Assembly (NCBI GenBank): GCA_964599405.1 | Contig: CAZRED010000001.1 | Span: forward strand, 75,528-139,527 | DNA: 64,000 bases | Reading direction: 5' to 3' | Source: an uncultured Candidatus Saccharibacteria bacterium | GTDB lineage: Bacteria; Patescibacteriota; UBA1384; 2-12-FULL-50-11 | In this document: positions 1-64,000 of the stretch, piece by piece | Layout of the letters: the number at the start of each line of letters is the position of its first letter | Position numbering within the stretch: the first letter of the stretch is position 1 | Position numbers and translations under genes: made by a program | Notes under the pieces: model-generated | Databases searched by the model: none | What the model was told of the DNA's origin: nothing | Seen by the model: the letters and a program-made list of their open reading frames with translations, nothing else

Positions 1-462
1 AACCAATTTGGCTGCCGAAACGCTGACCTCGGCAATCTCCGGCAAGCCCAGGGATTCAAAAAAAATTGTGGAGTGGCGCTTAGCACCAAAGCCAACCGCA
101 CCACCAACGGATTGAAAAGAAATTTGGTACTGCTGATTTGGTTCCCAATTTAGCTCGGGGGTGATAATCAGTGTCCGCGATAAGCGGCCAAACACTCCGC
201 CGCTCCAGCGCATTTCAAAGTCAACTGCCGGCTCAATCTCCACAACCACTTTCCGTCGGGCGACAGGCAAGGAGAACTTAACAACTAGCGGTTCAACGAC
301 GCTAATCTTTTCGGTCTGTCCAGCCAGCAGCCGCGCTTTAGGCGCCACGGTACTGGAGACCAACACCAGTAGTCCAATCAAGGCGGTCAGCGACAACGCC
401 GCAGCGACAACGATTTTTTTTGGCTCGGCCAGCCAAAGTTTTTTAATTTTTTGCCAATACAT
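1..462 (-). CDS. hypothetical exported/membrane-anchored protein, partial (3' end beyond window start)
   Basis: Manual minus-strand translation from ATG (plus 'cat' at 460-462) gives MYWQKIKKLWLAEPKKIVVAAALSLTALIGLLVLVSS... with no stop through position 1. The plus-strand ORF 161..559 looks like an antisense shadow. N-terminal hydrophobic segment. Confidence 0.4.
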   Translation of the reverse strand, partial: MYWQKIKKLWLAEPKKIVVAAALSLTALIGLLVLVSSTVAPKARLLAGQTEKISVVEPLVVKFSLPVARRKVVVEIEPAVDFEMRWSGGVFGRLSRTLIITPELNWEPNQQYQISFQSVGGAVGFGAKRHSTIFFESLGLPEIAEVSVSAAKLV

Positions 463-1105
463 CTTTAGCTGCGATATAAACCGGCCCCCAGAAGCCGCCG
501 TAGAGCAAAATAACAACAATTTTTTCTACCCCAATTCCCCACAGAACGCTGCCAGATAACTGATCACTAAACCAATACCGGCTGGTTTCGCCGGGCAAGT
601 CAAATAGTATCTGGGTGTAGATAAAGAGATAAAAGGCCCCCATCAGGAGAATCGAGAACAATACTTCGTTGAGTTGATCGCGGTAATAACGGATAGCTAA
701 GAGTAGATTGATAGCCATGCCAAAAATCAAACAAACTATTAACGGTTGATTAAGCACATCAAACATTAGCAAGCTTAAAGCCACTCCTACCAAGAAAAGT
801 AGATAGCGGTGCCGATGAGTGCCTTGGGCGTGGGCGATTTTTGGCCGGATGCCTTGCTCATAGAGGTACGACGCCAACACCGCCACCGCCAAAATTACCA
901 CTGCCTGCGTGGCCAGAAATAACAATCCTTGGCCAAGCATAAACAGACCAAAAAATGTTTGGGAAAGGATAGGTACCAGCAATAATAACGGTAGTATTGT
1001 AGCCATTGCCGCCATGAACTCCGGCCGTTTAGCCGGCTGGCTATAAAACAAAAAGGCGGCCGGGATAATTAACAGGTGCCAAATACTTAGGTAGGGGAGC
1101 TCCAT
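443..1105 (-). CDS. polytopic integral membrane protein, function unknown
   Basis: 220 aa ORF with multiple hydrophobic helices; no recognisable catalytic motif. Confidence 0.55.
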   Translation of the reverse strand: MELPYLSIWHLLIIPAAFLFYSQPAKRPEFMAAMATILPLLLLVPILSQTFFGLFMLGQGLLFLATQAVVILAVAVLASYLYEQGIRPKIAHAQGTHRHRYLLFLVGVALSLLMFDVLNQPLIVCLIFGMAINLLLAIRYYRDQLNEVLFSILLMGAFYLFIYTQILFDLPGETSRYWFSDQLSGSVLWGIGVEKIVVILLYGGFWGPVYIAAKDVLAKN

Positions 1106-2016
1106 CAGAAATATTGGTTAACTTTCGCGGTGTGTTCGGTTGAGGTTTTAGAGAAAAAGGTTTCGCCTTTGGCGTGAAAATAGTAGAAGTAGTCGTGGTC
1201 GGCTGGCTCCAGTGCGGCCTTAATACTGGTCAAGCCGGGGTTACAAATCGGGCCAGGGGGGAGGCCGGGGTTTAGATAAGTATTATATTTAGAAATTACA
1301 TCGCTGTAGTCCGCCACTGTCACCGCTTTCCAATCGCCTTTAGCATACTGAACGGTGGCATCGGCTTGCAGGTACATGTCAACCGCTAAACGGTTAGCAT
1401 AGACTCCAGCAATTGCCGCCCGTTCACCGTCACTTTTCGCTTCCCGCTCAATAATTGATGCCAAAATAATTACCTCCGGCGTTATTGTCAGATCTTTGGT
1501 GCGGTCTTTAAAATTTTCCCGCATCAGTTCGATTAGTTCGTCAGTAGTAATTTCAATTTTCACTTCGTAAGTATCGGGGAAAAGGTAGCCTTCATAAGCA
1601 GCAGCTTTGGCGGCAAAACCAACCGCGCCAGCTAATTTCTTTTCCTCAACCAAGTACGTTTCAATATCGGTGGCCCGCCAACCTTCAATAATGGTAATGT
1701 CAGCGGTTTTAAACTTGGCCCGAGCTAAATTGTCGGCAATAGTCGAAGCTGAATCGGTCGAGGCGATTTCGTAGGTCCCAGGCAATACGTTAGCTTGTAT
1801 CATTTTGAGGTATAAAAAAAATGCGAACTGACTTTTAATTAACTTTTCTTCCGAAAGTGTTTTGGCGATATCGGCGCGGGTCATACCAGAGACCACGACG
1901 ATTTCTTTGGTCACCGCCGCTTCACTGTCTTTAGCGCTAAGAAGCAATGTCATAATCACGCCTAAAGCTAAAATTACCCCAAACAAGGCAATGGCACTGA
2001 CTTTAAATAGCTTCAT
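1105..2016 (-). CDS. mltG: endolytic murein transglycosylase MltG (YceG family)
   Basis: N-terminal TM anchor, then a YceG-like domain (GVYANRLAVDMYLQADATVQYAKGD). Confidence 0.8.
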   Translation of the reverse strand: MKLFKVSAIALFGVILALGVIMTLLLSAKDSEAAVTKEIVVVSGMTRADIAKTLSEEKLIKSQFAFFLYLKMIQANVLPGTYEIASTDSASTIADNLARAKFKTADITIIEGWRATDIETYLVEEKKLAGAVGFAAKAAAYEGYLFPDTYEVKIEITTDELIELMRENFKDRTKDLTITPEVIILASIIEREAKSDGERAAIAGVYANRLAVDMYLQADATVQYAKGDWKAVTVADYSDVISKYNTYLNPGLPPGPICNPGLTSIKAALEPADHDYFYYFHAKGETFFSKTSTEHTAKVNQYF

Positions 2017-2431
2017 GCTCTTCTAGATATTGTTGAAGGATTAACTGGGCGGCCGCTTGATGAACCCGTTTTGCCACTTCCGGAGCCGGCAACTCTTGGG
2101 CAGTTAGTAGTTCTTCGGCCATAAAGCTAGTTAACGTTTCATCAACAAAGTGAACGGCACAACCAATCTCGGCTTCGAGCTTCTTGGAAAAGCCAGTAAT
2201 TTTTTTTGATTCTTCGGTTGGTTGACCGTCTTCGTCTACCGGTAGGCCCACCACGATGGCGTCCGCTTCTTCCAGCTCTTTCAGTCGGGCAATCTCCCCA
2301 ATGGCCAGCTCGGAGTTATCGTAAAAAGAGCTGTCTTTCGGCGATTCAATAGTGGTTAGTTCCGCCGCCAAGGTTTCCCCAACCGCTATGCCAATTCTGC
2401 GGGCACCAACATCAAGCCCCAAATAGCGCAT
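2003..2431 (-). CDS. ruvX: Holliday junction resolvase-like protein RuvX/YqgF
   Basis: MRYLGLDVGARRIGIAVGE... RNase H-fold YqgF signature; overlaps mltG by 14 nt. Confidence 0.85.
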   Translation of the reverse strand: MRYLGLDVGARRIGIAVGETLAAELTTIESPKDSSFYDNSELAIGEIARLKELEEADAIVVGLPVDEDGQPTEESKKITGFSKKLEAEIGCAVHFVDETLTSFMAEELLTAQELPAPEVAKRVHQAAAQLILQQYLEEHEAI

Positions 2432-4203
2432 TACGGCGCTACCCCCTCGGCTGGCGGAGCAGCTTCCTCAGCTTTTTGGACAAATCCGTATTCAACAGTA
2501 ATTGCTTGGCGCAGTAGTGGCAGCCGGTTGATCCACCAGCCAGGGGTAATGGTTACTTCAGCCGCTTCGGCACCGTAGGCCTCCTTTAGGATCTGACCCA
2601 CCGCATCCTTTGACTGATTTTTCACTTTTTTGGCCACCTCGGCTTTATCAATCTTCGGTACGACATAGGCAGTTCCGGCAATCTCAAAATCAAAGCTGTT
2701 TTTGTCGTCGCCAATTTTGACTGTTTTATAAGTTGGCGGGGTGTCTTCCGGAAAAACAATTTGTTGGCTAGCGGAGATTTTACTGTCAAATACGGCGGCA
2801 AAAAGGGAATTAGCGACTGTTTCGTCAAATACAATTGTTCCGTATTCAATAGTGATTGCGGCGGTTGCGCCATCAGTCTCCGTCCCCACCGCTTTGTCGG
2901 CGCCCTCTTTGCTAATCGTTTCCCAAATGCCGTCTTCCAACAGTTTCTGACCAACGGCTTTGGTTTTCAGCTCGGCTATCGCTTCCGCAATGGCTTCTTT
3001 TTTTAGCTCTAAAATTGCTGTGTCCACATCATCTTGGGCTAATATCGTCACAACTTTCGTCAAACCACCGCTAGTATTACCAGTCCCACTAATCCGTGAC
3101 GACAGTCCGTTAATTGTGAAAGTTGCTGCTGTCAGATTATGGGATTCACCGGCTTGGTCGGCGGTTAGTCCAATGTTGACAGACGTTGAATTACAGACGG
3201 TACCGCCGCCGCTAAAGTTGCCAGCTGGAATCGTCACCAAGCTATTAGTTAGAAACGTTTTGCCGCCAGCACTAACTTTACTGCCAGCCGCTACAGCATG
3301 CGACGCTGAATCCTCACAGTTACGGAACGGGATGGTGCCGCTAGCTTTGCTACCGACGTCTTTCTTGCCGGTGGCCGTAATCGCTTTGGTTTTTTCTTTA
3401 CTAACCAGTAGTTTGTTGCCAGTAACGGTATTGGCAATCTGGGTGTCGGCGGCGGTCACGGCACTAATGGCCACAGTTTCGCTTAAGGGTTCCGCCGGAA
3501 AAGTTACAACCACTTTGGCGCGGGGCACAAATACGTAGCCCAACAAACAAATTACTAGAAAAATACCAGCGCCAATCGCTACGGAACGCCAAGGAATTTT
3601 TACTTCTTTACGAACCGAAAAACCGCTGCGCGAAATGACTGGTGGCAAGTCTTCCTCGCTACCGCGAGGTTCATTCGGCACTACTTCCGGTTTTTTGGTT
3701 ATTTCTTCTGGGATAATCGTCACCGGCTCGAACGACTCACCCGGTTGGGTAATCCCATCTGCTGGGCTATCCGATTCTCCTGCCTCGAGTTCGGCATCCT
3801 CAAGTGTCGGCTGATCGCCGGCTACTTGTCCTTCGAGATTTTGTCGGTTCGGATCGTACTGCTGAACTTTAACGCCGCCGATTACTTCGTCCGGAACGCC
3901 CGGAGTGATTGGCGCGGCCGTCGCAGCCGCCACGGCCGGTAGGGAAGCGATGGTGGCGTAGGTGTTAATTCCCACCTGTTTAGCCAACCTTTGGCCGATT
4001 TTGTTGGTGGAGACAAAAGCGACGTTTTTGCCTAACCGTTTCGCTTCTTTGGAAAGCAGTTTTAAGTTAACTAGGCTTTGAAAAAGGGGGCTATTCTTCG
4101 CCAACACTAAAACGATGTCTTTGTCGGTCGATTGAGCAATCTTATCGATCACTGAGGTGATCTCTTCGCTTGGTTCTAGGTAGACCGGTTTGTAGGCCAT
4201 CAC
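2431..4203 (-). CDS. membrane-anchored protein with Ala/Pro-rich linker and large extracytoplasmic domain (possible lineage-specific divisome partner of FtsA)
   Basis: 590 aa. Conserved about 90 aa cytoplasmic N-domain, a low-complexity AAATAAPITPGVPDE linker, one TM, then a G/S/T-rich ectodomain. 4-nt overlap with the upstream ftsA-like gene. Confidence 0.55.
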   Translation of the reverse strand: MMAYKPVYLEPSEEITSVIDKIAQSTDKDIVLVLAKNSPLFQSLVNLKLLSKEAKRLGKNVAFVSTNKIGQRLAKQVGINTYATIASLPAVAAATAAPITPGVPDEVIGGVKVQQYDPNRQNLEGQVAGDQPTLEDAELEAGESDSPADGITQPGESFEPVTIIPEEITKKPEVVPNEPRGSEEDLPPVISRSGFSVRKEVKIPWRSVAIGAGIFLVICLLGYVFVPRAKVVVTFPAEPLSETVAISAVTAADTQIANTVTGNKLLVSKEKTKAITATGKKDVGSKASGTIPFRNCEDSASHAVAAGSKVSAGGKTFLTNSLVTIPAGNFSGGGTVCNSTSVNIGLTADQAGESHNLTAATFTINGLSSRISGTGNTSGGLTKVVTILAQDDVDTAILELKKEAIAEAIAELKTKAVGQKLLEDGIWETISKEGADKAVGTETDGATAAITIEYGTIVFDETVANSLFAAVFDSKISASQQIVFPEDTPPTYKTVKIGDDKNSFDFEIAGTAYVVPKIDKAEVAKKVKNQSKDAVGQILKEAYGAEAAEVTITPGWWINRLPLLRQAITVEYGFVQKAEEAAPPAEGVAP

Positions 4204-5447
4204 TGTTTCAACCCCGTTACGGCTTTGCGCATCATCGTCTCCAAGATACTTGATTCACCGATTAAATCTAACCCCACGTTGGCTAGCGCTAGCGGCGTTA
4301 CCTCGGAGATGTCTTCCAAATTACCGGTTTCGTCTTTCATGTTGGCGACGTCGCCGGGATGGATGAACTGAACGTCAGGCACCCTGGCAAACGGCAAGTC
4401 TTTCACCCAACCAACGCTTTCCAAGACTTGTTTAATTTCTGGCAGGTTGCTACCACCCCCGCAGAGTAAAATTTTTGATGGTAACAGGTCGGATTCACCG
4501 AATTCTTCTAAGGAAATTTGTAGCGCTGAAAGCCAAACGTGACTATCCGATTCCAAGCCTTTCTGGACCTTGGCACTACTCTCCGCGTCAAGTTGGCCGG
4601 CGGAGTACTGTAATTTTAATTCTTCGGCTTCTTGGAAATTTTTTCCCATCACCGTAGCCACTCGCTTGGTGAAGGCACGCCCGCCAATCGCAAACATCTT
4701 GGTACCTTCAACGCCACCGTTGCGTACCACTGCCACATCAGTAGTACCACCGCCGATATCAATAAAAATCGCCGCGAAATCGGTGGATTCTTCATCGAGA
4801 CAACGCGCCACTGCGTACGGCTCGGCCGCCACGGCCAGCAGCTCTAAGCCCAGCTCGCTGACCACTGTTTCCAGCGCCCCTAGCTGCACAATTGGCGCAA
4901 AGGAATTGTAGACCCCCACAGCCAGTTCTTTGCCCTGGTAGCTCATGGGATTGGAAACTTTATAACCGTCGATAATCACGTTAACGATAGCGGCATTAAC
5001 TAGCTGGACATCGATTTCGTCTTGGCCGGTTTCCAGTGCCAACTCGGCCCGGGCTTGGCGAAATGCTTCGGCTTGAACTTTATTAACAATATCTTGTAGC
5101 TCAGACAGTTGGATCTGCTCGGATGGGTTTTCCCGGCGGATTTTAATGGTGCTAGTTGTACCTTTTACTAATTCGCCGGCAATGCCGATAATCGCTTGGG
5201 TCGGTAGGTGTTGAGCTTGGTTAGCGGCCTCTTCGATCGCCATTTCGCAGTTTTTGGCTACGCCATGGATATCGGTCACGCCGCCACCTTGCATATCCGA
5301 GAGTCGTTGGCGGGTTCGCCCAACGCCCCGGACATAGCCCCGGCCGTCAATTACTTCAAAAACCAGGGCTTTAACAAACTCGGTGCCAATATCCAATGAA
5401 ATTGCCCAATTAGACTGTCGTTTTTTCTTCCCTCCGAAGATTCCCAT
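4200..5447 (-). CDS. ftsA: actin-like ATPase, cell division protein FtsA-like (PilM not excluded)
   Basis: AISLDIGTEFVKALVFE... phosphate-1 motif, DIGGGTTDV phosphate-2 motif; 415 aa. Confidence 0.6.
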   Translation of the reverse strand: MGIFGGKKKRQSNWAISLDIGTEFVKALVFEVIDGRGYVRGVGRTRQRLSDMQGGGVTDIHGVAKNCEMAIEEAANQAQHLPTQAIIGIAGELVKGTTSTIKIRRENPSEQIQLSELQDIVNKVQAEAFRQARAELALETGQDEIDVQLVNAAIVNVIIDGYKVSNPMSYQGKELAVGVYNSFAPIVQLGALETVVSELGLELLAVAAEPYAVARCLDEESTDFAAIFIDIGGGTTDVAVVRNGGVEGTKMFAIGGRAFTKRVATVMGKNFQEAEELKLQYSAGQLDAESSAKVQKGLESDSHVWLSALQISLEEFGESDLLPSKILLCGGGSNLPEIKQVLESVGWVKDLPFARVPDVQFIHPGDVANMKDETGNLEDISEVTPLALANVGLDLIGESSILETMMRKAVTGLKQ

Positions 5448-5488
5448 CTCTTATGAGCCTACCAGAGAACGACTGGTCGGAAAAGCAG

Positions 5489-7171
5489 TTACGACAGTTC
5501 AGCTTTGATTCTTCGGACACCTTGTGACGAAGCTTCTTCTTTAAGGATTTTGAATCTTCCTAGTTCGCCAGTACTTTTGACGTGAGGGCCGCCGCAGAGC
5601 TCTTTGGAAAAGTCCCCAATCGAATATACCGAAACGATATCACCATATTTTTGACCGAATTCCGCTAACGCTCCTGATTTCAAAGCTTCTTTTTGCGGCA
5701 TCTCAACGCGCGTTACCGGCAGGTTGGCTTTGATTTGTTGGTTGACAATTTTCTCGACTTTTTCCAGCTCGGCCTCCGTTACTTTGCTGCCGAACGAAAA
5801 ATCCATTCGCAGCCGTTCACTGGTAACATTGGAGCCGCGCTGATGGACTTCCGGTCCCAGCACCTCCCGCAAAGCGGCAAGCAACAAGTGGTGAGCGGTG
5901 TGATGTTTGATGGTTTGCACGTTGTGGTCGGCTAATCCGCCCTTAAACTGTCCAGCCGAACCGGCTCGGGAAACATCCTGATGCTGGGCAAAGAGTTGTT
6001 CGAAATGTTTCAAGTCCACCGAATGACCTAAGCTAACCAAGTGCTCCAGTACCAACTCCTTCGGGAAACCAAACGACTCGTACATGTAGAAAGCCAGTTC
6101 GGTCACGACTTTTTCGGATTTGTCAGTAGTTTTTTCCAGCCACCGCTCTAAGTAATTAGTCGCCCGAGCGAGGTTTTTCTGGAACGCTTCTCGCTCTTTT
6201 TCCACTAATCCAGTAATTTTTTCAGCGCTCTCTAGCGGGTAGTGGCCGGCGTAGTAGTTGTGGATATGGAAAATCGCTACCGTCCAATCGAAGCCGCGAG
6301 CAAGCTGACTGACCAAAAAGGCGGTTTTGCGAATCAACCGGCGCAAGACATAGCCTTGGCCTTTATTGCTCGGCTCAACGCTGGCGCTGGCAATGAAAAT
6401 CGTGGCTCGCAAATGATCAATAATAATCCGGCTTTCGTGCAATTTGGTTGGGTCGGTGTAGTTTACCCAACCTTTGAACGGCTCGATTTCCCAAACTGAA
6501 CTTTTTCCCTGCAAGGTAACGGCCAGACGCTCCAGGCCGCTGCCCGTGTCTAAGCCAAAAAATTCCAACGGCGTATATTTTTTGTCTTTGTCGCAGTAGA
6601 ACTGGTTGAAAACCAAATTCCAAACCTCGATACCATCAACGTAGATTTCAGTGTTTGGTCCGCACGGCCCTTCATCGCCGGTGGGCCCCCAAAAGTTTTC
6701 CTCGCGGTTAGCCTTAACAACTTTAACGCCGTGAATTTTCCAAATCTTCTCGGACTCTTCATCGGCCGGCGTTTGGGTGTCGCCTTCAAAAACAGTCACG
6801 TGGATTCGCCCTTTGGCTACCTTCAGCTCCTTGGTCACAAACTCCCAGGCCTCATCAATGGCTTTTTCCTTCATGGCGTAGGAATCGTGTTGACCAAAGC
6901 GGAAGTTGCCGAGCATTTCGAAATTAGTGAGGTGCGTGGCATCACCGACCTCGGCAATATCGGAGGTTCGAATCACCGGCTGAACGGTCGCCACGGCATG
7001 GTGTTTGGTTAGTTCGGGTTGGGTGTAGAACGGTTTGAATTGCTGCATCCCGGCGGTAGTAAACAGCACCGATGGATCATTCTCCGGAATTAACGACGCT
7101 GCCGGCAAACGAACATAGTGATGTCGTTGATAAAAATCTAAAAATTTCTGGCGCAACTGCTCAACATTCAT
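5489..7171 (-). CDS. alaS: alanine--tRNA ligase, compact form lacking C-Ala domain
   Basis: N-terminus MNVEQLRQKFLDFYQRHHYVRLPAASLIPENDPSVLFTTAGMQQFKP (class II AlaRS). Editing-domain HxxxH (HHTAHHLL) and CGGPHV motifs. Only 560 aa. Confidence 0.85.
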   Translation of the reverse strand: MNVEQLRQKFLDFYQRHHYVRLPAASLIPENDPSVLFTTAGMQQFKPFYTQPELTKHHAVATVQPVIRTSDIAEVGDATHLTNFEMLGNFRFGQHDSYAMKEKAIDEAWEFVTKELKVAKGRIHVTVFEGDTQTPADEESEKIWKIHGVKVVKANREENFWGPTGDEGPCGPNTEIYVDGIEVWNLVFNQFYCDKDKKYTPLEFFGLDTGSGLERLAVTLQGKSSVWEIEPFKGWVNYTDPTKLHESRIIIDHLRATIFIASASVEPSNKGQGYVLRRLIRKTAFLVSQLARGFDWTVAIFHIHNYYAGHYPLESAEKITGLVEKEREAFQKNLARATNYLERWLEKTTDKSEKVVTELAFYMYESFGFPKELVLEHLVSLGHSVDLKHFEQLFAQHQDVSRAGSAGQFKGGLADHNVQTIKHHTAHHLLLAALREVLGPEVHQRGSNVTSERLRMDFSFGSKVTEAELEKVEKIVNQQIKANLPVTRVEMPQKEALKSGALAEFGQKYGDIVSVYSIGDFSKELCGGPHVKSTGELGRFKILKEEASSQGVRRIKAELS

Positions 7172-7924
7172 CTAATTGCCCGGTAGGAAGAATTGCCAGA
7201 TGTTGCCAGCGCTGCCGGTTGTTGGCTCAGTTGTTTCGGCCGGCGCTTCAGCCACTGGGGCGGAGAGCAGACCCCGCCAGAAATCTAGAATTGGGATTGT
7301 CAGCAACAGCGAGATATCGCTCTTTGGCTTGATCTCAAAAGTCTCGCCGCTGCCAGCAGCATCAAGCTGCTTCCACCACTCGCCGTAGATGGTATTGTAG
7401 GCTTTTTCAATTGTTAAAATTTTCTCGGCGTAACCAACTGTCGAACGAATCGGTGTGCCGCGCTCGTACGCTAGCACCGCTCCGCCGCCGCCGTTGTAGG
7501 CAATTAAACCTTTGCGCACATTGCCGCCATAGTCCTGAATTCGGGTGCAGATGTAGTAAGCTCCGAAGCGGATAGACATGTCGGGATTAGTGGTTAAGTC
7601 GTTTGGCGTAAATGGGGAAACTCCCAGCCTTTTGGCTACCGAATTGGCGGTGGAGGGAATAAATTGGGTCATCCCAATCGCCCCGGCGTAGGAACGAGCG
7701 CCTTCTTTCCAGCCACTCTCAACCATAATAAGCGCCGACAAAAAGTTCGGTGTGGCAATATTCGTACAGTATTCGTTGGTCCACTTCGCTAACGATGCCC
7801 GATGTTTTTCTGGTAATGGGTAAGCAACGCTGGCAAAAAGCACTGGGCCCAAAACAATCACAATAGCGCCCAGTGAAAGTAGTGCTAAAACCACGTACAG
7901 CCCAATTTTTGTCCGCGCGGTCAT
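7172..7924 (-). CDS. lytic transglycosylase (SLT domain), membrane anchored
   Basis: ESGWKEGARSYAGAIGMTQFIPSTA SLT motif. Start moved to MTARTKIGLYVV... to avoid overlap with tRNA. Confidence 0.75.
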   Translation of the reverse strand: MTARTKIGLYVVLALLSLGAIVIVLGPVLFASVAYPLPEKHRASLAKWTNEYCTNIATPNFLSALIMVESGWKEGARSYAGAIGMTQFIPSTANSVAKRLGVSPFTPNDLTTNPDMSIRFGAYYICTRIQDYGGNVRKGLIAYNGGGGAVLAYERGTPIRSTVGYAEKILTIEKAYNTIYGEWWKQLDAAGSGETFEIKPKSDISLLLTIPILDFWRGLLSAPVAEAPAETTEPTTGSAGNIWQFFLPGN

Positions 7925-7969
7925 CCCGCCCAGTGTACCAGAGAAAATCCGACGCTGTCGACAAATTTG

Positions 7970-8053
7970 TGCGCGAGAGAGGACTTGAACCTCCACGGGG
8001 TTGCCCCCACAGCCACCTCAAGGCTGCGTGTATACCAATTTCACCACTCGCGC
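7970..8053 (-). tRNA. tRNA-Leu(GAG)
   Basis: Minus-strand cloverleaf with 7-bp acceptor gcgcgag/ctcgcgc, anticodon loop TTGAGGT, long variable arm, T-loop GGTTCAAGTCC. Confidence 0.75.
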
Positions 8054-8117
8054 TTATAAATGCCAGTAGTGAAAATGCCTCGAAGAGAAGTATTTCACCA
8101 CTCGCGCAAAAGAGCCG

Positions 8118-8200
8118 TGCGCGTGAGAGGAGTTGAACCTCCACGCCCTTGCGGACACTGGAACCTGAATCCAGCGCGTCTACCGTTCCGCCACACGCGC
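8118..8200 (-). tRNA. tRNA-Leu(CAG)
   Basis: Minus-strand cloverleaf; anticodon stem ctgga/tccag, loop TTCAGGT, long variable arm, T-loop GGTTCAACTCC. Confidence 0.75.
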
Positions 8201-8236
8201 GCTCCTGAATTTTACCAGAAACCTCGGGTCAGTTCA

Positions 8237-9532
8237 CTACTTTAGGTGCCACTGATCAATCGCTTGCCAACGGTCGCGCTCACCCAAAGGCAGCCACGGC
8301 TCGGCCGGAACAATATTTCTGATGATGTGAACAGTTTTTGTAACTTGTTCCAAAATTTTCGCCACCCCTAGCTCGGCTAATCGGGCATGAACTTGGTCAA
8401 TCTTCTGATAGCGCACCGCCAACGACGACTCGGCTTCAATCTCCGCAATTAAGCTATCAATCACATCGTCCTTAACGCCAGGTAGATTGTTGCCGGGCGG
8501 GCGCAGCTGGGTAGAGTGCCAAAGATAGTATGGGTCGAGCTCCGGCCAGTAGCTGACACCAGTCAGTAGCGCCTGAAAGTCGCGAGTTGGGGCGATGGTT
8601 GTGGAGATTTCTTCGGTTGGCCGGCGATCGACGGTCACTCGTAAGCCACTGCTAATCCAGCTATCCACTACCTGGTCGATATAGCTCTGATATTCGGCTT
8701 CGGCCGGGGCCGTTAAAACAACGTCCGTGGGCGTCACAGCCTCACCGTTCAAAACTTTCTGTCTATAACCCAGCTCCCGAAACGGAGATTTATTGATGTT
8801 GAGCATCACCGCGTAGTAGCGCGGCAACTGATAAGTGAATAAATTATAGCCATCAATTGGTTGTTTGTTGGTTAACGCTGCCCCATCAACTTTGCCTTTT
8901 TGTAGCGCTTCGCTCAAGGCGGCTTCGTCGGCAAAAGCGTGAATAACTATTTTATTTAGGTACGATGCTAGGGCGAATTCGCTGCTATTACGAGTGAAAA
9001 TCGCCGTGGTCGTGCTCATTTTGCTTAACTTATATGGGCCAAAATCAAACAGTGGCTGGGTAAGAAGCAGCGGCAAGTTAGGATTTGGTGTGGCGATAGC
9101 CAGTAAGATAACGCCATCGCCTTCATCGGTAACGGTTGATGGACCAATCAAGTCGCCGTTTTCTTCCAGAGCAGTAGTCACTTCGCTAGTATCAAGGCCG
9201 CGACGCAGATCAAAACGGTACTCGGTTTTTTCAGCATTAACCTGCCAGCCATCAATCAGGTGGTTCTCCACCATTCCTTCGGGGCTGATTTTAAATAACC
9301 CAGATTTAGTTAGCTTAGCGGCAGCCAGGGTTAAATCTTCACTGCCACCGACAATTCCTTCTACATAAGTACCGCCGGCCACTGGGCCGCTGTCCTGATT
9401 AAAGTACTGTCGGTACCAGAGGGAGCCGGAGACAGCAATCACCAAGGCCAAAATCGCCAGCAAGAGCTTTTCGTGGTGTTGGAGAAACCTTCCAAGCTGC
9501 CGCCACAGCGACGCCGGAGTTGGTAAGTTCAT
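8237..9532 (-). CDS. exported/membrane-anchored protein, possibly solute-binding-like
   Basis: 431 aa with N-terminal TM/signal segment; weak resemblance to family-5 substrate-binding proteins. Confidence 0.45.
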   Translation of the reverse strand: MNLPTPASLWRQLGRFLQHHEKLLLAILALVIAVSGSLWYRQYFNQDSGPVAGGTYVEGIVGGSEDLTLAAAKLTKSGLFKISPEGMVENHLIDGWQVNAEKTEYRFDLRRGLDTSEVTTALEENGDLIGPSTVTDEGDGVILLAIATPNPNLPLLLTQPLFDFGPYKLSKMSTTTAIFTRNSSEFALASYLNKIVIHAFADEAALSEALQKGKVDGAALTNKQPIDGYNLFTYQLPRYYAVMLNINKSPFRELGYRQKVLNGEAVTPTDVVLTAPAEAEYQSYIDQVVDSWISSGLRVTVDRRPTEEISTTIAPTRDFQALLTGVSYWPELDPYYLWHSTQLRPPGNNLPGVKDDVIDSLIAEIEAESSLAVRYQKIDQVHARLAELGVAKILEQVTKTVHIIRNIVPAEPWLPLGERDRWQAIDQWHLK

Positions 9533-9757
9533 CTAAAGGAAGAGTCGAGCAATCGCGGAAACCAGAAATATCGCAGCAAAAACAATCGACGCTCGAAACA
9601 GTACCCTTTCTACCCCTCGGCGGCTCCGGTAACTAACGTCATTACCGCCGAACGCCCCGCCCAAACCTGTCCCTCGGTGTTGCAGAAGGATTGAAATTAT
9701 CAAAAGTACGGCCGAGGCAAATTGGCTTATCTGTATGACTGTTGTCATGTACGGCAA
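9533..9757 (-). CDS. secG: preprotein translocase subunit SecG
   Basis: 74 aa. LLQHRGTGLGGAFGG matches the SecG consensus; two TM helices. Confidence 0.7.
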   Translation of the reverse strand: MPYMTTVIQISQFASAVLLIISILLQHRGTGLGGAFGGNDVSYRSRRGVERVLFRASIVFAAIFLVSAIARLFL

Positions 9758-9993
9758 ATGGTAACCCGGCTAGCTACCCCAGTCAAGGTAAAATCAAGTC
9801 TCGAAGGGCTAATCTTTGAGGCCAGGACCGGATTTGCACCGGCGTAAAACGGTTTTGCAGACCGTCACCTCACTACTCGGTCACCTGGCCAATATAGACA
9901 TTATACCTGTAAATCTTAAGGTAAACGAGTGATTTGATAGGTATTTTCATTTTGCTACACTACCGACATCAACTAAACGGAGGTTGACGCACA

Positions 9994-11181
9994 TTGGCAC
10001 TAAACTTTTTTCACGATCGGATTTACACACAGATTCCCTTCACTGACGACGACTTGCGACTCTATCAAACTCCCGAAATGACTCGCTTGCGACAGGTTTC
10101 ATTATCGGCAATACCACCTTGGATTCTGCCTTGTGGGCTTTGTGCCAGCAAGTTTGAACACTCGGTCGGGGTGAAATTCTTAGCCGAAATTGTCGGTAAT
10201 CAGTCCGGGTTTGCTTCTATGGCAAAGAACATCGTATTTGCTGGGCTTGCACACGACGTTGGCACGCCACCGTTCTCTCATATGAGCGAGTACTTTCTTA
10301 AGCTTCTTCACGGTAAAGACCACGAAGAGTTTGCGGAAGATCTATTGCTCAACTCTCAACTGGCCGAGGAATTTCATCGGCAAGGTGGGGACGTTGAAAC
10401 AATTCTCAAGATGATCACCGGTAAGCTGCCTGGGGTGAGCGATGTGGTGAACGGATCGATTGACATCGACAATCTCGACAACTCGCTAAGATACTGTCTT
10501 AGTATGGGGTTGGTCGACTATCGGACCTACCGTCCGGAAGTGTTGGCTAGATCCTATCGGATGTCAGATAGTGGCGATATTTACTTGGACGAAAGCGCCC
10601 TGTCAGAGTTACCGGGATGGGAAGAGTGCCGGGTTAGAACGTACGCGTTCGTATATTCTGAACACAACCTAGCGCCCGGAAGCATGCTCCACCGAGCTAT
10701 GGATTTGGCTACCCGTGAGGGGGTGGATGAGATACCGCCGGAGTACTTCCGCTTCACTGACACTCAAGCTTACCGATGGCTGCTTGATAAATGCAGCTTC
10801 GGGACGCAGGACTTGGCTCGTAAAGTCGAGGGATTCCGCTTCCATCAGCCGGTAATCGGGACGACCATCACGGAAGAAAATCCGAGCCTATCGAAGCTAA
10901 TTAGCGAGCCACGCTCTCGTGGCCTACTGGCCGATGAGATCGCGGAGCTGCTTTCACTCCCTAGGGAGGCAGTTGCTGTTATTCACGGGAAGAACAAAGG
11001 TAACAAGCAAATTCACCTGCCTATTCGTGATAAAAGCGGGGCGTTGTCACCCAGCCACCGTTCGATGCTACGAGAAAGTTGGTATATCCGGGTGTTCGTT
11101 GCTCCTGAAAACATCAAGAGCGACACACGGGAGACTATTCACCGGTTACTTCTGTCTCGTTTACCTGAACTTTCCTTTTGA
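9994..11181 (+). CDS. HD-domain phosphohydrolase, dGTP triphosphohydrolase-like
   Basis: HSVG...GLAHDVGTPPFSH HD motif typical of the Dgt/dNTPase family. TTG start with GGAGG 10 nt upstream. Confidence 0.7.
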   Translation: MALNFFHDRIYTQIPFTDDDLRLYQTPEMTRLRQVSLSAIPPWILPCGLCASKFEHSVGVKFLAEIVGNQSGFASMAKNIVFAGLAHDVGTPPFSHMSEYFLKLLHGKDHEEFAEDLLLNSQLAEEFHRQGGDVETILKMITGKLPGVSDVVNGSIDIDNLDNSLRYCLSMGLVDYRTYRPEVLARSYRMSDSGDIYLDESALSELPGWEECRVRTYAFVYSEHNLAPGSMLHRAMDLATREGVDEIPPEYFRFTDTQAYRWLLDKCSFGTQDLARKVEGFRFHQPVIGTTITEENPSLSKLISEPRSRGLLADEIAELLSLPREAVAVIHGKNKGNKQIHLPIRDKSGALSPSHRSMLRESWYIRVFVAPENIKSDTRETIHRLLLSRLPELSF

Positions 11182-11211
11182 TTATTCCGGCTTCCAGCCG
11201 GAATTTTTTTG

Positions 11212-11284
11212 AGCGGCAGACCGGATTTGAACCGGCGACCTCTTCCTTGGCAAGGAAGCGTTCTACCAACTGAACTACTGCCGC
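11212..11284 (-). tRNA. tRNA-Gly(GCC)
   Basis: RC reads GCGGCAGTAGTTCAGTTGGTAGAACGCTTCCTTGCCAAGGAAG...GGTTCAAATCCGGTCTGCCGCT; anticodon GCC. Confidence 0.8.
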
Positions 11285-11354
11285 GCGTAATGTGATTATA
11301 TCTTGCCCGCCACCCTTGTGTAAAGGAGATAACGGGGCTAATATTGCCTCTGAA

Positions 11355-11669
11355 ATGGCAAAAAAGCACGGCAAAAATCTGCAGAAATTATTAGCCAAAA
11401 AACAGCAGCTCCAACGCCTCCAGGAAAGTCCTAGTACCGTCGCCGAGGCTCTGCCCACGCCAGTTGTTGCCGACCGACCGGCGATCGCCGCCGCTCCGGA
11501 GCTGCCAGCCTTGCCCGTTGGCGACAACAAACCGGTCAAGCGCACGTTAATTAGCGTGGCGATTGTCGCCGTTATTTTAACGGTGCTGACTCTGACCGCC
11601 CAATCCAACCATTACCTCGGTAGTTTTGGTGACTGGCTCTACGAAACTCTGAAGCTCGGCGCTAATTAG
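11355..11669 (+). CDS. hypothetical membrane-anchored protein
   Basis: Start at MAKKHGKN...; Ala/Pro-rich region then a C-terminal TM helix. Confidence 0.4.
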   Translation: MAKKHGKNLQKLLAKKQQLQRLQESPSTVAEALPTPVVADRPAIAAAPELPALPVGDNKPVKRTLISVAIVAVILTVLTLTAQSNHYLGSFGDWLYETLKLGAN

Positions 11670-11836
11670 TGCTGACTGGTCGACTTTGGCGAGATACCTT
11701 CTGTCAGGTCTCGGTTGGAATTCAGAGTATTAATTACAATCACAAAACTACTGGCTAATGCCACAAACACCGCCAGAATCACGAAAAATTCGGTAACAAA
11801 CTCGGTTAGATAATTTTTCGGAGATTTTGCTGCCAT
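11666..11836 (-). CDS. small membrane protein (56 aa), unannotated in ORF track
   Basis: Manual translation: MAAKSPKNYLTEFVTEFFVILAVFVALASSFVIVINTLNSNRDLTEGISPKSTSQH*. Confidence 0.3.
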   Translation of the reverse strand: MAAKSPKNYLTEFVTEFFVILAVFVALASSFVIVINTLNSNRDLTEGISPKSTSQH

Positions 11837-11856
11837 AGTTTTACTTTAGCAATAAA

Positions 11857-13371
11857 TTAGCGTTGAAAACGGTACTGCAGGGCTTCGGCTAGATCACCAG
11901 CGCTGACTTTTTCGTGATCATTCAAGTCCGCTACCGTCTGCGCCACTCGCAGCAATTTGTGGAAACCCCGGCCGGTAATCACGTACTGCTTGCTGGCTTT
12001 TTCCAGCATTGCCTGGGCTTCTGGCTCTAGCGCAATTAACTTATTAACTTCTTTGGGCGATAAGCCAGCGTTCAGAACGCTGGCCCGCTCCTTAGAGCGC
12101 TGCCAAACCTTTTTCACCGCCGTTTGCTTAGCTGCCAGGTCGGCACTATCGTCGTCGGGGCTGGCTTGCAGTTGCTCTAGCGAGACCGGTAGCATTTGAA
12201 TCGACATATCAATCCGGTCCAATATCGGCCCGCTGATTTTTTTGCGATATTGTTCAATTTGATGTGCCGAGCAAATGCACTCCTTCAGACCACTCTCATG
12301 CCAGCCGCAGGGGCAGGGGTTCATAGTGGCAACCATCTGGAAATCGGCCGGGAAACTGGTGCGGGCATTAGCCCTAGCCACATGAACGATTTTGTCCTCC
12401 AGCGGCTGGCGGAGCGATTCAATAACTTGCCGGGGAAATTCTGGCAATTCATCTAAAAACAAAATGCCACGGTGAGCTAAAGATATTTCGCCCGGGCGAA
12501 TTGTGGAATTACCACCGCCAACAATTGCGATATGGCTGGCACTGTGATGAGGGCTGCGCAGTGGCCGGGTGCGAAAGGAAAATATTTCTTCTGGCGACAA
12601 AATCCCGAAAACGCTGTGGATTTGCAGGACTTCAATTTGTTCGTCTTGTTCTAGTGGCGGTAGCAAGACTTGCAGGGCTTTGGCCAACATTGTTTTTCCG
12701 GCGCCTGGTGGTCCGTGGAGCAGGATGCTGTGGCCGCCAGCGGCGGCCACCATGGCTGCCCGTTTGGCTTGTTCTTGGCCGCGAATTTGGCTCCAAACTT
12801 CATCGCTCAACGGCTTTTGCTCGGTAGTGTCGCGCCGGTACGGCTCAATTTCAATTACTCCAGCCAACCAATCCACTACCTCCCGCAGACTGTTAATCGG
12901 TAAGACACTGACCCCACTCACCAACGCTGCTTCGGCAGCATTTTCCTTGGGCACCAACACATTTTTCAGGCCTTTTTTCTTCGCCCACTGCGTCAGCACC
13001 AGCACTGCCCGAACCGGCTGGATACTGCCGTCCAGCGACAAACCGCCGATAATTAAACTATCTTTCAGCCGGAGCGAAGTGGGGATTTGTTTGTCGGCCA
13101 GCAGCACCGACAGGGCAATTGGCACATCAAAATGCGCCCCACTTTTTTTAATCTCCGACGGCGCTAAGTTAACGGTGATGCGATTCAGGGGAAACTTGTA
13201 GCCAGAGTTTTTAATGGCAGCCCGCACCCGCTCGCGACTCTCATCTACCAGTCGGTCAGTTAAGCCAATAATCGAAAAAGCCGGCAAACCGCTGGCCACA
13301 TCTACTTCAACTGTCGTTGGAGATGCCGAAATCCCATCAACGGTGGCGCTGGGGAATTTGGCAAGCGCCAT
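11857..13371 (-). CDS. comM: Mg-chelatase-like AAA+ ATPase YifB/ComM
   Basis: 504 aa. Lon-like N-domain, Walker A GPPGAGKT, C-terminal ChlI/MCM-like domain. Confidence 0.85.
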   Translation of the reverse strand: MALAKFPSATVDGISASPTTVEVDVASGLPAFSIIGLTDRLVDESRERVRAAIKNSGYKFPLNRITVNLAPSEIKKSGAHFDVPIALSVLLADKQIPTSLRLKDSLIIGGLSLDGSIQPVRAVLVLTQWAKKKGLKNVLVPKENAAEAALVSGVSVLPINSLREVVDWLAGVIEIEPYRRDTTEQKPLSDEVWSQIRGQEQAKRAAMVAAAGGHSILLHGPPGAGKTMLAKALQVLLPPLEQDEQIEVLQIHSVFGILSPEEIFSFRTRPLRSPHHSASHIAIVGGGNSTIRPGEISLAHRGILFLDELPEFPRQVIESLRQPLEDKIVHVARANARTSFPADFQMVATMNPCPCGWHESGLKECICSAHQIEQYRKKISGPILDRIDMSIQMLPVSLEQLQASPDDDSADLAAKQTAVKKVWQRSKERASVLNAGLSPKEVNKLIALEPEAQAMLEKASKQYVITGRGFHKLLRVAQTVADLNDHEKVSAGDLAEALQYRFQR

Positions 13372-14037
13372 TTATGGACCAAAGATTATCACCGAAAAGC
13401 CGAATAAACAGATGACAATGACGCCCCAGCCCATAAAAATAATCGGTAGGCGGCGGCCTAGCACCGCTAAAATTGTGCCGGCTAAGTAGGTTAACGCTAA
13501 CATCGCCAGTGTTAATAAGTTCGGTCCGGAATTCGGCAAAGTTTGGGCTTGGGCCGCTTGCAGATCAACGTTAGCCAGCGAGGCAAACACCGCTACTGTC
13601 AGCACAAATAGTGACAATACGCCGGTAATAGCTTGGGTGCGGGAAAATCCCCGCTCTTTGGCACCGACCGGCTGTTGGGCGGCGAGCCACTGGGTGTATA
13701 GCGCTAGTTGGCCGCGGGGGAAAAACATCCCATCGCAGTCGGGACAGCTCCAAAATTGGCCGGAGTGCGGCGACACGTCGTGGTCGGCCGGCGCCAGCAA
13801 CGTTCCATCAAGCGGGCAGATTAAATCGTAGGATTTCACCGAGTAGTTCGGGCTAGGGGAGTCGTATTGAGTAACAACGGCCGGATCCAGCTGGCTCTCC
13901 AACGGTTGGGGGAACCAAAAGCCGCCGCATTGTAGGCAGCGCTTGGCTTCGACTAGCGAACCCGAAACGGTCCGCAAATCTACTCGATCGTAATCGCCGT
14001 TACACAACGGGCACTTCACTGTTTGTCCCCTCCGCAC
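13372..14037 (-). CDS. zinc-ribbon (2x CxxC pairs) membrane protein
   Basis: CPLCNGD...CLQCGG and CPLDG...CPDCDG ribbons followed by 3 TM helices. Confidence 0.5.
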   Translation of the reverse strand: MRRGQTVKCPLCNGDYDRVDLRTVSGSLVEAKRCLQCGGFWFPQPLESQLDPAVVTQYDSPSPNYSVKSYDLICPLDGTLLAPADHDVSPHSGQFWSCPDCDGMFFPRGQLALYTQWLAAQQPVGAKERGFSRTQAITGVLSLFVLTVAVFASLANVDLQAAQAQTLPNSGPNLLTLAMLALTYLAGTILAVLGRRLPIIFMGWGVIVICLFGFSVIIFGP

Positions 14038-14055
14038 ATACCCCCACTCTACTGA

Positions 14056-14829
14056 CTATTCTTGGTTGCGCAAGAAGCGGCTGGTCAGATCGGCGGCTTC
14101 AGCACTACTGGAAACAGTCACCACCGGCCCGTGGTGGCGCCACCAGGTTAGCTGCCGGCGGATGTAGGCCCGACTGACCTTTTGTAGCTCCCGAATGGCT
14201 TCGTGATAACCCAATTGCCCGCCAAGGTGCAGGGCGGCGTAGCGGTAATCCAGGCCAATATTTGTCAACCACTCCGGACTAATTCCCTTCTCGATTAGCT
14301 CTTTCGTTTCGGCAAGTAATTTGTCGAATACTCTTACTTTCTTATAACGCTTATCGCTACGGCGATATAGTTCATCACGATCAACGCTGGGCATTAAAAT
14401 TAATGATTGAAAATCAACTGGAGCCTGTTTTCTGGAAAAACGTCCCCCGCCTGGCTGATAGCCTTCCAGCAGCGCTGTAACGTATAGGCCAGTACCGCCA
14501 ACGACAATTGGCAGTTTGTCAGAGCGCCAAATTTCTTCCAACTCTGCTTTGGCTAGAATAAGCCAATCTGCAAGAGTGAATCTTTCCCCAGGATCAACGA
14601 CATCGATTAACATCTGGTGAACATCGTCTATCATTCGCCGCGGCTTTCCCTGGAATTGATCAGGCGCTCCTTCTTTATTCGTGCCCACATCTAACCCCAT
14701 GTAAACCTGCCGGGAGTCGGCCGAAATTATTACTCCGTTGAATTTTTTAGCCAACTCAACGGCTAGCGCGGTTTTTCCCGAGCCGGTTGGTCCAACTACC
14801 GCAATTAATTTTCGCTTGCTATTTACCAT
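14056..14829 (-). CDS. miaA: tRNA dimethylallyltransferase
   Basis: LIAVVGPTGSGKTALAVELAKKF...ISADSRQVYMGLDVGTNK; compact at 257 aa. Confidence 0.8.
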   Translation of the reverse strand: MVNSKRKLIAVVGPTGSGKTALAVELAKKFNGVIISADSRQVYMGLDVGTNKEGAPDQFQGKPRRMIDDVHQMLIDVVDPGERFTLADWLILAKAELEEIWRSDKLPIVVGGTGLYVTALLEGYQPGGGRFSRKQAPVDFQSLILMPSVDRDELYRRSDKRYKKVRVFDKLLAETKELIEKGISPEWLTNIGLDYRYAALHLGGQLGYHEAIRELQKVSRAYIRRQLTWWRHHGPVVTVSSSAEAADLTSRFLRNQE

Positions 14830-14851
14830 TCCGCCTCATATTATCTCTTTG

Positions 14852-15568
14852 ATGCTTGAGATTAAAAACCTCTCAAAAAAATTTTGGCGCGGCAAGGGGG
14901 AATTTCTTGCCGTCAATAATCTTACTCTTACCGTCACGCCTGGTAGCGTTTTTGGGTTCTTGGGCTTAAACGGCGCCGGCAAAACTACCACTATCAAAAT
15001 GCTGACCGACTTAATTTTCGCCGATACCGGCCGCTCCAGCTGGAAAAAACAGCCAACTCAAAGCCCCGCTAGCAAAGCCAGAATCGGTTTTATGCCTGAG
15101 CAGCCGCAGTTTCACCGCCATCTTACTGCCAACGAGGTACTAAACTACGTCGGCGAGCTGTTCGAACTGGAACCAACAGTCATTGCCAAACGCCGTAAGT
15201 TACTACTGAAAGAAGTTGGTCTTTCTGCTAGCGCCGATACCGCCACCGAACAGTTCTCCAAAGGAATGAACCAACGTCTTGGTTTGGCCGTCGCCTTAAT
15301 TAACGAACCGGAGTTGTTAATTTTAGACGAGCCGCTCGACGGCCTCGACCCCATCGGCCGAGCCGAATTCAAAACAATTATCCGTGCCCAGCAAAAAAGA
15401 GGAAAAACGGTGTTTTTCAGCAGCCACATCTTGGCTGACGTGGAAGAGCTATGTGATCAAATTGGAGTTATCGACCAGGGAAAATTAATTTTCACTGGCC
15501 CGCCGAAGGAGTTGGCCAAACCTAACCAATCCCTGGAAGACGCGTTTGTCAGCTTGGTCCGACCATGA
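14852..15568 (+). CDS. ABC transporter ATP-binding protein
   Basis: Start at MLEIKNLSKKF. Walker A GLNGAGKTT, signature FSKGMNQRL, Walker B LLILDEP. Confidence 0.85.
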   Translation: MLEIKNLSKKFWRGKGEFLAVNNLTLTVTPGSVFGFLGLNGAGKTTTIKMLTDLIFADTGRSSWKKQPTQSPASKARIGFMPEQPQFHRHLTANEVLNYVGELFELEPTVIAKRRKLLLKEVGLSASADTATEQFSKGMNQRLGLAVALINEPELLILDEPLDGLDPIGRAEFKTIIRAQQKRGKTVFFSSHILADVEELCDQIGVIDQGKLIFTGPPKELAKPNQSLEDAFVSLVRP

Positions 15569-16332
15569 TCAATAAAAAAATCCTGACCATTGCCAAAAAT
15601 ACCCTCACCGAAACCATTCGGGAGCGGATTCTTTATGTGATTATCGGTTTTGCCGTTCTAACAATTGCCGCCACCCTGCTAGCCGGCTCGATTTCGTTGG
15701 GGCAGGATCTGCGAGTTATCCAGACGTTCGGCCTAACAGCCCTGCTGGTTTTTCTGGTAGTGATAGCGATTTTTACCGGCAGCCAGATGCTCAAGCGGGA
15801 AACCGACAGTCGAACGATATACCTAACGCTCTCCAAGCCCGTCTCCCGCGAAATGTTTTACCTGGGCAAATTTATCGGGGTTTGTTCGGTTTTATTGATT
15901 TGCGCGGTGGCAATGGCCGCCGTATTGGTGACGTTACTGTGGATAAAGTCCGGCGTTTTTCCGACAGTTACACTCTGGGCCGTGGCCTTTATAATCCTCG
16001 AGGTTTGGTTAGTAGCAGCGCTAGGGATGCTCTTTGGCAGCTTTGCCACACCGCTGATGAGTGTGGTTTACACTTTTGGGTTGGTGTTAATCGGCCATTC
16101 TGCCACCACAATTTATATTATCTCCCAAAAGTCCGCCCCTGCCGTAAAATATCTTCTCCAAACTGTTTACTACGGATTCCCTAACTTAGAGAAATTTAAC
16201 CTACGAAACGACGTAATTTACTCCTTGTCACCGGATTTCGCCCAAGTATTGGGAATAATTGGCTACTTTATTGGCTACACGCTCTTGCTGTTGGTGCTGG
16301 GCCTGATCGTCTTTCGCCGCCATGAAGCGTGA
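15565..16332 (+). CDS. ABC-2 type transporter permease
   Basis: 255 aa, six TM helices; 4-nt overlap with the ATPase gene. Confidence 0.75.
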   Translation: MINKKILTIAKNTLTETIRERILYVIIGFAVLTIAATLLAGSISLGQDLRVIQTFGLTALLVFLVVIAIFTGSQMLKRETDSRTIYLTLSKPVSREMFYLGKFIGVCSVLLICAVAMAAVLVTLLWIKSGVFPTVTLWAVAFIILEVWLVAALGMLFGSFATPLMSVVYTFGLVLIGHSATTIYIISQKSAPAVKYLLQTVYYGFPNLEKFNLRNDVIYSLSPDFAQVLGIIGYFIGYTLLLLVLGLIVFRRHEA

Positions 16333-17170
16333 ACTAGCCGACCGGCGCTTTGCCTGGTTGGTGGTAGTGTTTCTCTGGGGAGCTGCCTATCTCTCACAGC
16401 TCCATTACGACACCTGGCGGCTTTACAGTCCGGCGAAAATTACTGTTGATTACAACGAATTTATCGAGCCGCAGCCGCTCTCGGGGAACAGTGCCAGACT
16501 GGCCAGCTTTGGCGCAACGGAATTTCTGGCCGATATTTACTGGCTGCAGTTGATTCAGTACTACGGCGGTGGTACACCCAACGGCCAATACCGAAAATTA
16601 CCCGAACTATTCTCCACCATAACCGAGCTAGCTCCTCACTTCAAACAAGCATATGTCACCGGGTTACTAATCCTTCCCGGCGAGGGATTTGTTGATCAAG
16701 CGCTAGCTCTTGGCGAAAAAGGCCAACAATTCCTGCCTGACGCCTGGGAGCTGCCGTACTACACCGGTTTGGTTTACCACATCTACCAAAAAGATTTTAC
16801 TGCTGCCGCCAAAGAGTTCGAAAAAGCCGCGGCAATTGCCGACTCTCCGCCAATTGCAAAGCTCTTTGCCGGTATTTACTACAAAGAAGCTAATCAGCGC
16901 CAAACCGCCTACATTATTTTCCAGACGATTTTGGCCACCAGCGACAACGACTTTGTACGGGAACGGGCTGCCAAGTACCTGCAACATCTCGACGGCATGA
17001 TTGCCCTAGAGAAAGCCGTTGCCCAATTTCACAGCCAATTTGGCCGCTACCCGACATCCCTGGGCGAGCTGGTAGCCAAACAAATAATTAGCGAATTACC
17101 TAAAAGTCCACTGGTTATCGAATACACCTACGACTCCGTTACCGGTGCGGTCGGGGAAGCCGCCAATTAG
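16322..17170 (+). CDS. membrane-anchored helical-repeat (TPR-like) protein, in transporter operon
   Basis: 282 aa with N-terminal TM; overlaps permease stop. Confidence 0.5.
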   Translation: MKRELADRRFAWLVVVFLWGAAYLSQLHYDTWRLYSPAKITVDYNEFIEPQPLSGNSARLASFGATEFLADIYWLQLIQYYGGGTPNGQYRKLPELFSTITELAPHFKQAYVTGLLILPGEGFVDQALALGEKGQQFLPDAWELPYYTGLVYHIYQKDFTAAAKEFEKAAAIADSPPIAKLFAGIYYKEANQRQTAYIIFQTILATSDNDFVRERAAKYLQHLDGMIALEKAVAQFHSQFGRYPTSLGELVAKQIISELPKSPLVIEYTYDSVTGAVGEAAN

Positions 17171-18114
17171 CTGCCGGCGAACAGTCGCCAAACGGCGTCA
17201 GCCAACTTTTTGGAACTATGGAACAGCGGCTGGCTTTCATTAATTAAATCCGTCCGGACGATTGGCACACCCAGAATTTCCGTTTCTTCGGCGGTAATAT
17301 TGTGAATGCTGCCGGGCTTGTCCTCACTGCCTCTGGCCACAACCTTGTCGTTCACTAACGCCGCGTCAAACCGGGTGCCGTTAACGTAACGACGAAGTTG
17401 CTTAATATGGTCTTCCACCGTGAAACCTTCTGTTTCGCCGCGCTCGGTCGAAGCATTACAGATGTAAATTTTCATCGCCGTCGATTTTTCAAAGGCGTCG
17501 CGAAATTCTTTAATCAAAAAGTTTGGCAAAATACTGGTGAACAAGCTGCCTGGCCCCACTAAAATTAAATCGGCGTTATTAATAAAATGAATGGCGGTCG
17601 GGTTAGCTTTGGCGCCCACCGGCGAAAGTTCAATCTTGTCTATGCCGAAGCGATGGCCCTGGACCGGAATATCCACTTCGCCCAATGCCTGCTGGCCATT
17701 TTTCAGCCGGGCAATCAAACTAACGTGCTCCAACGTTGATGGAATCACCTCGCCTTTAATCGACAGAATCTTACTGCTGGCTTGGACGGCCGACTCAAAA
17801 TCGCCAGTGATATCGGCCAGGGCAATTAGTAGCAAGTTGCCCAGCGAATGTCCGCTCAACCCTCGCCCTTTACCGAACCGGTACTCAAAAAGTTTCGTTA
17901 GCAGCTGCTCGTCGTCGGAGAGCGCCGCTAAACACTTTCGAATATCCCCGGGCGGCAGTACGCCCATTTCCCGACTCAACCGGCCACTGGAAGCGCCGTT
18001 GTCGGTCATGGTAACGATTCCCGATAAACTAACCGGGTGATTTTTTAGGCCACGCAAAAGGGTAGATAGCCCAGAACCCCCGCCAATGGCGACGACTTTG
18101 GGTTTGGGGGTCAT
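17167..18114 (-). CDS. yvcK: gluconeogenesis factor / UPF0052 YvcK (CofD-like)
   Basis: KVVAIGGGSGLSTLLRGLK N-terminal signature. Confidence 0.8.
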   Translation of the reverse strand: MTPKPKVVAIGGGSGLSTLLRGLKNHPVSLSGIVTMTDNGASSGRLSREMGVLPPGDIRKCLAALSDDEQLLTKLFEYRFGKGRGLSGHSLGNLLLIALADITGDFESAVQASSKILSIKGEVIPSTLEHVSLIARLKNGQQALGEVDIPVQGHRFGIDKIELSPVGAKANPTAIHFINNADLILVGPGSLFTSILPNFLIKEFRDAFEKSTAMKIYICNASTERGETEGFTVEDHIKQLRRYVNGTRFDAALVNDKVVARGSEDKPGSIHNITAEETEILGVPIVRTDLINESQPLFHSSKKLADAVWRLFAGS

Positions 18115-18626
18115 GGAACTAATGGATAGCGGTAATTGGTGACTTCGTCCAGCGCAGCGGGGCTGGATTTCGTCCAGGTTTGCAGGACAAATTTTTCTGA
18201 AGCCGTCGCCGTGCGGTTATTAGTGTAGGCCACGGCCGTTACGTGGAAAACGCCAAGGAAGTGAAAATCGTCTAGTTTGTACTTTTGAACGTAGCTGCCG
18301 CTGCCGTCAACCGTCATCTTCAGGGTTTGGGAGTTGTTAACGCTACCGTTAGGATATTGGGTAACGATTTCCAGCTCCGCGCCGGGAACGGTGGTGAAAG
18401 TGACGGTTTGGCTCTGCCCCAGCCGCACCACTTCCCGCGAAAAAGTAATCGCCAGCGGAAACGGCTGCTCTTCGGTTTGGCTCGCTTCGTTTTGCGAAGC
18501 GAGTACCGCCTCACTAATTGTCACTGGGTCGCGTTGCACGGTTATCTCGCGATTCCAGTTTAGACCCAGCGTCGTCAGAATCAGCGCGACGATGGTGAAG
18601 AAGGTGTTACGCAGCGTTCGTGACAT
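18111..18626 (-). CDS. hypothetical secreted protein
   Basis: Start at MSRTLRNTFFTIVALILTTLGL (signal/TM); no motif. Confidence 0.5.
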   Translation of the reverse strand: MSRTLRNTFFTIVALILTTLGLNWNREITVQRDPVTISEAVLASQNEASQTEEQPFPLAITFSREVVRLGQSQTVTFTTVPGAELEIVTQYPNGSVNNSQTLKMTVDGSGSYVQKYKLDDFHFLGVFHVTAVAYTNNRTATASEKFVLQTWTKSSPAALDEVTNYRYPLVP

Positions 18627-18710
18627 AGCTTTTTTATATTGTAGCCGCTTCAAGAACAATGACAACGCTCGTTGCGACGGCGCCAAAAACACGTTACGCT
18701 CGGAAAAGCG

Positions 18711-19688
18711 ATGACAGCCGACACTAACTACGACGTGGCAATTATTGGTTCCGGCATTGCTGGGCTTTCGGCCGGACTATATTCCGGTCGCTACGAACTA
18801 CCGACCGCCGTTATCGGCGATATGTTGGGCGGCGCCACCTCCACTGCTTGGACGGTGGAAAACTACCCGGGCTACAAAGAAATTGACGGCTACGATTTGA
18901 TTATCAAGGTTAAAGAGCAAAACGAAGCGCTCGGCGTCAATATTATTAACGATCGCGTCACCGGTTTGGAAAAGACCGGGGATGGTTTTGAGCTGTCGCT
19001 GCGCGACGGCGGCGAGCACAAAGTTCAAGCGAAAACGGTGATTTTTGCCGTTGGTGCTGCGAGGCGCAAATTGGGCGTTGATAAAGAGGACGAATTTTCC
19101 CAGGGCAAAGGCGTCCACTACTGCGCTACCTGTGACGCCCCGCTCTACAAAGGTAAGGTTATTGGATTAATCGGCGGAGGAGACGCCTCCGTTAAGGGAA
19201 TGAACTTGGCTGTTCAGTACGCCGAAAAGGTTCACGCTTTTGTCCGAGGCGACAAGCTCAAAGCCGAACCGATCAACTACGAGCGCCTCGAGCCGCATAT
19301 TCAGTCCGGCAAAGTGGAGGTTCACTTCAAAACCGAAATTACCGAACTGTTGGGTACGGAGCGCCTAACCGGTGTTAAAACCAACGACGGCCGAGAGATT
19401 GAGTTGGACGGCGTATTTATTGAAATTGGGGCCATCCCAGAAGTGGAGCTGGCCGAAAAAGTTGGCGTCAAGCTCGACGAGCACGGCTATATCGGCGTCA
19501 ACAATATGATGGAAACTAATGTTCCGGGAATCTACGCCGCTGGCGACACCACTAGTTTCTTTGGCCATTTCAAACAAGATATTACTGCCGCCGCCATGGG
19601 CGCCGTCGCCGCAACGTCGGCCTTTAACTTTGTTCAAAGCCAAAACGCTAAAACCGTCAAAGAGCCTGCCAAAGCAGCCGCCAACTGA
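18711..19688 (+). CDS. trxB: thioredoxin-disulfide reductase
   Basis: YDVAIIGSGIAGLSAG FAD motif; redox-active CATCDA. Confidence 0.85.
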   Translation: MTADTNYDVAIIGSGIAGLSAGLYSGRYELPTAVIGDMLGGATSTAWTVENYPGYKEIDGYDLIIKVKEQNEALGVNIINDRVTGLEKTGDGFELSLRDGGEHKVQAKTVIFAVGAARRKLGVDKEDEFSQGKGVHYCATCDAPLYKGKVIGLIGGGDASVKGMNLAVQYAEKVHAFVRGDKLKAEPINYERLEPHIQSGKVEVHFKTEITELLGTERLTGVKTNDGREIELDGVFIEIGAIPEVELAEKVGVKLDEHGYIGVNNMMETNVPGIYAAGDTTSFFGHFKQDITAAAMGAVAATSAFNFVQSQNAKTVKEPAKAAAN

Positions 19689-19729
19689 TTGAGCGGTAAG
19701 CATTTTACTGGTACAATTTGTATTACTAC

Positions 19730-19802
19730 AGGCCTGTAGCTCAGCGGTAGAGCAGGTGCCTTTTAAGCACTGTGCGGCGGGTTCGACTCCCGCCAGGCCT
19801 AC
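19730..19802 (+). tRNA. tRNA-Lys(UUU)
   Basis: AGGCCTG acceptor, D-arm GCTCAGCGGTAGAGC, anticodon loop CTTTTAA, T-arm GCGGGTTCGACTCCCGC. Confidence 0.8.
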
Positions 19803-19805
19803 ATG

Positions 19806-19836
19806 AAAAAGTACCCACCTCTGTGGGTACTTTTTA
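19806..19836 (+). terminator. rho-independent terminator-like hairpin (bidirectional)
   Basis: AAAAAGTACCCAC-CTCT-GTGGGTACTTTTTAT. Confidence 0.6.
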
Positions 19837-19932
19837 TGTATGTCTTGGGAGCGAACCAGCCGGCTTTGCCGGCTCGGTTAGATAGCGAGCGTAACGAAGT
19901 GAAGCGAGCTATACCGCAGCGAAGCGGAGGGT

Positions 19933-19949
19933 ACTCCCGCCAGGCCTAC
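19933..19949 (+). repeat. direct repeat of tRNA-Lys 3' end (copy 2)
   Basis: ACTCCCGCCAGGCCTAC is identical to tRNA 19786-19802; followed by CACCCTCCGC. Confidence 0.7.
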
Positions 19950-20032
19950 CACCCTCCGCTAAAGCTTCGGCTGGCAAGCCGATAGCGATACAATAGCGGT
20001 GCAACCCGTAGCTTTATGCGAAGGGTTGAAAA

Positions 20033-20269
20033 ATGTATTACGTCTATTTGTTAAAGCTGAAAAACGATAGTTATTACACTGGTATAACCAAGGACTTAAA
20101 GAATAGAGTTAAGAAACACAATAAGGGCGATGTTTTTACTACTAAGAGTAAACGTCCAGTTGAATTGGTTTTTTACTGTGCTTTTCCTTCCAAAAGCCGC
20201 GCAGCTAATTTTGAAGCGTATTTAAAGACTGGCTCCGGCCAGGCGTTTCGCAACCGCCATTTTCTGTGA
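20033..20269 (+). CDS. GIY-YIG nuclease-superfamily protein (UPF0213/YhbQ-like)
   Basis: MYYVYLLKLKNDSYYTGITKDLKNRVKKHN GIY-YIG motif. Confidence 0.7.
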   Translation: MYYVYLLKLKNDSYYTGITKDLKNRVKKHNKGDVFTTKSKRPVELVFYCAFPSKSRAANFEAYLKTGSGQAFRNRHFL

Positions 20270-20281
20270 CGAAGCGCCGAC

Positions 20282-20298
20282 GACTCCCGCCAGGCCTA
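20282..20298 (+). repeat. direct repeat of tRNA-Lys 3' end (copy 3)
   Basis: ACTCCCGCCAGGCCTAC followed by GACCCTCCGCC. Confidence 0.7.
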
Positions 20299-20319
20299 CG
20301 ACCCTCCGCCTTTTCCACC

Positions 20320-20700
20320 TTACTTGACATATGTTTTTAAAAAGAGCGAAAATATTAGTGATGAGGGTTCCCAACGGACTTCTCAAGGAACATTTGGATG
20401 GCAGTAGATTATCGATACGGAAAGGTAATGCGCCGTAACAAGCGCACATCGCACGTCAATGGAGCCGGCGGGGGCAGGAAGCTCCCACCTCGACAGCATC
20501 GTCTAGACAGAAACCGAAAGCTGGCACCAACGAATCCGTAACGATCCACGACCAAACGCATCATGGCAAAGAGCACACGGGGAAACTTAAGGTAACCCAA
20601 TGACCCAAAACGGGTCGCAGCAAAAAGCCATGAAAGCGTTCAGGCCGGGGAAAGACACACGTCTTTACGTGACATTGTCGTCACCCCCGGTCTTTTTCTT
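20320..20700 (+). ncRNA. ORF-free structured region; candidate structured RNA (RNase P RNA-like motif), unresolved
   Basis: GAAAGGUAAUGCGCC-GUAACAA-GCGCAC hairpin resembles RNase P P10-12 GGUGCGGUAAGAGCGCACC. ACAGAAACCG resembles the P4 3' strand. GGUAACCC...GCAGCAA resembles the P15 region. A long nested terminal stem CCGGGG...CCCCGG is followed by TCTTTTTCT. No ORF of 60 aa or more with coding character. Confidence 0.3.
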
Positions 20701-20712
20701 AATACTCAATAT

Positions 20713-21246
20713 TTAATAATCCGAGCTACTGCGACCCTTGCCCAAACCACCGGTCGCAATTAACGCAATTAACGGGGCGATAAACCACCAAACTTCTTTG
20801 GTAATAATCATTTTGGCAATCCGCGAGGTTTCCGAAAATTTTGTCTGGGATTCGGCATCCATAAAGGAAAACACCGCCGCCAAAATTAATGCCGAATTCA
20901 AAAAGCTAAACAACGCCAGCTCAAAGGTTGAAAGTTTGCCGCCGCTACTGGAGTTCCGGCTACCCAAGCCAGAGCGAATCGTTACTAACACTACCGTCAA
21001 TAAAAAGACGCCGCTCTGAATTGAAAACGGCGAGGTGTTGGCGCTAATAAACAATGAGTTGGCAACGGTTTTGTCGCCGTTAAAGAATTGCTGGAGCGGC
21101 GCGCCAAGAATCCCGGCCATCACAATACCAACGTAGATTGCTAAAAGCGTCACCACTACCTTGTCGCGCTGCAACACAAAGGAGTAGCCGATGCTGACAA
21201 TGAAAAAAATCGTTAAAAACAAATCCCAGCTTGGAACGGTCTGCAC
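20713..21246 (-). CDS. integral membrane protein
   Basis: 177 aa, 5 TM helices. Confidence 0.55.
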   Translation of the reverse strand: MQTVPSWDLFLTIFFIVSIGYSFVLQRDKVVVTLLAIYVGIVMAGILGAPLQQFFNGDKTVANSLFISANTSPFSIQSGVFLLTVVLVTIRSGLGSRNSSSGGKLSTFELALFSFLNSALILAAVFSFMDAESQTKFSETSRIAKMIITKEVWWFIAPLIALIATGGLGKGRSSSDY

Positions 21247-21318
21247 CCCTCGTTACCTCCTGAATTCAGTATCTTAAGAAGTGGCCCTGGTGTCAAATTA
21301 AAAGATAAAAAATCCCGC

Positions 21319-21531
21319 TTAAACAGATTGCGTAAGCGGGGAGGAAAGTTCGTCCATTCGATCAGCAAAGTCGGCGCCACACTCGGAGCAGCCGGCGCGG
21401 ATGTGACGTTGCAGCTTGGCCATATTTGAGTCATGAGCGATTGGCTTATTTTTGGTCAGAGCTTCTGCCAGTTCGTAGATCTCTCGCTGCGTTATAGTGC
21501 AGCGTCGGTTTTCTCCAGAAGGTACGTTCAT
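21319..21531 (-). CDS. small Cys-containing hypothetical protein
   Basis: 70 aa, CTITQ...CSECG; fills the gap before the topoisomerase gene. Confidence 0.3.
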   Translation of the reverse strand: MNVPSGENRRCTITQREIYELAEALTKNKPIAHDSNMAKLQRHIRAGCSECGADFADRMDELSSPLTQSV

Positions 21532-21600
21532 ATGGGCAAATTATACCTTCCTAGCACTCTTGTGTCACTACCAAATTGACGGGCGTGATACACTAGCCGC

Positions 21601-22656
21601 ATGAGTGATGCCGTCGCCCTCGTCAAAGATCCAGTTGAGTCTGCTAAAGAAGCGGGTCTGCGTTATTTTTCCGACAATAAACTAACGATTAGCCGCGTCA
21701 AACACGGCGACGGGTTCCGCTACATTAGTAAAGACGAGGAACCGATCAGTGACGTCGACACCATTACTCGCATTAAATCCTTGGTCCTGCCGCCGGCTTG
21801 GGTAGAAGTGAAAATATCGCCAGTCGATAACAGCCACCTGCAAGCAGTGGGTATCGACGAAAAAGGCCGCAAGCAATACCGCTACCACCCGGAGTGGCTG
21901 AAGTTCCGCGACCAAACCAAGTACGACAAATTGATTGATTTCGGCAAAGCCCTGCCGAAAATCCGCACCCAAGTTTCCGTTGATATGTCTAAACAAGGCT
22001 TACCGCGCGAGAAAGTATTAGCAGCAATAGTCAAAATGCTGGAGAAAACGATGATTCGCATCGGTAATGAACAGTACGCCAAAGAAAACAAATCCTACGG
22101 CCTAACTACCCTCCAAAACCGCCATGTTGACGTTGGAACCGAGAAAGTCACCATCAATTTCAAGGGCAAAAGCGGCCAGTTTCACACTATTGAGTTGGAA
22201 GACCGCCGGCTGGCCCGGCTGATTGGCAAACTCCAGGATTTACCCGGTCAAGATTTGTTCCAGTTTATTGATGACAACGACAACCTCCATGGCATCGACT
22301 CGGCTGACGTTAACGAATACATCCAAGAAGCCGCTAACGATGAGTTTACCGCCAAAGATTTCCGGACTTGGCGTGGCACGGTCTTGGCCGCCTGGTTTCT
22401 GGCTGACTGCGAGCGCGCCAAAACCCAAAAGGAAAACAAAAAACTCGTCACCCAAATAGTTAAAGAAGTTGCCGCCGAACTAGGTAATACGCCAACAGTT
22501 TGCCGCAAGTGCTATATCCACCCGACTGTCATTGACAGCTTCCTGGCCGAATCCGGTATGACTATTAAAGCCATCAACACCATAGAAGTGGACACGGTTG
22601 ATTTACTGCCGGAAGAAAAAGTCGTTCTGGAATTCCTGAAACAAAACACCGCCTAA
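21601..22656 (+). CDS. DNA topoisomerase IB (poxvirus-like bacterial TopIB)
   Basis: RYFSDNK...GFRY...LPPAWVEVKISP...GRKQYRYHPEW; 351 aa. Confidence 0.75.
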   Translation: MSDAVALVKDPVESAKEAGLRYFSDNKLTISRVKHGDGFRYISKDEEPISDVDTITRIKSLVLPPAWVEVKISPVDNSHLQAVGIDEKGRKQYRYHPEWLKFRDQTKYDKLIDFGKALPKIRTQVSVDMSKQGLPREKVLAAIVKMLEKTMIRIGNEQYAKENKSYGLTTLQNRHVDVGTEKVTINFKGKSGQFHTIELEDRRLARLIGKLQDLPGQDLFQFIDDNDNLHGIDSADVNEYIQEAANDEFTAKDFRTWRGTVLAAWFLADCERAKTQKENKKLVTQIVKEVAAELGNTPTVCRKCYIHPTVIDSFLAESGMTIKAINTIEVDTVDLLPEEKVVLEFLKQNTA

Positions 22657-22736
22657 TTCCCGTAACTATTTATTTATTATACGAATATACGTGTATATAA
22701 GTGGCGCTTAGTAAAATTTCGTAAATTATTCTCTAA

Positions 22737-22768
22737 GAACAAATATACGTTTAAACATATATTTGTTC
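22737..22768. promoter_or_regulatory. 32-bp near-perfect palindrome with core ATATACGTTTAAACATATAT
   Basis: GAACAAATATACGTTTAAACATATATTTGTTC; the same core recurs at 45539-45558 and 32446-32465. Confidence 0.6.
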
Positions 22769-22792
22769 TTCAATAATTAACGTAAAAGAAAA

Positions 22793-22825
22793 CGCCGACC
22801 GCAATGCGGTCGGCGCTGGAAAGTG
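22793..22825 (-). terminator. rho-independent terminator for 22829..23416 gene
   Basis: Minus strand GCCGACCGCAttGCGGTCGGC then TTTTCTTTT. Confidence 0.7.
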
Positions 22826-22828
22826 GTG

Positions 22829-23416
22829 TCAGGCCGTTGGCTGGGGCGCTGGAACCGGCTTTGGGGCAAACACTCCCGCCACCTTCGCCCAACTGCTCTT
22901 GATCAGCCCCTTACAAGTAGTCTTGATACTGATATCGAAGTGACGCATTAGGTAGAGATGGAATCCTATCGGCACAGCTATCCAGACAAGCCACCTGAGT
23001 GAATAAGGATCAGAGGGTAACCTAGGCCAAAATAAAAACATGACTACACAGATAACTTGGAAGAGGAAAACCGCACCAAGTCGATAAACCCGACTCCATT
23101 CAATACCGGAGGGGTAAGTACGCTCTGTCCCCATCTGCTCAAGATCGCGAATCATTCGTTCGACTTCCCTAAGCTGTGACCTAATAAAGAAGAAATAGTG
23201 GAAAACGGATATGAATACCGCTGCTAGCAAGAGCTCAGTCACGTCGCCAGGATTGATTAACGCGCTAAAGGATATGTATCCAGGCAACATAAGGCCGGCG
23301 ATCACGACATAGCCACGAACCGCCACTGCCTGATCAATGCCGAAGAACTTCGCTGTTTTCATCAGTTGCTTCGCCCACCAGTCGAAGCCACTGTCTACTG
23401 GTAGGAAAATGTTCAT
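22829..23416 (-). CDS. integral membrane protein
   Basis: 195 aa, 4-5 TM helices. Confidence 0.55.
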   Translation of the reverse strand: MNIFLPVDSGFDWWAKQLMKTAKFFGIDQAVAVRGYVVIAGLMLPGYISFSALINPGDVTELLLAAVFISVFHYFFFIRSQLREVERMIRDLEQMGTERTYPSGIEWSRVYRLGAVFLFQVICVVMFLFWPRLPSDPYSLRWLVWIAVPIGFHLYLMRHFDISIKTTCKGLIKSSWAKVAGVFAPKPVPAPQPTA

Positions 23417-23486
23417 GTTCTACTCCAGAACGACAAAAGCCGTTTTGTAAGAGTATTTTACCAGGTCACGGGGGCAAATCAATAAA

Positions 23487-24092
23487 TTAGCGCAGGTTTT
23501 TGAGTTGTTCGTAGAGATCGCGTTCGGCACGGGAGAGGTGGTGGGGGATTTCAATAGCGATTACAACAGTTAAATCCCCTCGGCCGCGGCGGGTTTGCTG
23601 GCCTTTGCCGCGAAAACGGAAACCTTCGCCGGTTTGGACTCCGGCGGGGATTTTTAGCTCTATTTCGTCGCCAAATTGGGTTTTAAATTTTACCGTGTCC
23701 CCTAAAACGGCCTGGGGGATAGAGATCGAAATCTGCACTTGGACGTTGGCAAAGGCGCTTTCAAATAAATCTTCAAAAATTGAGCCAAATCCACCGCCGC
23801 CGGAACTGCGGAAACCGCCGAAACCGGAAAATCCGTCAAAGCCACCAGCCGCTCCCCCACTCTGCCCCCCACCAAAACCGCTACGGGTTCCGGCATGACC
23901 AAACTGGTCGTATGAGGCGCGTTTCTGGGCATTGCCTAAAACCTGGTAGGCCTCGTTAATTTCTTGGAATTTGGCCTTATCTCCCCCCTTGTCCGGGTGG
24001 AGTTTGTGAGCCATTTTTCGGTAGGCCTTTTTGATGTCAGCTTCGGTCGCTTTTTTATCGACGCCCAAAACCTCGTAGTAATCTCGTGCCAT
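23487..24092 (-). CDS. dnaJ: J-domain co-chaperone, DnaJ-like without zinc-finger domain
   Basis: DYYEVLGV...HPDK J-domain, G/F-rich region, C-terminal DnaJ-C fragment. No CxxCxGxG repeats; 201 aa. Confidence 0.8.
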
Positions 24093-24130
24093 TTCCCAGA
24101 AATTATACTGTAAAGGGAGCTTTACATCAA
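24090..24130 (-). promoter_or_regulatory. dnaJ promoter TTGATG-17-TATAAT-9 nt-ATG with embedded TGTAAAG-N4-CTTTACA palindrome
   Basis: Minus strand: TTGATG (plus 24125-24130), TATAAT (plus 24102-24107). The inverted repeat at 24109-24126 lies in the spacer. Confidence 0.55.
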
Positions 24131-24336
24131 AGTATATACTGCTATATTTTCTTTGCCGTCGGGTCGGGACGTTGGCCTGGAAGCGGGCAATCGTTATAGT
24201 CCTTCGGGACGGCGTAACAGCCTACCGGCCCACGGCACCAAAACACCCCGCAGGTGCGCACATGATAATAACAACCGAACTTTCCGGACGTGGGCACTAC
24301 TGCATTTGTAGCGTACTGCCCCGTTCAGGCGTTCCA

Positions 24337-25011
24337 ATGCTAATGGAGCGCGTAGATAGCCTCCGCCCGGAGATAAAAGAAAAATACGGAGCATGGACGA
24401 AACCGGACTTTGACACTGACCCATGGGGACGAACTGGTCTCGGCGAATCATTTGAATGCTTAGATCGAGACAATAACTCGGAAGAAATTCGACTTGGCTG
24501 GATACCTAGCAAAATCGAAAGAGCGCTTGTGTCGCTGGAGCTTTTAGGATTATGCAACGTCTTCGATCCTGAAAAGAAATCCCGAAAAGAGCGAATGCCT
24601 ACCGAGGCGATCTTGGAAGTCAGTGTCGGTCAAGGCACAAGAGGTTGGCACGTTAACGCTAATCTTGGCGACCCGGTCTGGGAAGTGATTAAAAGCAATT
24701 ACTTCTCGAGCGAGCTAATGCCGATTGTTAGGCAAAGGCTCCGGCGACTCTGGGAGGACTGGTACGGCAGTGACCACCAATACGGGATGTCAAACACTAT
24801 GGTTTTTGACGGTAACTCCGGAAAAGTCCTCCAGATCTACCACCCCGTTGGCAATGGGTTATGGATTGTGGGGAGCCAAGAAGCAACTAACGACTATCAG
24901 CTCATAGACCACAACACAGACAGCTATCGCGATGCCTTTGCCCACATTTACGGACTCTGCGTCGTTCTAGATGAGTGCCGCAAGCACATCGAGAGCTCCA
25001 AAACGACCTAA
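24337..25011 (+). CDS. hypothetical protein (island gene)
   Basis: Start MLMERVDSLRPE...; W/Y-rich, no motif. Terminator follows. Confidence 0.5.
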   Translation: MLMERVDSLRPEIKEKYGAWTKPDFDTDPWGRTGLGESFECLDRDNNSEEIRLGWIPSKIERALVSLELLGLCNVFDPEKKSRKERMPTEAILEVSVGQGTRGWHVNANLGDPVWEVIKSNYFSSELMPIVRQRLRRLWEDWYGSDHQYGMSNTMVFDGNSGKVLQIYHPVGNGLWIVGSQEATNDYQLIDHNTDSYRDAFAHIYGLCVVLDECRKHIESSKTT

Positions 25012-25038
25012 ACCCCGCATCTGCGGGGTTTCTTTTTA
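25011..25038 (+). terminator. rho-independent terminator
   Basis: AACCCCGCAtcTGCGGGGTT then TCTTTTT. Confidence 0.75.
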
Positions 25039-25053
25039 TGCTATTGTGTAGCC

Positions 25054-25281
25054 ATGGAAGAAATTAAAACAGTCAACGTCAACGTTCCGCGCAAAGCAAT
25101 CGTTATCAACAAGTACACCGAGCATTCCGGTGGCTGGACTTACTTTTTAGGATTTTTGGGCACGTTTATCTACTTTGTCCAAGGCGCCAGCACGTTCGGC
25201 GAAGGGTTTATTGGATTTCTGAAGGCCTTGGTTTGGCCGGCCTACGCCGTCTACCACATCTTCAAGTTCTTGGGGATTTAG
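25054..25281 (+). CDS. small membrane protein
   Basis: 75 aa, two hydrophobic helices. Confidence 0.4.
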   Translation: MEEIKTVNVNVPRKAIVINKYTEHSGGWTYFLGFLGTFIYFVQGASTFGEGFIGFLKALVWPAYAVYHIFKFLGI

Positions 25282-25934
25282 TCTTCTTTGTCTTTGAAGA
25301 CGCCGCTGCAGATATCCGGATAATCTTTCTTAAACTGGTCGTCAGAGCGCACGTTGGCCCAAATTTGTTCAATTCGGCGGCGTGATTCGGCGTCAAAGTA
25401 CTCCACCGGGCATAGTCGATCAATTAAGAATGAAGCCGACGAAAATTCCCAGTGGATTTGGCCGGAGCCATCTTCCGGTTTGGGCCGGCCTTCAATAATT
25501 CTATCCCGGCCGGCGTAACCCAATAGTTGGCCTTTCTTAATTTTGGCGAAGCGCTTAATCTCCGGTTCAATGGTGTTTAACTCTTTATAGGTAATTTTGT
25601 AAAAGCCGGAGTAGGTAGTGACATCAATCGAATTAGCGGCGGTTTTCCCGGCCGTGAATATCCAACCGTCAGCGGAAGCGATGATGGCGGTAACGCGCTG
25701 AAAACCAAAATCAATTCCCGGATGTCCGTCGGGATTGCCATTGGCTTCGTTGTGTTCAATTTTCTCACCCATCGGAATTAAGTTAACGGTGGCATCTTCA
25801 GACGCGGCAAAGGGTAGTGATATCTCAACGTGGTTATGCGGCAAGAACGCCCAGGGCTGGAACATAAAGACGGCGGCTAGTAACACGAGCCCCCCAATAA
25901 CCATCCCCGCCCAAACAAGTATCTTCTTAAGCAT
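25278..25934 (-). CDS. membrane-anchored M23-like (LytM) peptidase candidate
   Basis: N-terminal TM; GHPGIDF (HxxxD-like) and IHWEF (HxH-like). Confidence 0.45.
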   Translation of the reverse strand: MLKKILVWAGMVIGGLVLLAAVFMFQPWAFLPHNHVEISLPFAASEDATVNLIPMGEKIEHNEANGNPDGHPGIDFGFQRVTAIIASADGWIFTAGKTAANSIDVTTYSGFYKITYKELNTIEPEIKRFAKIKKGQLLGYAGRDRIIEGRPKPEDGSGQIHWEFSSASFLIDRLCPVEYFDAESRRRIEQIWANVRSDDQFKKDYPDICSGVFKDKED

Positions 25935-26042
25935 GTTTCAATTGTATAGCAATTGGGGCATTGCTTGGTGGTCGGCAAACCGACCGCCATAGAAAAAGTG
26001 CGAAGGGCGGCGGCGCCCTTCGCACTGTGGGGGGGTGGTGGG

Positions 26043-26696
26043 TCAGAAGGAATCAAAACCAAGCTTCTTGAGCTTTTCTTCCGAATCGCTGACACCCGCA
26101 GCCTTCAAGAATACGACCGCATTGTCGTAGGCCTGGAAGTAGAACTTGGGTGTGTTCGTAAACTCCCACTTGTTCTTCCTCCCAGCAATCTGCCGGTAGC
26201 CAATCAGGTGCCCGTAGGTCGCCGACGTTCCGGGTGGAGATAGCTCCACACATGCCTCGCGAAGCTTGGTGATCTCGATGAAAGAGAGACCCTCCTTGAG
26301 AACGATCCCTTTCTCTTCAAGCAATCCGTATATAGCTTTTCGTGAGGCCGGGCTTAGGCCGGGTAGCCTATCGATATCGTCCTTACGACACCTTGCCAGC
26401 TCTGACAGTTTATTCACGCCCAGTTCGACCAGCGGCTTCCATGCCCGTTCTGGCAGACCAGCGGCGCTCAGCACTTCGTCTTCGGCTATCGCCGTAGACT
26501 CTGGGATAGTCGTCTTTTCCGGCGGCGGCACTCCTTTGCACCGGCTAATGATAGATTGTAGCTCGTCCTGTCGGTCTTCCAGCCATTTGATGGTCTTGTC
26601 TAGGTCGCTACGCACCGTTTTGAAATCGAGGATCATCTGGCGATTCAGTTCCCAAGTGTCCGAAGCTATCATGCGTACTTCTTCATCTCTATCCAT
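26043..26696 (-). CDS. helix-hairpin-helix protein with RNAP alpha-CTD-like domain
   Basis: Start MDRDEEVRMIAS with GGAGG 9 nt upstream. VNKLSELARCRKDDIDRLPGLSPASRKAIYGLLEEKGIVL resembles the alpha-CTD HhH. Confidence 0.5.
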   Translation of the reverse strand: MDRDEEVRMIASDTWELNRQMILDFKTVRSDLDKTIKWLEDRQDELQSIISRCKGVPPPEKTTIPESTAIAEDEVLSAAGLPERAWKPLVELGVNKLSELARCRKDDIDRLPGLSPASRKAIYGLLEEKGIVLKEGLSFIEITKLREACVELSPPGTSATYGHLIGYRQIAGRKNKWEFTNTPKFYFQAYDNAVVFLKAAGVSDSEEKLKKLGFDSF

Positions 26697-26697
26697 G

Positions 26698-26760
26698 CTT
26701 AAAGAACCTCCATAAGGGTTGTACGAGCATCGTACTGGAAAATTTTTGCCAGGCAAGGAT
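26698..26760 (-). promoter_or_regulatory. palindrome GTACGAgcaTCGTAC upstream of 26043..26696
   Basis: Perfect 6-bp arms at about 26725-26739. Confidence 0.35.
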
Positions 26761-26853
26761 GGAGCTGGGATTTTTGCCTGTGTGAAACACAATTAGTAAT
26801 AAAAGGGCGCGGATTGGCCGAAGCCGCACCGCGCAATTGTTTGATATTGTCTG

Positions 26854-27498
26854 TTACTCCGGGACGCCCATGGCCAACCGCTGATCAGCGCAGCTCATGG
26901 TGCCGAAAGGAACACGCTTGAAGATCCAGCTCCCCAGCTTGCGAAGCGCCTCCCTGTCCAGATCGCTGATGAGGTCGCCCTTCTTGTCGCTTAAGGAGCG
27001 GGCTTGATGCCTGAGATCGCCTTTAGCGGCCCAGAGGCCAGGGAGATACCAGATCTCCCAGTATTGACCATTGTCGGCCCTTCTTGATCGAAGGCAGACG
27101 AATCCCCAGGATTCCAGCATTGAACAGGCCTCGGCGTATTTCCTCTCTGTCCAATAGTAACCGCAGAGGGACTGGATCATGATGGATGGAGAAGCGTGCT
27201 TGTTCTCCTTGTCAGGACAGACAAACCATGCCTCTTTTGGCTCGCCTGTCTCCTTCCAGTGCGGACCAACCAGCGGGTCGGCCTGGGGAGTGGGCATTGG
27301 CTCGGTTAGCTCGCGCCTGACAAGGCGTCCCTCAACGCAGTCGACACGACACTGTCCAGCGAGCATCGCTTCCAGCATGTCTAGCTCGTTACTGAGCAGA
27401 TTGCCTAGACCCAGCTCACCATCGTTGTCCACTGAAGGCTTCCTACGGGTTACGCGGATTTCTTTCATAAATACCTCAAAGATCGAAGATGGGAACAT
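26854..27498 (-). CDS. hypothetical protein (island gene)
   Basis: W/Y/C-rich; start uncertain (MFPSSIF or MKEIRV); no motif. Confidence 0.45.
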   Translation of the reverse strand: MFPSSIFEVFMKEIRVTRRKPSVDNDGELGLGNLLSNELDMLEAMLAGQCRVDCVEGRLVRRELTEPMPTPQADPLVGPHWKETGEPKEAWFVCPDKENKHASPSIMIQSLCGYYWTERKYAEACSMLESWGFVCLRSRRADNGQYWEIWYLPGLWAAKGDLRHQARSLSDKKGDLISDLDREALRKLGSWIFKRVPFGTMSCADQRLAMGVPE

Positions 27499-27569
27499 TC
27501 TATCAGATGTATCTAGAAAATCCAACGAGTAAATCCCGCTTTTACCTGTGGAAAAGTCAACGAACGGTA

Positions 27570-27600
27570 TAGAAAAAGCGGCGGGTTTCCCCGCCGCCAG
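27570..27600 (-). terminator. rho-independent terminator for 27625..28290
   Basis: Minus strand GGCGGCGGGgaaaCCCGCCGC then TTTTTCT. Confidence 0.75.
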
Positions 27601-27624
27601 TACATTGTTCGCTTAGGACTCGAA

Positions 27625-28290
27625 CTACTCCGCTTTGCGCATGACGACCATGTCGCAAGGGACTTTGATCCCAGTCCTCGATCCCTGCCAGCCGTCACCG
27701 CTCCAGATCGTTTCACCTTCCCAGTGGTGGTTGGGCACGTAGCAAGTGAAGCCTTCGCGGTGGTCATAGACAGCTACTCTCTGGTGAATGCTGCCCGACC
27801 ACTGGTCGGCCATCGCTTGGGGAACGCCGTCGTAGGTGACGACGATGCCCTTCTGGCAAAGTTGTCCGAGTGTGTTGAGCAGACGTTTCAGCCGCTCTGG
27901 CGAGAAGTAATACGTCACGCTGATCAGGACTGCCCAATCAACTCGACTTCCTTCCGCCAACATCGAAACACAGACATCGTCAGCTGGGCCATGATAGTAG
28001 CGGGCGTAAAATCCCCGTCCCATTGTCCAGCGCAGGTTGTTGGCCGAGATGTCGTTGGCGTAACGCTCGCCGTGGCGAGCATGTGCGCAGAGAATGTCGG
28101 CGACCACTCCTGTGGCTGAGCCAATATCTAAAACCGTATCTTGGGCACCGATGAACGGCACCGCCTTGTCTTCGAAGACTTGGTGGAGGTTCACCTTGGC
28201 CAGCTGCAAACGCTGGCAGTACTCCCTGGGGTCATTGTGAAGTGCGAGGACCGCTTGGTCCTCCATATTGAGGGGCCATCCGGTTACCAT
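27625..28290 (-). CDS. class I SAM-dependent methyltransferase (substrate unknown)
   Basis: VLDIGSATGVVADIL motif I; start moved to MVTGWPLNMEDQ directly after the promoter. Confidence 0.6.
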   Translation of the reverse strand: MVTGWPLNMEDQAVLALHNDPREYCQRLQLAKVNLHQVFEDKAVPFIGAQDTVLDIGSATGVVADILCAHARHGERYANDISANNLRWTMGRGFYARYYHGPADDVCVSMLAEGSRVDWAVLISVTYYFSPERLKRLLNTLGQLCQKGIVVTYDGVPQAMADQWSGSIHQRVAVYDHREGFTCYVPNHHWEGETIWSGDGWQGSRTGIKVPCDMVVMRKAE

Positions 28291-28326
28291 GTTGCGATTT
28301 ATACCACATTTCTCGAGAAAAGTCAA
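28288..28326 (-). promoter_or_regulatory. leaderless promoter cassette TTGACT-17-TATAAA-7 nt-ATG with XhoI-centred palindrome
   Basis: Minus strand: TTGACT (plus 28321-28326), TATAAA (plus 28298-28303), ATG at 28290. Palindrome TTTCTCGAGAAA. Confidence 0.6.
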
Positions 28327-28403
28327 GTATTAAAGCCGCAATTTCGCCAATGGAAAATCCAGCAAGAGTGACGGGGTAGCGGAAAATAATAATCACTGTT
28401 ACG

Positions 28404-28901
28404 TTGCGGTTAATGCCACAGAAGCTCGATCAATACCGCGACCCAATCCTGGCTACCAATGAAAAAGTGATCGGTTTTTACGAGCGCGAATTTTATGTTT
28501 TTTCTAATTTCTCTAGTTTCCAGGTGGAGTGGCGGGGACGGCTTTGGCCAACGTCTGAACACGCTTTCCAGGCCGCCCATTTTTTCGACACTGCGCCGGA
28601 GCTGGTTGAACAAATTTTTAATGCCCGTTCCGCCCACGATGCTTTTAAAATCGCTAAAGCCAACGGCGACAAAGCGCCGAAGAATTGGGAAGAAATCAAA
28701 GTTGGGATTATGGAAGATATCTGCCGCCACAAACTCCTGCAACACCCTTACGTCGAAAAGAAGCTCCGCCAAACCAAAGACTGGCCGCTCGTGGAAGACT
28801 CGCCGAGCGATCCTTGCTGGGGTTGGGGTAAAGACCGGAAAGGCCGTAACGAACTCGGCAAGGTTTGGATGCGTCTGCGCGACGAACTCAATAAAAAGTA
28901 A
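28404..28901 (+). CDS. NADAR-domain protein (YbiA/DUF1768-like)
   Basis: FYVFSNFS...WPTSEHAFQAAHFFD NADAR signature; 165 aa. Confidence 0.65.
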   Translation: MRLMPQKLDQYRDPILATNEKVIGFYEREFYVFSNFSSFQVEWRGRLWPTSEHAFQAAHFFDTAPELVEQIFNARSAHDAFKIAKANGDKAPKNWEEIKVGIMEDICRHKLLQHPYVEKKLRQTKDWPLVEDSPSDPCWGWGKDRKGRNELGKVWMRLRDELNKK

Positions 28902-28933
28902 TTTCCAGCGGGTGGATACAATAAGGTGGCGAA

Positions 28934-29341
28934 CTAGCTTTTAGAGTGATGTTCCAACCAGCTGGCAATTTCTGGTAGTGCTACTTGTTTGCTTGCTACT
29001 TTCATCACAAATTGTTCTGCTTCTTGATTGGAAGCTGTCAGCTTAAAACCGTTGATAAATAAAAACCGAGCAACGCTAGCCAAGCCGGTGCGTTTATTGC
29101 CGTCAACGAAGATTTGATACGCCGCAAAACTTTCCAGATAGGTCGCGGCTTTGAGAAAAACTGTCGGGAATTGTTCTTCACCAAATACCGCTGACTTTGG
29201 TCTTTCGGCAGTTGATAGAAATAAGTTCATATCACGGACACCATGAGATCCACCAACTTTTTCGATGATTTGGTGATGGATATACAATATCTCCTCGCCA
29301 GTCAGATAGCGCGCCTGGCGATTACTTTTTGGCAAGCTCAT
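28934..29341 (-). CDS. doc: Doc/Fic-family toxin
   Basis: FVDGNKRTG Fic/Doc motif; start moved to MSLPKSNRQARYL (ORF-track N-extension unlikely). Confidence 0.7.
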   Translation of the reverse strand: MSLPKSNRQARYLTGEEILYIHHQIIEKVGGSHGVRDMNLFLSTAERPKSAVFGEEQFPTVFLKAATYLESFAAYQIFVDGNKRTGLASVARFLFINGFKLTASNQEAEQFVMKVASKQVALPEIASWLEHHSKS

Positions 29342-29531
29342 CAAGTGCCGGTCGGTACTGGTCAATGAACTTATTTGTCCACTCGTGTAGCTCTGGGCTA
29401 ATGACAGTTTTGGCTGGTTTTTTGACGATAACCTCAACCTGGTCGCCCACGGTGACGTTCAGTTTTTTCAGCTCGCTTTTAGGAATAATTACTCCTGTTG
29501 AACTGCCGATCTTGATCAGTTTTTGAGTCAT
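29322..29531 (-). CDS. AbrB/MazE-fold antitoxin (Phd-like partner of Doc)
   Basis: MTQKLIKIGSSTGVIIPKSELKKLNVTVGD; 20-nt overlap with doc. Confidence 0.65.
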   Translation of the reverse strand: MTQKLIKIGSSTGVIIPKSELKKLNVTVGDQVEVIVKKPAKTVISPELHEWTNKFIDQYRPALDELAKK

Positions 29532-29565
29532 GTTTCGATTATAACTTTATAATAATAATCGTCAA
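29529..29565 (-). promoter_or_regulatory. leaderless promoter TTGACG-16-TATAAT-6 nt-ATG for the antitoxin gene
   Basis: Minus strand: TTGACG (plus 29560-29565), TATAAT (plus 29538-29543), ATG at 29531. Confidence 0.55.
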
Positions 29566-29666
29566 TGTGAAAAACTTCCGGCGGGTGGGGTTGAGGTGGA
29601 GGGGTTCATTTTTCGCTGTTTTTCGGTTATACTCTTCGCAACGCACTTTCAATTGGTAAAAAACAA

Positions 29667-30284
29667 ATGGACAGAAAATTCACTCAGACCGAGCTTGAAG
29701 AAGCTTTTCCGGTTTTATTCGGAGAAGTGACGAAGACATTTCACAACAACGCCCAGATCGACAACTGGCCACGCGCTCTGTGGCTGTTTTCATCTATAAT
29801 GATGTTCGCCGCATTTCTCATCTACTTGACTATAGTGCTTACGAAGCCGAATGCGGATATTTGGGATGTTGTCTTGGTTAATGGCACAGGCATTCTCACT
29901 GTATCCAGCTTCTTTTTGTTTCTGTTTGGTGACGAGGACACATCCAGTAAGCACTACCTGGAGCGGAAATACTTGCACCTGGTTGAAGACACCGAAGCAT
30001 ATGATCTTCTTCTGGAAGCGTTGAACAATCGGAAGAAAGGGGTTGTGAGGGGACTTGGTGGCAAGAAGAAAACGGAAGAATATCTGCGCAAGCTCTGGAT
30101 TACGGCGTTCGATGAGGCTAGGTTGCTGGTAGCGGAGCCAATCCTGGGTAAACCCGCAGAACAGCCGATTGCCGATCGCGTCAGGGAGCATCTCCAGCTA
30201 CACGACCAAGCACGCGAACAAGCGATAGACGAGGTTTACAACCGCTCACCGGAGGTTACCGATGACCTGCACCAACAGAACTAG
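29667..30284 (+). CDS. two-TM membrane protein with charged C-terminal domain
   Basis: 205 aa. Confidence 0.5.
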   Translation: MDRKFTQTELEEAFPVLFGEVTKTFHNNAQIDNWPRALWLFSSIMMFAAFLIYLTIVLTKPNADIWDVVLVNGTGILTVSSFFLFLFGDEDTSSKHYLERKYLHLVEDTEAYDLLLEALNNRKKGVVRGLGGKKKTEEYLRKLWITAFDEARLLVAEPILGKPAEQPIADRVREHLQLHDQAREQAIDEVYNRSPEVTDDLHQQN

Positions 30285-30401
30285 ACCTGGACCGCACGAC
30301 CTGAAAAGGTACGGCGGTTTTTTTCTTTTGCCTGTGGAAAAGCCCGCCCTGAGCTTGTCGAAGGGTCAACGGCCAGCGGGTGGGTTCATTATAAAATGTT
30401 T

Positions 30402-30432
30402 AGAGCCGCCCCATCGGGGCGGCTCTGTTTTG
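30402..30432 (+). terminator. rho-independent terminator
   Basis: AGAGCCGCCCCatcGGGGCGGCTCT then GTTTT. Confidence 0.8.
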
Positions 30433-30480
30433 CGCAGGATATTCACATAGGTTTGGATGTAAGCACGGGATCTATCGAGC

Positions 30481-31449
30481 TTAAACGGCTACCTCCTGGA
30501 AATCATGACAGGCAAAGACCTGTGTCTCGCCGTCACGGTTCAGGCAGGTGTCTTGAGCGCAATTTCGAGCGTCGCTCTCAATCGCCTCAATCATCTCGTC
30601 GGTGGCTCGCGGGTCGTGGTGCGTCAGTCCTAAGACTTTCGCTCCAATCTCGCAAGCTGTCCGAACACAGTAGTCTGGTGTGCCATGCCCATAGCCGGCT
30701 GTCTTGGTATTGTAGGTTTCGCGGTCGTACTGCGAATCCATCACCAAGAAATCGGCCTCCTTGAGGTGTGACTTCATTCGGGCAGGCATTTGGTCAAGAT
30801 TCTCGTGATCGGTTAGAAAAACGAAAACCTTACCTGTTGGTCGCTCTTCAAAACGATACGAAATCGTCCGTTCCGGGTGATTGGTGTAGTACATTCGCAC
30901 CACCAAACACTCGGAGATGTTGTAGTGGCCCCCTCTGATCTTGATTTGGCTCGGGGTCTTTCCCTGAACGCCATCAAGCTCCTCAATTGCCACTTTCTTC
31001 ATACCGCCCTCCGGGTGGAACACCAGGACAACAGCAGATGGAACTGTGATTCGGATCGGCCGAAATCGCTGCGCGATTTCGGTGAAGTTGACTGGGTGAA
31101 ACGGGGTGCGCATAACGTACTCGAAAGCCTTGCGAGGATCGTAACCCTCCTCGACCGGTCCGTAGACGTTAAAGCGCATCGATGGCGAGTAGATTGCTGG
31201 ACACAGCAGGAGCCCTTGAGTGTGATCGTGATGATAGTGAGTCATCAACAGATGTGTCTCGGTGATCTTTTCCTTAAGCAGCTGGTCTCCGAGTGGAAAC
31301 AAGCCGCTACCGGCATCAATCACGAGGGCGTTGTCCAGCGGTAGACATTGCGACTCAACCCGCAAGCAGGTGGTGTTACCACCGTACTTGAGAAAGTCTT
31401 GGCCGCTAACGGGGATTGAACCCCTGGTTCCGTAGAAGGTGATCTTCAT
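30481..31449 (-). CDS. MBL-fold metallo-hydrolase
   Basis: THYHHDH metal-binding motif; 322 aa; GGAG SD. Confidence 0.7.
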   Translation of the reverse strand: MKITFYGTRGSIPVSGQDFLKYGGNTTCLRVESQCLPLDNALVIDAGSGLFPLGDQLLKEKITETHLLMTHYHHDHTQGLLLCPAIYSPSMRFNVYGPVEEGYDPRKAFEYVMRTPFHPVNFTEIAQRFRPIRITVPSAVVLVFHPEGGMKKVAIEELDGVQGKTPSQIKIRGGHYNISECLVVRMYYTNHPERTISYRFEERPTGKVFVFLTDHENLDQMPARMKSHLKEADFLVMDSQYDRETYNTKTAGYGHGTPDYCVRTACEIGAKVLGLTHHDPRATDEMIEAIESDARNCAQDTCLNRDGETQVFACHDFQEVAV

Positions 31450-31582
31450 GGTTTTCTCCGTCGCGTCTTACAGCAACCAAAGAGCCATGTGAAGGTGCGC
31501 AATTCGCCGCAAGTATATACCTTAAAAACAGGAATAACTATGAAAACTTACAAAAATAACGACGGGTGGGGTTGAAGTATAG

Positions 31583-31610
31583 AAAAAGCGGCGGGGAAAA
31601 CCCGCCGCAA
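31583..31610 (-). terminator. rho-independent terminator for 31630..32016
   Basis: Minus strand GCGGCGGGttttCCCCGCCGC then TTTTTCT. Confidence 0.75.
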
Positions 31611-31629
31611 TTCGAATGCTGCCTGCAGT

Positions 31630-32016
31630 TCAGTCCAGAAGCCTGAACTCGACGTCAAAGTCGTGCCGAACACTCCCCACGAACCCGACCAGCTTGAGTT
31701 TCCCGTCTGCATCCAGCCGTATGCGCATGGATGTTAGCTTGTCGTCAAACTCCTTTCCCACTGACATGAGCGGTTCGGTAACAGGTGTGATGGTGACGAA
31801 GTGGGGCCTGTCCTCATCAGGAGGATTGGCGGAAACAGACGCGATCGTTCCATAGAGCTCACACGGCAGATGGGTTCTTGGCTTTCCGTATCTGTTGTAT
31901 ATCTCCATGTGGAACTTTTTGCCGATTAGATCCTCAGGCATCAGACCGTCAAACTTGTCAGAAACAAGCTTTCTAGTCAGAGCCACCGATCCTTTATCAG
32001 AAAGTACGCTGAGCAT
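31630..32016 (-). CDS. hypothetical protein (island gene)
   Basis: Start moved to MLSVLSDKGS; the ORF-track TTG start coincides with the -35 TTGACT. Confidence 0.5.
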   Translation of the reverse strand: MLSVLSDKGSVALTRKLVSDKFDGLMPEDLIGKKFHMEIYNRYGKPRTHLPCELYGTIASVSANPPDEDRPHFVTITPVTEPLMSVGKEFDDKLTSMRIRLDADGKLKLVGFVGSVRHDFDVEFRLLD

Positions 32017-32052
32017 ACTGCGAAATATATTACTTTTCTCGAGAAAAGTCAA
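32014..32052 (-). promoter_or_regulatory. second copy of leaderless promoter cassette TTGACT-17-TATATT-7 nt-ATG with XhoI-centred palindrome
   Basis: Minus strand: TTGACT (plus 32047-32052), TATATT (plus 32024-32029), ATG at 32016. Near-identical to 28288-28326. Confidence 0.6.
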
Positions 32053-32096
32053 GGGTTAGAACCGCAATTTTGCCTGTGGAAAAGTCGTTGTCTAAC

Positions 32097-32126
32097 CTTG
32101 ACTTTTTCTTGGTTTACAGGTATAAT
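32097..32126 (+). promoter_or_regulatory. sigma70-like promoter TTGACT-17-TATAAT for 32142..32375
   Basis: cTTGACTttttcttggtttacaggTATAAT. Confidence 0.65.
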
Positions 32127-32141
32127 TCTCTCGTCACTTAG

Positions 32142-32375
32142 GTGGCTGGAGGAAGTGTGAGAACCCTAACAATCATCGCGTCGCACGACGAACAAACCGA
32201 GTACTTGCACAACGTCTTAAAAGAAGGCGGCTGCAATACCTTTCCGGAATACGAGGGTGAATGTCCAAGCTGCAAAAACATCCTCAGATCCAACCTTACT
32301 GAAGTTAACTGCCCTGGTTTTGGTTGCGATGGTCTTGAGCCAGTCAGACTGGAACACAAACACAGATTCGGCTAG
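32142..32375 (+). CDS. small zinc-ribbon protein
   Basis: 77 aa, GTG start; CPSC...CPGFGC. Confidence 0.45.
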   Translation: MAGGSVRTLTIIASHDEQTEYLHNVLKEGGCNTFPEYEGECPSCKNILRSNLTEVNCPGFGCDGLEPVRLEHKHRFG

Positions 32376-32390
32376 AGCAACTTCTTGAAC

Positions 32391-32425
32391 GGGCGCGGCG
32401 AAAGCCGCGCCCTTCTCTTTTTCTG
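32391..32425 (+). terminator. rho-independent terminator
   Basis: GGGCGCGGCgaaaGCCGCGCCC then TTCTCTTTTTCT. Confidence 0.8.
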
Positions 32426-32445
32426 TAAAAAAGCCAATCTCACAG

Positions 32446-32465
32446 ATATACGTTAAAACATATAC
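32446..32465. promoter_or_regulatory. variant copy of ATATACGTTTAAACATATAT palindrome
   Basis: ATATACGTTAAAACATATAC. Confidence 0.45.
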
Positions 32466-32525
32466 GAGGGGTTAGAAGATAAAGTAAAAACCGTGAATGA
32501 CCCATACGCCCGGGTTGTTCGTCTT

Positions 32526-33305
32526 TTATGGTCGGAGAGTCCCGGCAAAGACCTGCCAGGCCAGTAAGCTCTTGGCGACAAGTGAAAGAATAATATACGC
32601 CCGTTCGCCGTAGAGATAATCCGCCCATTTACCGATCTTTTTGTACTGGAGGGTCATATTGATAGCAAAACAGTTGAAGAAAACGAAGATCGAAACGTAA
32701 ATCCAGTAAACAAACGTTGGGATATCGCCGGAGCCGTAGCGACTAGCCGCCCAAAACCAAATTGCCACCACCAACCACGGGATTACCCCGGCAAACGTCC
32801 CCAACTTAAAGGCCAACCAATTGGGTTTTTGGCCGCTCTCTAATGTGCCTTGGTTGTATATTTCCATTGCCAGGCCAGTGAGATTCATGATTGCCACTAA
32901 GGCAAAAATCATCAGCAAACTCGTCAGGTCATAGATCCCCACCAACATAGCAATGGCCACCATCATGACTGAAGCCGAGACGCTGTACTCCCACCACCGG
33001 GCCTTATTGACGCCCCTAAGCAGGTTGGCGTTGTAACTGCGATTGTAAACAGTGGCAATAATCAGGTGGGCCAGGGCGGAGATTGCCAGAAATCCCGCTA
33101 CCAGCCAGACCAGAGGCATATTAAACAGTGTCTCACTAGCTGGGATCAGCGATTGGCTAGCGATATCAAAGCGCAAGAAACCGACATTAACCGGCAAGGA
33201 AAAATCAGCGCTCAAATATACAATCGCCGCCGCCTGCAGTGCATGCAGCAGTGCCATAACCAAATTGAACTTACGTAGCTTTGCTAATCTAACGTCTTGC
33301 TCCAT
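32526..33305 (-). CDS. heliorhodopsin (7-TM retinal protein)
   Basis: Full-length collinearity with heliorhodopsin: FNLVMALLHALQ, RWWEYSVSASVMMV (E counterion), GVIPW, KWADYLYGERAYIILSLVAKSLLAWQ (Schiff-base Lys). Confidence 0.8.
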   Translation of the reverse strand: MEQDVRLAKLRKFNLVMALLHALQAAAIVYLSADFSLPVNVGFLRFDIASQSLIPASETLFNMPLVWLVAGFLAISALAHLIIATVYNRSYNANLLRGVNKARWWEYSVSASVMMVAIAMLVGIYDLTSLLMIFALVAIMNLTGLAMEIYNQGTLESGQKPNWLAFKLGTFAGVIPWLVVAIWFWAASRYGSGDIPTFVYWIYVSIFVFFNCFAINMTLQYKKIGKWADYLYGERAYIILSLVAKSLLAWQVFAGTLRP

Positions 33306-33484
33306 CGCCCCTCCTCCATTTATTTAACGATACCGCAATCCGCCAACGCAACAAGCAATATCAAACCAAACGCTAGGCAGGGAGTGGAATTTCTCTTTAG
33401 TTAGTTGGTTAGTTCGGGTTTTTCTTCTATGTGTTTGTCAGTAGTCATTATGGTGTTCTAGCAGTATTAGCGAAGCGTCAGAGT

Positions 33485-34000
33485 TAGAAAGTTAGTTATA
33501 TATTTATAAAGAACTCCCCTTTTTCCATTTCCATACCTTAAAGATAGTCATATTTTGGTGCAACTGCTGCACCAGTTCAAAGCCGGGGTTACAAAGCTTA
33601 GTTATATATTTATAGAGACTCCACTTTGGCGATTGTACTTACCTGTTAGAGCGATCTTTTTTGTCTCAGCTGCTGAGACGTTTTGTTAGATGAAACTAAT
33701 GAGTACTAAGTGGTGTAGATATGTATAGAAAGTGTAGTGATTTTTATTGATGAAGCTGTGAATGTCTTGGAAGTGGTATCAGGCCGGATGTTTCTTAGTA
33801 TATATATTAATAAAGACTCTACTTTTTCTTTCAGTTAACCAGGAAATTGAACGAATTTAGGAGCAACAGCTGCTCTTTTTGGGTAGCGAAGCCGAACATT
33901 AGCAGGGGGTCAGTAATATATATAAAGAGTAGTGAATTTTGTTTACTAAACCTGCAAAGATCGGCTTTTCGGTATCAGGCCTGATACCGGTGTCTCCAGG
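33485..34000 (+). repeat. tandem array of 5 degenerate ~105-bp units, each with AT-rich TATAAAG box and downstream hairpin
   Basis: TATA(A/G)AG boxes at 33505, 33611, 33723, 33809, 33921. Hairpins 50-52 nt downstream: GGTGCAactgcTGCACC (33557), GTCTCAGCtgcTGAGAC+GTTTTG (33663), GAGCAacagcTGCTC+TTTTTG (33859), GGTATCAGGccTGATACC (33972). Confidence 0.6.
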
Positions 34001-34153
34001 TAATTAATTGGCGTGCAGTGACGGTATACTTACGAAATAAATCGCTACTCCAACCGCCGCCAGAATTATCGCTACCCACCAAACTGGATTCATGGTTTTA
34101 GTTTAGCAAAAACGGTAGTACCCAACGAATAATCGCTTGTATAGTGGAAGAGT

Positions 34154-35884
34154 CTACGTAGTATCAGTAAAACATACGTTGTAGATCTCGTCGCCCAAAT
34201 CTTTCCAATGACTAGATTTATAATTGAAGGTTTCCGTGGAGAAATCTATTTTTCCAGAAAGTTTACTAAAGCCCTTATCATAGTAAGCGAAGCCATTCAC
34301 CTTATTATTCTCGATCAATATACGCATACAATGAATCAAGCCAGTAATCGTAGTCACGGTCAGCGCTCGGCTAACCTTCTGCTTAGTGGTCCACATATCG
34401 TTCGGTATTTGGTTCTTGAATGCTTTAAGAAACTCATTTATTTCTTTAGTGCAAAATTCTACGTATTCATTTAATAGGGCAGTATCTTTACCGTCTCTAA
34501 GCTCACTCTTTTTCCCTTCACTCCAAACATTAAAAAGCGTGTCCTTCCCTGAAAGCTTAACTACGTGCCTTACTCCGTAGGAAACTATAGATGTTGTTTT
34601 TAGCTTACCCTTGTCGAAAAAGTGTCTTTCGAGAACTTTATCCATTGGGTCAAGCTCAGCAAGTTTATTCATTACCTTCTTGGCTATAGATACCTCGTCG
34701 AACGGATTTACTATTGTATTAATTACTTGACGGAGAGACCCACTGGTTCTTGTCTGTCTATCATTAATTTCTAAAAATAGCTTCGCTTCAAACCTTCCTC
34801 GGTCTTCGAGAGATAGGTCGCTAGGGAAGACAATACCCGTAATCAAAAGGTGCTGCTTATCTCTTAAACTACTAATGTGCGTGTCATGTGCATCATCACC
34901 TTCATGGTATGAAAATACCCTATGTTGTCCGTCGATAATCCCAATGTTCCCGGCAACCTTTGGGATCCTAATTTTTATAGGATCCTTCATTACCCCTGTA
35001 CTTATTGGGAGATTTATCCGGTCGTTACTTTCATACTCAAGAAGTTGTAAGTCATTAGGTAAAGAGACGATGATATTATTTACGAATACCCGACCCTCAC
35101 TAGCAAGGTACTTACGCATATTACGTATTTTGTTACCGAGGATAATTCTTTGATAAACAAAGTCACTATCTTGCCAACCATCCCTTCTCAGTACATAAGC
35201 TTGCTTTAATAAGGTGTTTGGGTCAATTAGAAAAGATACCAGGTTATGCCCACTTGGAAAGCCACTCGGAGTTTCTGGAAGAATAAGGCCAACATAATCA
35301 TCCCCCGGAGAGCCGCTATTCTGTGGCCCTATCTCCTCAAATCCAACCCCGATAAATTTAAATAGTTCGAATCTTGCAGATCTTTTAATCGTTTTTGAGA
35401 GGCTTAAGAAATAACTACGTGACTTGTAATCCATAAAATGAAGGTGCTGATAACGATCTCTAAGTGACTGAGTTACCTCTTCGTGCGAAACATATAAGAA
35501 TGCTAACTTAATATCATGACTAGCGTAGCCCGCGGTAGAATTTTTCCCGTAATTTGGGATTTTGCTCTTAAAAAGCTCAATTAAGTCATTTTGGTTGTTC
35601 TTGCAGTTAGTAAAGAACTCAGCTTTCTTCCGAAGGTGATCAGTATCACTTGTTGTAGTATCCTCTACGATAAGAATAAGGTTCTCGAAAACAAAAACAT
35701 TATCTAGATCGCTTTCTTGTCCACATAGATTAATTTTAAAGTCTTCGGCGACTGCCATAAATCCCATATTGCTAAAGGTAGTGCGTACGTCCCTTCTAAT
35801 TTTTCTCTTAAGGCCTAATCTTTCACTGTCTGATAGGTTAGGCATATTATTTATTGTCTTGATGCATAATTCTCTTATACCCAA
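34154..35884 (-). CDS. DGQHR-domain (DndB-like, ParB/Srx fold) protein
   Basis: GIIDGQHRV at aa 318-322, codons verified at 34919-34933. 576 aa with about 220 aa N-terminal domain of unknown function. Overlaps upstream MTase stop. Confidence 0.7.
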   Translation of the reverse strand: MGIRELCIKTINNMPNLSDSERLGLKRKIRRDVRTTFSNMGFMAVAEDFKINLCGQESDLDNVFVFENLILIVEDTTTSDTDHLRKKAEFFTNCKNNQNDLIELFKSKIPNYGKNSTAGYASHDIKLAFLYVSHEEVTQSLRDRYQHLHFMDYKSRSYFLSLSKTIKRSARFELFKFIGVGFEEIGPQNSGSPGDDYVGLILPETPSGFPSGHNLVSFLIDPNTLLKQAYVLRRDGWQDSDFVYQRIILGNKIRNMRKYLASEGRVFVNNIIVSLPNDLQLLEYESNDRINLPISTGVMKDPIKIRIPKVAGNIGIIDGQHRVFSYHEGDDAHDTHISSLRDKQHLLITGIVFPSDLSLEDRGRFEAKLFLEINDRQTRTSGSLRQVINTIVNPFDEVSIAKKVMNKLAELDPMDKVLERHFFDKGKLKTTSIVSYGVRHVVKLSGKDTLFNVWSEGKKSELRDGKDTALLNEYVEFCTKEINEFLKAFKNQIPNDMWTTKQKVSRALTVTTITGLIHCMRILIENNKVNGFAYYDKGFSKLSGKIDFSTETFNYKSSHWKDLGDEIYNVCFTDTT

Positions 35885-36770
35885 ACTTCAAATATTTTTT
35901 ATTAAGCTCTGCCCCCACTGAGTTTCTGCCCTGCTTTTCGGCAGCGACAGAGGTAGTAAACGTACCAGCGAAGGGGTCGAAAATCGTATCTCCCTTATTG
36001 CTACTCACTTTTATAAAGAGCTCTAGCAAATTCAGTGGCAGTTGGCATGGATGGTCTTTCTCCTTCAGCTCGCCCGGCTCCATGGACCGAAACTTATTTC
36101 CAAGGTTCCGAACTCGATCCTTGGAATTATTCTTCATCATGTGCATATCTATAGTATCGATTAGGCCATCTTGTAGCTCTATCAGATCAAGGAACCTTAA
36201 TAAGTCGTATGAGGTTCTGCCCTTAGATCCTTCTGCGATACGTTTCCGTACTACTGGCGCGGTTGGATTTTTATAGTGCTGTACTAAATTTTCTCTATTG
36301 AAGACATAGCCCTTCGTTGACTTAGTAAAAAATAAAACAGACCTCTGGCTTCGCGTATAATTATTTTTTGAATGCCCAATATTTGTGGGGTAGTGCCATG
36401 TAATCCATCTCCGGTAATTAAGACCTAGCTCATCTTGAAGATAGGGCAGAAGGCGGGCATTAATCTCGGGGTAACTAATTAGGTAGAAGCTCCCCTTGTC
36501 ACTTAAGATTCTTGGGATATCGCGCAATTTGGCTTCTAGCCAGGCATAATACTCCTTCCAGGACTTGGAGTCGTCAAAGCTACCATAGTCGAGCCCCATA
36601 TTGTAGGGAGGATCCGTAATAATGAGGTCTATACTTTTACTAGGGATCTGACTGATTATCTGTTCGCAATCACCTAGCACGAGGATGTGTCCTGTTTTTT
36701 CTTTCTCAATAAAGTCAAAGGCAAAGCCTTGCTTGCTTATAGGTTTGAGGATAGATTTTATATTCCTCAT
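35847..36770 (-). CDS. DNA methyltransferase (beta class, DPPY; N4-C or N6-A)
   Basis: LIITDPPYNMG motif IV, N6_N4_Mtase-like; 307 aa. Confidence 0.75.
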   Translation of the reverse strand: MRNIKSILKPISKQGFAFDFIEKEKTGHILVLGDCEQIISQIPSKSIDLIITDPPYNMGLDYGSFDDSKSWKEYYAWLEAKLRDIPRILSDKGSFYLISYPEINARLLPYLQDELGLNYRRWITWHYPTNIGHSKNNYTRSQRSVLFFTKSTKGYVFNRENLVQHYKNPTAPVVRKRIAEGSKGRTSYDLLRFLDLIELQDGLIDTIDMHMMKNNSKDRVRNLGNKFRSMEPGELKEKDHPCQLPLNLLELFIKVSSNKGDTIFDPFAGTFTTSVAAEKQGRNSVGAELNKKYLKFGYKRIMHQDNK

Positions 36771-36807
36771 AAGCCTATTCTATACAAATATTCTCGAAAA
36801 GAAGTGA

Positions 36808-37899
36808 CTATTTTTTGCCTTTGCGGCGGTTATCGTCGCGGCAGAGCATTTGGCAGTTATCGGCATTAGTTTTTCCGCCCTCAACCCACGGCGTAATGTG
36901 GTCGGCTTCCATTTCTTCAATCTCAAAATGTTTACCACAATCCGGACAAACACCTTTCTGTCGTTCAAAGGCCTCGCGTTTCATGTTATCGGTAAACGCC
37001 CGAATATTTAGACACTTTTCTTCACGGGTTAGAACATATTCATAGATACCGGACTTTTTTGTTACGTCTTCGTCCATCATCAACTGTGTAACTTCCGCTT
37101 CCAGCTTGTCGGTATCGAACTTATCGTCCTTAAATTGATTGTAAAATCTGCCCCAATCCAAACCTTTCATTTCTTTTCGATACTTCGGAAAAGTCAGACG
37201 TGTCCAGCTTATAACATTTTGGAAGTACGACCAAAGCTCATTGGCATTTTGGTCGTGTTGGTGCTTGGCCATGTAGTCTTCTATTTTTCCGTCGTTAATC
37301 CAAGCTAGCGTAGTTTCCAGTATCTCTTGCCGAATTGGCGAACCGTTCACTAGCTGCCCGCCATCGCTAGCTAGCAAATAAGCTGCACAGTTAGATTTGC
37401 TGAATTTCAGTTTGGCGTCACTTAGCCATGGTCCAGTATAAATCGCATTGCGGAGCTCTTGGTCGGTTAATTTTTCGCCAGCGATGTTAATGATTCTGAA
37501 CCAATCCAGTCTTTCTTTGTCGGTGCCTTCGCACCAGTAAATCATCAGCTCATAGTCCTGAATTTGCTTCTGTTCCTCATCAGTTAGGTTGTGGAAAAAG
37601 CGATCTTTGAGCGAAAAATCACCGTTGACATATTGCCCAATACTTATTGTTCGTTGCTGGCCGTCCATAACTTCAAAGTTCCCTTGGTCGGTTTTGACCC
37701 AATACATTACGTTCAGCGGAAAACCATTTTTAATCGTTTCTATTACTGCGTCGCGCTGCTTGTCTTTATAAACAAATTCACGTTGGTATCTTGGGCGGAT
37801 GTCGAGTTTACCACCGTAAGCTATGACGCCTTCCTCGGCGCTGTCTTTGTAGCCGACGATCACTTCTCGAACAGGAATTCGTTGTAGTTCAATTTTCAT
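36808..37899 (-). CDS. DUF262 (DGQQR NTPase-like, ParB fold) + HNH endonuclease; SspE/GmrSD-like
   Basis: VMDGQQRTISIGQY (codons verified at 37651-37665). C-terminal CPDCGKHF...ADHITPW...NADNCQMLCRDDNRRKG HNH. Confidence 0.75.
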   Translation of the reverse strand: MKIELQRIPVREVIVGYKDSAEEGVIAYGGKLDIRPRYQREFVYKDKQRDAVIETIKNGFPLNVMYWVKTDQGNFEVMDGQQRTISIGQYVNGDFSLKDRFFHNLTDEEQKQIQDYELMIYWCEGTDKERLDWFRIINIAGEKLTDQELRNAIYTGPWLSDAKLKFSKSNCAAYLLASDGGQLVNGSPIRQEILETTLAWINDGKIEDYMAKHQHDQNANELWSYFQNVISWTRLTFPKYRKEMKGLDWGRFYNQFKDDKFDTDKLEAEVTQLMMDEDVTKKSGIYEYVLTREEKCLNIRAFTDNMKREAFERQKGVCPDCGKHFEIEEMEADHITPWVEGGKTNADNCQMLCRDDNRRKGKK

Positions 37900-38983
37900 T
37901 TTGTGTCCTTTTCCTTTGCTTAATTATTATTCTTGCGTATGTCGCTTTGCCGTTGATGATAGCGCCTACATATTTTTTATGCTGTTCATCAAGATATGTT
38001 GGATTCCCTTGTATTAACGAGTCTGACTTCTCTCTCTTGTCTGCAAATAAGCCAATAATTTCAAACTGTTGGGGGTTATATTTATCTAGAAAAGTAATCG
38101 GAACACCCATTGCACCATTCCAATCCATAGGTACGTCTGCAAACTTAGAAACCTCTATCGCATCATAATTGTCGTATTTTGGATATTCTTCAGGCGTGTA
38201 TTTTTTATACAAGTCTACCTCCTCGTGACGCTTGGTGGTGTCAAGGTTTGTGAACCATACTATGCTTCCCATACTGATGTATTTGATGCCATTCTCGATT
38301 TTCTTTCTTGATTCGGTCGGGATATCGTAATCATCAGGAACTTGGAACCACTTTGTGCCACCATTATCATATCCAAGCCACATTTTATTTTCTTTAATAA
38401 GTTTGAAGGTCTCTTTATACGTGATGGCATTCTGGTTACCAAGAATCAAAAACTTTTTATCATATTCCATAAGCTGCGCCACATACTCGCGAAACAATGA
38501 AAACGGCGGGTTTGTCACTACGATATCGGCTTCTTTGAGCAGCTCTATACACTCATGACTTCTAAAATCACCGTTGCCTTGTAAGGACGATGAAGTATTT
38601 TTAGTGTGCTTTATAAGATTCTGAACATCACCCAAATCTACAGCGCCATCACCATCACTGTCAGGCACTTCGTTTACTTCGACTTTAAATGGTTGCTTAC
38701 CATCTGGCTTTAGACCCTCCATCTCGAAGATTGGCAACTGCGTTCCAGCAATAGGCGATTTAGTGTAGCTGGTGGCGATAAGTTTTTTTAAGCCCAAATG
38801 GTTAAAGCTGCTCGCAAAATACTTGAAAAAATTACTCTCATACGGATCGTCACAATTACAAAAAACAACCTTGCTGCGGAATTGATCTTTGTATCGCGTT
38901 AACTCTTTTTCGATATCAGCACGTTGTGTGTAAAACTCGTCCTTTTTCTGCAACTTTGCTGTATGTAAATTATTCTGCGCCAT
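37889..38983 (-). CDS. N6-adenine DNA methyltransferase (NPPF motif)
   Basis: IVVTNPPFSLF motif IV; 364 aa; TAATG coupling with upstream small ORF. Confidence 0.7.
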   Translation of the reverse strand: MAQNNLHTAKLQKKDEFYTQRADIEKELTRYKDQFRSKVVFCNCDDPYESNFFKYFASSFNHLGLKKLIATSYTKSPIAGTQLPIFEMEGLKPDGKQPFKVEVNEVPDSDGDGAVDLGDVQNLIKHTKNTSSSLQGNGDFRSHECIELLKEADIVVTNPPFSLFREYVAQLMEYDKKFLILGNQNAITYKETFKLIKENKMWLGYDNGGTKWFQVPDDYDIPTESRKKIENGIKYISMGSIVWFTNLDTTKRHEEVDLYKKYTPEEYPKYDNYDAIEVSKFADVPMDWNGAMGVPITFLDKYNPQQFEIIGLFADKREKSDSLIQGNPTYLDEQHKKYVGAIINGKATYARIIIKQRKRTQNEN

Positions 38984-39252
38984 TAAATTAGCCGGGTGTT
39001 TTTGAGCTTTGCTAGGTAGCTAAAGTCATCTTCTGATATTTTGGGCACAACATTGAACGTTATTTTCGTTTTTGATGTGTCGCTTATTGCACCGCCTAAT
39101 ACTACAAAGTATTTTATCTCTCCCTTAGCTTCTTTTGTTGATTCAACTTCTACCTCAACTTTTATCGCACCCCAAACTACACCGTTCTTAAGATTATTGA
39201 TAAGTTCGTTGGTGAGATTCTCAATGTAAGATGAAAGCTCAACTTTCTCCAT
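38983..39252 (-). CDS. small operon-leading protein of unknown function
   Basis: 89 aa; its stop overlaps the MTase start (TAATG). Confidence 0.45.
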   Translation of the reverse strand: MEKVELSSYIENLTNELINNLKNGVVWGAIKVEVEVESTKEAKGEIKYFVVLGGAISDTSKTKITFNVVPKISEDDFSYLAKLKNTRLI

Positions 39253-39289
39253 TTGCCAAATTCTACTCTTTTTAACCTGAAAAAGCCAG

Positions 39290-39330
39290 GTTTGGGGAAC
39301 AACCCACCCCGGGTGGGTTGTTCAGGGGCT
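39290..39330 (-). terminator. tandem hairpins between HEPN-like gene and defense operon (attenuator/terminator)
   Basis: CAACCCACCccgGGTGGGTTG and AACCTGgctttttCAGGTT. Confidence 0.4.
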
Positions 39331-39408
39331 ATGGTCGCGCGGGACAGATTTGGTCACGGTAGATCGGGTAAATCAACTAATAACATTCTTGCATATGGAA
39401 GGGATTAA

Positions 39409-40131
39409 TTATCTTTTTTTGAATTTTTTACAATTGCAACCATCCGTTAAGCATTCTACAAAAAGAATATTTTTCCCCTTCATTACGAAATGAGCAGCTT
39501 TTGCATGACCGCAGTCACAGATAGCAAACAGACCCTTTTTCCTGCCGAATTCTACTACTTCCTCATTAGATACAACACCATAAGTTTTCGCGAAACTTCT
39601 TTCACTTCTAGAATTAATCTTCTTTGATGCGAGATATTCAACTTTTACCTCTATGCCGTTATCTATCCTGCTCTTTGTCATTCCGTAACCAGTAGCAACT
39701 TGTTTGTCTTCCAATGATTTATTTATCTTATTTAACTCTTGAAAAATCTTTTCGTACCGTGAACATGCCAAACCAAGATGGGAATACTCTATTTCGCTAG
39801 TAAAAAACCTGTGGATTGCCTTATTCCTGACATCATAGAGTTTATTCAGCTCGTCATATATTGATCGGGTGATAATTTTTTTCTCATATGCTAATTGATA
39901 AATTATCCTCTCTGACAAGTAATCGTTTCCTTCTTGAAAAATATATTTCTCAGTAATTCTGTTGGTTTTTTCTTCTAGCTGTTGCTCTAAAACTAGACAA
40001 ATCCGACACTGTGCTTCGACTAGAGAAGAATACAATACCAACCCCTCTATTAACGAGCCATTATCATAAGCCTTATTGAGCAGTAACCTTGTTGCAGCAA
40101 ATGCGGAAATAAAGTTTTCTAACTTTTTCAT
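39409..40131 (-). CDS. HEPN-like (Rx4H) protein with C-terminal Cys-rich zinc ribbon
   Basis: DVRNKAIHR Rx4H motif; C-terminal CDCGH...CLTDGCNC; 240 aa. Starts 23 nt after the dnaK stop. Confidence 0.45.
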   Translation of the reverse strand: MKKLENFISAFAATRLLLNKAYDNGSLIEGLVLYSSLVEAQCRICLVLEQQLEEKTNRITEKYIFQEGNDYLSERIIYQLAYEKKIITRSIYDELNKLYDVRNKAIHRFFTSEIEYSHLGLACSRYEKIFQELNKINKSLEDKQVATGYGMTKSRIDNGIEVKVEYLASKKINSRSERSFAKTYGVVSNEEVVEFGRKKGLFAICDCGHAKAAHFVMKGKNILFVECLTDGCNCKKFKKR

Positions 40132-40142
40132 TTACCCAAGAG

Positions 40143-40162
40143 AAAGAGAGCTGGTTAGCTCT
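40143..40162 (-). terminator. weak hairpin overlapping dnaK stop (partial terminator, read-through likely)
   Basis: AGAGAGCTggttAGCTCTCT followed on the minus strand by TTCTCTT then ATG of the HEPN-like gene. Confidence 0.35.
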
Positions 40163-42107
40163 CTTTCTTGTCTTCTCCTTTATTTTCTTCTTTTGGTTCG
40201 TCCTCTTTTGGAGGTTGCTCGGCCGATCCGCCAGCTGGCGGAGTATCAGGCGAGGCCGGAGGGGTTTCCCCACCCTTTGGCTCGTCCTTAGTTTCAGAAT
40301 AGGCGGCGGATCCGACTTTTTGGAGGGCGGTGGAGAGTTTTTCGGCTTCCGCGCTAATTTTCTCTTTATCGTCACCAGGGAGGACGCCGCGAACGGCGGT
40401 GATAGCGTCTTCGACCTCCCGCTTGTCGTCCGGTTTTACTTTATCGCCCAAATCTTTCAGGGATTTTTCGGCGGTGTGGATGAGCCCTTCGGCCAAGTTG
40501 CGGGTTTCGACCAGCTCTTTTTTCTTAGCGTCGTCGGCCGCGTGTTTTTCGGCTTCGGCTTTCATCTTCTCTACTTCCTCATCCGACAGGCCGCTGGAAG
40601 CGGTGATGGTGATTTTCTGCTCTTTACCGGTGGCTTTGTCTTTAGCCGAGACGTTCAAGATGCCATTTGCATCAATGTCGAACGTAACCTCAACTTGCGG
40701 AACGCCTCGGGGAGCGGGCGGAATGCCGTCGAGCATAAATTTGCCGAGCGTCCGGTTGTCGCTGGCCATGGGCCGTTCGCCTTGGAGAACGTGGACTTCC
40801 ACCGAAGTCTGGTTGTCAGCGGCGGTGGAGAAGGTTTCGGTTTTGCTGGTGGGGATAGTGGTGTTGCGGGTAATCAGCGCCGTCATGACACCGCCGAGAG
40901 TTTCCAAGCCAAGAGTGAGCGGAGTAACGTCGAGCAGCAGAATATCTTTGACTTCGCCGGATAATACGCCGCCCTGGAGAGCCGCGCCAAGCGCTACCGC
41001 TTCGTCCGGGTTAACGCCTTTGCCTGGCTCTTTGCCAAAAACATCCTTTACGATTTGCTGAATTAACGGCATGCGGGTCATCCCACCGACAAGGATTACT
41101 TCGTCGACGTCGCCTTTGGAGAGCTTGGCGTCTTTGAGAGCCGCTTCGGCAATCGGACCGGTTTTTTTAATCAGGTCGCCGACGAGCGCTTCCAGTTTGG
41201 CTCGGCTTAAGTTCATTACTAAGTTCTTTGGACCGTCGGCATCAGCGGAGATAAACGGCAGGTTAATCTCGGATTCCTGGGTAGTGGAGAGCTCGATCTT
41301 GGCTTTTTCGGCTCCTTCTTTGATGCGCTGCATCGCCATAGCGTCACCACGTAGATCCACGCCTTCTTTAGTTTTAAATTCTTCGACAATCCAATCCATC
41401 AAGCGCAGGTCAATATCGTCACCGCCCAAGTGGGTGTCGCCGTTAGTGGAGAGTACTTCGAAGCTGGACTCGCCGTCGGCTTCGCCGACTTCTATAATGG
41501 TGATATCAAAGGTACCGCCACCGAAGTCATAAACAGCGATTTTTTGGTCTTTTTTGTCTTCTTTACCCAAGCCATAAGCCAGAGCGGCGGCAGTTGGTTC
41601 GTTGATAATGCGTTTAACCTCTAAACCAGCGATCTTACCGGCATCTTTAGTGGCTTGGCGCTGGGAGTCGGTAAAGTAAGCCGGGACGGTAATCACCGCT
41701 CCGTCAACTTTTTCGCCCAAGTAACTTTCGGCGTCAGCTTTAATTTTCGAGAGGATCATCGCCGAGACTTCTTGCGGAGAGTATTCGGCATCGCCCATCT
41801 TGACTTTGACGCCTTCGCCGCCTTTAACGATTTTGTACGGCATTAGCTTGATGTCGCGTTGAACTTCTTCGTCTTCAAACTTGCGGCCAATAAGGCGCTT
41901 AACCGAGTAAACGGTATTTTCCGGATTAGTAACGGCTTGGCGCTTGGCGAGTTGGCCAACGAGGCGTTCACCCTTTTTGTTAAACGCGACAATGGATGGA
42001 ATGAGGTTACCCCCTTCGGCAGAAGGGATCATTTTGGCTTTGCCGCCTTCCATAACGGCGACGGCTGAGTTGGTAGTTCCTAAGTCAATTCCGATGATTT
42101 TAGGCAT
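40155..42107 (-). CDS. dnaK: molecular chaperone DnaK (Hsp70)
   Basis: [22 protein letters not shown], full-length 650 aa; SD AAGGGGT. Confidence 0.95.
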
Positions 42108-42202
42108 TTGTACCCCTTGTGCCTAAGATTACCGAAGCTTTGCTTTGTATGATTTTTCCCATTTTTTGTATGCCTCCTTGAGATTTTGATTACCTAAAAA
42201 GT

Positions 42203-42219
42203 GTAAAGTTTCCTTTACA
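42203..42219 (-). promoter_or_regulatory. TGTAAAG-N4-CTTTACA palindrome in dnaK promoter (candidate heat-shock operator)
   Basis: TGTAAAGtttcCTTTACA between TTGACA (-35, plus 42223-42228) and the -10 region; same palindrome at 24109-24126 upstream of dnaJ. Confidence 0.55.
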
Positions 42220-42274
42220 TATTGTCAAGAAATAATGCTCTAGATAGTTGATTACTGTTTAATCACTTGCTAGT

Positions 42275-42841
42275 ATGCCGTCATATTCGCACGTTGGAAC
42301 ATTACTCATGAGCACACTACTACAACTTTCGGACGTTCTACGGGATCTCGTGAAGGAGAACCCACAAGCGTTTCCTTATGGTTACCCGAAATTCAATATA
42401 GGGTTTTCCAAAGTCGACGAAAACGTGATTCAGGAAGTGGACATTCCTAACCTGCGGGCGCCATATGTCTTGGCGGTGGATGAGCGCGGCACACTAACAA
42501 TGATCTTCCAGCCTGCGGCTATTAGGAGACTCATTGCGTTACAAGGAGCTGACCGCCTACTTAGGAACACTTCTTGCGACCTCCTCTGCCAGGTCTTTTT
42601 CCAAGCCAGGAAAGAGACAGACAGATTCCTCCGATGGAAGTACTGTTCGCTTAACCTCGTCCTTACTCCACTGTCCCAGCTCAAAGGAAAAGTGGGGCAT
42701 AAGATGTGTCACGTGCAAAACGTCCTAATCTGGAGAATGCATGATAGATGTGGCGCAACCAAGTTCGGTCGGGATAACTACGAAAGGGTTTTGCCGATAC
42801 TTTCGGAGTTGGCTGGCACGTCGAATTTCTCCCCCGCGTAA
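42275..42841 (+). CDS. hypothetical protein encoded opposite to grpE-dnaK
   Basis: 188 aa; its own terminator follows immediately. Confidence 0.4.
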   Translation: MPSYSHVGTLLMSTLLQLSDVLRDLVKENPQAFPYGYPKFNIGFSKVDENVIQEVDIPNLRAPYVLAVDERGTLTMIFQPAAIRRLIALQGADRLLRNTSCDLLCQVFFQARKETDRFLRWKYCSLNLVLTPLSQLKGKVGHKMCHVQNVLIWRMHDRCGATKFGRDNYERVLPILSELAGTSNFSPA

Positions 42842-42857
42842 GCGGGGATTTTTCTAC
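42830..42857 (+). terminator. rho-independent terminator
   Basis: CCCCGCgtaaGCGGGG then ATTTTTCT. Confidence 0.7.
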
Positions 42858-43384
42858 CCCTTAGAAACCCGAACTTTTGCCGGACGGAGAACTTTACCGT
42901 TTAGGAGCCAGCCGGCTTCGACTTCGTCGATAACATGGTCGGCCGGAATATCGGATTCTTCATGGGAAATTGCTTCGTGCAGCTCTGGATCGAATTCGGC
43001 GCCTTTAGCCTGGATACGCTGCAAGCCCATTTCGGCCAAGGCGGATTCAAGTTGCTTTTCAATCTGCTGAAGGCCAGAAATATAGCTCAATAGTTTTTTG
43101 AAATCGTCTTCGGTGATTTTTTCAAAATCTTCAGCCGAAATTGCCGGGGCGTGGGTACTGGCGCGGTAGAAATTATCAAAAATTGGGAAGAGCTTGGCAA
43201 TAGCTTCCGTCTGTGACCGTTCGGAAATTGCCTGCCGCTCACTGTCAAAACGTTTCCGGGAATTATCCAACTCAGCCGCCAAACGCAGCTTGTCGGCAAT
43301 CGCCACTTCCAATTCGGTTTCTAATTTAGATTTTTTATCAGGTTTCTTGGCAGTCATTACGAACGTCATTGTACTAATACTCAT
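42854..43384 (-). CDS. grpE: nucleotide exchange factor GrpE
   Basis: LDNSRKRFDSERQ...; 176 aa. Confidence 0.8.
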   Translation of the reverse strand: MSISTMTFVMTAKKPDKKSKLETELEVAIADKLRLAAELDNSRKRFDSERQAISERSQTEAIAKLFPIFDNFYRASTHAPAISAEDFEKITEDDFKKLLSYISGLQQIEKQLESALAEMGLQRIQAKGAEFDPELHEAISHEESDIPADHVIDEVEAGWLLNGKVLRPAKVRVSKG

Positions 43385-43486
43385 AAAAACAATCCAGCCC
43401 TCGAGGGCATTGTATATGTTCTAACATATATTCTAATTTGAACGGATTTTGCGGTTTTAAGCACAGTATATTAAGGTAGTTCAGTA

Positions 43487-44665
43487 ATGAAGCTATGGAC
43501 GCCATCGCGGCAGTTTGTGTGGTTTTGGCTGGCTCTAATTGTTGGCGCCGTGATCGGCCGTTACTTCCAATTTCCGGCTGTCACCCTAGCCTGGATTGGC
43601 GGACTGTGGCTGTTGGTATTTATTAGCGGGCAGGTTTGGAAGATAGAATTTTTGGCATTATCGCTAACCGGGCTGATTGCCGGGGTACTGCTGTGGCAAG
43701 TGACCGGCGGGGAAAGCTGGTTGCGTTTGGAATTTCTGACAAAATTCCAAACCGTGCTGGTAGGCGTGCGCGACAGCATAGTTGAACGGATTTTCCTGGC
43801 TCTGCCCGAGCCACACGGCTCGCTGTTAGCCGGAATACTGCTGGGCAATCGAGTAAAACTGGATCGGGATTTGCTGGAAGTATTCCGACTAGTTGGCTTG
43901 AGCCATATTATCGCCGTTTCTGGCTACAATCTGACAATTTTGACCGCCAACATCCGCAGCATTCTGCGCCCAGCGTTGGGACGAAAGCTAACTCTGGCGG
44001 TGGCGGCAATTGCCGTAGTCAGTTTCGTGTTGCTGTCCGGCGCGCCGCCGTCAATTATCCGGGCAGCGGTGATGGCTGGAATATTATTGTGGGGCGAATA
44101 TTTGGGCCGCCCGCAACGCTCGCTCGGCGCATTAGCGCTAGCCGCCGGAGTAATTGTGCTGTTCCAGCCGAAAATTATCTTTGATGTTGGCTTTCAACTG
44201 TCGATTGCCGCTACCTACGGGCTAATTCGCTTAGCACCAGTAATTACCAGCGCCCTGGAGCGCTTCAAAATGCCGCAGTGGCTGAAATTAATTTTGGGCG
44301 AAACATTGGCGGCGACAATTATGACCGCGCCGCTGATTATGGCGGTGTTTGAACGCCTGGCCATCGTCTCGCCCCTTTCCAATATTTTGGTTGTGCCACT
44401 AATCCCCCTATTAATGGCGCTGGGAATTGGCTCGGTGGTATTGCTGTTTATTGTGCCGCCAATCGGCAAACTGGCCGTACTGCTGTGCTGGCCGATTTTG
44501 CACTGGATAATTTTAGTTGGACAAACCCTATCTGGCTGGCACTTCTCCAGCACCAACGTGACACTATCGGCTATTTTGAGCGGAGCGATCATGCTGGCGT
44601 TTTTCATTGGCGCGGAAGTGCTGCATAACCGCCTCCAAAAACAAGAAAAAGCCGTTGTGATATGA
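43487..44665 (+). CDS. comEC: competence protein ComEC/Rec2 membrane channel domain
   Basis: Polytopic membrane protein of the ComEC family; stop overlaps next start (ATATGA). Confidence 0.8.
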   Translation: MKLWTPSRQFVWFWLALIVGAVIGRYFQFPAVTLAWIGGLWLLVFISGQVWKIEFLALSLTGLIAGVLLWQVTGGESWLRLEFLTKFQTVLVGVRDSIVERIFLALPEPHGSLLAGILLGNRVKLDRDLLEVFRLVGLSHIIAVSGYNLTILTANIRSILRPALGRKLTLAVAAIAVVSFVLLSGAPPSIIRAAVMAGILLWGEYLGRPQRSLGALALAAGVIVLFQPKIIFDVGFQLSIAATYGLIRLAPVITSALERFKMPQWLKLILGETLAATIMTAPLIMAVFERLAIVSPLSNILVVPLIPLLMALGIGSVVLLFIVPPIGKLAVLLCWPILHWIILVGQTLSGWHFSSTNVTLSAILSGAIMLAFFIGAEVLHNRLQKQEKAVVI

Positions 44666-45525
44666 GGGGCACAGGAGGACGGTTTTTAGGATTGTTGGTG
44701 CTGCTGGGATTAATTGTATTCGGCGTTAATTCTTTCAACGCTGAAACCAACAGTACTAATTTACGACTGTACTTTTTCGACATCGGCCAGGGCGACACAA
44801 TTTTTATGGACACACCAAGTCATTTTCAGGTGCTAGTGGATGGCGGGCCGAACAATGAAGTAGTTAGCGAACTATCGAAAGTGATGCCAATTGGTGACAC
44901 AACGCTGGATTTAGTTGTAGTAACACACAACCACGCCGACCATATTGGCGGGCTGGTGGATGTGTTGCGTCACTACGATGTGGCGGAAATTTGGATTTCT
45001 GGAGCGATTCACACCACCGAAGGATTTCAGGAAATGCTGGAACTGATTCGCGACCGCGGCGTCAAAGTAACGGTGGTGACAGCCGGCCAAACCGTGGCGC
45101 AAGACGGCCTGGAGGGGATCGCGCTGTTTCCGCTAACTAACCAAACTGGTTTATCGCCAGAGAACCAGCATGATTCCAGCCTGGTAACCTACTGGCAGTA
45201 CGGGACTAACTCCTGGCTACTGACCGGGGATGCCGAAACCGAACATGAAACGCAGATGTTGGCGCGCGGGCTAATAAAGCCGGTAACAATTTTGAAAATT
45301 GGCCATCACGGCAGTAACACCAGCACCAGCGAAGAGCTACTGAAAGCCGCCCAACCAAAGTACGCGGTAATTTCGCTGGGGGAAAACAATCGCTACGGCC
45401 ACCCGCACCAGGTAACTTTAGACAAACTAGCGACGTTCGGTATCCCGGTGCTACGAACTGACCAGGCCGGAACAATCCGCTTTGATTTTTCGCTAACTGA
45501 CTATACCTACCGCAGCGCAAAGTGA
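44662..45525 (+). CDS. ComEC C-terminal metallo-beta-lactamase domain as separate ORF
   Basis: VVVTHNHADHIGG motif; signal/TM at N-terminus. Confidence 0.8.
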   Translation: MRGTGGRFLGLLVLLGLIVFGVNSFNAETNSTNLRLYFFDIGQGDTIFMDTPSHFQVLVDGGPNNEVVSELSKVMPIGDTTLDLVVVTHNHADHIGGLVDVLRHYDVAEIWISGAIHTTEGFQEMLELIRDRGVKVTVVTAGQTVAQDGLEGIALFPLTNQTGLSPENQHDSSLVTYWQYGTNSWLLTGDAETEHETQMLARGLIKPVTILKIGHHGSNTSTSEELLKAAQPKYAVISLGENNRYGHPHQVTLDKLATFGIPVLRTDQAGTIRFDFSLTDYTYRSAK

Positions 45526-45530
45526 CCCTG

Positions 45531-45568
45531 TTGCATCCGTATACGTTTAAACATATATTGTGCCCATG
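45531..45568 (+). promoter_or_regulatory. promoter TTGCAT-17-TATATT-6 nt-ATG overlapped by palindrome ATATACGTTTAAACATATAT
   Basis: TTGCAT 45531-45536, TATATT 45554-45559, ATG 45566; palindrome 45539-45558. Confidence 0.55.
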
Positions 45569-45922
45569 GCGCGGAGAAAATCTGTTCAGATAGGTGAGGG
45601 TGAGAAATTTGAAACTGTCCGGGTGGGCGGGCCTAAAAAATACTTCAACAAAATCGTCAAACGAGTGGGCTGGGGAAAAACCAAGTATTCTTATATTTCC
45701 ATCTCCGCACCGTGGTATAAAGCCGCCATCAACGAAGTAAGATCCGCCCGGCACAAAAAGCGCATATCGCAAAAACAATTGGCAACATTGTTGGGATCAA
45801 CCCAATCGGAAATATCGCGTTTTGAAAATGGCAAGAGCAACCCGACAGTAGAGTTTTTGGACCGGTTGATGGCAACGTTGGATTTGGAGCTGAAAATCTG
45901 GGCCAAAAAGCCCAAGAAGTGA
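45560..45922 (+). CDS. XRE-family HTH transcriptional regulator
   Basis: ISQKQLATLLGSTQSEISRFENGKSNPTVEFLDRL HTH_XRE. Confidence 0.65.
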   Translation: MPMARRKSVQIGEGEKFETVRVGGPKKYFNKIVKRVGWGKTKYSYISISAPWYKAAINEVRSARHKKRISQKQLATLLGSTQSEISRFENGKSNPTVEFLDRLMATLDLELKIWAKKPKK

Positions 45923-46005
45923 ATATATACTAGAACATATACGGTGACCTAGAAAAACTGGATATTGTTTTGTTTATTGGTATCAGAGAGTAAAATTGAG
46001 TAACT

Positions 46006-46734
46006 ATGTCAGGTCACAGTAAGTGGGCGTCGATAAAGCGGCAGAAAGGCGTGGCGGATCAGAAACGCGGGGCGCTGTTTGCGAAATTGGCTAGCGCGAT
46101 TACGATTGCTGCCCGAAGTGGGGTGGATCCGGAGATGAACTTTCAGCTACGCATTGTTATCGACAAGGCCAAGACGGCCAACATGCCGAAAGATAATATC
46201 GAACGAGCGGTTGAACGAGCCAGTGGAGCCGGTGGGGCGGCGATGGAAGAAGTGATGTTTGAGGCTTACGGCCCGGGGGGAACGGCCTTTTTGATTGAAA
46301 CGGCTACTGATAACCATAACCGGACAGTTGGGGAAATTAAGGCAGTATTAAATAGAAACAACGGTAAGTTGGCCGAAAACGGATCGGTGGCGTATTTATT
46401 CAAAAAGTTCGGGCAGATTATTTTTGAAAAGCTCAATCCGGACGAAGTAGAGTTAGCGGCGATTGATGCGGGAGCCGTGGAAGTTGAGCACGATAGCGGA
46501 CAAGTTTTTATCTATACCGACCCGAAAGAGTTGGAGGCGGTGCGGAAGAATTTGGAAAAACTCGGTTTTGTTTCGCACGATATTGGTTTTGAGTGGCAAC
46601 CGACCCTCTCCGTACCGATTGCCGACAAGAAAACCGCTCAAAAAGTGCTACATCTGGCTGAAGCGCTGGACGATTTGGAAGATATCACCCGCGTTTCGGG
46701 GAACTTCAGCATTGCCGAAAGTCTGCTAGAGTAG
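46006..46734 (+). CDS. yebC: YebC/PmpR family DNA-binding regulator
   Basis: MSGHSKWASIKRQKG...; 242 aa. Confidence 0.9.
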   Translation: MSGHSKWASIKRQKGVADQKRGALFAKLASAITIAARSGVDPEMNFQLRIVIDKAKTANMPKDNIERAVERASGAGGAAMEEVMFEAYGPGGTAFLIETATDNHNRTVGEIKAVLNRNNGKLAENGSVAYLFKKFGQIIFEKLNPDEVELAAIDAGAVEVEHDSGQVFIYTDPKELEAVRKNLEKLGFVSHDIGFEWQPTLSVPIADKKTAQKVLHLAEALDDLEDITRVSGNFSIAESLLE

Positions 46735-46741
46735 TCAGACG

Positions 46742-47215
46742 ATGGAGGGCAAACGAATACTAGGCATTGATCCGGGTTCGGGCCGAGTGGGGCACGGACT
46801 GATTGAAATTATTGATGGCCACGCCCAGCTGATTGGCCATGGCTGTATTGAAACCACCAAAAATGCTCCCGAGCCGCAGAAACTTTCCCAAATCTATGAA
46901 GAAGTCTCGAAATTGGTCAAAGAAATTAAGCCAGATTTGATGGCGATTGAGATGTTGTTTTTTGCCCGCAATGTCACCACCGCCTTTTCAGTCGGCCAAG
47001 CCCGCGGAGTGATATTGTTAGTCGCCCAACAGTCAAATGTTGAGGTGGTGGAAATCGCGCCACTGCGGCTGAAAAAAGTGCTGCTGGGCAACGGCAACTC
47101 TAAGAAAAAAGACGTTCAGCGTTTCGTTCGCAGCTACTTTGGCATTAGCGAAGATCGCAAGCTTGGCGACGACGCCGCCGACGCCATTGCCATTGCCTTA
47201 AGCCAAACGTTTTAA
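46742..47215 (+). CDS. ruvC: crossover junction endodeoxyribonuclease RuvC
   Basis: ILGIDPGSGRVGHGLIE...; 157 aa. Confidence 0.85.
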   Translation: MEGKRILGIDPGSGRVGHGLIEIIDGHAQLIGHGCIETTKNAPEPQKLSQIYEEVSKLVKEIKPDLMAIEMLFFARNVTTAFSVGQARGVILLVAQQSNVEVVEIAPLRLKKVLLGNGNSKKKDVQRFVRSYFGISEDRKLGDDAADAIAIALSQTF

Positions 47216-47299
47216 TTTTGCGTTTGGGATTGATAGTTCGCGCCAAAAACCGTACAATTAACCGGCATTTTAGACCGTAAAAAACGGAGTACGAAAACC

Positions 47300-48532
47300 A
47301 TGACGACAAAGCAGAAAAATACCTTAGCTACCAGGTTAGCGGCTTCCGAGCCGCGCGTTCGAGTTATCTACGTTTCTACTTACATCCCCCGAGAGTGCGG
47401 TATTGCCACCTACACTAAAGATCTAACCAGCGCGATTAATCTACTTAATCCCGAGCGTTTGGCGGATATTGTCGCCATTGACGACGAAAAATCTGGCGGT
47501 GAGTTTAAGAAATACCCCTGGGAGGTAAAGTACAAAATTGACCAAGAAGATATCCGCAGCTGGATGAATGCGGCTGACTACATTAACCAGTCGAGTGCTG
47601 AAGTGGTGAACATCCAGCACGAGTTCGGGATCTGCGGAGGCGTCGAAGGTGAGTACGTCTTACCGTTTATGGAAGCGGTTACAAAGCCAATCATTATCTG
47701 TCTGCACACTGTTTTACCTGACCCTTCACCGAAAATGTTAGAGATGGTAAAGCGGATGACCGAACGCGCTCAAGCAATTATTGTAATGGTCGGTTCAGCC
47801 GGTAAAATTCTGGAAGAAAAATACGGCGTTGATAGTAAAAAGATCGTCGTTATCCCACACGGCGTACCAGATGTGTCGTTTGGGCAAAACAAAGTATTAA
47901 AACGAAAGATGGGCTACGGCGGTTGGAAAATCGTCACCAGCTTTGGACTTTTTGGACGATCAAAAGGCTACGAGTACGCTATACGAGCCTTGCCCCAGGT
48001 CATAAAGAAACACCCAAAAACAAAGCTCTTGTTGTTAGGCGAGACTCATCCAGTAGTTAGACGTCAAGAAGGCGAGAAATATCGTAATTCGCTAAAGGCG
48101 TTAATAAAAAGGCTACGGGTTGAGAAAAACGTCGAGTTTGTGAACCGCTATCTAACCATAGAGGAGATCATTCAATACCTTCGTATAAGCGACGTCTATA
48201 TCACCCCTTACCCAAACCTAAACCAGGTTTCGTCAGGGACGCTCTCATACGCAGTCAGCGCGGGGCTACCGTGTATCTCAACATCGTATATTCACGCAAA
48301 AGATGTTTTGGCCGAGGGACGAGGGCTACTATTAGATTCGCTGGAACCGAGCGAAATTGCTGAAAAATTAACCGATTTGTTGAGCGACAGTAAAAAACGT
48401 CTAATGATGGCGAAAAAATCTTACCTTTACGGTCGTAGTATGACCTGGTTCCGAGTCGCTTTGCGCCACTTGGATTTATTTGAGATTGTGACCGAAGAAC
48501 ATGGAAAGCCCCACCCAGCCCCGGTTTCTTAA
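47300..48532 (+). CDS. glycosyltransferase family 4
   Basis: GT-B fold, C-terminal EX7E-like region; 410 aa. Confidence 0.7.
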   Translation: MTTKQKNTLATRLAASEPRVRVIYVSTYIPRECGIATYTKDLTSAINLLNPERLADIVAIDDEKSGGEFKKYPWEVKYKIDQEDIRSWMNAADYINQSSAEVVNIQHEFGICGGVEGEYVLPFMEAVTKPIIICLHTVLPDPSPKMLEMVKRMTERAQAIIVMVGSAGKILEEKYGVDSKKIVVIPHGVPDVSFGQNKVLKRKMGYGGWKIVTSFGLFGRSKGYEYAIRALPQVIKKHPKTKLLLLGETHPVVRRQEGEKYRNSLKALIKRLRVEKNVEFVNRYLTIEEIIQYLRISDVYITPYPNLNQVSSGTLSYAVSAGLPCISTSYIHAKDVLAEGRGLLLDSLEPSEIAEKLTDLLSDSKKRLMMAKKSYLYGRSMTWFRVALRHLDLFEIVTEEHGKPHPAPVS

Positions 48533-49538
48533 ACAACCACCGTTGAGACACCTCAAACGTCTCACCACCGCACGGGGGATTATTCAGCACGCCGATCACG
48601 ACGTCCCCGATCCAAGCTTTGGTTATTCAATCGACGACAACGCTCGAGCATTAATTGCCTGTCTATGGCATTACCGATTATTTGATAACGCTGCCGTTCT
48701 TCAATTGGCCGAAATTTACTTTCGTTACATTGAGCGAGTCGAAAAAGATGGCGGAAGTTTTCATAACTTTTTAAACTTTGCGGAAACAGTTCTTGATGCC
48801 GAGGGTTCGGAGGATTCAATCGGCCGGGCAATCTGGGCATTAGGCGAAGTCGTTGCCAACCAACCGGAAAGTGAGATGGCCAAAAAGTCAGCAACGATGC
48901 TAAAACGTACAGCCATCGAAAAACACCTTATCCATCCTCATCTGCGAACAAAAGCATATATCTTTCTAGGTTTGTTAGCTGCGGAAAACCCAGACGAGGC
49001 CAAGCCATGGGTAGATAAGTTAGCGGAGAGCTACGACGCCAACGCCCAAGCAGATTGGTCGTGGTTCGAAAACGGTCTGTACTACGCTAATGGAATCCTG
49101 CCGTATGCAGTCGCTAAAGCAGCGATTGCTTTTAAGGATCAGCGTTTGGAGAAAATTGCCGTCCAGTCGTTTGATTGGCTCGACCAAGTTTCGCGCGATA
49201 ACGGTGTACCAGCCCCGATTGGCCAAAACGGTTGGTATATTAAGGACCAAACCAAAGCTCTCTACGACCAGCAGCCACTGGAAGCCGCCGATATGGTTTT
49301 AGCTGCCTGCGAACTCTTTAAACTGACCAGAGATCAGCGTTACCGGGAAAAGGCGTTAGAATGGTACGGTTGGTATGAGGGTAATAATTTGCAAACACTA
49401 GCCTTAACTAATAAATCAACGGGCGGTATCTACGACGGGCTAACCCCGGAGGGAGTTAATGAAAACCAGGGTGCCGAATCGATTGTCACCTATCTAATGG
49501 CCTACTTAGCTCTAACCGAAATAACAAAGCATGCTTAA
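48501..49538 (+). CDS. hypothetical protein in glycan cluster (possible alpha/alpha-toroid hydrolase-like)
   Basis: 345 aa; start probably downstream of the 32-nt overlap. Confidence 0.45.
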   Translation: MESPTQPRFLKQPPLRHLKRLTTARGIIQHADHDVPDPSFGYSIDDNARALIACLWHYRLFDNAAVLQLAEIYFRYIERVEKDGGSFHNFLNFAETVLDAEGSEDSIGRAIWALGEVVANQPESEMAKKSATMLKRTAIEKHLIHPHLRTKAYIFLGLLAAENPDEAKPWVDKLAESYDANAQADWSWFENGLYYANGILPYAVAKAAIAFKDQRLEKIAVQSFDWLDQVSRDNGVPAPIGQNGWYIKDQTKALYDQQPLEAADMVLAACELFKLTRDQRYREKALEWYGWYEGNNLQTLALTNKSTGGIYDGLTPEGVNENQGAESIVTYLMAYLALTEITKHA

Positions 49539-50580
49539 ATACATACAGTTCGATAATCTCGACGAAAAAGTTTCCAAGCTCCTGAGCAAGCTAGGCCTTC
49601 AACCAGAACACATTTATTGTGACGAAGACGGCGATTTCAAGTTCCGGTTTGATAACAAATCTGGCGTGGAAGAAGGTCACCACTACTACTTAGCTAAATC
49701 GCCGATTGAGGAGTCGAAAAAAGTTGTGATTAAAATTCAGCTCGACTACCCCAATCAACCTGACCATATTTTTATCAGCCACAAAAGCTTCGCCAAAGAA
49801 CAGGAATTTTATCGGAGCACCTCCGGAAACCTCGACTTCATCCCTAACTATATTTCCAGTGGCCGGTTTGAAGACTTGAACTGGTTAACTTATGAATTTG
49901 TACCCGGAGAAACACTGGGGTTGGCTCACACCACCTCTCTCAACATTAGCCAAAGCCAGATCACCCGATTAATCCAGGTGCTCGTCGAGTTATTGAACAC
50001 CAACGCGCCCCCAGGAATGGAATTGGCAGTCAAAGATGGGGCGTACTTTACTGAGCATCTGAAAAAGTTCTTTGATGTTCACGCTGCTACCCTCAATCGC
50101 TTGGTCAGCCCGGAGCAACGTCAGAAGCTTTTCTCTCTGAACGAGACGTTTGCAACCATTATCGATAACGAGCGGCGCTACTTAGTTCATGGGGATTTCC
50201 ATCCCGGCAATATCATCCTGGGAGCAGACGAAACGTCAGTTACGATCATCGATTGGGAGCAAGTTCACTTAGGAACGCCGGTGTTGGATGTGGCGAAGCT
50301 CTGGAACCGCGCTTGGCAGAGCCCTTGGAGAGATAGGTTAGTAACTTCCGCCCGTGAGCATATGCCGGTTCAAAACTTTGACGACCAATTTCGATACCTA
50401 GCCCTGCACCTTCTTCTCGACGAGCTAGTCTTTTGGTCTCGGCTAGCCGAACGAAAAGACAACAACCCGCTTGAAGAACTAGCCGACCAGGCGTTAGCGA
50501 TCCATACAAAAGCTTTCGAATATTTGATTGAAGGTCTCCCCATCAAGAATTTAGAATCAGAAAAGCAGCTAACGTCTTAA
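49531..50580 (+). CDS. aminoglycoside-phosphotransferase-fold kinase (APH/CotS-like)
   Basis: LVHGDFHPGNIILG and IIDWEQV motifs. Confidence 0.6.
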   Translation: MLKYIQFDNLDEKVSKLLSKLGLQPEHIYCDEDGDFKFRFDNKSGVEEGHHYYLAKSPIEESKKVVIKIQLDYPNQPDHIFISHKSFAKEQEFYRSTSGNLDFIPNYISSGRFEDLNWLTYEFVPGETLGLAHTTSLNISQSQITRLIQVLVELLNTNAPPGMELAVKDGAYFTEHLKKFFDVHAATLNRLVSPEQRQKLFSLNETFATIIDNERRYLVHGDFHPGNIILGADETSVTIIDWEQVHLGTPVLDVAKLWNRAWQSPWRDRLVTSAREHMPVQNFDDQFRYLALHLLLDELVFWSRLAERKDNNPLEELADQALAIHTKAFEYLIEGLPIKNLESEKQLTS

Positions 50581-50597
50581 AGCTGTCGTAAATTAAG

Positions 50598-51644
50598 ATG
50601 TTGCCCAAAGACACTCGAATTGGCCTACTTGCTCCAATCACCTGGGAAATCCCGCCACAAAAATACGGACCGTGGGAACTAGCCGTTACCAATCTGGCAA
50701 ATGGTCTTGTTAAGTACGGTTATACAAACGTCACACTATATGCCACTAAAGAAGCTCGCATACCGGGAGTTAATAACCAATCGATTATCAGTCACCCTTT
50801 TGGCGGGACTGACGCCTTGGATAAACATGCTCAAGAGCTGCTTCATATAGCCCATAGTATGAGACATGCCGAGAAGCACTGTGACCTAATCCATAACCAC
50901 CTCGACTATTATCCTGTAGCTTTTTCCCCTTTTATTTCCGCCCCTTTTATTACAACACTGCATGGGCTAGGCCAGAACCCAAATGCAAACACAGTTTTTC
51001 TGGCCCACAAAGACCTGCCTTACGTTTCTATATCTAATGCCGAGCGCCGACAGTTACCGACGCTTAACTACGTTTCGACGATTTATCACGGTATCGATTT
51101 TTCCGAATTTAAACTTAGCCCTAATCCTCAAGACTATTTGGTTTATACCGGTCGGATTCATCCCGAGAAAGGTGTTCATCTAGCTATTAAATTGGCGAAG
51201 AGATTGGGTAAAAGTATTTTTATTGCCGGAATTGTCCAACCCGAAATGCAAAACTATTTTCAAACAGTAATTGTGCCAGAGCTCAACGAAAGTACCGTGT
51301 ACTTAGGTAACTTAGGGAGAAGGGAGATAGCCGAGCTAGTTGGTAGCGCCGAAGCATACATCGGATTAATTGACGTAGATGAAGCGTTTGGTTTTTCGAT
51401 AGCTGAAGCTATTGCCTGTGGTACACCGGCAGTTGCCACCCCTCGTGGCTCACATGTTGAGCTAATTCGTCCAGGAGAAACTGGTATCTTAGTGAATTCC
51501 CTTGACGAAGCAGTTGCTCGTTACGGTGAAGTACTGAAAATTGATCGCACTCAATGCAGGGAAGTTGGCAAAACGATGTTTAGCATCGAGACAATGGTAG
51601 AAGGTTACTTAGCAGTTTACGAGAAAGTTTTACGAAGAGTTTAG
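50598..51644 (+). CDS. glycosyltransferase family 4
   Basis: GT-B fold; 348 aa. Confidence 0.7.
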   Translation: MLPKDTRIGLLAPITWEIPPQKYGPWELAVTNLANGLVKYGYTNVTLYATKEARIPGVNNQSIISHPFGGTDALDKHAQELLHIAHSMRHAEKHCDLIHNHLDYYPVAFSPFISAPFITTLHGLGQNPNANTVFLAHKDLPYVSISNAERRQLPTLNYVSTIYHGIDFSEFKLSPNPQDYLVYTGRIHPEKGVHLAIKLAKRLGKSIFIAGIVQPEMQNYFQTVIVPELNESTVYLGNLGRREIAELVGSAEAYIGLIDVDEAFGFSIAEAIACGTPAVATPRGSHVELIRPGETGILVNSLDEAVARYGEVLKIDRTQCREVGKTMFSIETMVEGYLAVYEKVLRRV

Positions 51645-52592
51645 CGGGCTCATTTCCTGACAAATCCGTTCCGAAGTGGGGAGGAATGACTTCCAACCGA
51701 TTACTGACCAGACGAGTAGCAAAAAGTACTTAAAGCGCTTATCTATCTTGAATGCTAAAAGAAGGTGTTGCAAAACTTTTTTACGATCTCCCGCATGAAA
51801 AAAGAAGTTGGCGACGACCAGGTGCCGCCAAGCCCATATTTTCGGGTAGCGCCGGTAAAGAAAGAGATACTTATTGAGAATATACTCCCTGGACAAGGCT
51901 CTCCTACTTGGTCGGGCAGCAGTTTCTGTTGTGACACTATTCTCTAGAACATAGTAGTTAACTAATACTTCTGGGGTAGCAGCAAAAGTGAATTTTTCCG
52001 CAATTCTAATCCAGAGCTCATACTCCTGTGCACCACCAAAACGGAGTCTTTCGTCCTCATCAAAATAACCGATAGCTTCAAAGACCCTTCGATGAATTAG
52101 ACCACTACTCGCCCCACCCAATATTACACAATCAGCTAATAGCTGGGGCAAGAGCTCTGGTGGATTGCTAGGGGTAAAAGTGCTGGTTTTACTGGGGAAT
52201 ATGAACTTTATCCCCGAATAAACCATTCCAAGCTTCGGATCGGTAGAACCTCGGAAAAGGTCAATTTCTTTTGCCAACTTCCCCGGCAACCATTCGTCGT
52301 CAGAATCTAAAAACGCTATGTACTGGCCTCGGGCCTTTTTAAGGCCGATATTTCGAGTGATATTACCTCCAGAGTTGCTCTCCTGGGGTAGGTAGATCAA
52401 ATTTGAATATTTATCTTGTAACTCTTTTACTACTTGGGACGTATTATCCTTGGAGCCATCGTCAACAACGATAACCTCTAAGTTTTTGTAATCCTGTTTA
52501 ACAACACTAGTTACCGCGCGCTCAATTAAATCAGCTCGATTATATGTGGGGATAACGACTGAAATAAGCGGCTGGATGGGGGGTCTTTCCAT
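51630..52592 (-). CDS. glycosyltransferase family 2
   Basis: ISVVIPTYNRADLIERAVTSV...DDGSKD...LDSDDEW. Confidence 0.75.
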   Translation of the reverse strand: MERPPIQPLISVVIPTYNRADLIERAVTSVVKQDYKNLEVIVVDDGSKDNTSQVVKELQDKYSNLIYLPQESNSGGNITRNIGLKKARGQYIAFLDSDDEWLPGKLAKEIDLFRGSTDPKLGMVYSGIKFIFPSKTSTFTPSNPPELLPQLLADCVILGGASSGLIHRRVFEAIGYFDEDERLRFGGAQEYELWIRIAEKFTFAATPEVLVNYYVLENSVTTETAARPSRRALSREYILNKYLFLYRRYPKIWAWRHLVVANFFFHAGDRKKVLQHLLLAFKIDKRFKYFLLLVWSVIGWKSFLPTSERICQEMSPLNSS

Positions 52593-52723
52593 ATCTTTAT
52601 TATCTCAAGACAAGATTCACTTTGACAGCTCTTAACGCTTAATTGCTTGCAGGAATTGAGGGGAGCAAGAAGGATTGTTTTTGGTAAGCACTAGAATGCG
52701 TTAGATAAATTGCTAGTCTGTGA

Positions 52724-53686
52724 GTGATGGAAATAAAATTGAAGCGTTATAGGAACAACCCCATCCTCATGCCGTCCCACCACAAATGGGAAAATAAAGC
52801 AGTGTTTAACTGCGGTGCCACTATATATAACGGACGGGTTGCTATCCTATATCGAGCACAGGGTGATGATATGATTTCTCGATTTGGTTTGGCTTTTTCC
52901 GATGATGGGTATCACATTGCCGAACGGCTTCCCGACCCAGTTTTTGACGCTGACCGAGACACTGAGTACGAGACGCACGGTGTTGAGGATCCAAGAATCA
53001 GCGTCATCGATAGCAGCTACTATATTGTTTACACGTCCGCCTCCCTTTACCCATCAGTCGCCGGAAAAGGTGTCGAGCAAAGAAAGGAAGGCGAGCTTCC
53101 GTGGCGAGTTCGCGTAAGTATCGCCCACACCACCGACTTTCGAACATTTACTAGACATGGGGTAGTTATTAGCCACATCGATAGCAAGGATGGGGTGTTG
53201 TTCCCAGGGAAATTCCGTGACCAAATGCTTTTGCTCCACCGAGTTATTCCAGAGATCCGCCTAGCTGTTGGGGAACATGTCACCAGCTTTGCAGAACGTG
53301 GCCCACTATTAGGACCAAGCGGCAAGGGATGGGACTCTAGAAAGGTCGGCGCCGGTGCACCGCCGATTAAAACCGAGTACGGCTGGGTGCTTATTTACCA
53401 TGGTGTTGACGACAGCAACCACTATAACCTCGGGTTAGCGCTAATCGACCGACATGACCCACTTCGAGTTATCGCTAGAAGCAAGCAACCAATCCTTTCA
53501 CCCGAGAAAGACTACGAAAAAAAAGGACAGGTTAACAACGTGGTCTTTTCCTGCGGTGCGGTGAGAGTGAAAGACGAACTGCTCGTTTACTACGGTGCAG
53601 CAGACTCAACCGTTGCCGTAGCTAGTATTGAATACAGTAAAATAGAGCAGTGGGCCGAGCACCACTACCGACTCGCCCACAAATAG
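52724..53686 (+). CDS. GH130-like glycoside phosphorylase (DUF377)
   Basis: VFNCGA...GVEDPRI...YHGVDD beta-propeller family pattern. Confidence 0.6.
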   Translation: MMEIKLKRYRNNPILMPSHHKWENKAVFNCGATIYNGRVAILYRAQGDDMISRFGLAFSDDGYHIAERLPDPVFDADRDTEYETHGVEDPRISVIDSSYYIVYTSASLYPSVAGKGVEQRKEGELPWRVRVSIAHTTDFRTFTRHGVVISHIDSKDGVLFPGKFRDQMLLLHRVIPEIRLAVGEHVTSFAERGPLLGPSGKGWDSRKVGAGAPPIKTEYGWVLIYHGVDDSNHYNLGLALIDRHDPLRVIARSKQPILSPEKDYEKKGQVNNVVFSCGAVRVKDELLVYYGAADSTVAVASIEYSKIEQWAEHHYRLAHK

Positions 53687-54706
53687 TTAGCCGCGCAAGT
53701 ACTTCGCCGCTTCTTCCGGACTGATAACATCAATAATCACTCCCGAACCAAGTTCGTAACCACCGTACGAAGAGAGCCGCGGGGTAATTTCAATATGCCA
53801 ACGGAAAAAATCACTTTGCTCAATAGTGGGCGGTAAACGCCCACTTAGCAGTTTATCAGCTGCTATTGATTTCGGTAGATCGTGAAGAAAGAAATTAAGA
53901 TGGGGCTGGCTAAGCACCCGGTCGTACATCGTCATGACTTTTTTCATTATGCCACCCAAGGCGTGTAGTGTTGTCTCCGGCTCTTGCTCAAAATGACCGC
54001 CATCTTCTTTAACCATCACCCAACTCTCAAAGGGAAAACGGGCAGCATAAAAAGTGAAGGCGATAAATTCGTCGTTTTCGGCGATAATCCGATGTTTTTC
54101 CTTTTTTTCGTGATCAATTAAATCCTGGAAGACGTTGCGGCCATTATCGATAAAATACTTTTCCGAACCCTGAATTTCCCGATAAATCTGGTTGGGAACG
54201 ATATTGCTGGCAAATATTTGGGCATGGGGATGAACAATCGAGGCGCCGGCGCGGGTACCGTGGTTGTAAATTAGCATGGTTTGCTCGGCGTTACAGTCGT
54301 TGCGCCAATATTGGTAGCGTTTTTTGGCGATCGAAAAAAGGTCTTGCCAAATTTCGCTGGAGAACGTGTAGATATCGGTATCGGCTTCTTTAATGATTAC
54401 AACATCGTGTCCGCCGGTGGACGGCCGCGCCCGGTAAAAATCCTCCAATTCATAGGTACGATGGCTGCATTTTTCTTTGTCTTCAACGAAGGCCGGAAAG
54501 GAGTTGGGGATAACGTAGACGTGATCGGTTTCGAACTTACCCGGCAGACGTTGCTCCTTATAAACTTTGCCGCCCACCTCAAAAACATCGGTTTTTTTGG
54601 AAGTGTCTTTCACGCCTTCGGAAACGATAAAGTCGCTCGGGCGTTTGGCTCGCTCCGGAGCAATCACCACCCATTCGCCGGTAATAATATTTTGGCGTAG
54701 CTGCGG
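53687..54706 (-). CDS. galactose-1-phosphate uridylyltransferase-like (GalT/HIT family)
   Basis: Start moved to MPQLRQNIITGEWVVIAPERAKRP; HPHAQIFAS (HxHxQ). Confidence 0.6.
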   Translation of the reverse strand, partial: PQLRQNIITGEWVVIAPERAKRPSDFIVSEGVKDTSKKTDVFEVGGKVYKEQRLPGKFETDHVYVIPNSFPAFVEDKEKCSHRTYELEDFYRARPSTGGHDVVIIKEADTDIYTFSSEIWQDLFSIAKKRYQYWRNDCNAEQTMLIYNHGTRAGASIVHPHAQIFASNIVPNQIYREIQGSEKYFIDNGRNVFQDLIDHEKKEKHRIIAENDEFIAFTFYAARFPFESWVMVKEDGGHFEQEPETTLHALGGIMKKVMTMYDRVLSQPHLNFFLHDLPKSIAADKLLSGRLPPTIEQSDFFRWHIEITPRLSSYGGYELGSGVIIDVISPEEAAKYLRG

Positions 54707-54836
54707 CATAGCTCCAGCGTAACCGTTGGGGCAGTTTTCAACAAACTGACGGAGCGAATGTTTTACGGTAGGATTTAGATAGGAGGGAACAATTTCGGAA
54801 AAGTACGGCGATTTTTCGGCAACAGGTAAAGAGTTT

Positions 54837-57044
54837 GTGATTAATCGGCCGGACACGCCGCGACCTTGGCGTAACTTGCTCTCCAACGGCCAGTACACCG
54901 CCACCATTAGTCAGACCGGGTCGGGAACGGCCACCGATCAACGGGGAAGTTTTGCCACGCTACTGCGCGGCGACAGCACCAAAGCCGCTGACGCACTACC
55001 CGGACGAATTATCTACATATTTGACAACGACTCCGGCGAGTTTTGGAGCGTCGGTCACTTTCCCGGCGAAAAAACCTACCAGTCTTTCCAGGCCGTCCAT
55101 GGCCTGGGTTACACAACAATCTCTTCCGGCGCCCAAGACATTGACACGGCTGTGACATTTTTCGTTCCGCCGGATGATGCCTGTGAAATTTGGCAGCTAA
55201 AAATTAACAACACCAAAAAGAAAAAGCGCCGGTTAAGTATTTTTCTAGTGGCCAACGTCGAAGCCCAACAAAACTGCGACATTCAACTAAAAAATAATAT
55301 TCTTTATGCCAACTCCAAAAGTGTCACTGGTAGTTGCCTCTGCTATTTCGGCCTTAACCACAGCGTTGACAGTTTCGACACCGACCGCGAAGCGTTCTTT
55401 GGCCCGTATGGCAGTTTCGCTGCGCCGCGAGCAGTCACTGACGGCAAATGCTCACGGAGTGTGGCCTTAAGCGACCCGATTATGGTGCTGCAGCGCAATA
55501 TTACCCTTGGGGCCCAGGCAAAAACGGAGTTAACGGCGGTTTTTGGCGGGCTAGAAATAGAAAGTACGGACGGAACTTTTGCTCAAGAGCGCGCCAACGC
55601 CTTGCGAAAAACCCAAACAGTGGTGGAAAAATATACCCGCTCCAACCAAGCCGAACAGTCTTTAGCGGCTGTTAGAACATTTTGGAGTAAACATATAGAA
55701 ACGTCCCAATTCAACTCCCCCGATGAAGCACTGAATGTGTCGCAGAGCATTTGGGCGAAGTATCAGGCGTTTTCGAACTTCCTAACAATTAGTTCGGTGG
55801 AGTACAGCACTGCTTTGGCGAAAAAAATTATTCCCGTTGTTGCCCTTTCACCGACGCTCGCCGCCGAAAAAACCGAGGCGCTATTAGCCCGGCAAGCCAA
55901 AGACGGACGAGTGGTGGAGTGGCTGGATTACCGAAACGGCAACGCACGCCTTAGCGACAACATTACGGCTCCAGCGTGGCTAGGGCTAACAGCCTTAGCG
56001 CTAGTCAATGAAACAGGCGATACCGGTTGGCTACGCCAACAAGTAAGTTTCTTTGACGGCGGCAGCGCTAGTGTGTTGGAGCACGTAATCCGCGCCGCCG
56101 AACATTGCCTGGCTCAAACCGACAGCAATCACCTGGTGGGGGATGACGAGTTAATATCCACCGAAAAAACCAGTTTAGTTGCTCTGTTTCTGAAGGAGCT
56201 GCTGCCAATCCTCGAGCACGAACACGACCATCATGCTGTCCGAAAGTACCAGTTGGCCTACGAAAAAATCAAAGAATCCGCCAGTCGGCGGCTGTGGGAT
56301 GGCGGGTATTACCTGGCTGGACGCAACGGCAAGAAAATTGGTTCAGCCAAAAACCCTCACCGAAAAATTGATTTAGCGGCGCAGGTTTGGCCGGTGCTGG
56401 CCGGGTTAGCACACACCGACCGGGCCGAAAAAGCCCTGAATGCCGCTTGGCGAACACTTCGTAGTGGCAACGGCTTGGCTAATTTCAGTGCCGCCTACAC
56501 CGGCCTGATTGCCGAGGCGCCAGAAAGTTTGTTTGCCCCCGGTGAAAAAACCAACGGCGGCATCAGCTTGGAGTTAGCAGCATTGGCGGCAACGGCCGAA
56601 GCGAAGCTGGGCCGCGGCGAACTGGTTTATCAAATCTTCCAAGATCATCACTTTGCTTACCGCTCTGCCAATCAAGCAAAATATAAAATTGAGCCGTTTG
56701 TTTACCCCGAGTACATTTTCGGACCGGATAGCCCACACTTTGGTGAGGGCGACTTTGGTTGGGGAACAGCTGGCGGCTGGCAGTGGCGAGCGGTTAACGA
56801 GGCAATGCTTGGCATTAAACCCATGCTCAATGGATTACGAATTGACCCATGCCTACCCCGCGATTGGCGCCAAGCAGAAATCAGCCGACAATTCCGCGGT
56901 GCCGATTACCACATCCGCATTTTGAACCCAACTAGGCAAAGTAAAGGAGTCGACCGAGTTGTGGTAGACGGTATCCGCCAAACCGGCAACGTTGTCCCCG
57001 CCTTCAAAACCGGCGTTCACTATATAGAAGTGTTTTTGGGCTAA
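54837..57044 (+). CDS. GH94/GH65-like glycoside phosphorylase (alpha/alpha barrel)
   Basis: 735 aa. N-terminal beta-sandwich plus (a/a)6 architecture inferred from length and sequence character; true start may be downstream. Confidence 0.5.
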   Translation: MINRPDTPRPWRNLLSNGQYTATISQTGSGTATDQRGSFATLLRGDSTKAADALPGRIIYIFDNDSGEFWSVGHFPGEKTYQSFQAVHGLGYTTISSGAQDIDTAVTFFVPPDDACEIWQLKINNTKKKKRRLSIFLVANVEAQQNCDIQLKNNILYANSKSVTGSCLCYFGLNHSVDSFDTDREAFFGPYGSFAAPRAVTDGKCSRSVALSDPIMVLQRNITLGAQAKTELTAVFGGLEIESTDGTFAQERANALRKTQTVVEKYTRSNQAEQSLAAVRTFWSKHIETSQFNSPDEALNVSQSIWAKYQAFSNFLTISSVEYSTALAKKIIPVVALSPTLAAEKTEALLARQAKDGRVVEWLDYRNGNARLSDNITAPAWLGLTALALVNETGDTGWLRQQVSFFDGGSASVLEHVIRAAEHCLAQTDSNHLVGDDELISTEKTSLVALFLKELLPILEHEHDHHAVRKYQLAYEKIKESASRRLWDGGYYLAGRNGKKIGSAKNPHRKIDLAAQVWPVLAGLAHTDRAEKALNAAWRTLRSGNGLANFSAAYTGLIAEAPESLFAPGEKTNGGISLELAALAATAEAKLGRGELVYQIFQDHHFAYRSANQAKYKIEPFVYPEYIFGPDSPHFGEGDFGWGTAGGWQWRAVNEAMLGIKPMLNGLRIDPCLPRDWRQAEISRQFRGADYHIRILNPTRQSKGVDRVVVDGIRQTGNVVPAFKTGVHYIEVFLG

Positions 57045-57106
57045 TTACCGTTGATTTTTGAATCAGTCTGCAGTATAATTTGCCCAACGAACCTTGGAGA
57101 ACGAAT

Positions 57107-57304
57107 ATGGCAGGAAGTGCATCCCCACACACAATGCTGGAGATTAAGATGTCTTGGCTTAACCGCTGTACGTCCCTTGAGGAGCAACAGGAGAAAGCAA
57201 AAGAAATCCTCAATTGGATGGACGGCTGGAGTCCGGGACATTTCGCCGACGGCACTGGCCGTGAACCCCATCGCGAGCAACTAACTCAGTTACTCAACGC
57301 TTAG
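57107..57304 (+). CDS. small hypothetical protein
   Basis: MAGSASPHTMLEIKMSWLNRC...; terminator follows. Confidence 0.3.
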   Translation: MAGSASPHTMLEIKMSWLNRCTSLEEQQEKAKEILNWMDGWSPGHFADGTGREPHREQLTQLLNA

Positions 57305-57329
57305 CTTTTACCTCCTCCTCCCACACACG

Positions 57330-57368
57330 AAGGCCCCCACCGCGCAAGCGGATCGGGGGCCCTTTTAT
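57330..57368 (+). terminator. rho-independent terminator
   Basis: GGCCCCC...GGGGGCC then CTTTTATT. Confidence 0.75.
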
Positions 57369-57375
57369 TACTTAA

Positions 57376-57537
57376 AATAATTCCGAGAGATCAATCTGTA
57401 CTTCGGCGGTTGACGGTTCGCTGATTGGAGCCGTCCCCTCAAGCTGGAAAAGATGCCAATAAGACAGCCCGGCAACTAGGCTAAAGAAAATGATGGTGTA
57501 GACTAGGGCGGTGCGATGCTGGCGTTCTTCACTCATC
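57376..57537 (-). CDS. small membrane protein (54 aa), unannotated in ORF track
   Basis: Manual translation MSEERQHRTALVYTIIFFSLVAGLSYWHLFQLEG... Confidence 0.3.
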
Positions 57538-57611
57538 ACTTATATAGTAAGCGCTAAACCGCTTACTTAACAACCTGTTCATACAGCTTGCTATTGTAGC
57601 AGGCCAACCTC

Positions 57612-59597
57612 ATGAAATTGACTGATTCGATTACGACATTGTCTGGCGTGGGGGAACAAACAGCGCAGAGCTTGCGTCGTTTGGGTGTGGAAACGGTTCA
57701 AGACCTGCTGTTTTACCTGCCTTTTCGCTTTGAAGACCGAAGCCAGGTGGTAAGTATCGCTGGCTTGCGGGTAGGCGAAGAAGCGGTAATTGCCGGGGAA
57801 ATCGGTAAAGTCCACGGCCGTCGGACTAAACGCGGCGGTTTTTTGGTTGACGCCAGGATTACCGACAAGACTGGCACCATTCCCGCAATTTGGTTTAATC
57901 AGCGGTTTCTACTATCGCAGCTGAAAACTGGGGAACAAATTATGTTGTTTGGCACCAAAAAACTAGCACCAACTATTGGCAATCCTTTTGTGGTTAAACA
58001 AATTATTACCGAAGCCGAAATTGCCCCAATCTACCCAACTACCAAAGGCTTGCGACAAGGAGTACTCCGAAAGTTAATTCGCCAAGTACTGCCGCTCTGC
58101 CCAACCTTGCCCGACTTACTGCCAAAACCACTGCAAAAGACTTTTGACGTTTCGACGCGCCGAGAGGCGCTTGCCAATATCCATGCCCCGTCCGAACTAG
58201 CGGCGTTGGAGGGTGCTCGAAAACTACTGGCGGTGGAGGAATTACTAGGTCTGGCCCTGTCGGTGCTAGAAAGTAAGCGTTTGCGTCAAAACGAACGAGC
58301 CGAAAAAATGATTGCCGATACCGACTTTTTGAAACGCTTCGTCGCCGGCTTACCGTTTGCTTTAACGACCGGGCAACGGAAAACTGCTTGGGAAATTATT
58401 CAGGGGATGACGCAAGGTTATCCGGCCAACCGTCTGCTCTACGGCGAAGTGGGGGCCGGGAAAACCATCGTTGCCCTGTTGGCGGCGGTGGCAGCGGTCC
58501 GATCCGGCAAGCGAGCAATCTTTTTGGTGCCGACAGTGACTTTGGCCGAACAGCAAGCCGAGCGAATTCGCCAATTTGTGGGTAGTCAATTTTCTGTCAG
58601 CTTAATTACCGGTACGGAAAAAGACCGTAGCGACAACGATATTATTATCGGCACCCATGCCCTACTCAATCGCGCCGACTCGTTTACTAACGTTGGCCTC
58701 ATTGTGATTGACGAGCAGCAACGTTTTGGGGTGCGCCAACGCCAAAAACTGCTGACCCACCACCCGGAAGCCCATTTGCTAATGACCACAGCCACGCCGA
58801 TTCCCCGTTCGCTCGCCCAAACACTCTTTGGTCATCTGGAAATCAGTTATTTACTGGACAAACCGGCTCATCAACAAAAAATTACCACCAAACGTTTTCA
58901 AGTGGATGAGCGAGCCAGTGTGATAACTGATGTTCGGCAACGGATTGCCGCCGGCGAGCCAGGCTATGTAATCTGTCCCGCCATTATTGAACAAGAGGCG
59001 GCCGTAACGTTGTTTGGTGATGAAAAAAAATCCGTTTCTCAAGAGGTCAAGCGGCTGCAAAAAGAGCTACCGAATGCGCGGATTGCTGCTATGCACGGCC
59101 AGCTAAAAGACGACCAGAAACAGCGGGTGATGGCGGACTTTGCCAATGGAGAATTGGACGTGTTAGTCGCCACGACCGTGGTGGAAGTGGGAATTGATAA
59201 CCAACAGGCTAGTTGGATTATCATCGAAAACGCCGAGATGTTTGGCTTAAGCAGCTTGCATCAGTTGCGCGGCCGGGTGGGCCGCGGCGAGCGGGCATCA
59301 GTTTGTTTCTTGGCCGAGCCATCGAATAACGATTTGGCGGCGAAACGTCTGAAAGCGCTAGAGCATTCCGACGATGGCTTGGCCTTGTCGGAGTTGGATT
59401 TAACGCTGCGCGGACCGGGCGAAGTGCTAGGGAGCGAGCAGAGCGGCTTGCCGGATTTGCACTACGCCGACCTGTCCGATAAAGAGCTAATTGCCAAAGT
59501 GTTTAAAGAAGCGCAAAAAATAGTTAACGATGGAATTGAAAAATACCCGTCATTAAAAAGCTTAATCAAAAACGTTGATGGACTGGCAGCGAGCTGA
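57612..59597 (+). CDS. recG: ATP-dependent DNA helicase RecG
   Basis: Wedge domain; helicase motifs GEVGAGKT, DEQQRFG, QLRGRVGRG; 661 aa. Confidence 0.9.
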   Translation: MKLTDSITTLSGVGEQTAQSLRRLGVETVQDLLFYLPFRFEDRSQVVSIAGLRVGEEAVIAGEIGKVHGRRTKRGGFLVDARITDKTGTIPAIWFNQRFLLSQLKTGEQIMLFGTKKLAPTIGNPFVVKQIITEAEIAPIYPTTKGLRQGVLRKLIRQVLPLCPTLPDLLPKPLQKTFDVSTRREALANIHAPSELAALEGARKLLAVEELLGLALSVLESKRLRQNERAEKMIADTDFLKRFVAGLPFALTTGQRKTAWEIIQGMTQGYPANRLLYGEVGAGKTIVALLAAVAAVRSGKRAIFLVPTVTLAEQQAERIRQFVGSQFSVSLITGTEKDRSDNDIIIGTHALLNRADSFTNVGLIVIDEQQRFGVRQRQKLLTHHPEAHLLMTTATPIPRSLAQTLFGHLEISYLLDKPAHQQKITTKRFQVDERASVITDVRQRIAAGEPGYVICPAIIEQEAAVTLFGDEKKSVSQEVKRLQKELPNARIAAMHGQLKDDQKQRVMADFANGELDVLVATTVVEVGIDNQQASWIIIENAEMFGLSSLHQLRGRVGRGERASVCFLAEPSNNDLAAKRLKALEHSDDGLALSELDLTLRGPGEVLGSEQSGLPDLHYADLSDKELIAKVFKEAQKIVNDGIEKYPSLKSLIKNVDGLAAS

Positions 59598-60018
59598 TCA
59601 GATTATCACGACCCACCTAGGATCGGTGCTGGTAGTGGTGTTGGTAGCGGTCAGCGGCTTTGTGCTGGGTAGCCAGTATAAAACTTCCGCCACTGAGGTG
59701 GCGGAAGAAAGTACAGAAATATCTGCCAGTGCCGAATCATCAACCATACAGGAACTACAGCAGCTGATTGCTGACCCTACAAGCCAGACCACTGTCTCCA
59801 GCGAAACGACCAGCCCGGTGATTGCTGGACTGGTCAACATTAACTCCGCGAGCCTTGCTCAATTAGAAACTTTACCAGGCATCGGTCCGAGCAAAGCCCA
59901 GGCAATTATTGAATACCGCCTGAAGAACGGGCCGTTTATTCGAGTGGAGGATCTCGACAAAGTTAGCGGCATCGGGCCAAAGACCTTGGAAGATTTACGA
60001 CCGTTAATTACGCTGTAA
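59575..60018 (+). CDS. comEA: competence protein ComEA (HhH DNA-binding)
   Basis: VNINSASLAQLETLPGIGPSKAQAIIEYR. Confidence 0.75.
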   Translation: MMDWQRADQIITTHLGSVLVVVLVAVSGFVLGSQYKTSATEVAEESTEISASAESSTIQELQQLIADPTSQTTVSSETTSPVIAGLVNINSASLAQLETLPGIGPSKAQAIIEYRLKNGPFIRVEDLDKVSGIGPKTLEDLRPLITL

Positions 60019-60060
60019 CCCTGTAAAATTCGCTATTTTTTTGATAAAATTACATCTATC

Positions 60061-60110
60061 GCCGGGGTGGAGAAATCTTCCGCAAGGTCGATTCTTCCCC
60101 CAGCAGTCCC
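60061..60110 (+). other. deletion-type pseudo-tRNA fragment related to adjacent tRNA-Leu(UAG)
   Basis: GCCGGGGTGGAGAAAT (15/16 match to the tRNA 5' end) ...TCCGCAAGG... ...TTCTTCCCCCAGCA resemble the variable-arm and 3' acceptor portions; D and anticodon arms missing. Confidence 0.4.
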
Positions 60111-60111
60111 T

Positions 60112-60194
60112 GCCGGGGTGGCGAAATGGTAGACGCGCTAGGTTTAGGACCTAGTGTCCGTAAGGATGTGGAGGTTCGAGTCCTCTTCCCGGCA
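60112..60194 (+). tRNA. tRNA-Leu(UAG)
   Basis: Acceptor GCCGGGG/TCCCGGC, anticodon loop TTTAGGA, long variable arm, GGTTCGAGTCC. Confidence 0.8.
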
Positions 60195-60273
60195 CAACTG
60201 AAAATATACTCGTAAACCCTTGAAAAATGTGCCAATATATGGTAGTATTCGCAGACTCTTCGGAGGTTAACAT

Positions 60274-60660
60274 ATGGGTGCATTCATCGACGGTGGCCAA
60301 GTAGGCACACAGCGCGTCAGCGCTGAAAACGTCAGAAGGTTCTCTGAACTGACTGGCGACCACAACCCAATCCACGAGGGTGATCATGCAATCGTTCACG
60401 GCGTTTTGATCCTTGGAGTAATCTCCGCCGCAGTCTGGCGAATGCTAGGCGACGGAGTAATTGCTAAGGGGATTGAGAGCCTTTCTCTTGAACGACCGGT
60501 TCACCCAGACGAGGATTTCAACGTCTTCGTTGGTAACCCCGAGCCAATTCCTGGCTCGAAATACGGCGAACAGCGGGCAAAAATACGCGTCTATAAGATG
60601 TGTAATGGCCGAGAGAAAGTTATTGCCCACGGAACAATCATCGTCATCGTGCCAAACTAG
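60274..60660 (+). CDS. MaoC-like hotdog-fold dehydratase
   Basis: LTGDHNPIHEG...; 128 aa. Confidence 0.55.
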   Translation: MGAFIDGGQVGTQRVSAENVRRFSELTGDHNPIHEGDHAIVHGVLILGVISAAVWRMLGDGVIAKGIESLSLERPVHPDEDFNVFVGNPEPIPGSKYGEQRAKIRVYKMCNGREKVIAHGTIIVIVPN

Positions 60661-60737
60661 ACTCTTCGAGCGCCACAAGGTTTTCAACCCTATGGCGCTT
60701 TTTCTTACTCAAAAAATCAGGTAAAATACTCGAGTAA

Positions 60738-60809
60738 GCCGAAGTAGCTCAGTGGTAGAGCACGCCCCTGAAGAGGGTGGTGTCGTCAGTTCGATTCTGA
60801 CCTTCGGCA
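60738..60809 (+). tRNA. tRNA-Phe(GAA)
   Basis: GCCGAAGTAGCTCAGTGGTAGAGC...CTGAAGA...GTTCGATTC...CTTCGGCA. Confidence 0.8.
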
Positions 60810-60822
60810 CACAAACACAACC

Positions 60823-61320
60823 ATGAAAGATTTCTTCACTTCCCGCTTTCAAACCATTTCAAATTATTTGGCAACGCAGAGTTTTTCGCTGCGGGACTTC
60901 GGCAACGTTTTTTCGTGGGATTTTTGGACGGAATCGAGCATTGAACCAATCAGTGATTACACCGCGGCTCTGTTAATTTTGGTAATTATGCTAATTGTCG
61001 GATTGGTAATCTGGCGAAAAATTCTGAAAAAACGCCAAGCCGAAACACCAATTTACGACTGGCCGATTAACCAGCTGGCCAATATTGTCGCGTTTCTAGT
61101 AATAATGACACCCAGTTACTGGTTTTTCCGCAGCCAACAACTGGCTTACCTATCGAGTCGGTTAGTCGTCCTGATTACCCTTATTGTCACGATTGGTTGG
61201 TTGGGTTGGGTGGTGTTCCATATGGTTCGCCAGTTACCAGCCAAACGAGTTGCCTATCTTGAAAAAGAACGGTTTTTCAGGTATCTTCCAAAGAGTAAGA
61301 AAGCGAGAAATAACCCCTAA
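60823..61320 (+). CDS. integral membrane protein
   Basis: 165 aa, 4 TM helices. Confidence 0.5.
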   Translation: MKDFFTSRFQTISNYLATQSFSLRDFGNVFSWDFWTESSIEPISDYTAALLILVIMLIVGLVIWRKILKKRQAETPIYDWPINQLANIVAFLVIMTPSYWFFRSQQLAYLSSRLVVLITLIVTIGWLGWVVFHMVRQLPAKRVAYLEKERFFRYLPKSKKARNNP

Positions 61321-62435
61321 TGCCAAAAGCAGCCACCCTAAAATCCCCGACCACTATACCCGACGTCAAGCCTCGGGGTAGTGGCAGTAACCCTACCACT
61401 ATGGAAGAGCTCGTCGAATTGATGGGCGATAAACTCGTCCCGTTCATTCAGGGCGATGTTCTGGATGTGACTGTCATTAGCTCATCGAAAGAAAACATTG
61501 TTGCTGATGTCGCTGGTGTGGCCACCGGCATTATTCCGGAGAAAGAGTTCTCCGCCACTGCTACTCGCTTGAAAGCCGGCGACGTAATTCGCGCCTACGT
61601 AATTTCCGCTGAAAACCAAAACGGCTATGTGATTTTGTCGCTAAAGCGCGCCGAAAAAGAGCGGCTTTGGAACATGTTAGAACAGCGCAACACCGCCGGC
61701 GAAACTATCGCAGTCAAAGTGATTCAAGCCAACCGTGGCGGACTAGTGGCCGAGTACGGCAACATGCAAGGCTTTATCCCCGTTTCCCAACTGTCGTTCC
61801 GCCACTACCCACGCGTTGACGGCGACCGCTCGAAAATTCAACAGAAACTCTCTGAGTTAATCGGCGAATCGCTGCAAGTGAAAATTATTAATTACGACAA
61901 AAACAACAATAAAATTGTCTTCTCCGAAAAGGCTGCCGGCGACGAGATGCTGGAAGAGAAAGCTAAAACTTACGAAATTGGCCAAAAAGTGACCGGCCGC
62001 ATCACCGGTATCGTTGATTTTGGTTTATTTGTAAATCTCGGCGATATTGAGGGGCTGATTCACATCTCCCAAGTTTCTTGGCAGCGAATCAACAATTTGA
62101 AAGACCATTTCAAAGTCGGCCAGGAAGTGGAAGCGGAAGTCGTTAACGTTGATGGCGGCCGCATTTCCCTTTCCATTAAGAAACTCCAGCCAGATCCATG
62201 GCAAATTGAAGTGAAAACTTTGGAAGTTGGCGGCAAAGTGAAGGGCGAAGTAACGAAAGTTACTCCCTACGGCGCCTTTGTTCGAATCTCCGACAACCTC
62301 GAGGGCTTGTTCCACGTCAGCCAAATGGGCGAGAACGCCAAGCCAGAAGAAGTGGTTGAGGAAAACAAGAAGTACAGCTTCGAAATTATCTCGATCGAGC
62401 CAGAACTGCGCAAAATCTCTTTGAAACTCGCCTAA
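61320..62435 (+). CDS. rpsA: 30S ribosomal protein S1 (four S1 domains, compact)
   Basis: Repeated GxV...G(A/L)FV...G(L/I)xH(I/V)S S1 motifs. Confidence 0.75.
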   Translation: MPKAATLKSPTTIPDVKPRGSGSNPTTMEELVELMGDKLVPFIQGDVLDVTVISSSKENIVADVAGVATGIIPEKEFSATATRLKAGDVIRAYVISAENQNGYVILSLKRAEKERLWNMLEQRNTAGETIAVKVIQANRGGLVAEYGNMQGFIPVSQLSFRHYPRVDGDRSKIQQKLSELIGESLQVKIINYDKNNNKIVFSEKAAGDEMLEEKAKTYEIGQKVTGRITGIVDFGLFVNLGDIEGLIHISQVSWQRINNLKDHFKVGQEVEAEVVNVDGGRISLSIKKLQPDPWQIEVKTLEVGGKVKGEVTKVTPYGAFVRISDNLEGLFHVSQMGENAKPEEVVEENKKYSFEIISIEPELRKISLKLA

Positions 62436-62436
62436 T

Positions 62437-62904
62437 ATGCTACAGCTAAAGCGTTCCAAGTCCGGCGCTTACGAGCTATCGGATAAAAAGCAGGCCATTG
62501 AATTAGCTGGCCCAGAGATTAAACTTGCCGCCACGACCGTTAACACGCCGGGTGAATACGAACAGGGCGGTCTGGAAATTGTCTACGCTACCAACGCCGC
62601 GCTGCTGGTTTGGGATCATTTGCAGATCTGCTACCTTTTTTCGCTGACTAGCCCGGACAGTTTTGAAAAAAACCAGCTGTCATCAGCTGATATTATTTTA
62701 CTAAGCGACCAGATTGCCAAATGCAGCAAAGAACAGTTAACCGAGCTAATTGGTACCTACGATCCCCGTTCGGTAATCATTAGTAGCAAAACCGAATTGG
62801 ATGCGGGCTATCGCGAAAATATCAAACCAATCGAACAAACACCGATTAAGTTGGCAGAAAACACATTACCAATGGAGGGGCGGGATTTCTTTATCCTGCC
62901 ATGA
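62437..62904 (+). CDS. hypothetical protein
   Basis: 155 aa, coupled to rpsA and nrnA. Confidence 0.45.
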   Translation: MLQLKRSKSGAYELSDKKQAIELAGPEIKLAATTVNTPGEYEQGGLEIVYATNAALLVWDHLQICYLFSLTSPDSFEKNQLSSADIILLSDQIAKCSKEQLTELIGTYDPRSVIISSKTELDAGYRENIKPIEQTPIKLAENTLPMEGRDFFILP

Positions 62905-63830
62905 CGCCGCTAGCGAAGATTGCTTCGCTACTTGAAAACGCCGGTTCAATTACTTTTGTGCTCCACCAAAAACCGGACGGTGATGCCATTGGTAGCGCCG
63001 CGGCACTATGTAGCGCTCTGTCAGAAAAAACGGTTTCCGTAGTTTCGGTAGATACCGTACCGGAAGTTTTTTTGCGCTCCGCCCGGCTTCCAAACACCAC
63101 GACACGCATCGATAAAGAACCGGATTTGGTAGTGGTGTTGGACTGTAGCGAGCTCCATCGCACCGGCATTAAAGAGCAGCTGAAAAAAATTAACCGCCAT
63201 AAAATTGTTGTGCTGGATCATCACGACGGAGGCGACTTGCCACATCTAGCTGGTCATTGCCACATTGACAATCGTTATAGCGCCACCGGGGAGATTGTGG
63301 AGCTACTGCTCAAAGAAATGCGCCGGCCCATCACCGGTCCGATTGCTGACGCACTAGTGCTAGCGCTGTACTGCGACACTGGCGGCTTCACCCACCCCAA
63401 TACTTCCAAAGAGGTGTTAACCACCGTTAGCCGGTTGATTCGCTACGGCGCCAGCATTGAAAAAATTCACCGACTGTTTTTTCAGGAATTTTCACTAGCC
63501 AAACGTAAACTTTGGGGAAAGACTTTGACGGGGTTGGAGATTAATCGTTGGGGAATCGTGCTGGCAACAATTAAAGAAGAGGACCTAGGAAAGGCCGGCG
63601 CTACCGTCCAAGATATTTTAGGGCTGGCTAACGTGATTGCCCTAACTCATGAGGCCCGAGCAGCTTTGGTACTGGTAGAGCAAGCTGATAGCTGGCGGGG
63701 AATACTGCGCACCCGCCATAGTAACGTTGATTTGGGCCGTCTGGCCAGGCTTTTTGGTGGTACCGGTTTTAAAAAAGCCGCTGGTTTTACCGCGACAAAA
63801 CAGTTATTTTCCGGTAAAATTTACAGTTGA
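62901..63830 (+). CDS. nrnA: DHH-family phosphoesterase NrnA-like (oligoribonuclease/pAp phosphatase)
   Basis: VLHQKPDGDAIGSA and VVLDHHDGG DHH motifs. Confidence 0.75.
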   Translation: MTPLAKIASLLENAGSITFVLHQKPDGDAIGSAAALCSALSEKTVSVVSVDTVPEVFLRSARLPNTTTRIDKEPDLVVVLDCSELHRTGIKEQLKKINRHKIVVLDHHDGGDLPHLAGHCHIDNRYSATGEIVELLLKEMRRPITGPIADALVLALYCDTGGFTHPNTSKEVLTTVSRLIRYGASIEKIHRLFFQEFSLAKRKLWGKTLTGLEINRWGIVLATIKEEDLGKAGATVQDILGLANVIALTHEARAALVLVEQADSWRGILRTRHSNVDLGRLARLFGGTGFKKAAGFTATKQLFSGKIYS

Positions 63831-63833
63831 TAC

Positions 63834-63914
63834 GGGCGTGTGGCGGAACGGTATACGCGGCGGACTTAAAATCCGCTGCCGCAAGGCTTGTGGGTTCGAA
63901 TCCCACCTCGCCCA
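63834..63914 (+). tRNA. tRNA-Leu(UAA)
   Basis: Anticodon stem gcgga/tccgc, loop CTTAAAA, long variable arm, GGTTCGAATCC; one acceptor mismatch. Confidence 0.7.
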
Positions 63915-63917
63915 CAA

Positions 63918-63989
63918 GGTCACTTAGCTCAGCGGTAGAGCGTCTCATTTACACTGAGAGGGCCGTAGGTTCGAATCCTACAGTGACCA
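63918..63989 (+). tRNA. tRNA-Val(UAC)
   Basis: GGTCACTTAGCTCAGCGGTAGAGC...TTTACAC...GGTTCGAATCC...AGTGACCA. Confidence 0.8.
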
Positions 63990-64000
63990 CAAAAGATGCC

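What the first reader, a model, noticed from the sequence alone, without database searches (positions are those of the whole stretch)
33485..34000. Tandem array of five promoter-box + hairpin units: candidate small-RNA gene cluster with stem covariation
Five units of 86-112 bp each begin with an AT-rich box TTAGT(T/A)ATATAT(T/A)TATAAAGA(A/G)(C/T)TC. Four of the five also carry a hairpin 50-52 nt downstream of the TATAAAG box; unit 2b (33714-33739) has no clean hairpin.

The hairpin stems differ in sequence (GGTGCA/TGCACC, GTCTCAGC/GCTGAGAC, GAGCA/TGCTC, GGTATCAGG/CCTGATACC) while keeping position and a GCTGC-like loop. That is compensatory variation expected of functional RNA. Two hairpins are followed by T-runs, making them terminator-like.

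The array is not a CRISPR array because the repeats are degenerate, there are no unique spacers and no cas genes. It sits at the boundary of the AT-rich module, next to the heliorhodopsin gene.
Basis: seen in the sequence. Interest (0 to 1): 0.75.

Follow-up and report, generated by a model that had tools for sequence, protein, structure and literature searches.

The report
Tandem candidate small-RNA genes, orphan
An 850-base gene-free gap next to a heliorhodopsin gene in a Patescibacteria genome holds five diverged copies of a ~100-base unit, and three of them keep the same AT-rich box and the same two RNA hairpins through compensating mutations, so they are most likely a small family of duplicated regulatory-RNA genes seen nowhere else so far and not yet shown to be transcribed.

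Summary
The repeats are real, but the five units are of two kinds, in the order A-A-B-A-B. A2+B1 and A3+B2 form a ~197-bp tandem duplication.

In the A units the box is 74-87% identical between copies, against 28-49% for the rest of each unit. They keep two in-register hairpins, not one. Eight of 13 pairs change on both sides and 95% of cells stay paired. The consensus energy is -11.7, against -0.8±1.2 in 1000 column shuffles. Five G·U cells, no A·C cells, and T-runs after two of the hairpins all point to + strand RNA.

B2 is a distant paralog with a different, loopless palindrome. B1 looks decayed.

I found no coding remnant, no Rfam match and no other copy in the window. Public genome, metagenome, viral, phage and plasmid collections gave nothing. 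Relatives of either flanking gene lack the array.

The box does not fit the promoter types seen elsewhere in this genome, and nothing here shows transcription.

Best reading, about 0.45: a lineage-specific cluster of sibling small RNAs. That is a known kind, in a new orphan family. A1 could pair with the heliorhodopsin ribosome-binding site, but that match is not significant after multiple testing.

The parts
33492..33584 (+). Unit A1. Box 33492-33521. Pyrimidine-rich stretch CCCCTTTTTCCATTT 33516-33530. Hairpin 1 at 33527-33548 (4 of 6 pairs). Hairpin 2 at 33556-33574 (GGTGCA/TGCACC, loop ACTGC). No T-run follows.
   Evidence: CM score 99.9 bits
33598..33690 (+). Unit A2. Box 33598-33627. Hairpin 1 at 33633-33654 (6 of 6 pairs). 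Hairpin 2 at 33662-33680 (GTCTCAG/CTGAGAC), followed by TTTTGTT 33681-33687. This is the only site the terminator scan accepts.
   Evidence: CM score 99.6 bits
33714..33794 (+). Unit B1, probably decayed. B-type box 33714-33748. Remnant of the B palindrome GGTATCAGGCCGGAT at 33775-33789. No stable fold (z = +0.83).
33795..33888 (+). Unit A3. Box 33795-33825. Hairpin 1 at 33830-33851 (6 of 6 pairs). Hairpin 2 at 33859-33877 (core GAGCA/TGCTC, loop ACAGC), followed by TTTTT 33876-33880.
   Evidence: CM score 93.4 bits
33911..33989 (+). Unit B2. B-type box 33911-33943. A 5' hairpin at 33930-33948. A perfect 20-nt palindrome CGGTATCAGGCCTGATACCG at 33970-33989. It is a distant full-length match to the A-unit model.
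   Evidence: z = -2.54; 19.8 bits, E 0.43, model positions 1-93
34004..34093 (-). Neighbour, not part of the repeats: a 29-aa hydrophobic ORF that converges on the B2 palindrome. TTGCTAAACT at 34100-34109 lies 6 nt before its ATG (leaderless type).
   Evidence: the same motif and spacing precede heliorhodopsin in L004
33308..33321 (-). Shine-Dalgarno region of the heliorhodopsin mRNA (AAAUGGAGGAGGGG on the minus strand). It can form 14 contiguous pairs, 3 of them G·U, with A1 33516-33530.
   Evidence: (D5); not significant after multiple testing

Best explanation
The gap holds a lineage-specific cluster of paralogous short RNA genes ('sibling' small RNAs) made by local tandem duplication and read on the + strand. 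Three copies (A1-A3) look intact, one distant paralog (B2) may be, and one (B1) is decaying.

Inferred anatomy of an A unit:
- an AT-rich box whose upstream part serves transcription initiation or its control;
- a downstream part of the box, GA(A)CUCYMCUUU, that is the conserved single-stranded, pyrimidine-rich 5' end of the RNA;
- hairpin 1, with an invariant ACC in its loop;
- a U-rich linker;
- hairpin 2, which in A2 and A3 is followed by a U-run and would end a transcript of roughly 65-75 nt.

Inferred mechanism: base pairing of the CU-rich 5' end or the loop with purine-rich ribosome-binding sites of target mRNAs. The neighbouring heliorhodopsin mRNA is one candidate target of A1.

What is shown: the repeats, the uneven conservation, the two covarying hairpins, the strand bias, and the absence of coding signal and of homologs.

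What is inferred: transcription, promoter function, RNA ends, targets.
For: - The repeat families and the duplication structure are established.
- Conservation is concentrated in the box. It has 22 of 31 invariant columns against 12 of 72 elsewhere (Fisher p 1.7e-7). Pairwise identity is 74-87% in the box, against 34-49% in the spacer and 28-44% in the tail.
- Hairpin 2: 100% of cells are paired, three pairs change on both sides, and 10 of 500 shuffles reach this.
- Both hairpins together: 94.9% of cells paired, 8 of 13 pairs with changes on both sides, 0 of 500 shuffles reach this, and slid-partner controls give 33-64%.
- Column-shuffle null for RNAalifold: observed -11.69 against -0.76±1.17 kcal/mol (0 of 1000). 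There are 8 covarying pairs against a mean of 1.5 (5 of 1000).
- Strand: 5 G·U cells and no A·C cells. Hairpin 1 is not recovered on the minus strand. T-runs follow the A2 and A3 hairpins on the + strand.
- All five units share one orientation, and no + strand gene lies upstream or downstream. The + strand terminators therefore make sense only if transcription starts inside the gap.
- No coding remnant.
- Conserved ends with a variable middle, in tandem, is the pattern described for OmrA/OmrB. CU-rich pairing to Shine-Dalgarno regions is described for LhrC (PMC4211561, PMC5880928).
- A1's best contiguous match among 63 translation-initiation regions is heliorhodopsin: 14 pairs, next best 11.
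Against: - There is no expression data.
- The box is not a recognisable sigma-70 promoter. The scan finds 0 sites, there is no conserved -35 and no TGn. It also differs from the promoter types seen before tRNA and protein genes in this genome.
- Only three sequences, all paralogs in one genome, carry the covariation, and the tested structure was predicted from those same sequences.
- Folding energies of single units are not exceptional (z -0.8 to -1.1).
- A1 lacks a U-run, and A3's U-run can instead form the loop of an alternative hairpin.
- No homolog exists anywhere, including relatives with 90% identical heliorhodopsin or DnaK. Conservation over time therefore cannot be shown.
- The A1-heliorhodopsin pairing has p about 0.006 for one test, but about 315 unit-by-gene tests were made.
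Confidence: 0.45

Rival explanations
1. A non-functional by-product. The border of a horizontally acquired, AT-rich restriction-modification island underwent tandem duplications of an intergenic piece that once held a promoter and a terminator. The copies are now drifting. Boxes look conserved because of gene conversion or recent partial duplication. Stems stay paired through template-switch 'quasi-palindrome correction' rather than selection.
For: - The array is unique to this genome and sits in a segment that differs between close relatives.
- B1 is clearly decayed, and A1 has lost its U-run and two hairpin-1 pairs.
- The A2B1/A3B2 duplication shows that the region is recombinationally active.
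- The box does not fit the local promoter types.
Against: - Spacers have diverged to near-random identity (34-49%), yet 37 of 39 stem cells still pair. Eight pairs changed on both sides, in two separate hairpins at fixed spacing.
- Template switching would have to act repeatedly on both hairpins in three copies.
- G·U without A·C points to constraint at the RNA level, not the DNA level.
Confidence: 0.25
2. A cis-acting transcriptional buffer. The AT-rich boxes and + strand terminators insulate heliorhodopsin from the convergent defence-island operon. Alternatively, the whole array is a long structured 5' leader of a heliorhodopsin mRNA that starts at the TTGCTAAACT promoter at 34100. In either case the short RNAs have no trans function.
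For: - A promoter-type motif identical to the one directly before heliorhodopsin in relatives L002 and L004 lies 790 bp upstream of heliorhodopsin, on its strand.
- None of the hairpins has a U-run on the minus strand, so minus-strand read-through is possible.
- Terminators on the + strand would stop antisense transcription into the island.
Against: - TTGCTAnACT is a general motif in this genome, so homology with the relatives' heliorhodopsin promoter is not shown.
- Hairpin 1 is not recovered on the minus strand, and the G·U pairs become A·C mismatches there.
- A simple insulator would not need a conserved 30-nt box or a conserved hairpin 1.
Confidence: 0.12
3. An array of protein-binding sites. 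The boxes would be iterons, a centromere or operators for a regulator or nucleoid protein, possibly left over from a plasmid- or phage-derived element that brought in the island.
For: A conserved block of 25-30 bp is longer than a -10 element needs. There are five same-orientation copies at roughly 100-bp spacing.
Against: - No DnaA boxes occur in the gap.
- The island has no replication, partition or integrase gene.
- There is no similarity to any phage or plasmid.
- Spacing is irregular (81-116 bp) and much wider than known iterons (own knowledge).
- This reading does not explain the covarying hairpins.
Confidence: 0.08
4. A type I toxin-antitoxin-like pair. The 29-aa hydrophobic ORF (34004-34093, minus) would be a small membrane toxin, and the convergent B2 RNA its antisense partner. 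The other units would be duplicated or decayed antitoxin genes.
For: - The ORF is short and one-helix, with a strong promoter-type motif. It converges on B2 at a shared perfect palindrome.
- Type I loci are often tandemly duplicated (own knowledge).
Against: - If both RNAs end at the palindrome they overlap by only about 20 nt.
- No paralogous peptide ORF accompanies the other four units.
- The peptide has no charged tail and no detectable family.
- The A units show no complementarity to it beyond chance (I7/I8/I11).
Confidence: 0.05

Closest known systems
Tandem 'sibling' small RNAs (OmrA/OmrB, PrrF1/PrrF2, AbcR1/AbcR2, csRNAs; review PMC4211561)
   Same: Several paralogous units of about 70-110 nt lie head-to-tail in one intergenic region. 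They arose by duplication. The 5' end and the terminator region are conserved and the middle is variable (OmrA/B: first 21 and last 35 nt nearly identical). Each unit has its own upstream box and hairpin.
   Different: There is no sequence or Rfam relationship. Expression, promoter use and targets are unknown. Only one genome carries the array. The host is a Patescibacteria bacterium, a group for which I know of no described sRNA family (own knowledge; the one literature search made returned only the TIGR-Tas paper). Two diverged unit types alternate.
LhrC1-5 of Listeria monocytogenes (PMC5880928)
   Same: A multi-copy sRNA family whose copies each have their own promoter under one regulator. 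CU-rich regions pair with AG-rich Shine-Dalgarno sequences. Here every A unit starts with a CU-rich stretch, and A1 matches the heliorhodopsin SD.
   Different: In LhrC the CU-rich motifs sit in loops and single-stranded stretches of a different fold. There is no homology. The pairing here is only predicted and is not significant after multiple testing.
TIGR arrays with Tas (Nop-domain) proteins, found among others in Patescibacteria (PMC12045711)
   Same: Tandem non-CRISPR RNA arrays in the same bacterial group. One subtype has variable but consistently palindromic stems.
   Different: TIGR units are about 36 nt, with 8-12-nt repeats and 9-nt spacers, processed from one precursor, and lie next to a Nop-domain gene. 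Here the units are 81-116 bp with a 30-nt box, and no Nop-domain protein was found among the neighbours scanned. Not a member.
Type I toxin-antitoxin loci (own knowledge)
   Same: A small hydrophobic ORF lies next to convergent short RNA candidates, and the locus is duplicated in tandem.
   Different: Only one ORF accompanies five units, the predicted overlap is minimal, and no family match exists.

Membership tests
Tandem sibling sRNA gene cluster (kind, not a sequence family) | Two or more paralogous non-coding units, same orientation, in one intergenic region | tested here: met
   Three A and two B units, all on the + strand, in an 848-bp gap without credible ORFs
Tandem sibling sRNA gene cluster (kind, not a sequence family) | Secondary structure kept among paralogs by compensatory change | tested here: met
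   For A1-A3 only: 94.9% of cells paired, 8 of 13 pairs changed on both sides, 0 of 500 shuffles reach this. Consensus energy -11.69 against -0.76±1.17 in a column-shuffle null, 0 of 1000. n = 3.
Tandem sibling sRNA gene cluster (kind, not a sequence family) | Each unit has its own promoter | tested here: inconclusive
   A conserved AT-rich box lies upstream of each unit. However, there are 0 sigma-70-type sites, no conserved -35 or TGn, and the box is unlike this genome's tRNA and TTGCTAnACT promoters.
Tandem sibling sRNA gene cluster (kind, not a sequence family) | Each unit ends in an intrinsic terminator | tested here: inconclusive
   A2 passes the scan. A3 has a 5-7-bp stem plus TTTTT. 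A1, B1 and B2 have no U-run.
Tandem sibling sRNA gene cluster (kind, not a sequence family) | Discrete small transcripts are made, and they act on targets by base pairing | not testable with these tools
   No expression data are available. The predicted pairing of A1 with the heliorhodopsin SD (14 pairs) is a lead only.
Any Rfam family | Covariance-model score at or above the family's gathering threshold | tested here: not met
   Only tRNAs score in the window. In 33250-34200 at E up to 10 there are two meaningless hits.
CRISPR array | Near-identical short repeats separated by unique spacers of similar size, usually with cas genes | tested here: not met
   The repeats are degenerate and come in two kinds at 81-116-bp spacing. 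No Cas family turned up among the island proteins scanned, apart from one weak Cas7c-like hit (E 3e-4) in a 240-aa protein 5 kb away. Tandem Repeats Finder reports nothing in the gap.
TIGR-Tas | Units of about 36 nt with alternating 8-12-nt edge and loop repeats (or palindromic stems) around two ~9-nt spacers | tested here: not met
   Definition from PMC12045711. The units here are 81-116 bp with a 30-nt box.
TIGR-Tas | An adjacent Nop-domain (Tas) protein | tested here: not met
   Pfam and PADLOC scans of the neighbours show heliorhodopsin, methyltransferases, a GmrSD_N/HNH restriction enzyme and a DGQHR protein, but no Nop domain.
Type III toxin-antitoxin RNA repeats (ToxI-like) | Near-identical tandem repeats of about 34-45 nt under one promoter, followed by a toxin gene on the same strand (own knowledge) | tested here: not met
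   Unit size and degeneracy do not fit. No + strand gene lies downstream.
Type I toxin-antitoxin | A small hydrophobic toxin ORF whose mRNA overlaps or pairs with a small antisense RNA | tested here: inconclusive
   A 29-aa one-helix ORF converges on B2 at a shared palindrome. The overlap would be about 20 nt at most, and the other units have no ORF.
Replication origin or iteron array | A cluster of DnaA boxes or closely spaced iterons next to replication genes | tested here: not met
   There is no TTATCCACA-like site between 33306 and 34153, and no rep or par genes in the island.
Dispersed repeat or MITE (REP/BOX-like) | Many copies scattered through the genome | tested here: inconclusive
   There is no further copy in the 64-kb window or in about 4 kb of extra flank. 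None was found in public collections. The remaining ~260 kb of the 326-kb source contig, and any other contigs of this genome, could not be read.

The most novel reading that the evidence does not exclude
The A units are trans-acting small RNAs of a Patescibacteria bacterium, and their CU-rich 5' ends block ribosome binding on the adjacent heliorhodopsin mRNA. A1 33516-33530 could form 14 contiguous pairs across the AAAUGGAGGAGGGG Shine-Dalgarno region. This would be the first riboregulation described for a heliorhodopsin and for this bacterial group. It would tie expression of a light sensor of unknown function to a rapidly evolving RNA cluster at a defence-island border.
Probability: 0.08. 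Interest if true: 0.6.

Novelty: new member of a known kind. Interest (0 to 1): 0.33.

Why it matters
If the units are transcribed, this would be a rare documented case of a structured, duplicated small-RNA family in a Patescibacteria (CPR) genome. To my knowledge, riboregulation is essentially unexplored in this group.

It would also offer a testable candidate regulator for heliorhodopsin, a photoreceptor whose physiological role is still unclear.

Its value is limited. The family is an orphan, known from one genome. The evidence comes from three paralogs. Tandem sibling sRNAs are a familiar arrangement in other bacteria.

Tried and rejected
- **Homolog searches, all negative.**
  - The box pattern in genome contigs gave 14 single hits in unrelated AT-rich genomes. 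In metagenome contigs it gave 37 single hits. In viral contigs it gave 7 single hits, and the B box gave none.
  - nhmmer with unit profiles showed that none of these extends beyond the box. The two best, L048 and L060, were read and are chance.
  - blastn against phages and plasmids found nothing.
- **Heliorhodopsin relatives** at 90, 78 and 75% identity (L002, L004, L003) have short upstream gaps and no array.
- **Relatives of the DGQHR gene** (60-64% identity, L019-L024) have genes, not an array, downstream.
- **DnaK relatives** of at least 90% identity (L062, L063) keep synteny on the grpE side only.
- **The covariance model** of the A unit found nothing in any relative.
- **Walking along the source contig** gave only about 4 kb more sequence.
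- **Rejected readings.**
  - Pseudogene: no ORF or tblastx signal.
  - CRISPR, TIGR-Tas and ToxI-like repeats.
  - oriC: no DnaA boxes.
  - A conserved small peptide within the units: not conserved among copies.
- **A and B box complementarity.** I looked by eye for an inverted or complementary relation between the A and B boxes. It was not convincing.
- **RNA duplex energies.** RNA.duplexfold energies against all start regions did not discriminate, so I replaced them with a contiguous-pairing count.

Full report
**Setting.** The window is a bacterial chromosome segment with DnaK, RecG, a short AlaRS and nine tRNAs. The closest named homologs of its heliorhodopsin and DnaK come from Patescibacteria (CPR). 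GC content is about 50%, except for 33-40 kb at 37-43%.

The finding lies in an 848-bp gap, 33306-34153. On one side is the heliorhodopsin gene (32526-33305, minus strand; Pfam E 1e-93). On the other is the last gene of an AT-rich island that encodes two restriction-modification-like modules:
- an EcoRI-like methyltransferase with a GmrSD_N/HNH restriction enzyme;
- an N6_N4 methyltransferase with a DGQHR/DndB-like protein.

dnaK follows at 40155.

- The box pattern occurs three times in the window against zero expected.
- Repeat finding and alignments show two unit families.
  - A1, A2 and A3 start at 33492, 33598 and 33795. They share TTAGT(A)TATATATTWATARAGA(A)CTCYMCTTT.
  - B1 and B2 start at about 33714 and 33911. 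They share ATRTATAKAAAGWGTAGTGAWTTTT and a GGTATCAGGCC palindrome.
- The order is A-A-B-A-B, and A2B1/A3B2 is a ~197-bp tandem duplication.
It is not a variant of the A hairpin.
- A covariance model of the A unit matches B2 weakly but over its full length (19.8 bits, E 0.43). The B units are therefore probably old, diverged relatives of A.

**Conservation is uneven.** Among A1-A3 the box is 74-87% identical. The spacer is 34-49% identical and the tail 28-44%. The box has 22 of 31 invariant columns, against 12 of 72 outside the box and hairpin (Fisher p 1.7e-7).

**Structure.**
All six pairs form in all copies, and three pairs change on both sides (G-C/U-A, U-A/C-G/A-U, G-C/U-A). Ten of 500 shuffles do as well.
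- RNAalifold adds a second, upstream hairpin whose loop keeps an invariant ACC.
- For the two helices together, 94.9% of cells pair and 8 of 13 pairs change on both sides. No shuffle out of 500 reaches this, and sliding the partners gives 33-64%.
- The structure was predicted from the same three sequences, so I ran a column-shuffle null through the same predictor. The observed energy was -11.69 against -0.76±1.17 kcal/mol (0 of 1000). There were 8 covarying pairs against a mean of 1.5 (5 of 1000).
- Five paired cells are G·U and none of the unpaired cells is A·C. On the minus strand hairpin 1 is not recovered.
- T-runs follow the A2 and A3 hairpins on the + strand; the terminator scan accepts A2.
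- Single-unit folding energies are unremarkable (z about -1). The case rests on covariation, not on stability.
- B2 folds well (z -2.5). B1 does not (z +0.8).

**What it is not.**
- No ORF is conserved among units, and tblastx finds no coding remnant.
- Rfam finds nothing.
- It is not a CRISPR array.
- It is not a TIGR array. Those have ~36-nt units and an adjacent Nop-domain protein (PMC12045711). No such protein is found here.
- The gap has no DnaA boxes.

**Is it found elsewhere?** No.
- Profile and covariance searches find no other copy in the window.
- Exact-pattern scans of species-representative genomes, JGI metagenomes and viral contigs return only single chance matches in unrelated AT-rich DNA. 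Phage and plasmid collections give nothing.
- Relatives with 75-90% identical heliorhodopsin have short upstream gaps and different neighbours.
- The methyltransferase+DGQHR pair is conserved in other genomes without any array.
- Relatives with DnaK at least 90% identical keep synteny only on the grpE side. The segment between dnaK and heliorhodopsin is therefore variable.
- The array is an orphan, so all evidence for constraint is internal.

**Promoter question.**
- tRNA genes in this genome have TTTACA-17-TATAAT-type promoters. Several protein genes have TTGCTAnACT, sometimes 6 nt before the start codon, which implies leaderless mRNAs.
- The A box contains TATATT and TATAAA but has no conserved -35 and no TGn. 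The consensus scan finds no sigma-70-type site in the region.
- Promoter function is inferred only from logic. There is no + strand gene on either side, so + strand terminators spaced 100-200 bp apart have something to terminate only if transcription starts between them.
- The conserved block is about 30 nt long. That would fit a -10 region plus the conserved 5' end of the RNA, as in OmrA/OmrB.

**Most likely mechanism.** This is a cluster of sibling small RNAs of about 65-75 nt. Each has a single-stranded CU-rich 5' end, hairpin 1 with an ACC loop, a U-rich linker and a terminator hairpin. They probably act by pairing with purine-rich ribosome-binding sites, as CU-rich regions of LhrC do.

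A1's CCCCUUUUUCCAUUU can form 14 contiguous pairs, three of them G·U, with AAAUGGAGGAGGGG just upstream of the heliorhodopsin AUG. That is the best match among 63 start regions, and A3's best match is the same gene. With about 315 comparisons, a p of 0.006 is not significant. I give the sRNA-cluster reading about 0.45 and the heliorhodopsin-target idea under 0.1.

**Rivals.**
- Neutral decay of duplicated island-border DNA (0.25).
- A cis-acting insulator, or a long heliorhodopsin leader starting from the TTGCTAAACT motif at 34100 (0.12).
- A protein-binding array (0.08).
- A type I toxin-antitoxin-like pair formed by the 29-aa hydrophobic ORF at 34004-34093 and B2 (0.05).

**Verdict.** It remains an orphan, untranscribed-until-shown candidate of a well-known kind. 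Interest is modest.

Noticed in passing
window 34004-34112 (minus strand): A 29-aa one-helix ORF (MNPVWWVAIILAAVGVAIYFVSIPSLHAN) is preceded by the only perfect TTGCTAAACT in the window, 6 nt before its ATG. This implies a leaderless start. The same motif and spacing directly precede heliorhodopsin in relative L004, and a leadered version does so in L002. The array may therefore have been inserted between an ancestral heliorhodopsin promoter and the gene.
   Followed up: partly
L002 568-1476: In the closest relative (90% identical heliorhodopsin, assembly GCA_040959485.1) the called gene carries an in-frame 43-aa Cys-rich N-terminal extension (METHYVCKSCRGVSDHVKNCETDSCPLNGHPLEECHCQDGKHG). This could be a zinc-ribbon fusion or a separate small upstream ORF.
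   Followed up: no
window 34154-40131: The AT-rich island (37-43% GC) carries two restriction-modification-like modules. An N6_N4 methyltransferase paired with a ~570-aa DGQHR/DndB-like protein recurs as a conserved two-gene module in other metagenomic contigs (L019-L024), once next to a large serine recombinase. The partner of the EcoRI-like methyltransferase is a GmrSD_N+HNH protein that matches a type II REase model end to end.
   Followed up: partly
window 33306-40154 compared with L062 7596-9690 and L063 6518-7348: Relatives with DnaK at least 90% identical share gene order on the grpE/competence side of dnaK. Downstream of dnaK their genes are unrelated. This points to a variable-gene hotspot.
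   Followed up: partly
window 39409-40131 (minus strand): A 240-aa protein at the far end of the island has only weak hits (HEPN_RiboL-PSP E 0.012; Cas7c-like E 3e-4) and a Cys-rich C-terminus. Its function is unknown.
   Followed up: no
window 9952-9961, 25943-25952, 34100-34109; L004 545-565: TTGCTAnACT, an extended -10-like motif, recurs upstream of genes. It often lies 6-7 nt before the start codon, which suggests frequent leaderless mRNAs in this lineage. tRNA genes instead have classical TTTACA-17-TATAAT promoters.
   Followed up: partly
window 35942-35988: A 24-bp unit is repeated twice (79% match) inside the N6_N4 methyltransferase gene.
   Followed up: no
window 28404-29650: NADAR-domain and Fic/DOC genes sit a few kb from heliorhodopsin, together with a MazE-like antitoxin called in L001. 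This is another small mobile or defence-type cluster.
   Followed up: no
window 33397-33420: TTAGTT occurs three times in TTAGTTAGTTGGTTAGTT, followed by GGGTTTTTCTTC, about 95 bp before A1. It may be a sixth, fully decayed unit, but no profile hit supports this.
   Followed up: partly

What the first reader, a model, noticed from the sequence alone, without database searches (positions are those of the whole stretch)
34154..40131. Candidate undescribed defense module: HEPN-like / small protein / N6A-MTase / DUF262(DGQQR)-HNH / DPPY-MTase / DGQHR protein in one coupled operon
Six co-oriented minus-strand genes with overlapping or closely spaced junctions (TAATG at 38983; 11-nt overlap at 37889-37899; 37-nt gap; overlap at 35845-35849). 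Together they encode:
- two DNA methyltransferases of different classes (NPPF gamma-type and DPPY beta-type);
- an SspE/GmrSD-like protein with a DGQQR nucleotide-binding DUF262 domain fused to an HNH nuclease;
- a 576-aa DGQHR (DndB-like) protein whose ParB/Srx-fold core follows about 220 aa of unassignable sequence.

No dndACDE, sspABCD, brx, pgl or dpd genes accompany them. DUF262-HNH effectors normally restrict modified DNA, so pairing one with two MTases and a DndB-like sensor is atypical. This may be a methylation-based self-marking system read out by two ParB-fold proteins. The segment is conspicuously AT-rich relative to its flanks, which suggests recent acquisition.
Basis: partly seen in the sequence, partly recalled or inferred. 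Interest (0 to 1): 0.9.

Follow-up and report, generated by a model that had tools for sequence, protein, structure and literature searches.

The report
Defence island: two restriction-modification pairs
The six genes are real, but they are a patchwork of independent mobile defence modules rather than one new system: a widespread restriction-modification pair, a second methylase-plus-nuclease pair whose nuclease family has never been characterised, a stand-alone HEPN protein and an orphan small gene.

Summary
The six minus-strand ORFs, their motifs (NPPF, DGQQR+HNH, DPPY, DGQHR), the tight junctions and the low GC content are all confirmed. The reading as one integrated six-gene system is not supported.

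Gene censuses split the cluster into modules:
- **C+D** (EcoRI-family methylase + DUF262-HNH). D matches a PADLOC Type II restriction-enzyme profile full-length (E 5e-144). It sits next to a C homolog in 30 of 30 other loci and on about 50 plasmids, never with A, B, E or F.
- **E+F** (beta-class methylase + 563-aa DGQHR protein). This is a self-contained pair found in 252 species genomes of bacteria and archaea. The methylase abuts F in at least 70 of 80 loci, never with A-D.
- **A** is a HEPN-fold protein separated from B by a 156-nt spacer carrying a host repeat element. **B** is an orphan.

E+F is best read as an uncharacterised restriction-modification pair, possibly NTP-gated, that current defence profiles miss. 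Close relatives lose synteny exactly after dnaK, so this site is a variable hotspot in a Patescibacteria lineage. Interest is moderate and rests on E+F.

The parts
39409..40131 (-). Gene A: 240-aa stand-alone HEPN-fold protein (R102-x4-H107 in RNKAIHRF) with a C-terminal Cys/His cluster. It is probably an RNase-type effector and forms its own unit.
39297..39323 (.). Perfect 12-bp palindromic hairpin (GAACAACCCACC-CGG-GGTGGGTTGTTC) in the 156-nt A-B spacer. It is a host-lineage intergenic repeat or terminator-like element that separates A from B-F.
   Evidence: Sequence and fold. The same element occurs twice in intergenic positions of the related genome locus L121 at 81-84% identity. Spacer GC is 0.468, closer to the host (about 0.50) than to the island average of 0.398.
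38983..39252 (-). Gene B: 89-aa orphan ORF, translationally coupled to C (TAATG). It resembles Trypco2 weakly. Function unknown.
   Evidence: Pfam Trypco2 21.6 bits, below the gathering score of 24.2. No homolog in any fetched locus or in a metagenome scan. No match to solved structures.
37889..38983 (-). Gene C: gamma-class N6-adenine DNA methyltransferase of the EcoRI family (NPPF). It is the modification half of the C+D Type II restriction-modification pair.
   Evidence: Pfam EcoRI_methylase E 5e-146, profile positions 1-344 of 345. PADLOC MTase_II E 5e-129. A C homolog lies next to every D homolog examined.
36808..37899 (-). Gene D: DUF262 (ParB-like, DGQQR) + HNH nuclease. It is the restriction half of the C+D pair.
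   Evidence: GmrSD_N and HNH above the gathering score. PADLOC REase_II PDLC03418 E 4.8e-144, covering residues 1-363 of the protein and 1-372 of 372 profile positions. More than 8000 relatives, the top 120 at 78-100% identity and mostly from Patescibacteria. Paired with C in 30 of 30 loci and more conserved than C in all of them. Found on 50 plasmid records.
35847..36770 (-). Gene E: beta-class amino-methyltransferase (DPPY, then FxGxG at the C-terminus), probably N6-adenine. It is the modification half of the E+F pair.
   Evidence: Pfam N6_N4_Mtase E 5e-45. Closest solved relatives are M.MboIIA and M.RsrI. A beta-class methylase abuts F homologs in at least 70 of 80 loci.
34154..35845 (-). 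Gene F: 563 aa from the ATG at 35845 (576 aa from the TTG at 35884). The domain spans below are read from the model's secondary structure, the profile matches and the conservation pattern, and are approximate:
- N-terminal PD-(D/E)xK nuclease domain, ~20-180.
- DGQHR/ParB-like domain, ~200-420.
- Helical C-terminal domain.

F is the candidate restriction endonuclease of the E+F pair.
33306..40131 (.). Low-GC variable island between a gene for a 259-aa predicted membrane protein and dnaK.
   Evidence: GC 0.398 against 0.497 +/- 0.026 elsewhere. Synteny with related Patescibacteria contigs L121 and L122 (75-82% nt identity) ends at 40141, just after the dnaK stop. Those genomes carry different genes there.

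Best explanation
The segment is a horizontally acquired defence island, downstream of dnaK in a Patescibacteria genome. It was assembled from independent modules.

1. **A** is a stand-alone HEPN-fold protein, a putative RNase effector.
2. **B** is an orphan small ORF of unknown role that rides on the C-D transcript.
3. **C+D** is a widespread mobile Type II restriction-modification pair. C, an EcoRI-family methylase, marks adenines in its target site. D, a DUF262-HNH enzyme, cuts unmarked DNA.
4. **E+F** is a second, self-contained pair that behaves like a restriction-modification system. E, a beta-class methylase, marks host DNA. F cuts unmarked incoming DNA with its N-terminal FokI-like PD-(D/E)xK domain. 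F's DGQHR (ParB-fold) domain and helical C-terminus would supply DNA binding and probably an NTP-dependent switch.

**Shown:** gene content, domain folds, motif conservation, pair-wise co-occurrence, and independence of the modules.

**Inferred:** cleavage by D and F, protection by C and E, and NTP gating.
For: **Module independence**
- 0 of 80 F loci carry A, B, C or a D ortholog. Only three have distant DUF262 hits.
- 0 of 30 D loci carry A, B or F.
- The closest F relatives (60-64% identity) have only the methylase as a constant neighbour, with 1-3 nt spacing. Their settings vary: a defence-island-like gene neighbourhood, a site next to a serine recombinase, or inside a Type I hsdR-hsdM...hsdS operon.
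- The E+F pair also occurs alone on a Phyllobacterium plasmid, and beside the integrase and repressor of a temperate Akkermansia phage.

**C+D as a restriction-modification pair**
- Full-length PADLOC REase_II and MTase_II hits.
- Pairing in 30 of 30 loci.
- 50 plasmid records.

**F as a nuclease**
- Confident model.
- Invariant acidic residues, and an invariant DGQHR P-motif.
- DGQHR/DndB-like proteins bind ATP/GTP (bioRxiv 10.1101/2025.10.10.680097).

**Acquisition**
- GC shift.
- Synteny break at 40141.
- A host repeat element lies between A and B.
Against: - No enzyme activity was tested.
- F lacks the canonical lysine of (D/E)xK: the motif reads E74-x-T76. Catalysis would have to rely on H83 or K87 from the next helix.
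- F matches no known restriction-enzyme profile.
- F is about equally conserved whichever methylase class it is paired with (37-44% identity between classes). Its partner methylases fall into at least four subfamilies that are only 19-27% identical: SPPY short, SPPY long, DPPY and DPPF. This is unusual for classical sequence-matched Type II pairs and leaves open how specificity is matched.
- I could not name the characterised enzyme behind the PADLOC profile that D matches.
- B-C-D-E-F may still be co-transcribed, so functional cross-talk in this genome cannot be excluded.
Confidence: 0.7

Rival explanations
1. All six genes form one integrated, undescribed system in which two methylases self-mark DNA and two ParB-fold proteins (D and F) read the marks.
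For: The genes are co-oriented and B to F are tightly spaced. Both D and F carry ParB-like domains.
Against: The combination was found nowhere else. C+D and E+F each recur alone in many unrelated genomes, plasmids and phages. A is separated from B by a spacer carrying a host repeat element. B has no relatives.
Confidence: 0.04
2. E+F is not a classical sequence-matched Type II pair. F would be an NTP-gated enzyme whose ParB-fold domain acts as a switch or clamp. Either F is guided by the methylase, in a Type III-like Mod-to-Res logic, or NTP binding dimerises the ParB-fold domains and brings two FokI-like cleavage domains together on unmethylated DNA. This would explain why F stays conserved while its methylase partners are swapped.
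For: - The gene order is methylase then F, with 1-3 nt spacing.
- F is conserved at 37-44% identity across methylase classes that are only 19-27% identical, and the classes are interleaved on the F tree.
- The DGQHR P-motif is invariant.
- The best structural matches of the nuclease domain include the cleavage-domain-containing chains of FokI and BspD6I, whose cleavage modules are known from the literature (not tested here) to be non-specific.
- ParB-fold proteins, including a DndB-like protein, bind NTPs (bioRxiv 10.1101/2025.10.10.680097).
Against: - The partner methylases are small (~300-430 aa) and resemble stand-alone Type II beta-methylases. They do not resemble the larger Type III Mod subunits (size recalled from the literature, not measured here).
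- Swapping between 20%-identical methylases argues against a conserved protein-protein interface.
- All members could simply share one recognition site that contains both A and C.
- There are no biochemical data.
Confidence: 0.15
3. F is not a restriction nuclease. It would be either a DndB-like NTP-dependent regulator of the methylase, or a suicide/guard toxin held in check by the methylase.
For: - DndB, the best-studied DGQHR protein, is reported to be an ATP-modulated repressor (PMC4507180; PMC10853773 discusses alternatives).
- F's catalytic motif lacks the canonical lysine.
Against: - A 180-aa nuclease-fold domain with invariant D61, E74 and H83 across bacteria and archaea is hard to explain for a repressor.
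- F lies downstream of the methylase and is translationally coupled to it, unlike dndB.
- The pair behaves as a mobile cassette, like restriction-modification systems.
Confidence: 0.08
4. D is a Type IV (modification-dependent, GmrSD/BrxU/SspE-like) enzyme and C is an unrelated neighbour.
For: D has a DUF262 N-terminal domain with DGQQR, as in GmrSD (PMC4619093).
Against: The C-terminus is a classical HNH domain (PF01844). No DUF1524 hit was returned. D is paired with an EcoRI-family methylase in 30 of 30 loci, usually with overlapping or abutting genes. It matches a Type II REase profile full-length.
Confidence: 0.03

Closest known systems
Type II restriction-modification pairs of EcoRI-family methylase + DUF262-HNH endonuclease (PADLOC profiles MTase_II PDLC03297 and REase_II PDLC03418)
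   Same: C and D match these profiles over their full length (E 5e-129 and 5e-144). The gene order, overlap and obligate pairing are the same as in 30 other loci and on plasmids.
   Different: Nothing material. D is one more member, about 80% identical to thousands of Patescibacteria copies. The recognition sequence is unknown, and I could not identify the characterised prototype.
GmrSD / BrxU / SspE family (DUF262 + DUF1524; Type IV modification- or PT-sensing nucleases)
   Same: A ParB-fold NTP-binding domain (DGQQR or DGQHR) fused to a nuclease domain, found in defence islands (PMC4619093, PMC12707154). D shares the DUF262 domain. F shares the architectural logic.
   Different: D carries PF01844 HNH rather than DUF1524, and always has a cognate methylase. 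F carries a PD-(D/E)xK domain at the N-terminus and a DGQHR-type domain, and is paired with a methylase. That implies restriction of unmodified DNA rather than modified DNA.
DndB (dnd phosphorothioation) and DpdB (7-deazaguanine Dpd system) DGQHR proteins
   Same: F passes the generic DGQHR domain model TIGR03187. It keeps the QR pair, the DGQHR motif and the FxxxN motif.
   Different: F scores far below the DndB, TIGR04172 and DpdB cut-offs. It has an extra ~180-aa N-terminal nuclease domain. It has no dnd or dpd neighbours, and its constant partner is a beta-class DNA methylase.
FokI / BspD6I-type cleavage domains of Type IIS restriction enzymes
   Different: The domain is N-terminal rather than C-terminal. 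The lysine position is a threonine, with invariant H83 and near-invariant K87 on the following helix. The recognition module is a ParB-fold domain rather than winged-helix domains.
Type III restriction-modification (beta-class Mod followed by Res)
   Same: The gene order is beta-class methylase then nuclease-plus-NTPase protein. The nuclease subunit is conserved while the methylase is more variable.
   Different: F has no helicase/ATPase motor and carries a ParB-fold domain instead. The methylases are of Type II size. No interdependence has been demonstrated.
HEPN toxins (HepT/MNT, Csm6/Csx1 HEPN domains, AbiA HEPN)
   Same: A has the R-x4-H motif and a four-helix HEPN-like fold.
   Different: No MNT antitoxin or CARF domain is present. 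A carries a C-terminal Cys/His cluster. It belongs to a small family without a Pfam model.

Membership tests
Type II restriction-modification (C+D) | DNA methyltransferase with intact catalytic motifs | tested here: met
   EcoRI_methylase covers profile positions 1-344 of 345, E 5e-146; NPPF is present.
Type II restriction-modification (C+D) | Adjacent endonuclease that matches a known Type II REase family | tested here: met
   PADLOC REase_II PDLC03418, E 4.8e-144, full length. The HNH domain is above the gathering score.
Type II restriction-modification (C+D) | Methylase and nuclease genes conserved as a pair across genomes | tested here: met
   30 of 30 D loci have C adjacent. Plasmid hits are annotated with the EcoRI-family methylase.
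Type II restriction-modification (C+D) | Site-specific cleavage blocked by cognate methylation | not testable with these tools
   Needs biochemistry or a methylome.
GmrSD-type Type IV enzymes (for D) | C-terminal DUF1524 nuclease domain | tested here: not met
   Only PF01844 HNH and HNH_5 were detected; no DUF1524 hit.
GmrSD-type Type IV enzymes (for D) | Acts alone, without a cognate methylase | tested here: not met
   Always paired with an EcoRI-family methylase.
Dnd system (F as DndB) | Passes the DndB-specific models | tested here: not met
   Pfam DndB 23.6 bits against a cut-off of 29.1. TIGR04172 40.9 against 450.
Dnd system (F as DndB) | Neighbouring dndACDE genes | tested here: not met
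   The neighbours are a methylase and non-coding DNA in the window. A methylase is the only constant neighbour across 80 loci.
Dpd system (F as DpdB) | Passes the DpdB equivalog model | tested here: not met
   NF041060 35 bits against a cut-off of 300. PADLOC DpdB matches residues 212-325 only.
DGQHR domain superfamily (F) | TIGR03187 above its cut-off, with QR, DGQHR and FxxxN motifs | tested here: met
   75.8 bits against 58.85. The motifs are invariant in 72 members.
Restriction-modification pair (E+F) | Active-looking methylase conserved next to the candidate nuclease | tested here: met
   E has DPPY and FxGxG. A beta-class methylase abuts F in at least 70 of 80 loci. The remaining loci, apart from one where F lies at the contig end, have a methylase elsewhere in the locus.
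Restriction-modification pair (E+F) | Nuclease domain with a complete PD-(D/E)xK catalytic motif | tested here: inconclusive
Restriction-modification pair (E+F) | Similarity to a known restriction enzyme family | tested here: not met
   No REase profile hit in PADLOC, NCBIfam, Pfam or PHROGs. No solved relative by sequence. Foldseek against the PDB gave E >= 0.026.
HEPN superfamily (A) | R-x4-6-H motif in a four-helix bundle | tested here: met
Trypco2 (B) | Passes the PF19631 gathering score | tested here: inconclusive
   21.6 bits against 24.2, covering profile positions 2-74 of 78.

The most novel reading that the evidence does not exclude
The E+F family would be a new class of restriction system. 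A ParB-fold NTP switch (DGQHR domain) would replace the helicase/ATPase of Type I/III enzymes or the recognition domains of Type IIS enzymes. NTP-driven engagement or sliding of F on unmethylated DNA would bring two FokI-like cleavage domains together. This would make the nuclease largely independent of which methylase it is paired with. It would explain the observed swapping among N4C-type (SPPY) and N6A-type (DPPY/DPPF) partners around a conserved F.
Probability: 0.15. Interest if true: 0.8.

Novelty: new variant of a known kind. Interest (0 to 1): 0.42.

Why it matters
- **The six-gene "new system" dissolves.** The cluster is an ordinary defence island, which guards against over-reading operon-like adjacency.
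- **What remains worth following is the E+F pair.** It is a compact two-gene cassette found in 252 of 185,579 species-representative genomes across bacteria and archaea, and on a temperate phage. The 2023 PADLOC defence profiles miss its nuclease, and no paper I could find describes it.
- **If F is an NTP-gated endonuclease on a ParB fold,** it would extend the newly recognised functional range of ParB-type NTP switches into classical restriction. It would also raise the question of how one conserved nuclease stays matched to very different methylases.
- **The locus also documents a variable defence hotspot** downstream of dnaK in a Patescibacteria lineage.

Tried and rejected
- **Naming the prototype behind D's PADLOC Type II profile.** Literature searches for DUF262/HNH/Type II and for PF13651 gave nothing useful. 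PDB sequence searches returned only generic HNH hits for D and nothing for C.
- **Looking for a published description of a methylase + PD-(D/E)xK-DGQHR pair.** Searches for DGQHR, DndB-like, PF14072/TIGR03187/DpdB, and DndB+methyltransferase+nuclease+antiphage found none. REBASE could not be queried.
- **Foldseek of the F model against the PDB.** No significant match (best E 0.026). It only echoed the nuclease fold.
- **Finding relatives of B.** None in the fetched loci, and none in a metagenome scan.
- **Testing whether the HEPN-like 197-aa protein after dnaK in relative L121 is a homolog of A.** hhalign says it is not.
- **Consensus promoter and terminator scans across the island.** Uninformative, with fewer promoter-like sites than in shuffles. 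The TAGAAT boxes seen by eye 8-10 nt upstream of the B and E start codons remain only a hint of separate promoters.
- **Palindrome avoidance in the 64-kb window, to guess recognition sites.** Only mild depletion of CGCG, GGCC, GATC and TGCA, which is not diagnostic.
- **tRNA and Rfam searches for an integration site at the island borders.** Nothing found.


Full report
**1. Observation**

The window carries six co-oriented minus-strand ORFs at the stated coordinates.

| Gene | Coordinates | Length |
|---|---|---|
| A | 39409-40131 | 240 aa |
| B | 38983-39252 | 89 aa |
| C | 37889-38983 | 364 aa |
| D | 36808-37899 | 363 aa |
| E | 35847-36770 | 307 aa |
| F | 34154-35884 | 576 aa from TTG |

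The junctions were read directly:
- B and C share TAATG.
- C and D overlap by 11 nt.
- The D-E gap is 37 nt.
- E's TAA is followed by one base and then an ATG at 35845. That ATG is the start used in the deposited 563-aa protein (P0001).

- C: EcoRI_methylase, E 5e-146.
- D: GmrSD_N/DUF262 plus HNH, both above the gathering score.
- E: N6_N4_Mtase, E 5e-45.
- F: TIGR03187 DGQHR, 75.8 bits against a cut-off of 58.85.

The segment 33306-40131 has GC 0.398. The rest of the window averages 0.497 (sd 0.026).

Two corrections apply:
- A is separated from B by 156 nt containing a perfect 12-bp hairpin, so A is not part of a tightly coupled unit.
- F's N-terminal ~220 aa can be assigned (section 4).

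**2. C+D is a known kind of Type II restriction-modification pair**

- D matches PADLOC's Type II restriction-enzyme profile PDLC03418 over its full length (E 4.8e-144). C matches MTase_II PDLC03297 (E 4.9e-129).
- D has more than 8000 relatives. The best 120 are all 363-368 aa and 78-100% identical, mostly from Patescibacteria.
- In five genomic loci and 25 viral contigs, every D homolog has a C homolog beside it, nearly always immediately upstream on the same strand. None has A, B or F.
- Fifty plasmid records from many phyla carry D, typically annotated next to an "adenine-specific methyltransferase EcoRI family protein".
D has a classical HNH domain with no DUF1524 hit, and it always has a cognate methylase. 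It fails the membership test for GmrSD-type Type IV enzymes.
- D is more conserved than its methylase in every locus: 46-81% against 39-73%.

**3. E+F is a separate, self-contained pair**

- F belongs to a family of more than 1000 proteins of about 570 aa, labelled at most "DGQHR domain-containing protein".
- A scan of one genome per species confirmed 252 loci in bacteria and archaea. Hosts include Methanoperedens, Thermoplasmatota, Proteobacteria, Bacteroidota, Planctomycetota and CPR.
- In the best 80 loci, a beta-class N6_N4 methylase ORF abuts the F start on the same strand in at least 70. Four more have a divergent SPPY methylase in that position. A few have it convergent, divergent or downstream. 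One locus is cut by the contig end.
- None of the 80 loci has A, B or C. Only three have distant DUF262 proteins nearby.
- The closest F relatives (60-64% identity) show methylase-to-F spacing of 1-3 nt. Their settings are otherwise unrelated: a defence-island-like gene neighbourhood, a site next to a serine recombinase, and a site inside a Type I hsdR-hsdM...hsdS operon.
- The pair also sits alone on a Phyllobacterium plasmid, and beside the integrase and repressor of the temperate Akkermansia phage Chantilly.

**4. What F is**

- An AlphaFold2 model built from 22 family members is confident (pLDDT 85, pTM 0.81).
- Its first ~180 residues form an alpha-beta-beta-beta-alpha core.
- Foldseek finds no solved structure with the whole architecture.
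- Across 72 diverse members, D61, N68, E74 and H83 are invariant. T76 is 99% conserved and K87 is 97% conserved.
- The DGQHR-domain signatures Y244-Q-R246, N270, D318-G-Q-H-R322, F370 and N374 are invariant too.
- The site is therefore a D...E-x-T variant of PD-(D/E)xK, with a conserved His and Lys on the next helix. It is probably active, but this is unproven.
- F fails the specific DndB, TIGR04172 and DpdB models by wide margins. It matches no restriction-enzyme profile in PADLOC, NCBIfam, Pfam or PHROGs.
- E is an intact beta-class methylase, closest to M.MboIIA and M.RsrI.

**5. A puzzling feature of E+F**

The partner methylases fall into at least four subfamilies:

| Class | Count |
|---|---|
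| SPPY, ~315-345 aa | 37 |
| SPPY, ~420-450 aa | 22 |
| DPPY, ~300 aa | 6 (including the window's clade) |
| DPPF | 3 |

- These classes are only 19-27% identical to one another. F stays 37-44% identical across the classes, and the classes are interleaved on the F tree.
- Either all family members share one recognition site that several methylase types can protect, or F's targeting does not depend on a matched recognition domain.
- F shows no large hypervariable domain. The helical C-terminus and residues ~100-160 are the least conserved parts.
- DGQHR/DndB-like proteins bind ATP/GTP (bioRxiv 10.1101/2025.10.10.680097). DUF262 enzymes such as BrxU and SspE are NTP-modulated (PMC12707154). An NTP-gated mechanism is therefore plausible but untested.

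**6. A and B**

- A has an invariant RNKAIHRF (R-x4-H) motif.
- An exhaustive profile search finds 275 representatives. The ~160-aa domain stands alone or sits at the C-terminus of ~330-aa proteins. Several members give weak HepT-like or RiboL-PSP HEPN hits, one above the gathering score.
- A's relatives lie after UvrD-like helicases, PD-(D/E)xK proteins or in a relaxase/TraG element. They never occur with B-F.
- B gives only a sub-threshold Trypco2 hit and has no detectable relatives. Its role is unknown.

**7. Origin of the island**

- The window's DnaK clusters at 90% identity or more with a protein named as coming from a Patescibacteria bacterium.
- Two related contigs (L121 and L122) are syntenic with the window through comEC-grpE-dnaK at 75-82% nucleotide identity. 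The alignment stops at 40141, just past the dnaK stop.
- Downstream of dnaK, one relative carries an unrelated R-x4-H (HEPN-like) 197-aa protein. The other carries a Bro-N / PADLOC PDC-S13 protein.
- The hairpin in the A-B spacer matches two intergenic copies in L121. Host-type sequence therefore separates A from B-F, which points to separate insertions.
- No tRNA gene or Rfam match marks the borders.

**8. Verdict**

The interpretation as one novel six-gene system is not supported.

The cluster is a composite defence island. It contains one Type II restriction-modification pair of a known kind, one uncharacterised but widespread methylase-nuclease pair, a stand-alone HEPN protein and an orphan ORF.

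The E+F pair is a new variant of a known kind and is worth an experiment. Overall interest is moderate.

Noticed in passing
window 33330-34150: An ~820-nt AT-rich non-coding stretch between F's stop and the upstream gene for a 259-aa predicted membrane protein. It holds three direct copies of a ~100-nt unit. Each unit has a box TATATATT(T/A)ATA(A/G)AGA(A/C)(C/T)(T/C)C(C/T)(C/A)CTT(T) at 33497, 33603 and 33801, followed 40-60 nt later by a GC hairpin containing C(A/T)GCTGC. A GGTATCAGGCC(G/T)GAT element is also present at 33775 and 33971. There is no tRNA gene, no Rfam hit and no conserved peptide. These may be tandem small-RNA or promoter-terminator units.
   Followed up: partly
window 39297-39323; L121 8208-8251 and 9244-9306: A perfect 12-bp palindromic hairpin in the A-B spacer recurs twice in intergenic positions of a related Patescibacteria contig. 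It looks like a lineage-specific REP-like or terminator element.
   Followed up: partly
window 40145-40164: An 8-bp stem, AGAGAGCT-AACC-AGCTCTCT, overlaps the dnaK stop codon and is followed by a T-rich run. Gene A starts only 23 nt after dnaK.
   Followed up: no
window 36808-38983; loci L081-L085 and L090-L114: The DUF262-HNH endonuclease is more conserved than its own methylase in all 30 loci: 46-81% against 39-73%. It is extremely abundant at ~80% identity in Patescibacteria. I would have expected the methylase to be the better conserved partner.
   Followed up: partly
L119 4623-7239 (also L120): In a groundwater metagenome contig, the methylase+F pair is inserted inside a Type I operon, between hsdM and hsdS.
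   Followed up: no
L088 (Akkermansia phage Chantilly, ON453895.1 32270-35376): A temperate phage carries an F homolog (annotated as hypothetical) convergent with a DNA methyltransferase gene, next to the integrase and repressor. This looks like a prophage-borne copy of the pair.
   Followed up: no
L121 7596-8189; L122 6518-7348: In close relatives, the slot right after dnaK holds other putative defence genes. One is an unrelated R-x4-H HEPN-like 197-aa protein; the other is a Bro-N / PADLOC PDC-S13 protein. The site is a variable hotspot.
   Followed up: partly
L089 4869-6695 (NZ_CP017943.1): PLSDB's resistance-gene prediction labels an F homolog (DGQHR protein) as the lmrP MFS efflux pump. 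This is evidently an annotation artefact.
   Followed up: no
L028 7962-9650: The F homolog of a Gracilibacteria MAG appears broken into pieces under translation table 11. This is presumably because that lineage reads UGA as a sense codon. Its methylase lies downstream.
   Followed up: no
window 34004-34093 (-): A 29-aa hydrophobic mini-ORF (MNPVWWVAIILAAVGVAIYFVSIPSLHAN) lies just downstream of F. Unexamined.
   Followed up: no

What the first reader, a model, noticed from the sequence alone, without database searches (positions are those of the whole stretch)
36808..37899. SspE/GmrSD-like DUF262-HNH nuclease without PT-modification genes
The DGQQR motif (aa 79-83, codons 37651-37665) defines the DUF262 NTPase-like ParB fold used by SspE, GmrSD and BrxU to sense modified DNA. 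Here it is fused to a canonical HNH domain (CxxC...H...N...C) and encoded between two MTases. If it is modification-dependent, its target must be something other than the cell's own marks, or it is licensed by the DGQHR partner.
Basis: partly seen in the sequence, partly recalled or inferred. Interest (0 to 1): 0.6.

Follow-up and report, generated by a model that had tools for sequence, protein, structure and literature searches.

The report
DUF262-HNH nuclease of a restriction-modification pair
The gene is real and has the stated domains, but it is most likely the cutting enzyme of an ordinary-looking, very widespread two-gene restriction-modification module whose partner is the EcoRI-type methylase gene just upstream, not a GmrSD/SspE-style enzyme that attacks modified DNA.

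Summary
ORF 36808-37899(-) encodes 363 aa with a DUF262/GmrSD_N domain (DGQQR at aa 79-83), a helical middle region and a zinc-knuckle HNH domain. It lies between two methylase genes.

The interpretation does not hold. The whole protein matches PADLOC model PDLC03418, labelled 'Type II restriction enzyme', end to end (E=5e-144). The upstream gene overlaps it by 11 nt and is 46% identical to genuine M.EcoRI. This M-then-R pair recurs in 79 of 82 loci examined and in one phage, down to about 38% R identity. One apparent M-R fusion protein was also found. None of the 82 loci carries the DGQHR gene. That gene forms its own module with the other methylase.

The C-terminal nuclease is a classical HNH (PF01844), not the DUF1524 of GmrSD, BrxU and SspE. 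BrxU is only a marginal sequence match (E=0.45). No phosphorothioate-modification genes were found.

The best reading is the restriction subunit of an m6A restriction-modification system, probably gated by NTP through its intact ParB/Srx motifs. Recognition site, NTP use and cleavage are untested. Within the close clade R evolves more slowly than M. I found no paper or solved structure for this family.

The parts
36808..37899 (-). R gene: 363-aa DUF262(ParB/Srx)-helical-HNH endonuclease, the predicted restriction subunit
   Evidence: ORF. Pfam PF03235 plus PF01844. Full-length PADLOC REase_II PDLC03418, E=4.8e-144. AF2 model with mean pLDDT 81.
37438..37800 (-). DUF262/GmrSD_N (ParB/Srx-fold) domain, aa 34-154, the predicted NTP-binding module
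   Evidence: Pfam E=7.9e-18. Weak Foldseek matches to BrxU, Noc, ParB and sulfiredoxin. PADLOC NsnA domain hit at aa 30-158, E=4.7e-27.
37780..37797 (-). RPxYQR motif (aa 35-40) of DUF262
   Evidence: R35, P36, Q39 and R40 are invariant in 28 sequences.
37651..37665 (-). DGQQR motif (aa 79-83)
   Evidence: All five residues are invariant in 28 sequences.
36991..37437 (-). Central all-helical region (aa 155-303) with no Pfam family. Inferred to be the DNA-binding and site-reading module.
   Evidence: Helices H157-297 in the AF2 model. Highly conserved: column conservation 0.77-0.94. Its function is inference only.
36811..36948 (-). HNH (beta-beta-alpha-metal) nuclease domain, aa 318-363: C318xxC321, D333-H334, N348, C353xxD356-N357
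   Evidence: Pfam PF01844 E=5.7e-14. PDB sequence hit to the Gme HNH nickase 4h9d, E=3.7e-6. Residues located. C318, C321, D333, H334, N348, C353 and N357 are invariant.
37889..38983 (-). M gene: 364-aa M.EcoRI-family N6-adenine DNA methyltransferase (NPPF at aa 158-161, codons 38501-38512), the predicted cognate methylase
   Evidence: PF13651 E=5e-146, covering positions 1-344 of 345. PADLOC MTase_II PDLC03297, E=4.9e-129. 46% identity over the full length to the M.EcoRI encoded beside R.EcoRI on an E. coli ColE1-type plasmid. Motif located.
37889..37899 (-). 11-nt overlap between the M stop (TGA) and the R start (ATG), with an AAGGA Shine-Dalgarno-like sequence upstream, consistent with translational coupling in the order M then R
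   Evidence: Sequence read. The same tight junction (+1, -1, -4 or -11 nt) occurs in 45 of 69 full-length pairs.

Best explanation
The gene encodes the endonuclease (R) of a two-gene restriction-modification module. Its methylase (M) is the overlapping upstream M.EcoRI-family N6-adenine methyltransferase.

Proposed mechanism: M marks adenines in a short host site. R binds unmarked sites on incoming DNA and cuts with its HNH active site. Site reading is probably done by the conserved central helical region. The N-terminal DUF262 (ParB/Srx) domain keeps both nucleotide-binding motifs intact and most likely acts as an NTP-dependent switch that gates or assembles the nuclease.

What is shown here: the domain architecture, intact catalytic and NTP motifs, a full-length match to a catalogued Type II REase profile, and strict, co-diverging M-R linkage across phyla, plasmids and a phage.

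What is inferred: cleavage of unmodified DNA, protection by m6A, NTP dependence, the recognition sequence, and whether the enzyme nicks or makes double-strand cuts.
For: Family label. PADLOC PDLC03418, 'Type II restriction enzyme', matches aa 1-363 against profile positions 1-372 of 372 (E=4.8e-144). All 28 diverse relatives tested match it as well.

Methylase partner. The upstream gene is PF13651 (E=5e-146) and is 46% identical to genuine M.EcoRI (context).

Linkage.
- 79 of 82 R loci have this methylase immediately upstream on the same strand. Junctions are mostly +1, -4 or -11 nt.
- Two of the three exceptions lack upstream sequence because of a contig edge (L019, with only 463 nt upstream; L049, which also has a RhuM-like insert). 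L065 is the only apparent orphan.
- The pair also sits on plasmids of Aeromonas, Mammaliicoccus, Gordonia, Variovorax, Rhodococcus and Lactobacillus. One is a 7.5-kb plasmid whose only annotated genes are rep, a MerR-family regulator, M and R.
- It occurs in Flavobacterium phage laban6-1, where R is 38% identical.
- P0265 appears to be an M-R fusion.

Co-divergence. M and R distances correlate: Mantel r=0.45, and 0 of 2000 permutations reached it.

Selection. Synonymous sites are saturated (pS about 0.80), while dN is only 0.12 for R and 0.32 for M. The conservation therefore reflects purifying selection, not recent transfer.

Active sites. All HNH and DUF262 motif residues are invariant.
Against: No biochemical datum is available for any member. 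I could not learn which enzyme(s) seeded the PADLOC/REBASE model, or whether any has been assayed. The 'Type II' label may itself rest on gene context.

The characterised defence nucleases I know of with a DUF262 domain (GmrSD, BrxU, SspE) are modification-sensing. This is from my own knowledge and from the reviews read.

A strict Type II enzyme needs no NTP, so the intact ParB/Srx motifs fit that label poorly.

R is more conserved than M within the close clade: 80% versus 62% mean identity, with R above M in 98% of pairs. This is the reverse of what is usual for R-M pairs. The set was chosen by R similarity, and at greater distances R and M diverge about equally.

No depletion of a candidate site was detectable.
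Confidence: 0.78

Rival explanations
1. Type IV, modification-dependent enzyme. The DUF262 domain senses a foreign base modification and the HNH domain cuts modified DNA, as in GmrSD and BrxU. The neighbouring methylases would be unrelated or orphan.
For: DUF262 with an intact DGQQR motif. Weak fold similarity to BrxU 7p9k. DUF262 is described as the modified-DNA sensor in GmrSD and SspE in the papers read.
Against: The cognate methylase is linked in 79 of 82 loci, with overlapping reading frames, one apparent fusion protein and co-divergence. The nuclease domain is PF01844, not DUF1524, and there is no PF07510 hit at E<=0.01. BrxU is only a marginal sequence match (E=0.45, aa 35-70). The full-length match is to a Type II REase profile, while the mREase_IV hit is marginal (E=0.0039, HNH region only).
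Confidence: 0.07
2. Self-mark-licensed nuclease, as in SspE. R reads the m6A placed by its own methylase on host DNA, and that stimulates its NTPase and switches on nicking of unmarked invader DNA. M would then be an activator rather than only a protector.
For: This would explain both the strict M-R linkage and the retention of a DUF262 NTPase-like domain. SspE provides a precedent: it relies on PT modification in host DNA (abstract of PMC9646914, listed).
Against: Nothing in the sequence data distinguishes this from plain protection. SspE has a DUF1524 nuclease and a different partner set. Small plasmids that carry only rep, a MerR-family regulator, M and R look like classical R-M and addiction cassettes.
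Confidence: 0.06
3. The DUF262-HNH protein works together with the downstream DGQHR protein as one four-gene system, the 'licensed by the DGQHR partner' idea.
For: The four genes lie head to tail on one strand in a low-GC island, GC 0.38-0.43 against about 0.50 in the flanks.
Against: None of the 82 related loci carries the DGQHR gene or the N6_N4 methylase. DGQHR homologues sit directly downstream of their own N6_N4 methylase, without a DUF262-HNH gene, in Rhizobiales plasmids and three unrelated metagenomic lineages.
Confidence: 0.03

Closest known systems
REBASE-type Type II restriction enzyme family represented by PADLOC-DB model PDLC03418 (REase_II), with MTase_II model PDLC03297
   Same: Full-length profile match for R (E=4.8e-144) and for M (E=4.9e-129). 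Same length (363 aa against a 372-position profile). Same M-R operon context.
   Different: Nothing was detected that sets this copy apart from the family. What is unknown is whether any member has been assayed, and what site it recognises.
EcoRI restriction-modification system (R.EcoRI plus M.EcoRI, GAATTC)
   Same: The methylase is a true M.EcoRI homologue: 46% identity over the full length, an NPPF motif and a full-length PF13651 match.
   Different: The nuclease is unrelated. It is DUF262-HNH rather than R.EcoRI, which from my own knowledge has the PD-(D/E)XK fold. The gene order is M then R with overlap, whereas EcoRI is R then M. The methylase has two insertions relative to M.EcoRI. The specificity is unknown.
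GmrSD / BrxU Type IV restriction enzymes (DUF262 + DUF1524)
   Same: N-terminal DUF262 ParB/Srx domain with DGQQR. A His-Me-finger nuclease at the C terminus. Weak fold match to BrxU.
   Different: The C-terminal domain is a zinc-knuckle HNH (PF01844), not DUF1524. The protein is much shorter (363 aa, against 587 aa for the BrxU chain). It is always paired with a methylase. The sequence match to BrxU is marginal (E=0.45).
SspE of the SspABCD-SspE phosphorothioate system
   Same: A DUF262 NTPase-like domain fused to a His-Me nuclease, encoded next to a DNA-modification gene.
   Different: No ssp or dnd modification genes were found in the window. The partner is an m6A methylase. The nuclease domain belongs to a different family.
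HNH-type Type II restriction enzymes (KpnI, MnlI, Hpy99I, PacI and others; Orlowski and Bujnicki 2008, PMC2441816)
   Same: A beta-beta-alpha-metal catalytic core with a D-H...N...N signature and a cysteine zinc site, used for restriction in an R-M pair.
   Different: As far as I know (own knowledge), none of those listed carries an N-terminal ParB/Srx (DUF262) domain. The list read gives fold assignments only, not domain architectures.
NsnA of the Menshen system (ParB-DUF262 sensor)
   Same: It is the best non-REase PADLOC hit to the DUF262 region (aa 30-158, E=4.7e-27).
   Different: No NsnB ABC ATPase or NsnC effector genes are present. Here the DUF262 domain is fused directly to a nuclease.

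Membership tests
GmrSD/BrxU/SspE (DUF262-DUF1524 modification-sensing nucleases) | N-terminal DUF262 (ParB/Srx) domain with the DGQQR motif | tested here: met
   PF03235 E=7.9e-18. DGQQR at aa 79-83.
GmrSD/BrxU/SspE (DUF262-DUF1524 modification-sensing nucleases) | C-terminal DUF1524 (PF07510) His-Me nuclease domain | tested here: not met
   The Pfam scan at E<=0.01 returns only PF03235, PF01844 and PF14279.
GmrSD/BrxU/SspE (DUF262-DUF1524 modification-sensing nucleases) | Detectable overall sequence relationship to a solved member (BrxU) | tested here: not met
   A family profile against PDB sequences gives BrxU 7p9k at E=0.45, over aa 35-70 only. Foldseek gives E=6.6e-3 and TM 0.22.
GmrSD/BrxU/SspE (DUF262-DUF1524 modification-sensing nucleases) | Acts alone on modified DNA (GmrSD, BrxU) or is linked to PT-modification genes (SspE), with no cognate base methylase | tested here: not met
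   An M.EcoRI-family gene is adjacent in 79 of 82 loci. No Dnd or Ssp genes were found in the window.
GmrSD/BrxU/SspE (DUF262-DUF1524 modification-sensing nucleases) | Cleavage depends on a DNA modification | not testable with these tools
   This needs an enzyme assay.
Type II restriction-modification system (REBASE sense) | Endonuclease homologous to a catalogued Type II REase | tested here: met
   PADLOC PDLC03418 REase_II, full length, E=4.8e-144. 28 of 28 relatives match. The experimental status of the seed sequences is unknown.
Type II restriction-modification system (REBASE sense) | A separate cognate methyltransferase gene linked in the same locus and co-inherited | tested here: met
   Mantel r=0.45, with 0 of 2000 permutations reaching it. 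One apparent fusion protein.
Type II restriction-modification system (REBASE sense) | Cuts at or near a defined unmodified sequence and is blocked by the cognate methylation | not testable with these tools
   A k-mer depletion search for a site was inconclusive.
Type II restriction-modification system (REBASE sense) | Needs only a divalent metal, with no NTP | not testable with these tools
   The intact DUF262 NTP-binding motifs make NTP involvement plausible. If true, the enzyme would not be an orthodox Type II.
HNH / His-Me finger endonucleases (PF01844) | Beta-beta-alpha-metal core with a catalytic His, metal-binding Asn residues and a zinc site | tested here: met
   PF01844 E=5.7e-14. Hit to 4h9d at E=3.7e-6. 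D333, H334, N348, N357, C318, C321 and C353 are invariant.
M.EcoRI family N6-adenine methyltransferases (for the partner gene) | Full-length PF13651 match, an NPPF catalytic motif and similarity to M.EcoRI | tested here: met
   E=5e-146. NPPF at aa 158. 46% identity to M.EcoRI.
M.EcoRI family N6-adenine methyltransferases (for the partner gene) | GAATTC specificity | not testable with these tools
   GAATTC shows O/E of 0.80 in the pooled host loci, which is not distinctive.

The most novel reading that the evidence does not exclude
The family may be a genuine host-protective R-M system whose endonuclease is switched by NTP binding or hydrolysis in a ParB/Srx (DUF262) domain. That would make it an NTP-gated class distinct from orthodox Type II enzymes.

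The adjacent module pairs an N6_N4 methylase with a protein that has a PD-(D/E)XK-like N-terminal domain and a DGQHR domain. Taken together, the two modules point to a broader, unrecognised group of 'ParB-superfamily' restriction enzymes, each paired with a base methylase.
Probability: 0.35. Interest if true: 0.55.

Novelty: new member of a known kind. Interest (0 to 1): 0.33.

Why it matters
For this window the result is mostly corrective. The locus is a small low-GC defence island that holds two independent methylase-nuclease modules. It is not a modification-dependent enzyme stranded among methylases.

The family itself is worth a biochemist's attention for four reasons:
- It is very abundant. 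There are more than 8000 close homologues and 529 clusters at 50% identity with E<1e-30, spread across Patescibacteria, gut Firmicutes, plasmids and a phage.
- Within the close clade its nuclease is under stronger purifying selection than its methylase.
- It joins a ParB/Srx nucleotide-binding fold to an HNH nuclease inside what looks like a classical R-M pair.
- I found no paper or solved structure for it.

If NTP gating is real, it would link ParB-type nucleotide switches to methylation-based self/non-self discrimination. It might also yield a new kind of restriction reagent.

Tried and rejected
(1) Naming the characterised enzyme behind PADLOC PDLC03418. Seven full-text searches and reading of the GmrSD phylogenomics paper, the Type II classification paper, the His-Me classification paper, and the Menshen, PT-reappraisal and polyvalent-protein papers turned up no description of a DUF262-HNH nuclease paired with an EcoRI-type methylase. 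Source names are only 'DUF262 domain-containing protein' or 'HNH endonuclease'. The paper cap stopped a check of BrxU residue roles.

(2) Inferring the recognition site from k-mer depletion, using 874 kb of host DNA around 80 genome loci plus the window. The lowest palindromes (ACGT 0.72, GGCC 0.73, GGTACC 0.65) are not distinctive. GAATTC is 0.80 and AATT 1.02. The result is inconclusive.

(4) Promoter and terminator scans of 33.3-40.4 kb found fewer promoter-like sites than shuffled controls, so they gave nothing usable.

(5) A search for att-like repeats or tRNA genes bounding the island found nothing convincing.

(6) The idea that the variable regions of M indicate shifting specificity was not pursued. 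The two main variable segments are insertions relative to M.EcoRI, so they need not be target-recognition elements.

Full report
OBSERVATION. The ORF at 36808..37899 on the minus strand is real and encodes 363 aa. Pfam finds GmrSD_N/DUF262 (PF03235) at aa 34-154 (E=7.9e-18) and HNH (PF01844) at aa 318-363 (E=5.7e-14). A second DUF262 motif, RPxYQR, is at aa 35-40. The HNH signature is C318xxC321, D333-H334, N348, C353xxD356-N357. The gene is flanked by two methylase genes on the same strand: an EcoRI_methylase (PF13651, E=5e-146) at 37889..38983 and an N6_N4_Mtase (PF01555) at 35847..36770. The segment from about 34 to 40 kb has GC 0.38-0.43 against about 0.50 around it. It lies between a heliorhodopsin gene and dnaK. 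Of the 17 ORFs of 330 aa or more that lie outside the island, I scanned ten. Nine are housekeeping or sugar-metabolism genes and one gave no Pfam match. No Dnd or Ssp genes were seen among those or the island genes.

WHAT THE PROTEIN MATCHES. Against PADLOC-DB the whole protein (aa 1-363) aligns to the whole of model PDLC03418 (positions 1-372 of 372), labelled 'Type II restriction enzyme', with E=4.8e-144. The upstream methylase matches MTase_II model PDLC03297 with E=4.9e-129. All 28 diverse relatives I aligned match PDLC03418. Hits to DUF262-containing defence proteins (NsnA, PD-T4-2_A) cover only the DUF262 region, and the Type IV 'mREase_IV' hit is marginal (E=0.0039, HNH region only). 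Against PDB sequences only the HNH part matches anything (Gme HNH nickase 4h9d, McrA, Cas9 and IscB HNH domains). BrxU, the solved GmrSD-family enzyme, scores E=0.45 over aa 35-70 with a family profile. An AlphaFold2 model (mean pLDDT 81, pTM 0.61) shows an N-terminal alpha/beta domain, a long all-helical middle region (aa 157-297) and a C-terminal beta-beta-alpha unit. Foldseek against the PDB gives no hit with E<=0.001. The weak hits are domain-level matches to HNH domains, BrxU, Noc, ParB and sulfiredoxin, and no solved Type II REase appears. So the ParB/Srx-plus-HNH architecture is supported, and the family has no solved structure.

GENE CONTEXT IS THE DECISIVE EVIDENCE. The family is very large. 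A word-indexed search saturated at 8000 hits, and all of the 120 listed are 78-100% identical and almost all 363-368 aa long. An exhaustive search of 50%-identity cluster representatives gave 529 with E<1e-30. I fetched 80 genomic loci, mostly Patescibacteria but also MAGs labelled Gammaproteobacteria, Flavobacteriaceae, Bdellovibrionales, Omnitrophota, Fidelibacterota and Thermomicrobiales, plus two plasmid loci. In 79 of the 82 loci an EcoRI-family methylase gene lies immediately upstream on the same strand. Among 69 pairs with both genes complete, the junction is +1, -1, -4 or -11 nt in 45 of them. In the window the overlap is 11 nt, with an AAGGA sequence ahead of the R start. Two of the three exceptions lack upstream sequence because of a contig edge: L019 has only 463 nt upstream, and L049 also has a RhuM-like insert. 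L065 is the only apparent orphan R.

The same pair is annotated on plasmids of Aeromonas, Mammaliicoccus, Sulfitobacter, Gordonia, Ruania, Variovorax, Rhodococcus, Ligilactobacillus and Lactiplantibacillus, down to about 38% R identity. One of these is a 7.5-kb Ligilactobacillus plasmid whose only annotated genes are rep, a MerR-family regulator, M and R. The pair also occurs in Flavobacterium phage laban6-1 with a 4-nt overlap. One cluster representative (P0265, 688 aa) appears to be an EcoRI_methylase-GmrSD_N-HNH fusion. M and R distances co-vary: Mantel r=0.45, and 0 of 2000 permutations reached that value. None of the 82 loci contains the DGQHR gene, the N6_N4 methylase, the 89-aa ORF or the 240-aa ORF that neighbour the pair in the window.

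THE METHYLASE. It is a close relative of M.EcoRI itself: 46% identity over the full length to the methylase encoded next to 'type-2 restriction enzyme EcoRI' on a 4-kb E. coli plasmid. It has NPPF at aa 158. Relative to M.EcoRI it carries two insertions (about aa 113-137 and 319-340). These coincide with the least conserved segments of the methylase alignment.

EVOLUTIONARY RATE. Among the 70 pairs, R averages 80% pairwise identity and M 62%, and R exceeds M in 98% of the 2415 comparisons. Synonymous sites are saturated in both genes (pS about 0.80), while dN is 0.12 for R and 0.32 for M. So the uniformity of R reflects strong purifying selection, not recent spread. There is a caveat. The loci were selected by R similarity, and for more distant plasmid pairs R and M identities to the window are about equal (for example 55 and 54, 53 and 52, 39 and 42). 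Even parity is unusual for restriction enzymes, which from general knowledge usually diverge faster than their methylases. Fifteen loci have unrelated cargo genes (RhuM-like, T5orf172-like and others) inserted between M and R.

THE DGQHR NEIGHBOUR. The 563-576-aa protein at 34154..35884 carries a DGQHR domain (TIGR03187, E=4.6e-21). Its homologues number 1248, and the closest are about 570 aa long. They sit directly downstream of an N6_N4 methylase in every place I looked: two Rhizobiales plasmids and three unrelated metagenomic lineages. A confident model (pLDDT 88, pTM 0.85) shows an N-terminal alpha-beta-beta-beta-alpha domain. Its best PDB matches are PD-(D/E)XK-type nuclease domains (Can2, XisH, Bax1, the R2 endonuclease, BspD6I). 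They have high Foldseek probability but weak E-values, 0.03 or higher. D48, N55, E61 and H70 are invariant and K73 is nearly so. It therefore looks like a second, independent methylase-nuclease module whose nuclease also carries a ParB-superfamily domain. It is not a partner of the DUF262-HNH gene.

MECHANISM. The best-supported reading (confidence about 0.78) is that M methylates adenine in a short site and R cuts unmethylated DNA through its HNH centre. The conserved helical middle region probably does the site reading. The DUF262 domain has every motif residue invariant, so it most likely binds an NTP and gates or assembles the nuclease. That last point is by analogy with ParB CTP switches and the NTP-responsive BrxU, GmrSD and SspE, and rests on my own knowledge and the reviews read. 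I put the NTP-gating part at roughly even odds. Only architecture, motif integrity and linkage are shown here. Activity, methylation sensitivity, NTP use and the recognition site are inferred.

The rival readings are each below 0.1. They are a Type IV modification-dependent enzyme, a nuclease licensed by its own methylase's mark in the manner of SspE, and a four-gene system with DGQHR. The main evidence against them is the methylase linkage, the absence of DUF1524, and the neighbourhood census.

COMPARISON AND NOVELTY. The locus works like a Type II R-M pair, and by profile it belongs to a family already catalogued as such. It resembles GmrSD, BrxU and SspE only in the DUF262 domain. It fails their defining features: the DUF1524 nuclease, and independence from a cognate base methylase. 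It shares its methylase lineage with EcoRI but not its nuclease or its gene order. I therefore file it as a new member of a known kind, with modest interest. The residual interest lies in the family being abundant, highly constrained and apparently unstudied, and in its combining a ParB/Srx nucleotide-binding fold with methylation-based restriction.

Noticed in passing
window 34154-36770 (-): A second, independent two-gene module: an N6_N4 methylase (DPPY at aa 53) followed by a protein of about 570 aa. That protein has an N-terminal domain resembling PD-(D/E)XK nucleases (Can2, XisH, Bax1, BspD6I; weak E-values, high Foldseek probability) and a C-terminal DGQHR (DndB-like ParB-superfamily) domain. 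The pairing with an upstream N6_N4 methylase is conserved in Rhizobiales plasmids and three metagenomic lineages.
   Followed up: partly
loci L003-L082 versus window 36808-38983: Within the close clade the nuclease evolves more slowly than its methylase: 80% versus 62% mean identity, and dN 0.12 versus 0.32 with saturated synonymous sites. This is the reverse of the usual R-M pattern. The effect is partly due to sampling, because more distant pairs show about equal divergence.
   Followed up: partly
L006, L015, L020, L021, L025, L030, L033, L036, L037, L047, L051, L061, L068, L070, L081 (between M and R): In 15 of 69 loci, unrelated cargo genes sit between the methylase and the nuclease genes. 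They include RhuM-like genes and genes that look T5orf172-like by eye (no family search was run). The M-R junction seems to be a recurrent insertion point.
   Followed up: no
P0265 (688 aa, cluster representative): A single polypeptide with EcoRI_methylase, GmrSD_N and HNH domains, that is, an apparent M-R fusion. It could instead be a sequencing or gene-calling read-through.
   Followed up: no
window 38983-40131 (-): An 89-aa ORF with a weak Trypco2 match (E=2.7e-4), whose stop overlaps the methylase start. Upstream of it is a 240-aa ORF with a C-terminal Cys/His cluster and no family match. Neither accompanies the R-M pair in any of the 82 other loci.
   Followed up: no
window 32526-33305 (-): A heliorhodopsin gene (PF18761, E=1.2e-93) lies next to the defence island.
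   Followed up: no
window about 28930-29530 (-); L083 13334-13931: An adjacent pair of genes, one MazE-like (weak match) and one with a Fic domain, which is possibly a toxin-antitoxin pair (precomputed Pfam).
   Followed up: no
window 33306-34153: An intergenic stretch of about 850 bp at the edge of the island. It holds a 21-nt direct repeat (33492 and 33598, 95% identical) and a 15-nt inverted repeat (33775-33789 and 33974-33988). No tRNA gene or att-like flanking repeat was found.
   Followed up: no
BFVD hits to model m1cc74334e284: Proteins of similar size with a GmrSD_N (DUF262) N-terminal domain occur in giant viruses (Catovirus, Hokovirus, Indivirus, Yasminevirus) and in phages. Foldseek E-values go down to 4e-9 with TM about 0.45.
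   Followed up: no
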